NCBI GenBank assembly: GCA_000146045.2
Contig: BK006947.3
Location: 640,001 to 704,000 of the forward strand
Direction of reading: 5' to 3'
From: TPA_inf: Saccharomyces
Lineage: Eukaryota
DNA length: 64,000 nucleotides
The notes under the pieces were generated by a model. It was not told the origin of the DNA and did no database searches. It was given only the letters and a program-made list of their open reading frames with translations. The position numbers and the translations under genes were made by a program. Shown in pieces: positions 1 to 64,000 of this stretch (its first letter is position 1; each line of letters begins with the position of its first letter).

Positions 1-114
1 ATCACCTGCTTGTACAAACTCCTCAGGAGTTATTTGACCTGTGGTTAAAAAGGTAGATTTGTGCGTTATGGGGGTAAGATATTCTCTCCAACTACTTAGT
101 GTAGATCTAATCAT
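1..114 (-). CDS. ATG3: Autophagy E2-like enzyme Atg3, N-terminal 38 codons only (gene continues beyond window start)
   Basis: Reverse-complement of 1..114 translates [38 protein letters not shown], the known Atg3 N-terminus; ATG is the complement of 112..114. Confidence 0.85.
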
Positions 115-395
115 GATAATAAAATTGTATTTACTCCTTTGTACTTCTTTGTTCCTAACTTCTAGCTAGCTTGATATACGTCAAGTGTACGTAATCATTC
201 AAGTATCTACTTTCCTTTAAATAGCCCTTCGCTCTGCTTCCCTTATAATAATAATGTCCGTGTACAAAATTGAATGCCCAAGAAGGTGAAATTTGAAAAA
301 TAAGAAATCTACTAAATACCGATACGAAGAAGCGTATAGTAACAGCCATTACAAAAGGTTCTCTACCAACGAATTCGGCGACAATCGAGTAAAAA

Positions 396-2381
396 ATGGG
401 CACACTGTTTCGAAGAAATGTCCAGAACCAAAAGAGTGATTCTGATGAAAACAATAAAGGGGGTTCTGTTCATAACAAGCGAGAGAGCAGAAACCACATT
501 CATCATCAACAGGGATTAGGCCATAAGAGAAGAAGGGGTATTAGTGGCAGTGCAAAAAGAAATGAGCGTGGCAAAGATTTCGACAGGAAAAGAGACGGGA
601 ACGGTAGAAAACGTTGGAGAGATTCCAGAAGACTGATTTTCATTCTTGGTGCATTCTTAGGTGTACTTTTGCCGTTTAGCTTTGGCGCTTATCATGTTCA
701 TAATAGCGATAGCGACTTGTTTGACAACTTTGTAAATTTTGATTCACTTAAAGTGTATTTGGATGATTGGAAAGATGTTCTCCCACAAGGTATAAGTTCG
801 TTTATTGATGATATTCAGGCTGGTAACTACTCCACATCTTCTTTAGATGATCTCAGTGAAAATTTTGCCGTTGGTAAACAACTCTTACGTGATTATAATA
901 TCGAGGCCAAACATCCTGTTGTAATGGTTCCTGGTGTCATTTCTACGGGAATTGAAAGCTGGGGAGTTATTGGAGACGATGAGTGCGATAGTTCTGCGCA
1001 TTTTCGTAAACGGCTGTGGGGAAGTTTTTACATGCTGAGAACAATGGTTATGGATAAAGTTTGTTGGTTGAAACATGTAATGTTAGATCCTGAAACAGGT
1101 CTGGACCCACCGAACTTTACGCTACGTGCAGCACAGGGCTTCGAATCAACTGATTATTTCATCGCAGGGTATTGGATTTGGAACAAAGTTTTCCAAAATC
1201 TGGGAGTAATTGGCTATGAACCCAATAAAATGACGAGTGCTGCGTATGATTGGAGGCTTGCATATTTAGATCTAGAAAGACGCGATAGGTACTTTACGAA
1301 GCTAAAGGAACAAATCGAACTGTTTCATCAATTGAGTGGTGAAAAAGTTTGTTTAATTGGACATTCTATGGGTTCTCAGATTATCTTTTACTTTATGAAA
1401 TGGGTCGAGGCTGAAGGCCCTCTTTACGGTAATGGTGGTCGTGGCTGGGTTAACGAACACATAGATTCATTCATTAATGCAGCAGGGACGCTTCTGGGCG
1501 CTCCAAAGGCAGTTCCAGCTCTAATTAGTGGTGAAATGAAAGATACCATTCAATTAAATACGTTAGCCATGTATGGTTTGGAAAAGTTCTTCTCAAGAAT
1601 TGAGAGAGTAAAAATGTTACAAACGTGGGGTGGTATACCATCAATGCTACCAAAGGGAGAAGAGGTCATTTGGGGGGATATGAAGTCATCTTCAGAGGAT
1701 GCATTGAATAACAACACTGACACATACGGCAATTTCATTCGATTTGAAAGGAATACGAGCGATGCTTTCAACAAAAATTTGACAATGAAAGACGCCATTA
1801 ACATGACATTATCGATATCACCTGAATGGCTCCAAAGAAGAGTACATGAGCAGTACTCGTTCGGCTATTCCAAGAATGAAGAAGAGTTAAGAAAAAATGA
1901 GCTACACCACAAGCACTGGTCGAATCCAATGGAAGTACCACTTCCAGAAGCTCCCCACATGAAAATCTATTGTATATACGGGGTGAACAACCCAACTGAA
2001 AGGGCATATGTATATAAGGAAGAGGATGACTCCTCTGCTCTGAATTTGACCATCGACTACGAAAGCAAGCAACCTGTATTCCTCACCGAGGGGGACGGAA
2101 CCGTTCCGCTCGTGGCGCATTCAATGTGTCACAAATGGGCCCAGGGTGCTTCACCGTACAACCCTGCCGGAATTAACGTTACTATTGTGGAAATGAAACA
2201 CCAGCCAGATCGATTTGATATACGTGGTGGAGCAAAAAGCGCCGAACACGTAGACATCCTCGGCAGCGCGGAGTTGAACGATTACATCTTGAAAATTGCA
2301 AGCGGTAATGGCGATCTCGTCGAGCCACGCCAATTGTCTAATTTGAGCCAGTGGGTTTCTCAGATGCCCTTCCCAATGTAA
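396..2381 (+). CDS. LRO1: Phospholipid:diacylglycerol acyltransferase (LCAT-like), 661 aa
   Basis: ORF track 661 aa; HSMGS lipase motif; N-terminal basic region plus TM segment; length matches Lro1. Confidence 0.95.
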   Translation: MGTLFRRNVQNQKSDSDENNKGGSVHNKRESRNHIHHQQGLGHKRRRGISGSAKRNERGKDFDRKRDGNGRKRWRDSRRLIFILGAFLGVLLPFSFGAYHVHNSDSDLFDNFVNFDSLKVYLDDWKDVLPQGISSFIDDIQAGNYSTSSLDDLSENFAVGKQLLRDYNIEAKHPVVMVPGVISTGIESWGVIGDDECDSSAHFRKRLWGSFYMLRTMVMDKVCWLKHVMLDPETGLDPPNFTLRAAQGFESTDYFIAGYWIWNKVFQNLGVIGYEPNKMTSAAYDWRLAYLDLERRDRYFTKLKEQIELFHQLSGEKVCLIGHSMGSQIIFYFMKWVEAEGPLYGNGGRGWVNEHIDSFINAAGTLLGAPKAVPALISGEMKDTIQLNTLAMYGLEKFFSRIERVKMLQTWGGIPSMLPKGEEVIWGDMKSSSEDALNNNTDTYGNFIRFERNTSDAFNKNLTMKDAINMTLSISPEWLQRRVHEQYSFGYSKNEEELRKNELHHKHWSNPMEVPLPEAPHMKIYCIYGVNNPTERAYVYKEEDDSSALNLTIDYESKQPVFLTEGDGTVPLVAHSMCHKWAQGASPYNPAGINVTIVEMKHQPDRFDIRGGAKSAEHVDILGSAELNDYILKIASGNGDLVEPRQLSNLSQWVSQMPFPM

Positions 2382-2434
2382 ATGACCGACATTGACTCAC
2401 TATCCATCCGTGTATTATTTCAAAGAGCGAAAAG

Positions 2435-2462
2435 AAGGCGCGTCGCGTCGACGCGCCTTTTT
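2435..2462. promoter_or_regulatory. Cluster of three MCB (MluI cell-cycle box) cores (2x CGCGT, 1x ACGCG) forming a perfect GC hairpin, ~230 bp upstream of NRM1
   Basis: AAGGCGCGTCGCGTCGACGCGCCTT is an inverted repeat (8-bp stem AAGGCGCG/CGCGCCTT) followed by TTTTT; NRM1 is an established MBF target. Confidence 0.6.
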
Positions 2463-2689
2463 AGGCTAGAAAATAAACAGAAAACAAAAACAAAAACAAA
2501 AAAAGGCGAAAAAACAAACGAAAAAACAAACGACAGTAGATAGAGGAGAAGGTTTTTGACAGGTTTGTGTAATTGGTTATTTGCTTTTATAGATTATATA
2601 TACACAAACTTAAAACACTGTTTTCTAAGTAGGCTGCGGAGAGGGCCAATTGCAGCAGCGACGTACGCATAGAGGAAAAACAACCGTTC

Positions 2690-3439
2690 ATGTCCATTAT
2701 GAAGCAGAGGCTACCACTGGGGGAGTTTTCCAGCTCGAAGATCAACAAACTGGCAATTGCCAATATTGCAGACGCTAGCGAGCCTAGAAACCATGGAGAA
2801 AACAACGTCGGGACTGTGTGTCTTCCCTCTATCAAGAGTTTGATGGTTAGTCCTGAAGTATACGAAAACACGAAGAGTCTTCCTGTTCCCCTAATGAGGA
2901 GCAGTGGCGGAGGTATGGCTTGTGCCAGTAAGTCCTCATGCCAGGATGGTATTAGTACGAAAACAACGTCTAGAGATTACTCTGAGCTTTCCAAGAAGTT
3001 GCAAATTCGTTTACAGTTCGCCTATTATAAATACAAGACTAAGCAAACAGACAAAAATTTCACAGACTTGAAATCAAAGCATAGCATTACGAGGCCTTCC
3101 AAAGTCGCGACTCACAGTAAATCAGAACCTTTAACTAGGAGAAGAAAATTAGTACTATCTCAGGGTCATTATAAAACCCCTGCTAGGTCTAAGATCAAAA
3201 CTCCATCTTCGATTTGCTCTCACGATAATACATCTTCCTTTACATCTTTCCGCGGTGTCAGCGAAAGCTCGAGCACTACCGCAGATATGAACGTCGCAGA
3301 TACCACCACACCAATACGCAACAACATAAACACAAAGCATTCAAACAGTCATAATCGCACATTGTATCAGAGACAAGAAACACCTACAAGCATCAAAGCC
3401 GCTAAGTCTTTAATTCATCTCTTTACAAGTAACCAATAA
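2690..3439 (+). CDS. NRM1: MBF corepressor Nrm1, 249 aa
   Basis: 249 aa Ser/Thr/Lys-rich ORF in expected position after LRO1; MCB cluster upstream. Confidence 0.85.
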   Translation: MSIMKQRLPLGEFSSSKINKLAIANIADASEPRNHGENNVGTVCLPSIKSLMVSPEVYENTKSLPVPLMRSSGGGMACASKSSCQDGISTKTTSRDYSELSKKLQIRLQFAYYKYKTKQTDKNFTDLKSKHSITRPSKVATHSKSEPLTRRRKLVLSQGHYKTPARSKIKTPSSICSHDNTSSFTSFRGVSESSSTTADMNVADTTTPIRNNINTKHSNSHNRTLYQRQETPTSIKAAKSLIHLFTSNQ

Positions 3440-3743
3440 TCCCACCCCCAATATTTCTATCTTTCATTTTCATTCTCCTTCATTGTGTATATAATAATAT
3501 TATTGTCTTCGTATATCTTCCACATTACCTTTTCACTTCCGCTTTAGTTCTGTACGTATAATTAGATAGAATATCATATAAAACCTGATTTTATTAGTAT
3601 CGATTGCAATTCTACTGCGGCCATTAACTGTAACCGAATTGAAGAAAATAAAAGAAAAAAAGAGAACATGCATAAATGGGAAAAAGAAGGCGAAGCATAC
3701 CAGCATCTACCAGAGAGACACGAGCACTGAAAGTCGCCATAAA

Positions 3744-4193
3744 ATGAATCTACAGAACAACGTTTTAAATCAGATACACCAGATTCTGCTGCCTACGAAT
3801 CCTACTCTCGATAAACCTAATGCTGAGGCTACAAAGGAAGAATTTTCGTCTGCAGAAAATAGAGATGAAAAAGACTATCTTACCAACCAGCAGCCGAAAA
3901 ATCTGAGTACTCCCTCCACCAGTTCCAACGGTGAATTTATACCGCATATTTTTTATTCGCTGCACCAAATAAGGAAGGATCCAAACAATCTCTCAAATCA
4001 ATTGGAAACCTTAACAGGTTCGATTAGACATCGTTTGAAACTTTGTAAATCTTTGATATCGGAAAACGAAGATACCAAGGATTTATTAAGTAAAAGTCCA
4101 TCAGAATGGCAGGATATCATCCATCAACGTGAACAAGAACTGCAAATTAAGAGAGACGTCTTGGATGATCTTTATCGCAAGTTACAACGATAA
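3744..4193 (+). CDS. CSE2: Mediator subunit Cse2/Med9, 149 aa
   Basis: Track ORF 3639..4193 (184 aa) starts on non-annotated upstream codon; first ATG giving MNLQNNVLNQ... yields 149 aa = Cse2. Confidence 0.85.
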   Translation: MNLQNNVLNQIHQILLPTNPTLDKPNAEATKEEFSSAENRDEKDYLTNQQPKNLSTPSTSSNGEFIPHIFYSLHQIRKDPNNLSNQLETLTGSIRHRLKLCKSLISENEDTKDLLSKSPSEWQDIIHQREQELQIKRDVLDDLYRKLQR

Positions 4194-4319
4194 AATCTAT
4201 GCTATCTATCTTTAGTCTATATATATATATATATATACATACGCATACCACATCTTCAAACGTGCATATAGAATGGAGCCTGCGTTTCTAGCAATACACA
4301 TACACCTGTCAAAAAACCT

Positions 4320-6950
4320 TCACCGCCTCCCCCTATTTGTTTTATCGTCAATTAAATCTTTAAAGATTTGTGGAACCATGTCTATCAACCATTCTTCCTT
4401 AGGGATAACTAGACAGTCCCTGATAAATTCCTTCGACGTTAGCATCAATTGTTGATAAAGCACATATTTGCTTGGTCTCTGCGCCTTTTCCTTATGATTA
4501 ACGAAAAGTATACTGGTAGGATGAACACTAACGTTCAGCCCACCTGATGACCTACCCATGGTTTGATAGCCGGTGGGGCCTAATTGTACAATATTCATCG
4601 GAAACCCGCTGATGAAGCATCGAGTTATTCTAGCATTTATGTAGCCCGCTATATTGCCTATCTTCATCCTGGCTTGGTCGTTCTTTTCAACTAATCCAAC
4701 CTTTTCACTGCACCTGAATAATTGGTTTCTAATATTTCTTACCCTCAACATCGTTTTGAATTGAATTTTGTGGTCTTGACACCAACTTCTGGAAAATTTA
4801 GAGTTTCTCCATTGGTTGAAGATTTCCAAATACAATATGTGATCACTTTCCACTTCGCTTAACACACTTGCCGCAGCATCTCTTTTTTGACCAATAAATA
4901 ATGAAGGTGTTTCATGTAGCATCGAAACTATGGTCAAACACTCTTCTAGTACACCTTGACATTGTTCGTGCGTAGCAGCTGTATAAAGCACTTTTGCAAA
5001 TTCAGGTTCACAAGGAAACTCGCACATCATTTTACCTAACCGAGTGATTGTCCCTTTGCTATTTAAGGCACCTAAAATGTATAAATTTTCCAAAGACTTC
5101 CGTAATGTGGGGATACTGGGCTTATCCATCAGGGGAAACTTTATTAGGTCAGTAACGCCAAGCGATAATAATAATAACACCGTATTAGAAAGATTTGTTC
5201 TTGTGATCTCAGGCTTAGGCATAAGTTCCAACTCGTGCAAATATGACCATTTGGTAAAAATTCTAAAACATTTTCCCGGCCCAACACGACCAGCCCTACC
5301 GGCACGCTGATCAACTGAAGCTCTTGAGCATGGAACTGTTAAAAGTTGGGTCATTCCAGTGGAGGGTACGTACGAATTTTCCTTAACAAATCCAGGATCA
5401 ATGACATATCTAATACCATCAATGGTCAATGAAGTTTCCGCAATATTAGTTGCCAAAACAACTTTCCTACAATTTTCCGGAGTCGGCTGGAAAATTTTCA
5501 ATTGCTGCTCTTGGGGTAAATTTGCGTATATAGGAGTTATAATCATTTGTTTTGTTCTAGAACCTAATTTAGACATGATCTCCTCCAGTTTGGTTTTTGT
5601 TCTTTCAATTTCTTCTTGCCCCGTTAAAAACACCAATATATCCCCCGGTAAACTTTGCGTAGTATGAATTTGAAAAATAGTTGTTATAGCGGCATGTATA
5701 TAGTTTGCCTCCGGCTGTAATGTGTAGTGGATATCTACAGGATATCTTCTCCCAGGAACGTTGAAAATGGGACAATTATCAAAAAACTCTGAAAATTTTT
5801 TTGCGTTCATTGTTGCTGATGATATAAGCAATTTTAAAGTGGGCCTCTGCGGCAAAATATCTTTCAGCAAACCTATCAGGATATCTGTGGCTAGAGTACG
5901 TTCATGAGCTTCATCAATCATAATACAAGAATATTTGCTTAATTTGGAATCTGTAAGAAATTCTCTTAGTAACATACCATCCGTCATATACTTTAGAACC
6001 GTTTTATTTGGGGTTGTTTTGTCTTCAAAACGGATCTGATAACCCACTTCCTTCCCAAGCACAACATTCATTTCATCTGCTACTCTTGCAGCAACAGAAG
6101 TGGCCGCCACACGACGTGGTTGTGTTATGGCAATCTGTAACTTTCCCTGATCAGTGAATCCATCTTCTACCAAATATTGGGGTAACTGTGTGGTTTTACC
6201 AGAACCGGTTTCACCCATTATAATCAAAACTTGATTTTTTTTGATCTCTTGTAGTAGCTCATCCTTGTATTGATGTACAGGCAAAAGTTTTCTTGCCTCT
6301 TGTATAGTCAGTATACGCTTTTCCTCAGTTTCTAAAGCTTGTGCTAGACGTGCCTCATATTGAAGTTTCTCTTCAGGTAGTAAATCGTCCTCCTCATTAG
6401 TATAATCAATCATTGCATCTGTGTCGAACACATAATCGTACTTGTCAGAGCCTTCCAATGTTATATCATCAGGGTGATCGCTTTGCCCCGCCATAGCATT
6501 TCGCAATTGTTGTTCTTCCCACATGCGTTGTCTGTTTATTTTGTCAATTTCTTTTGCATTCTTTATTTTATGAGTAACTTCTACGTTAAATTTAGAATTA
6601 GAAGAGGCGTACTTAGTTTCATTCTCGGAGTCACCTAGTAGACCCTTCTTTGTAGTAAGTTCATTATTTGACGTTATTTTTTCATCATACTTTGATGACT
6701 TTTTTTGTGATCCAAGTTGTTCTCCTTTTAAATTGTTCTTTTCTGGACCTTGGTTCGTATTAGAAAAAACTTTATTGGGGTCATAGCGTGATCGTTTTAG
6801 CTGCAAGGCAGAGTTCTTATCCTTGGCCTCTTTGTCTTCTTCCTCACCCAAGGAAGAAGGCTCTATTCTTACTGCATTGTCATTCTGTCTTGTAACTTCA
6901 TACGTTCGTTTCACTCTTCGCTTACCGGTTTCAGATGTAATACTTGACAT
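4320..6950 (-). CDS. PRP2: DEAH-box spliceosomal ATPase Prp2, 876 aa
   Basis: 876 aa; GETGSGKT Walker A, DEAHER, helicase C and HA2/OB domains. Confidence 0.95.
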   Translation of the reverse strand: MSSITSETGKRRVKRTYEVTRQNDNAVRIEPSSLGEEEDKEAKDKNSALQLKRSRYDPNKVFSNTNQGPEKNNLKGEQLGSQKKSSKYDEKITSNNELTTKKGLLGDSENETKYASSNSKFNVEVTHKIKNAKEIDKINRQRMWEEQQLRNAMAGQSDHPDDITLEGSDKYDYVFDTDAMIDYTNEEDDLLPEEKLQYEARLAQALETEEKRILTIQEARKLLPVHQYKDELLQEIKKNQVLIIMGETGSGKTTQLPQYLVEDGFTDQGKLQIAITQPRRVAATSVAARVADEMNVVLGKEVGYQIRFEDKTTPNKTVLKYMTDGMLLREFLTDSKLSKYSCIMIDEAHERTLATDILIGLLKDILPQRPTLKLLISSATMNAKKFSEFFDNCPIFNVPGRRYPVDIHYTLQPEANYIHAAITTIFQIHTTQSLPGDILVFLTGQEEIERTKTKLEEIMSKLGSRTKQMIITPIYANLPQEQQLKIFQPTPENCRKVVLATNIAETSLTIDGIRYVIDPGFVKENSYVPSTGMTQLLTVPCSRASVDQRAGRAGRVGPGKCFRIFTKWSYLHELELMPKPEITRTNLSNTVLLLLSLGVTDLIKFPLMDKPSIPTLRKSLENLYILGALNSKGTITRLGKMMCEFPCEPEFAKVLYTAATHEQCQGVLEECLTIVSMLHETPSLFIGQKRDAAASVLSEVESDHILYLEIFNQWRNSKFSRSWCQDHKIQFKTMLRVRNIRNQLFRCSEKVGLVEKNDQARMKIGNIAGYINARITRCFISGFPMNIVQLGPTGYQTMGRSSGGLNVSVHPTSILFVNHKEKAQRPSKYVLYQQLMLTSKEFIRDCLVIPKEEWLIDMVPQIFKDLIDDKTNRGRR

Positions 6951-7250
6951 GTGTTGCTATACACGCTTGTTATCTATATAGATGCCAATTAAACATATAG
7001 CAGCTATCCGTTATTACTTATACAATTGATTAATATCACTTTTTAATTGTCCGGGTAACTAACTGTCTTCCACTTTCAGCACGTTCTCGTCATCAGGTTG
7101 TATGGGCTAGTACTGTTTTGGCTACATTTGAGATACGAGCACTTAAAGAATTCTTGCATATTTTCGATGATTAGTCTTTAATTTTCCCACTTGTTCTCAC
7201 TATTTCCTCTATTGTCTTAATACGCTCACATATCGAAGTTTTTTTTTCAT

Positions 7251-7291
7251 GCGATGAGCTTCGAGATGAAAAAAGGAAACTGAAAAATTTA
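7251..7291. promoter_or_regulatory. PAC element (GCGATGAG, 7251-7258) plus RRPE (TGAAAAATTTA, 7281-7291), ribosome-biogenesis regulon motifs, in the PRP2/URK1 divergent promoter; T14 tract at 7315-7328
   Basis: Exact consensus matches seen in sequence, 22 bp apart. Confidence 0.6.
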
Positions 7292-7431
7292 GATCGATAA
7301 GATAAGAGATGTGATTTTTTTTTTTTTTCGTAAGGCTGTAGGCCTTGGATAACGTCTTATTTACTATTTATATGCGACATCTTCGATAATTTCATACGTT
7401 TAATTTCGAACTCGCATTTATTTTATTTATT

Positions 7432-8937
7432 ATGTCCCATCGTATAGCACCTTCCAAAGAACGATCTTCATCATTTATTTCAATTTTAGACGATGAAACA
7501 AGAGACACATTGAAAGCTAATGCAGTCATGGATGGTGAAGTAGATGTCAAAAAAACAAAAGGAAAAAGCTCTCGGTATATCCCACCATGGACAACTCCAT
7601 ATATAATAGGTATAGGTGGTGCTTCAGGTTCAGGCAAGACAAGCGTTGCTGCTAAGATTGTGTCGTCAATTAATGTTCCCTGGACAGTATTAATATCTTT
7701 GGATAACTTTTACAATCCATTAGGCCCAGAGGACAGAGCCAGAGCCTTTAAAAATGAATACGATTTCGACGAGCCAAATGCCATCAACTTAGATTTGGCA
7801 TATAAGTGCATTTTGAACTTAAAGGAGGGCAAAAGGACAAATATCCCAGTTTATAGCTTCGTCCACCACAATAGAGTTCCTGATAAAAATATAGTCATAT
7901 ACGGGGCCAGTGTGGTAGTTATCGAAGGGATCTACGCCCTTTACGATCGCCGATTGCTGGATTTGATGGACTTGAAAATTTATGTTGACGCTGATTTGGA
8001 TGTCTGCTTAGCAAGAAGATTGTCGAGAGATATAGTTTCCAGAGGGAGAGATTTGGATGGTTGTATTCAACAATGGGAGAAATTTGTGAAACCAAATGCG
8101 GTAAAGTTTGTGAAACCAACAATGAAGAATGCAGATGCTATCATTCCATCGATGAGTGATAATGCTACAGCGGTAAATTTAATCATTAACCACATCAAGT
8201 CAAAACTGGAACTAAAATCAAATGAACACTTAAGAGAGCTAATCAAATTGGGCTCTTCTCCTTCACAAGATGTGCTTAATCGTAACATAATTCATGAATT
8301 GCCGCCCACCAACCAAGTTCTTTCGCTGCATACTATGCTTCTAAATAAAAATCTAAATTGCGCGGACTTTGTTTTCTACTTTGACAGGTTAGCAACAATT
8401 TTGTTATCATGGGCACTTGATGACATTCCTGTAGCACATACGAACATAATTACACCTGGTGAGCATACCATGGAAAACGTTATTGCCTGTCAATTCGATC
8501 AAGTTACAGCTGTTAATATTATTCGATCTGGCGATTGTTTTATGAAGTCTTTGAGAAAGACGATCCCCAATATCACAATTGGTAAATTGTTGATTCAGTC
8601 CGATTCACAAACTGGGGAACCTCAACTGCATTGCGAATTTTTACCCCCAAATATAGAAAAGTTTGGCAAGGTTTTCTTAATGGAAGGTCAAATCATAAGT
8701 GGTGCGGCCATGATCATGGCCATCCAGGTGCTTTTAGATCATGGTATTGATTTGGAAAAGATTAGCGTGGTGGTTTATTTGGCCACTGAAGTTGGTATCC
8801 GACGTATATTAAATGCATTTGATAACAAAGTCAACATTTTTGCTGGTATGATCATCTCCAGAGAAAAGTTACAAAATCATCAATACAAATGGGCATTGAC
8901 CAGATTTTTTGATTCAAAGTATTTTGGTTGTGATTGA
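7432..8937 (+). CDS. URK1: Uridine/cytidine kinase with C-terminal UPRT-like domain, 501 aa
   Basis: 501 aa; P-loop GGASGSGKTS; uridine kinase fold followed by phosphoribosyltransferase-like domain. Confidence 0.93.
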   Translation: MSHRIAPSKERSSSFISILDDETRDTLKANAVMDGEVDVKKTKGKSSRYIPPWTTPYIIGIGGASGSGKTSVAAKIVSSINVPWTVLISLDNFYNPLGPEDRARAFKNEYDFDEPNAINLDLAYKCILNLKEGKRTNIPVYSFVHHNRVPDKNIVIYGASVVVIEGIYALYDRRLLDLMDLKIYVDADLDVCLARRLSRDIVSRGRDLDGCIQQWEKFVKPNAVKFVKPTMKNADAIIPSMSDNATAVNLIINHIKSKLELKSNEHLRELIKLGSSPSQDVLNRNIIHELPPTNQVLSLHTMLLNKNLNCADFVFYFDRLATILLSWALDDIPVAHTNIITPGEHTMENVIACQFDQVTAVNIIRSGDCFMKSLRKTIPNITIGKLLIQSDSQTGEPQLHCEFLPPNIEKFGKVFLMEGQIISGAAMIMAIQVLLDHGIDLEKISVVVYLATEVGIRRILNAFDNKVNIFAGMIISREKLQNHQYKWALTRFFDSKYFGCD

Positions 8938-9027
8938 GAATAATTAGAGGCAATATAAAGTAAAATTAAATAATAGTGCACGTATACATACTATATTAGT
9001 AACCTTTCATTCTCTCTATGGATAATC

Positions 9028-40693: not shown

Positions 40694-43600
40694 CTACTCT
40701 CTTTCCTCAGTATCTGTAGAGGAAGAATCGTCGCCAAAGGCTATTTCTCTAATTTGTACAATCCAAGGATCCATCAACAGCTCAACCGCACTGGCTCTCT
40801 TGGAGGGGTTTTGAATAAGACATCTTTCCAGAAATTTCATACCAGCAGACGACACTTCATCCTTAGTAGGGAATTGTGGGGTATGTCCTGCAGCAACATG
40901 GTACATGATAGCCCATTCATTATCTAAGTTAGCCCATGGCCGTCTACCAGTGATCATTTCTAATACCACGCAGCCTAACGACCAAACATCGTCTGCCCCA
41001 AGTTTGCCTTTGGTGGTAGATCCAGTGATGGATTCTGGAGCCATGTACATAGGAGTTCCCATCATGTCTAATAGAGCATTTTCGTTATTTTTCACTGCCT
41101 TTGAATCAGAAACATGGGTAACATCTTCGTGTTCACCATCTGCGTTTTCGATTTTGTTCATACTTGCCAATCTAGTTCCATTATTAGCAATTTTTTTAGC
41201 AGCACCAAAATCAACATACTTAATAACACCATTAAAATCTAGTAGGATGTTTTCGGGTTTAACATCACGGTGAACAATGCCGGATTCATGCAAATATGCA
41301 AGTCCTTCTAGCAATTGTAAAGTGTAGACTTGAGTGACCATTTCATCTTCAATACGACCATGCTCCAAAAGAGCTGCTAGGGAACCGCCTTCACAATATT
41401 CCATAAAGATGTTAACTTTATCACGATGAACTTCAACACCGTAATATGAAACTATATTTGGATGGTTCAATATCTCTAAGACACTCATTTCCTCCTTGAT
41501 TAAGGGGAATATTTTTTGCATTGATTTGCTATCTTGAATATTGATTTCCTTGACTGCTAAAATCTCACCATTATCCAAATCAACAGCAGAATATACCCTT
41601 CCAAAAGTACCGCCACCAATAAAGTTCCTCTTTTGCCATCTCATAGAAACGTTCGATATGGAAGATGCCAAAGAAACAAGGTACTTGTTACCTTTGTCAC
41701 TATCATCAATTACTTTACCAGTTTGATGAGGATTCCGCTTTATCCTTTCTTCCAATTCCATTATACTTTGTACTCGGAACTCGGAATTCACTTGTAGCAT
41801 CATATCATCGTCAAACACATCTTCCAAATCAAGATTTGATCTAGCTTGTTGATTGATTTTCTCAACTTCTATGGAGCGTGCGCCTATTATATCAAAATGA
41901 GAAATAAGTAATGACATGCATTCTGAAATTTTTTGTTTTAAAGAAGAAAATTGGCATTCATCAAGAGCTAGTATGTTCCAACCGCTTACCATATGCATCG
42001 CGAACTCCATTGACGTGACACACCACCTAAATACCCTTTGATCAGTCGGATCACAGTCTTCAGCTAAGAACTTCAGCCATCCGATACTTAACCGCATCAT
42101 TAAAAGTATTATAATGGATCTTTTTTCATTGTTGGCAACATTAATTCTCAAAAAGTTCAGACCAAAATCCCTCCCAAAAAGGAAAATATTATTCAATAAA
42201 TCATTGACAGGACTTACCTTCTTGAACGTGGTCACAATCTTTGTATAGTTCTTCAGAACACTGTACGTGCATCTGAAATATGCTTTATTTATCCTTTGTA
42301 AGTTGTTTTTAACCGTTTCTGAGGAAGATTTTTTTTCCAAGAAAGAAACTGAGCTACCAGATATCTGTTGGAACCTGTCACATTGGTATTCTAAGGCATA
42401 ACTGGATCCTTGGCACATCAAATCTATTGAATTAGGAATTACTTTCAAGTTCAATCCCTCTGGTTTAATTGTTTTGTTATCGGATAGATTATACATCTCA
42501 CCCTCCCAAAGTAATGGCTCTTGCGGAGTCAATACCAATACATAACCAAGAGAGTTCAATCTTGTCTCCAGTTCATAAAACTCTTCCTCCGTGCTCCTGC
42601 TGTTTTCAAAATCCGGTTCACGATTGACTCTATTACCGTTATAAGATCTAGGCTGGGTGGTCAAATCGTTTTTGATATAATAAAATGGGGTACCATCATT
42701 CGAGATATCTGAACCCAGTGATGAGTTGGAGTTCCAATTATCATCCAAAGCATTATAAATTGTCAGACTGTTATTAATTTCTAGCTTAGGCACTAAATCA
42801 CAACCGATGTCTGAATTCTTAATGATTCTTAAAATATCATCATCTTTACAGCCTAATAGCTCTGGGCTACCAATTAAATAAGTACCATTTTGCTCTAGGT
42901 AACCTCCTGTGTATATAAGAAAGTGGCCTGTTTCTTTTAGTTGCTTTAGCAGATAGTTGTGATCTTCTATCTTGTAGCGGACAAAATTTTGAAATGCTTT
43001 TGTCAAAATATTGGTGAATCTATTGAGTTTTCTTTTCATGGATCCAAGTATTTCGAATATTTGCACCAGCCATTTTTCAGCAGCAGCTTCATTCTCTAAT
43101 TTTGGCGGAGTGTTTTGCTGCCTTAAAAGGTAAGCGTGCAATCTGTGAACCAATCTAAGTGTCAACTTCGTAAATTCTGCTGCGATCAGTTCGCCTGCAT
43201 CATCAATATAATAGCCGACGTTTCTAAACATTTCCCAATATTTTAATAACAGATCAGGTTCTTTAGAAGTCTTGAATGAGTTTTTGCCACTATATAATAT
43301 TCTCAGTTCCAAAATGGAGAAAAAATATTCCAATCCTTCAACAACGGTATGATCAAATTCGGGATCGATTTTCACTTTAAAAAACCAGTCATTACAGTAA
43401 GAAGCAACAGTGAATTTCATTTGGACTGCCAACTTAATATATGTACTAAAATCGTCCATCATTTGATCGATCATCATCAAGGTTGGATTCTGTATTTTCT
43501 TCGCGTAAGATAGGCGAATTAGTATTATATCTTTTACCAAACGCATTGGAAACATCAATAAAAATTCCAGATCTTGATCCAAATAAGATAGATTCAATTC

Positions 43601-45433
43601 ATTCCAAGTTTTTTGGTATTTCAAGAAGAAAAATTTGGCCTTCAAAATCCATGGTGCTAATGGAAAGAATATTTTTTTTTGAAATATCAGTTCAATATCC
43701 TTTTCCTTCATAATTTGCTCCGCAAAGCGTTTACAATTAGTGGCGAAAACGGCTGGATCATCCAAATTCACGGTGGTGTTATCCACTTCGGTAGTGCTTT
43801 CTAGCTCTTTATTGCCAACTATCCATTTTTTCAGGTACGCAATATTAGTATCAAAGTTAAATTTGAAATTAAGCCAACTATTCAAAGTATCTATTCGATT
43901 CCTGAATGCTTCTGTTTTAGTAATGGGTTTTTCAGCATGCATTCTTTTAATGTTAGGCCATAGATTTAAGACTCTATAATATTTGTCTACTAGTGATTTG
44001 ATAGTCTCTGCAGCCTCGTCAGCGCTCATATTATCTTCTAGTTTAAAGGCCATGATTTCTTGAAATACGGAGTCAGTAGAATCCCTAAAAATCCTCAGAG
44101 ATTTGTTCTGATCTTCCACGGTCCTCCCATTCATCCATGCCTTCAACTCAATCCAAATGTCATCTGAAAACTGAGTATTGAAGCCAGGGCCTTTCCCTTG
44201 ATTTGCAATCTTCGTTTTTTCATTCCTCACAATATCTCCCTTCAGTACCTTAGATAACATTGTTTGCCATTCAAATCGGTTGTTCACCATAGGATTTTGT
44301 AACAATTTTGACAGCAAATCCTCGCTCCCCAGTATGGAATGCCACTCCTCATCTTCTATTTCACACGGTTGATCATTGTTCACATCCCTCAACCAATCCA
44401 ATTTGCCCTTTAGATAATTTAGGCTCATCGAAACAACATTTTCATTATTTTTTGTGCTCGACGTAATAAAATTATAACCAAAATTGAAGTCGTTATCTTT
44501 ATCCTCACCTTCTACCTTTAAAAGATCATCCATTTCTAGTTCTAAGTCATCTTCACCTTTGTTACTAAAATTTTCTTCGTCATCTTCAAAGTTGGATGAT
44601 GCGACTATACCTCTAGTGTAATAATCATCATTAGCACGGTTTCTCATTTTTCTTAAATATAACTGTTCATTTAATACATATTGTTTTTTGTATGTTCGGA
44701 GGCTCGTTGTGCTTCCACCATGGTGGCCTACAGACCGTTGCGAGCTATTTGTCGTGACAATATCCTGCAAAGTGGAGGAACTTGTTGACCCATTTGGTTG
44801 CGATCTGGTGGGAATGTGTTTGTTCGAAGTTTGGTTTGTAATATTTTGTGGCGTTGACATAATCGATGTATTCGTTGTATTTAGTGAAGCCAGTTCTGGT
44901 GATATCACTAACGTTGGGGTCGTCAATAATGGATCTTGATTACTATTCACGGGAGCGGGCTTCTTAATAATCTCGCTCTCTGTTTTACTAGCCTCAACTT
45001 TCTTATGTACAGGAACAGGTTGAGTAGACAACTTCGGTAGAGACTGCTGAGGATTTTTTGGTAGAGGAAGACCAATATTCGAGGGCCGTCTACTAGATCT
45101 TGCCGAGGAGCTGGAGGACCCAGAAATGGCATTTTGATGAAAAAACTGACCTTGAGGTATACCCGGAAGACGATTGAATAGCTGTACTGTATTTAATGGA
45201 GACTCTCCAGGGCTGTAAACAGCGTTTGGTGATCTAAAGTACTGGGTAGAATGCAGCCCTGGGCTGATGGGCGATGACGCTACTCGAGCCTGCGTAGTAT
45301 TGGAATTTCGCCCTAAACTTTCCGACCTTAGTCTAGATGAAGATGATGAAGATGACTGCCTCATCTTGGAGCTGCTGGGCTTTTCCGTGGAATCGCCGTA
45401 AGGCTTATAATTGAAGTAGTCTGAATGCGACAT
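40694..45433 (-). CDS. SSK2: HOG-pathway MAP kinase kinase kinase Ssk2, 1579 aa
   Basis: 1579 aa; C-terminal Ser/Thr kinase domain ([17 protein letters not shown]), long regulatory N-terminus. Confidence 0.96.
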
Positions 45434-46009
45434 TATTTGTGCCTGTCAAATAGTTTACGCAAAGGCTTCTCTTCTTTTTAGTAATGGCAGACTGTTTGTA
45501 CTTGAAACTGCCCAATAGTAACTTGAAGGACAGACGGAGCTCACACAAAAGTTAACAAATATGCTGGAACCTTTTTTTTTCCTTTGAATTCTTTGTAAAC
45601 CAGTAATTCGTTTTGAAAACACCCGTTCTTAGCTGTTCTTTAACAGTACTACTCTCTAAGGCAATAACACACTGGGGCAGCAACAATTACAATCTTCTAA
45701 CCTCTTCTAATCTGCAGATTTGGCTTCTTTCTATCTCTGTTTACCCACCTTTATCACTCTTTTCAGATTAATCAATTCTTTCCATACAAAGAAACGCCCG
45801 AAAAGTGGCGCGAGTTTCCCGGGTGATGGAGCAGTAATTAATAATGCAAAACTGCTAAAATACCCACTGTTTCAGGGTATGAAACGCGGTATTTTCAGCG
45901 AGTTGTAGGTAATTTGGAACAGTTCGTGACTGTTTATTAAGTTCCACTCATTGCAGTTGTATCCCCACTGTGTACTTTTATTTTTGGTTAGAGAATTGGC
46001 CCAGTAGAG

Positions 46010-47116
46010 ATGGAATTGGACGAATGTTTAGAAAGGCTATACAAGGCCCAGTTACTACCTGAAGTGACTGTAAGGGCACTCTGCTTTAAGCTGAAGGAAA
46101 TGCTAGTGAAGGAGTCAAACGTGATTCACATTCAGACCCCTGTCACAGTCGTGGGGGATATGCATGGACAGTTTCACGATATGCTGGAGATCTTCCAAAT
46201 AGGCGGCCCTGTTCCTGATACGAATTATCTGTTCTTGGGCGACTATGTAGACAGGGGGTTGTACAGTGTGGAAACAATTATGCTATTGATTGTGCTTAAG
46301 CTTCGATATCCTAGTAGAATTCATCTTTTGAGGGGAAACCACGAGTCACGTCAAATCACGCAGAGCTATGGTTTCTACACGGAGTGCTTGAACAAGTACG
46401 GTGGCAATTCAAGAGTTTGGCAATATTTGACAGATATATTTGACTATCTAGTGTTATGCTGTATTATCGACGACGAAATTTTTTGTGTTCATGGTGGGCT
46501 CTCGCCCAATGTTCAAACCATAGATCAGATCAAGATTATTGATAGATTTCGAGAAATTCCACACGATGGCGCCATGGCAGACTTGGTTTGGTCTGATCCG
46601 GAAGAAAACAATAACCCCACGTTAGATCATCCAGATAACTCTGGACAACATTTCCAGGTGTCACCTCGTGGAGCAGGTTATACTTTCGGAAGAAGCGTGG
46701 TGGAGAAATTCTTACGTATGAACGATATGAACAGAATATACAGAGCCCATCAGTTATGTAACGAAGGTTACCAGATATATTTTGATGGATTGGTTACTAC
46801 TGTATGGTCGGCGCCAAACTATTGTTATCGGTGCGGCAATAAAGCATCTATTCTGGAGCTGTATAGTAAAGATCAATTCTACTTCAACGTTTTCGAAGAG
46901 GCACCTGAAAATAAACTGTTGAAAGAGAACAGTATGAACGACAATGCCTTAGAAGATAGCATATCTAATCCGGTAGCCAACAGGAAATTGATTGCAGATT
47001 ATTTCGAAGACGACTCTGCCTCCGCAGATGGCTCCACGGACCCTGAAATGTACATATTTTCAGATGTATACCAAGCCAGATCTGCTTCTAACAGACATGT
47101 TGATTACTTCTTGTAG
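46010..47116 (+). CDS. PPG1: PP2A-like serine/threonine phosphatase Ppg1, 368 aa
   Basis: 368 aa; GDMHGQ, GDYVDRG, RGNHE PPP motifs. Confidence 0.95.
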
Positions 47117-47242
47117 CTTACTAAACAATAGAAAAGCATTATAGAGACAACGCCATCTTATTATTTCTACATATTCTATCTCTCTCGGTTGCAAATGTAT
47201 GTATTGTGTATTTAGATCAAAAAAAAAAAAACAGCGCATTTT

Positions 47243-47464
47243 CTACAGGTAATACAGCTCCAAATTTGTCTGATCATGTACCTCATAATCTTCCAGAGAG
47301 ATATGGTCTTTTAAAACACTTCCACCCTTCTGCAACACAATTTTGTTTGGTTGGGTGCCAATTTGCAAGGACAATACTTTTTTGAAATCACCTACACTAT
47401 CTTCAGCAAGGCACTTCACTCTGACTTTTTTGCCTAATCGGTCATTCACAACTACCTCAATCAT
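47243..47464 (-). CDS. HUB1: Ubiquitin-like splicing modifier Hub1, 73 aa
   Basis: Complement ATG at 47462..47464 gives [19 protein letters not shown]..., 73 aa ending ...LELYYL. Confidence 0.92.
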
Positions 47465-47634
47465 TTTCAGAGTATTTATTTGCAATCTAAGCTTTGCCAC
47501 CGCTCCTCTTTCTCAATCTTTTCCTCTCCCTCCTCATCTCTCTCAGCCAAAACCGCGAATATATAAAAACAAGCAAGTCTCCCGTAGAACTTTTACACGA
47601 TGACCTTTCGAGATTTCACAAGGGGGATAAAGGA

Positions 47635-49998
47635 ATGCTGTCCGATACAATTGACACAAAGCAACAACAGCAACAGCTTCATGTCCTGTTCATAGACTCT
47701 TATGATTCATTCACCTACAATGTAGTGAGACTAATTGAACAACAAACTGATATCTCACCGGGAGTCAACGCCGTGCACGTGACGACGGTACATAGTGATA
47801 CGTTCCAATCTATGGATCAGCTATTGCCACTTTTGCCGCTTTTTGATGCTATCGTTGTTGGCCCAGGACCTGGGAATCCCAACAATGGTGCACAAGATAT
47901 GGGTATAATATCTGAGCTTTTCGAGAATGCCAATGGAAAGTTAGATGAAGTTCCAATATTGGGTATATGTCTTGGGTTCCAAGCAATGTGCTTGGCTCAA
48001 GGTGCTGATGTCAGTGAGCTAAATACTATCAAGCATGGGCAAGTGTATGAAATGCATTTAAACGATGCAGCCAGAGCTTGTGGCCTTTTTTCTGGTTATC
48101 CCGATACGTTCAAATCTACGAGGTACCATTCATTGCATGTCAATGCCGAAGGCATTGACACCCTTTTGCCCTTATGCACAACCGAAGATGAGAACGGTAT
48201 TCTTTTGATGAGTGCTCAAACGAAAAATAAGCCATGGTTTGGCGTACAGTACCACCCGGAGTCATGTTGTTCAGAATTGGGGGGGCTGTTAGTCAGTAAC
48301 TTTCTCAAGTTGAGTTTCATAAATAACGTGAAGACAGGAAGGTGGGAAAAGAAGAAACTTAATGGAGAGTTTTCCGATATCCTATCTCGATTGGATAGGA
48401 CTATTGATAGAGACCCCATATACAAGGTAAAAGAGAAATATCCGAAGGGCGAGGACACAACTTACGTTAAGCAGTTCGAGGTCTCTGAAGACCCGAAATT
48501 GACATTTGAAATTTGCAACATCATACGAGAAGAAAAATTTGTCATGTCATCTTCTGTGATTAGTGAAAATACGGGTGAATGGTCTATCATTGCTTTACCA
48601 AACTCCGCATCCCAGGTATTCACTCATTATGGAGCTATGAAAAAGACTACAGTTCATTATTGGCAAGATAGTGAAATTAGTTACACCTTGTTGAAAAAGT
48701 GTCTAGATGGTCAAGATTCGGATTTGCCTGGCTCCCTTGAGGTAATACATGAAGATAAATCCCAATTTTGGATCACTTTGGGTAAATTTATGGAGAATAA
48801 AATAATCGATAACCACAGAGAAATACCTTTTATTGGAGGTCTTGTTGGCATTTTAGGTTATGAAATAGGTCAGTACATTGCATGCGGCCGTTGCAATGAT
48901 GATGAGAATTCCCTTGTTCCCGACGCCAAACTAGTTTTTATCAACAATAGTATAGTCATTAATCACAAGCAAGGGAAGCTTTATTGTATTTCTCTGGATA
49001 ATACATTTCCAGTGGCATTAGAACAATCATTAAGGGACAGTTTTGTTAGAAAGAAGAATATTAAGCAATCCCTGTCCTGGCCCAAGTATCTTCCAGAGGA
49101 GATAGACTTCATTATAACTATGCCCGATAAACTTGACTACGCTAAGGCGTTTAAGAAATGTCAGGATTATATGCATAAGGGTGATTCTTATGAAATGTGT
49201 CTCACAACGCAAACCAAAGTTGTACCATCTGCGGTGATAGAACCCTGGAGGATTTTCCAGACCTTGGTACAAAGAAACCCGGCTCCATTTTCAAGTTTTT
49301 TTGAGTTTAAAGACATTATTCCCCGCCAAGATGAAACGCCTCCAGTTTTGTGCTTCTTAAGTACTTCTCCAGAAAGGTTTTTGAAGTGGGATGCAGACAC
49401 ATGCGAGCTACGTCCCATCAAGGGAACTGTGAAAAAAGGACCGCAAATGAACTTGGCAAAAGCCACACGAATCCTGAAGACACCAAAAGAATTTGGTGAG
49501 AACTTAATGATTTTGGACTTAATCAGAAATGACCTTTACGAGTTGGTTCCTGACGTTCGGGTGGAGGAGTTCATGTCCGTGCAAGAATATGCCACCGTTT
49601 ACCAACTCGTTAGCGTCGTAAAGGCACATGGATTGACCTCTGCCAGTAAGAAGACGAGATATTCAGGCATTGATGTCCTTAAACACTCGCTTCCTCCGGG
49701 ATCTATGACGGGAGCCCCCAAGAAGATTACTGTGCAATTATTGCAGGACAAGATAGAAAGCAAGCTAAACAAACATGTCAATGGTGGAGCACGTGGTGTT
49801 TACAGCGGTGTCACGGGATATTGGTCTGTGAATTCCAACGGAGATTGGTCTGTTAACATTAGATGTATGTATTCCTACAACGGCGGAACCAGCTGGCAAC
49901 TCGGTGCAGGGGGGGCCATAACAGTCTTAAGCACACTAGATGGCGAACTAGAGGAAATGTACAACAAGTTGGAGAGCAACTTACAAATTTTCATGTAG
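47635..49998 (+). CDS. ABZ1: para-Aminobenzoate (ADC) synthase, fused glutamine amidotransferase + chorismate-binding domains, 787 aa
   Basis: Track start 47494 is TTG; ATG at 47635 gives MLSDTIDTKQQQQQLHVLFIDSYDSFTYN..., 787 aa. Confidence 0.93.
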   Translation: MLSDTIDTKQQQQQLHVLFIDSYDSFTYNVVRLIEQQTDISPGVNAVHVTTVHSDTFQSMDQLLPLLPLFDAIVVGPGPGNPNNGAQDMGIISELFENANGKLDEVPILGICLGFQAMCLAQGADVSELNTIKHGQVYEMHLNDAARACGLFSGYPDTFKSTRYHSLHVNAEGIDTLLPLCTTEDENGILLMSAQTKNKPWFGVQYHPESCCSELGGLLVSNFLKLSFINNVKTGRWEKKKLNGEFSDILSRLDRTIDRDPIYKVKEKYPKGEDTTYVKQFEVSEDPKLTFEICNIIREEKFVMSSSVISENTGEWSIIALPNSASQVFTHYGAMKKTTVHYWQDSEISYTLLKKCLDGQDSDLPGSLEVIHEDKSQFWITLGKFMENKIIDNHREIPFIGGLVGILGYEIGQYIACGRCNDDENSLVPDAKLVFINNSIVINHKQGKLYCISLDNTFPVALEQSLRDSFVRKKNIKQSLSWPKYLPEEIDFIITMPDKLDYAKAFKKCQDYMHKGDSYEMCLTTQTKVVPSAVIEPWRIFQTLVQRNPAPFSSFFEFKDIIPRQDETPPVLCFLSTSPERFLKWDADTCELRPIKGTVKKGPQMNLAKATRILKTPKEFGENLMILDLIRNDLYELVPDVRVEEFMSVQEYATVYQLVSVVKAHGLTSASKKTRYSGIDVLKHSLPPGSMTGAPKKITVQLLQDKIESKLNKHVNGGARGVYSGVTGYWSVNSNGDWSVNIRCMYSYNGGTSWQLGAGGAITVLSTLDGELEEMYNKLESNLQIFM

Positions 49999-50320
49999 AT
50001 ATTTGTATATTATTAGATATGTATGCAAACATTTTCTTTAGAATAATATACTATTCTTGTACGATGCAGAATTTTTTTTTTTTTTCGCTTTAGGAAAATG
50101 ACGTTTTGTGCCGTGGAAAACCCTGGAAAAGGATATTGGAAAAAAGTTAAAGCATGGTCATTTAGGGAAGACTTTCCTTCCAATTTACTTATCAATAGGT
50201 TATAATGTATGCTTGACGGAGCAGAATTCTTTCAAACCATAAGATAATAGATATTATAACATTTTAGTACATAAAAGAGGCCCGAGAAAATAGATTTTAA
50301 CTGGAATAATTTTTTGCAAG

Positions 50321-51286
50321 ATGACAACAACCGTACCTAAAGTGTTTGCATTCCATGAATTTGCAGGAGTAGCTGAGGCAGTTGCCGATCATGTTATTCA
50401 CGCACAAAACTCTGCCCTTAAGAAGGGCAAAGTCTCAAGGTCCACACAGATGTCCGGAACGAGCCTTAACGGAAATGGTAACACAGAATCCAAAACGATG
50501 GAGAGAGTAAATTCTGTAAGGAGTAATGCCTCCAGCCGTGGTGGTAGTGAAGACGGCGCCACTAAGAAATTGAAAAAGGAGAAAGAAAGGCGCTTCAAGA
50601 TTGCGTTGTCCGGTGGTTCGTTAATCCAAGTGTTGCACGAAGGATTGTTGAAAAGAGACGACGTTCAATGGGGTAAATGGGACATTTACTTTGCTGATGA
50701 AAGACTAGTGCCCTTTAGCTCCAGTGAAAGCAATTACGGTCTTGCTAAGAGAAAAATATTCGATTTAATAGATACGGAGAAGTACGGAACTCCGAAAATT
50801 TATCACATTGATGAGTCATTGATTAACGACCCTCAAGAGTGTGCAGATAACTATGAGAAAATTCTAATTAAAGGATTTGCCGGTAGAGATTCTGTGAAAC
50901 TACCGATGTTTGATCTGTTTCTGCTTGGCTGCGCTCCTGACGGTCACATAGCCTCGTTATTCCCCAATTTTCAAGAGAATCTACGTGAAAATCTGGCATG
51001 GGTCATACCTGTAGAAAATGCACCCAGCGGACCTTCGAATAGGATTTCACTGACCATCCCAGTGATTTGTCACTCTCATAGAGTCACCTTTGTTGTAGAG
51101 GGCGCCACAAAGGCGCCTGTAATCAAGACAATAATGGAAAGGCCTGAAAAGGGATTGCCTAGTAGTATTGTCAATGAGGGCGCCGCCGGTCGTGTTTCAT
51201 GGTTTGTAGACGACGATGCTTTGAAAGATGTCTTTGTAATTAAGAAGAAGTACAAGTTTTATGATGATGAGAATTTGACTGAGTAG
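50321..51286 (+). CDS. SOL1: 6-phosphogluconolactonase-like protein Sol1, 321 aa
   Basis: 321 aa; glucosamine-6-P isomerase/6PGL fold; matches YNR034W. Confidence 0.9.
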   Translation: MTTTVPKVFAFHEFAGVAEAVADHVIHAQNSALKKGKVSRSTQMSGTSLNGNGNTESKTMERVNSVRSNASSRGGSEDGATKKLKKEKERRFKIALSGGSLIQVLHEGLLKRDDVQWGKWDIYFADERLVPFSSSESNYGLAKRKIFDLIDTEKYGTPKIYHIDESLINDPQECADNYEKILIKGFAGRDSVKLPMFDLFLLGCAPDGHIASLFPNFQENLRENLAWVIPVENAPSGPSNRISLTIPVICHSHRVTFVVEGATKAPVIKTIMERPEKGLPSSIVNEGAAGRVSWFVDDDALKDVFVIKKKYKFYDDENLTE

Positions 51287-52149
51287 GTGTTTAATTTTTT
51301 GGGTTCTTTTTCTTTCTGATGATAATGACAACTAATGACAATACTATGATTTAACCTTAACCATTTTCTTTTTTTAGCTCTTTCTATCCCCACCCTTCCC
51401 TTTAGTAATCGCAATAAATCACCCTATGTTTTTGAATTTTCTCGAGAAGTAACTTTATATAAAACAAGTCATCTTAGTGACGTAGTGTGCATATATAACA
51501 TACAACATATATAATATATACAATAACCCTTTAGAAAAAAATAATAACAACCACAGTGGATATTTCCCTTTTGGACCTATGGCTTCCGCTAAGAGAAAAG
51601 CATGCTTTTAAGTTTTCTTTTCTTTCAAGGAGATTATTTGGTCTTAAGCGAAGTGAGAGATTGAAACAAAATGTTAATTACAGAGTTTACGAAGAATCAG
51701 TTTGCAAGACCACCTTATTCGTATGGCATTATCAAGCTTTGTGTGTAGACTATCCACACAAACATGATTCAACATACATAGCAGTGGTAGGTATACAACG
51801 GATATAAAAACCTTAACTCTACGTGTAGAAAATGTAAAAGGGTAGAGCGGTTGCAAAAAAGCAAGTTTTAGTAGGATTCCAGGAACAGCTTCTCATCTTG
51901 CTAGATAACATACGGCAATAATGACAAAATACACTGAGCCATGCGGTTGTTACACTTTCCCAAAATAGTAATCTACTTCTCCCATTTTTTATATTTTGCG
52001 TATCACACCACATCGTCCCTCAACACAAAAGTTTTTGTTCTTGTTGACAAGACTGTCATTTTCCCCTTGAGTGACTTTATGTCGCTGATTCATTCATTTC
52101 GGCATTGTTTGCTGTTTATTCCCCAGATTCTTTCCGCTTTGCTTGGCTG

Positions 52150-52418
52150 CCCCTTTCCCCGGAAGCCTCGAGATTAAGATGAAAAGACTAATAGCCAGGC
52201 TGTTAACCCCTTGTTGATACAGTTTGGACACCCCCTACTAGTTAGCTGTGTATCCTGAATCTATGTCAAGCAAAAATTGCTTACATACAGTAAGGTATTT
52301 TTTATAATCCCGCCAACACTATGTCGACTCCTTCATTTTGGACATCTTCTTTACATGGACGAACCAGAGAAGGAGGTCGGCTCGAAGGGAATGTAAAGCT
52401 ATCATAGGGGTATAAATA
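52150..52418. promoter_or_regulatory. STRE cluster (CCCCT at 52150, 52207, 52232; AGGGG at 52406) plus TATAAATA box (52411-52418) upstream of YNR034W-A
   Basis: Exact pentamers and TATA consensus ~145 bp from ATG. Confidence 0.65.
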
Positions 52419-52560
52419 AGAGACACATTGTTCTATTATAGAGAAAAATATTTTATAGATCTTGTATCTCATCTTGCGTAATATAACCAAACAAAGGTTT
52501 TCCTTATACTATATCAAACCAAAAAAAAAAAAAAGCAAAACAACAAATAATCATAATATC

Positions 52561-52857
52561 ATGAAGTCAAGTATTCCAATCACCGAAGTATTGCCAAGAG
52601 CAGTGGGTTCGCTAACATTCGATGAAAATTACAATTTACTGGATACATCAGGTGTCGCAAAAGTCATCGAAAAGTCACCAATCGCAGAAATAATCAGGAA
52701 ATCAAATGCCGAGTTAGGTAGGCTGGGCTACTCCGTCTACGAAGATGCTCAATATATAGGTCATGCCTTCAAGAAAGCTGGCCATTTTATTGTGTACTTC
52801 ACTCCAAAGAACAAGAACAGAGAGGGCGTTGTTCCTCCTGTAGGAATAACCAATTAG
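52561..52857 (+). CDS. EGO4: Small stress-induced protein YNR034W-A (Ego4), 98 aa
   Basis: ATG at 52561 gives MKSSIPITEVLPRAVGS..., 98 aa; STRE cluster and TATA box upstream. Confidence 0.85.
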   Translation: MKSSIPITEVLPRAVGSLTFDENYNLLDTSGVAKVIEKSPIAEIIRKSNAELGRLGYSVYEDAQYIGHAFKKAGHFIVYFTPKNKNREGVVPPVGITN

Positions 52858-53018
52858 CTCAGAACAGAATTAGTGTTAATAGCGGTGACAGTAGTTTTAT
52901 TGTATCTCACCTTTTTTTATGTATAATCATATAATGACTTAATTATTTTTGAAATGTTTCTTTTTTTTTTTTTAGTTATAACCCTTTTTACGGATTCTTA
53001 CGTACTTATTTAATCTTT

Positions 53019-54047
53019 CTAGTAGACAATCTTTCTACCGGTGAAGGTTCTTCTTGCCTGTTGTCTGCCTTCTGCACTCAATTCATCATTTTCATCATCT
53101 TCGTCCACCTTGGCTCTATTTAAGACTTTGATGAACGAGTCCACTCTGAATCTCATTCTGGAGTGCATGTAGGCTTTAGAGCACTTTATGTGATAATGGA
53201 AGTAGTTTCTAAACAATGTTAACTGGCAAATTGAATGGAATTGCAACTCTTTTGTCTGGAAATGACGTGGGAAAAGAACAAACGTGATAAATCTTCTACT
53301 TTGCTCTGCAACTTTAGGTGGTTGATATAGTCTCTTCAACTCCAATGGTGGTTCATGTGAGTATAAAACTTGTGGAGCGGATTGGATTTGACGGTTTCTC
53401 TTACGTGCATCCACGAATTCTTGTAAAAAGACCTTGCCAAAAATTTTATCTGTTTCGTCTTGAAAAATAGTCTCGAAGATTATGGTAACTCTGTCATTGG
53501 AAGGTTTGATGAAGATGTTCTCCTCGTCACGATACTTGATTGTGAACAAAGTGTTGTCTCCATTGGCAGCAACCTCACCGCCAGTAATTTCTGCTTCGAC
53601 AGGTGCCGGTTGCTGCTGGCTTAGTTCAATAAACTTCGAAATGGCCAATTCGAAGGGAAAACTCAATATAATGGTCTTCAAAACAGACAGTTGTAAAATC
53701 GATTCTTGAACCAATTCGGCCAACGTAATCTGAAGAGTGTAGTCATAGCCGGGCTCCACTTCACTTGGGATAGTCACCCCACCCAAAGAGGAGTAGTGGT
53801 CGGCCAGAAACTTCAGTAACGTCAAAGAACCGTCCAATTGGCACTCAGAGACACTTACCCAAGCTTTGGTCTTAACACTCAACAACAGAATGGACTTATC
53901 TTCTGCTGTGTTTGAAATGTGGTAGGTGGTATAGTCGAAATCGGAAACAATTCTGTCCATGGTCAACGGCGAACCCTTGCGAAGTGCCTCTATCGCTTCA
54001 TTCAGTGTCTTTTGGATGAGAAGGTTTTGTGGTTGTAAGTGTAGCAT
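53019..54047 (-). CDS. ARC35: Arp2/3 complex subunit Arc35, 342 aa
   Basis: 342 aa; ARPC2 family. Confidence 0.92.
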
Positions 54048-54238
54048 TGCGGATTACCGTTTTGAGGCAAGAAGATTGCTAGTCTTGTATCTACACTAGT
54101 TCCTTTGAACGCTAGTTAGCCCCTATGCTTATAGTATTTCTTGTCAATACAAGCGTCTGAAAATTCAGATCGCTTTATACGAGTAAGTATGCCAAATACA
54201 CCAAATATACCAAAGCATTGATTGCGTATACTGAGAAT

Positions 54239-54240
54239 AC

Positions 54241-54266
<26 letters not shown>
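54239..54266. repeat. (AT)14 microsatellite upstream of MRPS12 / downstream of ARC35
   Basis: Seen directly. Confidence 0.9.
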
Positions 54267-54271
<5 letters not shown>

Positions 54272-54360
54272 GTCATTGCTATTTACAAAAGGTTGTATGG
54301 AGTGGGAATATTAGAGAAAAGTAGTCGAGAGGCCAAAGAAAACTTAGAGCGTACTGCGCA

Positions 54361-54840
<480 letters not shown>

Positions 54841-54965
54841 TCAATTCTGGTGTACCTGTAAGTTCTCCGTCTTTTCCCTGGTTATATGCGTTTTTTCTCC
54901 CCAAATCGTTTTGTCGCTCGGGTAAGACTGAAATGCTTTTAAAAGCACTATTACTGTTTATTATG

Positions 54966-54985
54966 CTATATATATATATATATAC
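54966..54985. repeat. (TA)9-10 microsatellite between MRPS12 and RSM19
   Basis: Seen directly. Confidence 0.9.
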
Positions 54986-55051
54986 AGCCCGAGTCTGGCT
55001 TGATCTTATTTACATGATATATCATCTAGAAATCTATATACACTAGATCCC

Positions 55052-55390
<339 letters not shown>

Positions 55391-55496
55391 TTAAGTCATG
55401 GTTAGATTCTTACTAGGCGCTTCCAATTGCCATTTCTTGCTCAGCCATAACCGTGAATAGTGATCCAAACGCTAATGCCGGGTGATGCTTAAAATT

Positions 55497-55547
55497 TGAA
55501 AAATTATTGCAGATTTGTATTATATAGAAAGCATAACTGGCGATGAG
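55497..55547. promoter_or_regulatory. RRPE-like TGAAAAATTAT (55497-55507) and exact PAC GCGATGAG (55540-55547) 48 bp upstream of DBP6 ATG, canonical RRPE-distal/PAC-proximal order
   Basis: Motif matches; DBP6 is a ribosome-biogenesis gene. Confidence 0.7.
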
Positions 55548-55594
55548 ATGTGCTCGAAACTGGACACCTTTACCATTGGTGACCGGTAGTGACA

Positions 55595-57484
55595 ATGTTT
55601 GCATCGAGATTTGACCCTAGCCAATTGACTGCTCCTGCAGCTAGCGCACCAGAAGGAATCGTCGGAACTACTCCCCCGGCCATTGTGCCTTTAAAGAGGC
55701 AGGCTACTGAATCTGATAATGAAGAATATGGCTCTCACCAAGATTCTGATGAGAGTTCCAACTCTAGTTCAGAGGAAGACGAAGACCGTATGCAAGTAGA
55801 TTATGGGGCTAGTGAAGAGGATTCGAGTGAAGTGGAAGAGGAAGAGAGTAAGCCAAGTACTCACAGCACAGTGCTATCGAGATTCAAGCAAACAGTATCA
55901 TTGCAAGAAAGGCTAGGTGCATCTGATATTGCTGAGAGTAAGGAAGACGAAGGTATTGAAGACGAGGCGGCCTCAACTCACCAACTAAAACAGATTCCTC
56001 AACCTGAATTCGTCAAAAACCCAATGAATTTGAATACAAATTCATTACAGTTCAAATCTACGGGTTGGTTAAATACTGAGAAGATATATTATGATAATTC
56101 CTTGATCAAACCGTTCTCGGATTACGCAAATGAATTAGAAGCAAAACTACTGCAGAATATTTGCAAGAATTTCTCTACAAACACTTTTCCCATCCAATCG
56201 ATCATCCTAGACTCCATATTACCGGTATTGAACTTCACGTTGAACGTATCTAAGAGAAACTTCACCAGAAGAATCGGTGATATTCTTGTAAATGCTGCTA
56301 CCGGTTCAGGTAAAACTTTGGCTTACTCCATTCCTATTGTTCAAACCCTCTTCAAGAGACAAATTAACAGACTGCGTTGTATAATCATCGTCCCCACAAA
56401 ACTATTGATAAACCAAGTTTATACTACGTTGACAAAGCTAACTCAAGGGACGTCGCTTATTGTGAGCATTGCCAAATTAGAAAATTCTTTGAAGGACGAA
56501 CACAAAAAATTATCAAATTTGGAACCAGATATCTTAATCACTACACCTGGTAGATTAGTAGATCATCTAAATATGAAATCGATAAATTTGAAAAACCTAA
56601 AGTTTTTGATTATCGATGAGGCTGATCGTCTTTTGAACCAGTCCTTCCAGGGCTGGTGTCCAAAACTAATGTCCCATTTGAAAACGGATAAATTAGATAC
56701 ACTTCCAGGGAACGTGATCAAAATGATCTTCAGTGCGACATTGACTACCAACACAGAAAAGTTAAACGGCTTGAACCTTTACAAACCAAAGTTGTTCCTG
56801 AAGCAAACCGATAAATTGTACCAGCTACCTAACAAATTGAATGAATTTAACATCAACATTCCCACGGCGAAAAGTGTTTACAAGCCATTGATATTGTTGT
56901 ATTCAATATGCCAATTTATGGCACATTCCCCCATTGCTGCAAAGATTTTGATTTTCGTTAAATCAAATGAATCGTCTATCAGATTAAGCAAGTTACTACA
57001 ACTTATCTGTGAATCTCGCTCACAATCCAGCGTATTGAAAAACCTTCAAAATTTGGCGGTGAGTATTAATTCTGTCAATTCAAACAACTCCAAAGCAGAA
57101 AATAAAAAAATTGTTGCGAACTTCTCGCATCACTCGGAAAGCGCAGGCATTACCATCTTAATTACTACCGATATCATGTCCCGTGGTATTGATATTAACG
57201 ATATCACTCAAGTAATAAACTATGACCCACCAATGTCTTCTCAACAATATGTCCATCGTGTTGGTAGAACAGCAAGAGCTAACGAACTTGGTTCCGCTTA
57301 TAACTTACTAGTAGGTAGAGGTGAAAGAACGTTTTTCGATGACTTAAACAAAGATCTAGATAGAGACGGTAAATCTGTCCAGCCATTAGAACTCGATTTT
57401 ACCCTATTGGAATCTGATTCTGAACTATATACTTCGTCTCTAGAAAGTTTGAAAAACTATCACAATAACACCGCACAAGCTTAA
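55595..57484 (+). CDS. DBP6: DEAD-box RNA helicase Dbp6 (60S biogenesis), 629 aa
   Basis: Track start is GTG; ATG at 55595 gives MFASRFDPSQ..., 629 aa; acidic/Ser N-terminus, AATGSGKT, DEAD, HRVGRTAR motifs; PAC+RRPE upstream. Confidence 0.94.
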   Translation: MFASRFDPSQLTAPAASAPEGIVGTTPPAIVPLKRQATESDNEEYGSHQDSDESSNSSSEEDEDRMQVDYGASEEDSSEVEEEESKPSTHSTVLSRFKQTVSLQERLGASDIAESKEDEGIEDEAASTHQLKQIPQPEFVKNPMNLNTNSLQFKSTGWLNTEKIYYDNSLIKPFSDYANELEAKLLQNICKNFSTNTFPIQSIILDSILPVLNFTLNVSKRNFTRRIGDILVNAATGSGKTLAYSIPIVQTLFKRQINRLRCIIIVPTKLLINQVYTTLTKLTQGTSLIVSIAKLENSLKDEHKKLSNLEPDILITTPGRLVDHLNMKSINLKNLKFLIIDEADRLLNQSFQGWCPKLMSHLKTDKLDTLPGNVIKMIFSATLTTNTEKLNGLNLYKPKLFLKQTDKLYQLPNKLNEFNINIPTAKSVYKPLILLYSICQFMAHSPIAAKILIFVKSNESSIRLSKLLQLICESRSQSSVLKNLQNLAVSINSVNSNNSKAENKKIVANFSHHSESAGITILITTDIMSRGIDINDITQVINYDPPMSSQQYVHRVGRTARANELGSAYNLLVGRGERTFFDDLNKDLDRDGKSVQPLELDFTLLESDSELYTSSLESLKNYHNNTAQA

Positions 57485-57613
57485 TTTCTCACTTTCCACC
57501 TTCGCATCCATTCATTTATAACATTCAAACATTTTTTTTTTTAGTCTCATTCTAATAACTCCTGAGTATAGTAATATTAATATGTATGTATTGATGGGTA
57601 TGTAACTGTAAAA

Positions 57614-59431
57614 TTATATTCGGTCTATGTCTATTGTAGTTTCACACGTTGGAATGCTCGTTTGAATGCACTTGTCAATGGCTAACCTTAACATCAATTC
57701 GTCATCGTCGGAGCCTCCTTTCATTGTTATCTTGATCAGTACCACATAAAGCGTAAAATTCACTTTGCTTATTACTATATCATCGTAATTTAGGATGTAT
57801 CTGGATTTAAACTCACTTAATCTCTCGATTTGGTCCTTGATCATGTTCTTAATGGTTGTTGGATTTTCAGTGAAACCTGCAGAATTCAAAAACCCAGTTT
57901 TCCGTATCTTTGTATTCTTTGTTGCTATAGGTAGTGAGCTCATTGATCTTGGTCGTACAGATGGTTTTTCTTTAGCAGCTTTAGACTCGACTTGTTGAGT
58001 ATGGGCGGTCGTATCAGTGCTGTCATTATTATTGAATAACGCTGAATTGGATAAAGATGTGGTGGAAAATCCCATTAGTAACACTGTCGAGGTCCACCGT
58101 GCTATAGTCAGCCCATGCCATAGAATTAAACTCGAAATAACCAAAGTAGCAAGGTAATCGGATATACTCGATAACAGATCCAATAGTAGGGGATAAATGA
58201 ATAGGTATGCTGTATAAGTGATGGTAATAATCGGGTTCTTCGTCTTTAAATTACTGTATTTGTTAGCATAAAACGTCTTATAAAGTGATAACGTCGATAA
58301 CACTAAATTGATCATTAGTATGCTATACCATAAGGTAATATTCTCGTTTTGTGAATCATTGGCATTGGCAATGTGGGAATGAGGAATTTGCTCATTAATT
58401 TCATCGTGATCATGGTTATTCGTCAAAGAACTACCAGATTCTACAAAGAGGACTATGAATTCTTCAATTATATGGAATAAAAGGTCCAGCCCAACAAAGC
58501 ATAACGAAACGGCAAGCGCAAAACTTAGTAGAACGTCTATTCTATTTAACCCGAATGGAAATGTGATAGTGCCTGTAAACCATACCTGGAACTGAGACAA
58601 ATTTTCCACAAATATGATTACCAGCGAACCGATGATATCGTAAGTAATAAAATGCGATAGTGTAATAAAATTACTCCATGAGTACAGGTGTCCGACTTGG
58701 AAAGTAATCAGACATGCAAAGATTTGTAGAGCGGCAATAGATAACTGAATATAAGCCTTTGGCCATGGCAAATTTGACAGCAAATCATTGAAATCTGGAA
58801 TGGGAAGAGATTTGGCAATGTTCAAAGGAATTTTCACCTCAGGCTCTTGAAAAAAATTCATGGATACAGAGGAATGCTTATAACGATGCCCCTTACGAAA
58901 TGAGGTCCTTGATGCAGCTGAAGAGGGTGGTGTCTGTTGATGCGGTTGCAGCGTTGATGTCGTAAAATTAAAGGGAGAATCCAAGGTCATAGAAGACCTC
59001 TTACTGCTGCCAGCATCGGGGGAAATGCCTCTTACCGGTGATCTTGTTCTGGGAGGAGGCGGCACCAGCTTTGGTGCTGGTATATATTTGAGTGATTGCC
59101 TTCGTCCTTCGTTGCCTTTTCCCTTCATCAAAGCAGCTTCATTGATATTAGCATTACTAGAAGCGTTTTCACCAAAAGTGAACGAAGGATTGTAGATGAT
59201 ACTAGAACTGGAATTGTTACCTTCCTTGGCAGAATAAAATAGGGAACTGGGCCTAGGTGATGCAAAAAATGTCCTGTTTTGGGATGGTATACCGTCTACA
59301 TTCCCGACAGCGTTCATATTGGACAAAGAAAACGATGAAGCATCGGAATCATTCAATTTAGGAGTCTGGAAAGCAACTTCCGGAGACAAATTGTCCTCCT
59401 CTTGTATAGCGTTCATTTGCGGCGTCTCCAT
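57614..59431 (-). CDS. ZRG17: ER zinc transporter (CDF family) Zrg17, 605 aa
   Basis: 605 aa; C-terminal polytopic CDF-like domain; perfect ZRE 75 bp upstream. Confidence 0.92.
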   Translation of the reverse strand: METPQMNAIQEEDNLSPEVAFQTPKLNDSDASSFSLSNMNAVGNVDGIPSQNRTFFASPRPSSLFYSAKEGNNSSSSIIYNPSFTFGENASSNANINEAALMKGKGNEGRRQSLKYIPAPKLVPPPPRTRSPVRGISPDAGSSKRSSMTLDSPFNFTTSTLQPHQQTPPSSAASRTSFRKGHRYKHSSVSMNFFQEPEVKIPLNIAKSLPIPDFNDLLSNLPWPKAYIQLSIAALQIFACLITFQVGHLYSWSNFITLSHFITYDIIGSLVIIFVENLSQFQVWFTGTITFPFGLNRIDVLLSFALAVSLCFVGLDLLFHIIEEFIVLFVESGSSLTNNHDHDEINEQIPHSHIANANDSQNENITLWYSILMINLVLSTLSLYKTFYANKYSNLKTKNPIITITYTAYLFIYPLLLDLLSSISDYLATLVISSLILWHGLTIARWTSTVLLMGFSTTSLSNSALFNNNDSTDTTAHTQQVESKAAKEKPSVRPRSMSSLPIATKNTKIRKTGFLNSAGFTENPTTIKNMIKDQIERLSEFKSRYILNYDDIVISKVNFTLYVVLIKITMKGGSDDDELMLRLAIDKCIQTSIPTCETTIDIDRI

Positions 59432-59504
59432 AGCTCTTTCCCTATTCTATAATCTCGCTCACAAGTCACTAAATATTCACTTTTTCTCTCTTAGTAACAA
59501 AAAT

Positions 59505-59515
59505 ACCTTCAAGGT
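59505..59515. promoter_or_regulatory. Perfect palindromic Zap1 zinc-responsive element ACCTTCAAGGT, 75 bp upstream of ZRG17 ATG
   Basis: 11/11 match to ACCTTNAAGGT consensus. Confidence 0.8.
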
Positions 59516-59689
59516 TCATCATTTTCAGTAATGAATATTCTTGATATTACGCAATAGGACACTTGTGGAAAACTTTTTGAGGTTGCGTTACCCGCGCTGA
59601 AATTCGAGAACAATAAAGATCATCATCTCTCATTTTAGCTACATTATAACATAAGAAGGTGCATTTAGTTATCTTATGTGGACTAGGGT

Positions 59690-60460
59690 ATGACAAACAT
59701 GGCTGCCAAGAATCAGTTCAAAGGAAGCAGCTTCACACTAGCGCAGCTAATCGAAGAAGTCGGACGTAACGGAGGAAAAAAGCCTGTGTTCCAGTATAAG
59801 GTACCACGGTCGATACGATGGGCTTCAACTGCTCTAGCTGTAGTGTTTCTCACATATGGCGCTGCATACACTGATATGTCGTGGAGAACTGCTCGAGAAG
59901 TGTACGGAAACGCTACTGAGGAAGAAAAACACAGCCCGTGGTTCAAGTGCAAAACTTTTGGGCCTGTGGCTTTAGGGGTTTTGCCTGTGATCCTCGCTGC
60001 TGCCACGAAACACGTAACGTCAAGACTAGTCACAGAAATGAAATATCTGCCACCGCTCAAGAATAGTACGGTGCCACGGTGTCAATTGACTCGACGCACT
60101 TACTTGTTAGGAAGACCAGTTTCTATCACGAGGGAGATCAATGAACTGTCTAAAAATAAGGCCACCAAGATCTTCACAGGAGTAGGTTCTCAAGGTATGG
60201 AGGATAAGGCCACCTTTGTTTTCTTCACAGTGGATGAAAAAGCACCCTCATTTTTCAATAAATTTTACATTTTCTCGAGATCTGGTAGCGTTGTGAAGAA
60301 TGACGCCAGGATCTTGGACTGCTTTTTCAACAGTGTGGCAGAAAATAAGCTATTGAACAGGTCAATATTAACTCAGATCCTTTCACATACGTCTGCCAAG
60401 ACCCTATTTCACTCGGGGAATTCTAGATCATCCATCAAGAATATCGTGAAGCCCAAATAG
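59690..60460 (+). CDS. Uncharacterised mitochondrial protein YNR040W, 256 aa
   Basis: 256 aa ORF in expected position between ZRG17 and COQ2. Confidence 0.8.
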   Translation: MTNMAAKNQFKGSSFTLAQLIEEVGRNGGKKPVFQYKVPRSIRWASTALAVVFLTYGAAYTDMSWRTAREVYGNATEEEKHSPWFKCKTFGPVALGVLPVILAAATKHVTSRLVTEMKYLPPLKNSTVPRCQLTRRTYLLGRPVSITREINELSKNKATKIFTGVGSQGMEDKATFVFFTVDEKAPSFFNKFYIFSRSGSVVKNDARILDCFFNSVAENKLLNRSILTQILSHTSAKTLFHSGNSRSSIKNIVKPK

Positions 60461-60540
60461 GTACGGACATCTACGTAAGAATGCATGTAAATAATAATCG
60501 AATAAAAGAACAATTAAACACTTGTATATGCACGCTATAT

Positions 60541-61659
60541 CTACAAGAATCCAAACAGTCTCAAGATGTAGTCGACTGCCAAGGCGTACGTAAAGTAAAG
60601 TCCGGTGTTGATATTTGCATTAAAATACTTCCAGCAGTTTTTAGGATTGTCAAGATCCACTTTCTTTATCATGCTGAAGAGTCTATAAGCGAAGACTCCT
60701 AGTCCACCAATGAACCCAGGCCCCCATAACAACCCACTGTTCAAGCCGGCGACAGCTAACAGTGCGATTTGAGACGCGGACATGGCCTTCATGATAGACT
60801 TTGTGCGTGGACCCCAAGCCAAAGCGGTAGACTTGATTCCAGCCTTGATGTCAAACTTTTTATCCTGGTGTGCGTATATAGTATCGTAAGTCATACACCA
60901 CAAGTAACTGCTCAGGTACAAAGGTATCATTGTAGGCCAGCTCATTACACCCATGGCAGGAAACCCAAGTAACGCTCCCCAATTGAAACATGCACTTAAT
61001 GCAGCTTGAGGATAGTACGTAAACCGCTTAAACAAAGGGTATGTGAACACAATAGGTAACGATGCAAGGCCTAGCCACCAACACTGCGCAGGAAGCAAAG
61101 ATAGAACGCCCATTCCAACAAGAGTTTGAGCCCCCAAGAATACTAACGCCCGACGGGGGCTCACTCTACCAGAGGCGATAGGCCTCTCGACGGACCTGAT
61201 AACTCTTTGATCCAACTTTCTATCCAAAAAATCGTTGATGGTGCAGCCAGCACCTCTCATTACCAATGCACCTACACCGAAAATACCCAACATACCAGCT
61301 GTTGCGCTCAATGTAGCACCTTGCATCATGGCTCCCATAAGTATAGACCAACTGCAGGGCAAATATAACAGCCACGTGCCCACGGGTTTCTCTAGCCTCA
61401 TCAGCTCCGCATACGGTATCCATTTCTTAGGCAGCCGAGACACGAACGGTCCCAGTCCATCCAATCTTTCCTTTCTTGCAACTTCCAACTCTTTCGACGT
61501 AAACACAGGTGCTGATTCTTTCGAGGAAGGGGAGGAGGAGGAGGAGGAAGAAGACGTATATCTCTTTCTGCTGCTTCCAATGATTCCAGCAACGGTAACT
61601 CGGCCGCTGCCCAGAATGGACCTCCCTAGTAAAATACTCTTTCTCTGCCAAATAAACAT
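60541..61659 (-). CDS. COQ2: para-Hydroxybenzoate polyprenyltransferase Coq2, 372 aa
   Basis: 372 aa; UbiA prenyltransferase family with N-terminal Ser-rich mitochondrial presequence region. Confidence 0.94.
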   Translation of the reverse strand: MFIWQRKSILLGRSILGSGRVTVAGIIGSSRKRYTSSSSSSSSPSSKESAPVFTSKELEVARKERLDGLGPFVSRLPKKWIPYAELMRLEKPVGTWLLYLPCSWSILMGAMMQGATLSATAGMLGIFGVGALVMRGAGCTINDFLDRKLDQRVIRSVERPIASGRVSPRRALVFLGAQTLVGMGVLSLLPAQCWWLGLASLPIVFTYPLFKRFTYYPQAALSACFNWGALLGFPAMGVMSWPTMIPLYLSSYLWCMTYDTIYAHQDKKFDIKAGIKSTALAWGPRTKSIMKAMSASQIALLAVAGLNSGLLWGPGFIGGLGVFAYRLFSMIKKVDLDNPKNCWKYFNANINTGLYFTYALAVDYILRLFGFL

Positions 61660-61666
61660 TAGTTGA
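61238..61666 (+). CDS. Dubious ORF YNR042W (142 aa) almost entirely antisense to COQ2 5' region; unlikely protein-coding
   Basis: Antisense ORF; poly-Glu encoded by complement of COQ2 poly-Ser GGA repeat. Confidence 0.25.
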   Translation: MVQPAPLITNAPTPKIPNIPAVALNVAPCIMAPISIDQLQGKYNSHVPTGFSSLISSAYGIHFLGSRDTNGPSPSNLSFLATSNSFDVNTGADSFEEGEEEEEEEDVYLFLLLPMIPATVTRPLPRMDLPSKILFLCQINIS

Positions 61667-61894
61667 CACTGTTATTCTACGACAGTTATTTCTACTGTAA
61701 TCTATAGTATACTCCGCCCTTCTGATAACCTTACTTTTAATTTTGGCCTGATTCTTGTGAAACTTTTCCACGATGCCGAAATCGCCGAAATGGCTCGTTT
61801 AGCCTTTTCTCGAAGATTGATATATAAAGAGCATCCATCGTGCTGGTAATGGTGATGCAAGATTGAAAATTCCCAGACAGTGAGCACCAGCACA

Positions 61895-63085
61895 ATGACC
61901 GTTTACACAGCATCCGTTACCGCACCCGTCAACATCGCAACCCTTAAGTATTGGGGGAAAAGGGACACGAAGTTGAATCTGCCCACCAATTCGTCCATAT
62001 CAGTGACTTTATCGCAAGATGACCTCAGAACGTTGACCTCTGCGGCTACTGCACCTGAGTTTGAACGCGACACTTTGTGGTTAAATGGAGAACCACACAG
62101 CATCGACAATGAAAGAACTCAAAATTGTCTGCGCGACCTACGCCAATTAAGAAAGGAAATGGAATCGAAGGACGCCTCATTGCCCACATTATCTCAATGG
62201 AAACTCCACATTGTCTCCGAAAATAACTTTCCTACAGCAGCTGGTTTAGCTTCCTCCGCTGCTGGCTTTGCTGCATTGGTCTCTGCAATTGCTAAGTTAT
62301 ACCAATTACCACAGTCAACTTCAGAAATATCTAGAATAGCAAGAAAGGGGTCTGGTTCAGCTTGTAGATCGTTGTTTGGCGGATACGTGGCCTGGGAAAT
62401 GGGAAAAGCTGAAGATGGTCATGATTCCATGGCAGTACAAATCGCAGACAGCTCTGACTGGCCTCAGATGAAAGCTTGTGTCCTAGTTGTCAGCGATATT
62501 AAAAAGGATGTGAGTTCCACTCAGGGTATGCAATTGACCGTGGCAACCTCCGAACTATTTAAAGAAAGAATTGAACATGTCGTACCAAAGAGATTTGAAG
62601 TCATGCGTAAAGCCATTGTTGAAAAAGATTTCGCCACCTTTGCAAAGGAAACAATGATGGATTCCAACTCTTTCCATGCCACATGTTTGGACTCTTTCCC
62701 TCCAATATTCTACATGAATGACACTTCCAAGCGTATCATCAGTTGGTGCCACACCATTAATCAGTTTTACGGAGAAACAATCGTTGCATACACGTTTGAT
62801 GCAGGTCCAAATGCTGTGTTGTACTACTTAGCTGAAAATGAGTCGAAACTCTTTGCATTTATCTATAAATTGTTTGGCTCTGTTCCTGGATGGGACAAGA
62901 AATTTACTACTGAGCAGCTTGAGGCTTTCAACCATCAATTTGAATCATCTAACTTTACTGCACGTGAATTGGATCTTGAGTTGCAAAAGGATGTTGCCAG
63001 AGTGATTTTAACTCAAGTCGGTTCAGGCCCACAAGAAACAAACGAATCTTTGATTGACGCAAAGACTGGTCTACCAAAGGAATAA
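61895..63085 (+). CDS. MVD1: Mevalonate diphosphate decarboxylase Mvd1 (Erg19), 396 aa
   Basis: Track start is GTG; ATG at 61895 gives MTVYTASVTAPVNIATLKYWGKRD..., 396 aa; GHMP kinase family. Confidence 0.95.
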   Translation: MTVYTASVTAPVNIATLKYWGKRDTKLNLPTNSSISVTLSQDDLRTLTSAATAPEFERDTLWLNGEPHSIDNERTQNCLRDLRQLRKEMESKDASLPTLSQWKLHIVSENNFPTAAGLASSAAGFAALVSAIAKLYQLPQSTSEISRIARKGSGSACRSLFGGYVAWEMGKAEDGHDSMAVQIADSSDWPQMKACVLVVSDIKKDVSSTQGMQLTVATSELFKERIEHVVPKRFEVMRKAIVEKDFATFAKETMMDSNSFHATCLDSFPPIFYMNDTSKRIISWCHTINQFYGETIVAYTFDAGPNAVLYYLAENESKLFAFIYKLFGSVPGWDKKFTTEQLEAFNHQFESSNFTARELDLELQKDVARVILTQVGSGPQETNESLIDAKTGLPKE

Positions 63086-63345
63086 GATCAATTCGATATG
63101 TAACATTTTTCTTTTCTTTTCTTTTCCTTTTTTTACAATAGCTAATTTACGTTTCCCTACGGTATTGGTCGGAACGACCAAGCTTCAATTTATAAATATC
63201 TTAATTTTAACAGCAGTTACCACTTGAATGAGAAACTTTTTGATGCCTACTCTTTTGCTTTTTCATATCATGACCTCCCTACATGCTTCGGAATTTCCTT
63301 ATTCGTAGCTGTCTAACAGCACCACTTAGCACAAGTACGTCCACC

Positions 63346-63503
63346 CGTTTCATACTTAAAGATCTCAGCAGCCACCCAATCTACATTTAGGGTACCTGTC
63401 ACATATCTTCTCAAATTTTAGGTTAGCTTTCAATTGTAAAGTCTCTTTTTGGATATTGCACGTTTCAAGTCAAAACGCGGCTGTAACATAATTTTCTGAA
63501 ACA
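63346..63503. promoter_or_regulatory. Three pheromone response elements: exact TGAAACA (63497-63503), and two TGAAACG (minus strand, 63346-63352 and 63461-63467); TATATAAG box at ~63577
   Basis: Motif matches 200-350 bp upstream of AGA1 ATG; AGA1 is Ste12/pheromone-induced. Confidence 0.65.
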
Positions 63504-63698
63504 ATATTAAAACATAGTAATGACTTAAAACAAGCGACTATCGCAAATAAGCAGTTCCCAGCAAGCAATTAAAACGTATATAAGCGCAGAATAATGATCT
63601 ATCATCAATAATTATCGTGAACTTTTCCAGTATTTACGTTCATCTTTGAAAAACGGCGAGCATTAACAATAAAAGCTAAAAAAACCAAAAAATTTCAG

Positions 63699-64000
63699 AT
63701 GACATTATCTTTCGCTCATTTTACCTACCTGTTCACAATATTGTTGGGATTAACTAATATTGCCTTGGCATCTGATCCAGAAACGATTCTAGTGACGATA
63801 ACCAAGACAAACGATGCAAATGGGGTTGTTACAACTACAGTTTCACCCGCGCTAGTCTCCACATCCACTATCGTTCAAGCTGGCACTACGACATTGTATA
63901 CGACTTGGTGTCCATTGACGGTATCCACTTCATCTGCTGCCGAAATAAGTCCTTCAATATCGTACGCTACTACCCTATCCAGATTTAGTACTTTGACATT
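63699..64000 (+). CDS. AGA1: a-agglutinin anchor subunit Aga1, N-terminal ~100 codons (continues beyond window end)
   Basis: ATG at 63699 gives MTLSFAHFTYLFTILLGLTNIALA (signal peptide) followed by Ser/Thr-rich sequence; PRE elements upstream. Confidence 0.88.
   Translation, partial: MTLSFAHFTYLFTILLGLTNIALASDPETILVTITKTNDANGVVTTTVSPALVSTSTIVQAGTTTLYTTWCPLTVSTSSAAEISPSISYATTLSRFSTLT

Follow-up and report, generated by a model that had tools for sequence, protein, structure and literature searches.

Genes and sequence features of the LRO1-NRM1 locus

The window (i.e., the whole 64-kb stretch of DNA that was analysed, numbered from its first letter) includes two tandem genes, LRO1 and NRM1, separated by an intergenic region at 2382-2689. 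The NRM1 product matched, with 100% identity over 61% of the query, a 164-aa S. cerevisiae entry whose name is [quoted passage not shown] and protein matches revealed named Nrm1 orthologues throughout the Saccharomycetaceae. The identical 249-aa Nrm1 protein is encoded by many S. cerevisiae assemblies. The gene 3' of NRM1 is Med9/CSE2, and the order ATG3-like, LRO1, NRM1, CSE2, and PRP2-like is common to six other Saccharomyces species. A palindromic element overlaps the 3' end region of LRO1. Its hairpin begins 53 nt downstream of the LRO1 stop codon (2379-2381), and the NRM1 ATG (2690) lies 231 nt after the last stem base (2459), such that the element spans 231-255 bp upstream of NRM1. A sequence-only reading of the same DNA had placed it about 50 bp past the LRO1 stop and about 230 bp before the NRM1 ATG, in agreement with these measurements. 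The features of the locus are as follows.

396-2381, plus strand: LRO1 coding sequence, 661 aa, upstream tandem neighbour (Pfam LCAT, E = 1e-152)
2435-2445, no strand: left arm of the perfect inverted repeat (AAGGCGCGTCG), unchanged in all seven Saccharomyces species
2439-2443, minus strand: ACGCG core 1, MCB-like, reads GACGCGCC, conserved
2444-2448, minus strand: ACGCG core 2, the middle core; in the flipped allele it moves to the plus strand at 2446-2450
2446-2448, no strand: spacer CGT, 3 nt, exactly inverted to ACG in some strains and species
2449-2459, no strand: right arm of the perfect inverted repeat (CGACGCGCCTT), with GACGCGCC invariant and positions 2449 and 2458 variable
2451-2455, plus strand: ACGCG core 3, MCB-like, reads GACGCGCC, conserved
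2458-2462, plus strand: T5 run, the first two T residues being stem bases; it mirrors the A-run 5' of the left arm
2463-2535, plus strand: A-rich tract separating the box cluster from the TATA region, with an AT skew reaching 1.0, nearly invariant
2471-2479, plus strand: AAATAAACA within the A-rich tract, unchanged across species (AAATAAACAAA in five of them)
2507-2530, plus strand: tandem 12-bp repeat, two copies of CGAAAAAACAAA, nearly invariant in all seven species
2586-2602, plus strand: TATA-like block TTTATAGATTATATATA, no change across species
2690-3439, plus strand: NRM1 coding sequence, 249 aa, with a Whi5-like motif; the gene very probably served by the element

The 25-mer AAGGCGCGTCGCGTCGACGCGCCTT located at 2435-2459 reads AAGGCGCGTCG-CGT-CGACGCGCCTT, i.e., a perfect inverted repeat whose 11-bp arms flank a 3-nt spacer; 2435-2445 pair with 2449-2459, and 8 of the 11 pairs are G-C. 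The sequence-only reading had described an 8-bp stem with a GTCGAC loop; the stem is in fact 11 bp long and the loop is CGT (2446-2448), with the GTCGAC motif sitting off-centre at 2447-2452. The T5 run said to follow the hairpin is present at 2458-2462, but two of its T residues are paired and only TTT lies beyond the stem. Allowing one G.T pair extends the stem to 14 pairs (arms 2432-2445 and 2449-2462). The RNA fold of the 48-nt context reached -25.8 kcal/mol (z = -3.8 versus dinucleotide shuffles), and the single-stranded DNA fold of the hairpin context reached -16.9 kcal/mol (z = -4.25). Local GC content is 0.54 at the palindrome versus 0.22-0.36 in the flanks, as the earlier description of a GC-rich element in AT-rich intergenic DNA had it. 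Of 200 dinucleotide-preserving shuffles of the window, one produced a perfect stem as long (11 bp or more) and as rich in G-C pairs (8 or more). The palindrome is the longest perfect short-loop inverted repeat of the window except for a (TA)n run and one AT-richer repeat, and it is by far the most G+C-rich of the window's long perfect inverted repeats; it is thus a genuine feature, beyond chance. Elsewhere in the window, a perfect inverted repeat with 11-bp arms and a 10-nt spacer (TCCGTTTCTTC...GAAGAAACGGA) occurs at 36537-36568 within an open reading frame (ORF) at 36177-37103, and a (TA)n palindrome occurs at 54237-54270.

Three MluI-box cores had been recognized in this element from the sequence alone, and our coordinates confirm all of them, at 2439-2443 and 2444-2448 on the minus strand and at 2451-2455 on the plus strand. 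They are packed in 17 bp (2439-2455), the sole such cluster among the 27 cores in 64 kb, and three ACGCG motifs within 17 bp arose in 4 of 200 dinucleotide-preserving shuffles of the window. Each falls short of the full ACGCGT hexamer (they read ACGCGC, ACGCGA, and ACGCGC), and we therefore term the sites "MCB-like." The outer two sites are identical and in inverted orientation, with GACGCGCCTT read outward on each strand. No conserved SCB (CRCGAAA) sites were detected in the LRO1-NRM1 intergenic region. Xbp1-like TCGA and Zn-cluster CGG/CCG readings were rejected by eye, as these motifs were not conserved or were absent. A literature search with the string CGCGACGCG (a fission-yeast double-MCB motif) matched primer sequences alone. 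The palindromic cluster may resemble the tandem MCBs of S. pombe, a likeness to which we give no weight as evidence. As a separate observation, the sole intergenic full ACGCGT of the window lies at 35979-35984, 198 bp 5' of a 308-aa ORF (36177-37103); the remaining two (10837 and 31698) fall within long ORFs.

The box cluster lies approximately 130-165 bp 5' of the TATA-like block, a typical distance for an upstream activating sequence. The A-rich tract between them (2463-2535) is probably a nucleosome-depleting and/or 3'-end-forming sequence. Within this tract, AAATAAACA (2471-2479) resembles a forkhead/Hcm1-type site and also contains a putative AATAAA-type poly(A) positioning element for LRO1 (2472-2477). 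At the tandem repeat (2507-2530), most species read GACGAAAA and AACGAAAA, which match the SCB CACGAAAA at 7 of 8 positions; by this resemblance, the repeats may be degenerate Swi4 sites. Two S. cerevisiae assemblies (L020 and L021) carry a 6-bp insertion (AAAACA) at approximately 2481, a repeat-length polymorphism in the A-rich tract. The supplements of PMC7822557 contained no transcription start or termination site coordinates for YNR008W/YNR009W.

Conservation of the cores in Saccharomyces and in more distant yeasts

Across seven Saccharomyces species, the LRO1-NRM1 intergenic region (2382-2689) showed 85% mean column identity, compared with 62% for the NRM1-CSE2 intergenic region of the same loci. 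All three ACGCG cores are kept in all seven species, and AAGGCGCGTCG and GACGCGCC are unchanged across them. Substitutions are confined to the non-core position 2449, which lies between cores and is C, G, or A depending on the species, to the outer stem position 2458, and to the flanks. At 2458, T is replaced by G in S. uvarum and S. eubayanus with the loss of a stem pair that is not compensated, leaving only 8 perfect pairs in these two species. The A-run 5' of the left arm differs in length between species, and A/T extension lengthens the arms to 13-14 bp in S. kudriavzevii, S. arboricola, and the S. paradoxus-like locus. Among the 14 pairs, none was altered on both sides in the manner of a compensatory change (11 were invariant, and 3 showed breaks or wobbles), a count based on eight sequences and thus of low power. 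The sequence-only reading had proposed conservation of the palindrome in the sensu stricto species as a check; the cores are conserved in all seven, with one stem pair missing in S. uvarum and S. eubayanus. Long invariant blocks also occur beyond the box cluster, namely, TTGACAGGTTTGTGT (2555-2569) and CAATTGCAGCAG (2647-2658).

Outside Saccharomyces, MCB pairs or clusters were found 5' of NRM1 in three of five more distant orthologues and a single core in the other two; the distant clusters lie at -205 to -317 and form no palindrome. In Naumovozyma castellii, two ACGCGT hexamers and CGCGTCGCGT are located at -232 to -317 with no hairpin, and the upstream neighbour of NRM1 is a divergent DNA-primase large-subunit gene rather than LRO1. 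The region shared by these two genes (L008:2089-2500, 412 bp) contains the two ACGCGT hexamers plus CGCGTCGCGT, and the cluster may serve two G1/S genes, NRM1 and the divergent primase gene. Kazachstania africana carries ACGCGACGCG plus CGCGT and Torulaspora globosa carries ACGCGAAGTCGCGT 5' of NRM1, with one core each in Zygosaccharomyces rouxii and N. glabratus. Distant orthologues retain ACGCG cores, mostly without CGCGC. Overall, the motif cluster goes with NRM1, and constraint appears to act on the cores and not on pairing.

Inversion of the spacer

Ten S. cerevisiae assemblies with the same Nrm1 protein sequence were compared. In two of the ten, the spacer (2446-2448) reads ACG in place of CGT, i.e., its exact reverse complement, with the arms unchanged. 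The carriers are L015 (GCA_000976125.2) and L018 (GCA_030267605.1), each with the flip at 1257-1259. They share 2670 T>G and differ from each other at 3151, 3202, and 3259, a pattern consistent with recurrent flips as well as with a single origin and later recombination. The flipped spacer is also present in an S. paradoxus-like contig, whose LRO1 shows 91% nucleotide identity, and in S. mikatae (L001 and L003). The reference orientation occurs in S. kudriavzevii, S. arboricola, S. uvarum, and S. eubayanus, with G or A at 2449. Scanning metagenomes for the palindrome yielded only two S. cerevisiae-like contigs, both in the reference orientation. On the accepted Saccharomyces species tree, this distribution implies either a polymorphism of long standing or no fewer than two inversions. 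An assembly artefact was judged unlikely as the source of the flip and was rejected: k-mers of at least 13 nt reaching from the flank into the spacer discriminate the two orientations, and the flip is found in two independent S. cerevisiae assemblies with partly different haplotypes, as well as in two other species.

Inversion of inverted-repeat spacers by DNA-polymerase template switching has been described in S. cerevisiae (PMC8604942), and promoter cases of such inversion have also been reported (PMC13100816). [quoted passage not shown] As in the cases of PMC8604942, the spacer of one allele is the exact reverse complement of that of the other, and as in the SPO75 and "YBZ1" cases, the spacer is polymorphic within a species and homoplasious between species. 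Unlike the cases of PMC8604942, the NRM1 flip lies in a promoter cluster of transcription factor sites and not in coding sequence, and unlike template-switch events in coding sequence, it keeps the number of ACGCG cores and mirrors the site. The texts of PMC8604942 and PMC13100816 contain no mention of the NRM1 palindrome. One of the listed repeats does fall in the window: a perfect inverted repeat with 10-bp arms (TGTCAATGCC-gaa-GGCATTGACA) occurs at 48138-48160 in an 834-aa ORF (47494-49998), and Table 2 of PMC8604942 lists this sequence ("YBZ1") as having a recurrent GAA/TTC flip among S. cerevisiae strains.

A flip of this kind is the mark that template switching is known to leave at inverted repeats. 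With palindromic arms, inverting the spacer amounts to replacing the 25-mer by its reverse complement; all three cores are kept and the site is mirrored, which presumably explains why the change is tolerated. The inversion shows hairpin-like behaviour of the repeat in DNA metabolism and mutation; no structural function follows from this.

A candidate G1/S upstream activating sequence and its alternatives

The literature places NRM1 among the G1/S genes. Nrm1 is itself described as a G1/S target (PMC3617184), and MBF is reported to up-regulate NRM1 transcription (PMC3128521), both as cited from de Bruin 2006. Ferrezuelo et al. (PMC2911115) counted NRM1 as a gene for which the literature strongly supports regulation by MBF, but their integrated analysis assigned it as an SBF target. 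Hendler et al. (PMC5448814) found NRM1 to be down-regulated in swi4-delta and grouped its promoter under "MCB-like motif," with a Swi4 ChIP(-qPCR) signal weaker than that of SCB promoters. YNR009W belongs to a G1 co-expression group with CDC21 and RFA2 (PMC2258198), and a Rad53 ChIP signal has been recorded at the NRM1 promoter (PMC9797190). The sequence-only view of NRM1 as an MBF target accordingly holds as regards G1/S regulation by MBF (PMC3617184 and PMC3128521) but is too narrow in naming MBF alone, since SBF/Swi4 is also implicated (PMC2911115 and PMC5448814). The literature searched (de Bruin 2006 lies outside it) contained no base-resolution occupancy or mutagenesis data for 2435-2459.

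We consider it highly probable that 2435-2459 is the G1/S upstream activating sequence of NRM1, composed of three MCB-like cores; it is our inference that the factors bind within this 25-bp stretch and that regulation requires it. The anatomy of the element, its statistics, the conservation of its cores, its position relative to the TATA-like block and ATG, and the spacer inversion were established here, and the G1/S periodicity, MBF dependence, and promoter-level Swi4 ChIP come from the literature. As for MCB-type elements in general, the cores are present, they occupy a promoter position 5' of the TATA-like block, and the motifs are conserved in orthologous promoters. The original proposal of a compact MCB array driving NRM1, with a coincidental resemblance to a terminator, is upheld by the cores in all seven species, the MCBs of distant orthologues, and the published regulation. 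Because NRM1 has already been published as a G1/S MBF target with an MCB-like promoter, an NRM1 upstream activating sequence is the best explanation and one of a kind already known. Like the MCB clusters of RNR1, CDC21, and POL1, the NRM1 promoter has multiple ACGCG motifs a few hundred base pairs 5' of the ATG, and like other budding-yeast MCB targets, NRM1 is G1/S periodic according to the literature and has motifs conserved in related yeasts. It stands with MCD1 and ELO1 among the "MCB-like" SBF targets of PMC5448814, in which the NRM1 promoter was tested by Swi4 ChIP. Unlike canonical MCB clusters, the NRM1 cluster has no ACGCGT hexamer; its cores overlap into a perfect palindrome with 11-bp arms, an arrangement of which we found no description; and it lies only 53 nt beyond the stop codon of the upstream gene. 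Several points weigh against the MCB reading: all three cores are without the full ACGCGT, the MBF/SBF assignment is disputed (PMC2911115 versus de Bruin 2006, the latter as cited by others), and the outer A/T and GG/CC positions of the arms are conserved beyond the core, where a simple ACGCG model fails.

In the mechanism that we propose, the double-stranded cores would be occupied in G1 by MBF (Mbp1-Swi6) and less strongly by SBF (Swi4-Swi6), and at Start the bound factors would activate NRM1 from the TATA region approximately 140 bp downstream. The conserved A-rich tract in between (2463-2535) probably holds the region nucleosome-poor. Nrm1 protein would then bind MBF and shut off MBF targets, resulting in negative feedback. 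The hairpin potential would be a by-product of two identical extended sites arranged in inverted orientation; selection on the individual sites and/or homogenisation through template switching probably keeps the arms identical.

The alternative that survives best, although we regard it as unlikely, is a chromatin element in which GCGCG/CGCGC pentamers recruit RSC via Rsc3/Rsc30 and, together with the poly(A) tracts, form a nucleosome-depleted region common to the LRO1 3' end and the NRM1 promoter, in addition to or instead of MBF/SBF binding. Rsc3/Rsc30 are reported to recognise CGCGCG-type motifs and poly(A/T) to stimulate RSC (PMC7822557, with reference to Badis 2008 and other work). The pentamers GCGCG (2438-2442) and CGCGC (2452-2456) are conserved in all seven species, with approximately 70 bp of conserved A-tracts directly downstream, and in this the element is like known pairs of Rsc3/Rsc30 motifs and poly(dA:dT), the NRM1 pentamers adjoining long conserved A-tracts. 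Unlike Rsc3/Rsc30 sites, however, it has only 5-mers and no full CGCGCG hexamer, and its distant conservation follows ACGCG, mostly not CGCGC. The middle core (TCGCGT), which is no Rsc3-type motif, is equally conserved, and the literature links the promoter to Swi4/MBF and not to Rsc3. A contribution of RSC alongside MBF/SBF binding is possible, the two being non-exclusive.

An RNA-level role is very improbable. In this reading, the hairpin would act in the LRO1 3' UTR or in read-through transcripts as a terminator-like or stability/processing structure, a eukaryotic counterpart of the intrinsic terminator, and the sense-strand position 53 nt past the LRO1 stop, together with the strong RNA hairpin (-25.8 kcal/mol; z = -3.8), would suit it. 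Downstream of the hairpin come an A-rich element of AATAAA type (2472-2477) and Y(A)n sites, so the LRO1 poly(A) site may well lie beyond it. Rfam searches of 2421-2489 returned suhB/mmgR at 25.4 bits (gathering cutoff, 41) and the terminator end of Atu_C9 at 18.8 bits (gathering cutoff, 40). These weak matches to bacterial sRNA terminator hairpins might be counted in favour of an RNA element, but the scores are far under the gathering cutoffs, and we rejected them as chance matches arising from the GC hairpin; they do illustrate how palindromes of this sort imitate terminators. The locus is a yeast nuclear Pol II locus, only three U residues extend beyond the stem, and the plus strand fails the terminator scan. 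No compensatory changes were seen, the three variable pairs being breaks or wobbles, with a pair lost in S. uvarum and S. eubayanus. In N. castellii, moreover, the MCB cluster stays with NRM1 and not with LRO1, and there is no hairpin. The loop kind recognised by yeast RNase III is an AGNN tetraloop, and the loop here is not of that kind. Apart from the fold energy, nothing speaks for an RNA role.

Still less probable is a functional DNA cruciform, i.e., an extruded structure that would be recognised or regulate NRM1/LRO1 in place of the duplex motifs. Perfect arms (11 bp at this locus, 13-14 bp in three further species), a single-stranded DNA hairpin of -16.9 kcal/mol, and an exact spacer inversion within and between species, by which the arms interact during DNA metabolism, are compatible with such a structure. 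For a cruciform to extrude at physiological supercoiling, however, 11-bp arms are short, and in S. uvarum and S. eubayanus no more than 8 pairs are perfect. Distant orthologues have MCBs but no palindrome, no covariation was seen among the eight sequences, and template switching accounts for the inversion without a stable cruciform (PMC8604942). The additional cruciform or RNA role envisaged in the sequence-only reading thus finds no support in covariation, although the repeat does join in hairpin/template-switch events at the DNA level, as seen in the spacer inversion.

A rho-independent terminator, the architecture first read into the sequence, can be dismissed: the host is a Saccharomyces nuclear Pol II locus (ATG3-LRO1-NRM1-CSE2-PRP2), only TTT and then AGG follow the stem, and a simple consensus terminator scan made no call on the plus strand, listing the minus strand only. 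The element is like a bacterial intrinsic terminator in having a G+C-rich perfect stem-loop and T residues just 3' of a stop codon, and unlike one in its eukaryotic genome, its Pol II genes, and the three unpaired T residues after the stem. To our knowledge, bacterial intrinsic termination by a hairpin and U-tract is not a mechanism operating at yeast nuclear Pol II loci. For genome scans, this case indicates that a textbook-looking "intrinsic terminator" in eukaryotic intergenic DNA can be a palindromic cluster of transcription factor sites.

Returning to the MCB-like upstream activating sequence, the element is of an already-known kind at an already-known target, and the logic of MBF/SBF-NRM1 feedback is established; nothing new on cell-cycle control follows from it. 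New here are only the precise anatomy of the palindrome, the depth of its conservation, and the polymorphic inversion of its spacer. What is added is a precise map of the conserved NRM1 promoter (box cluster, A-tracts, and TATA block). A more speculative idea, to which we give little credence, is that the triple box is a natural "flip-flop" element in which recurrent template switching homogenises the outer sites, as concerted evolution of a transcription factor site pair, and inverts the middle one, the two orientations differing functionally. If this were true, MBF/SBF occupancy, or when and how strongly NRM1 is expressed, could differ measurably between the segregating CGT and ACG orientations, and the flip-flop would amount to heritable variation in the strength of G1/S negative feedback. 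The NRM1 spacer flip exemplifies template-switch mutation inside a promoter element, and the CGT/ACG pair provides ready-made alleles for asking whether orientation matters within an MCB cluster.
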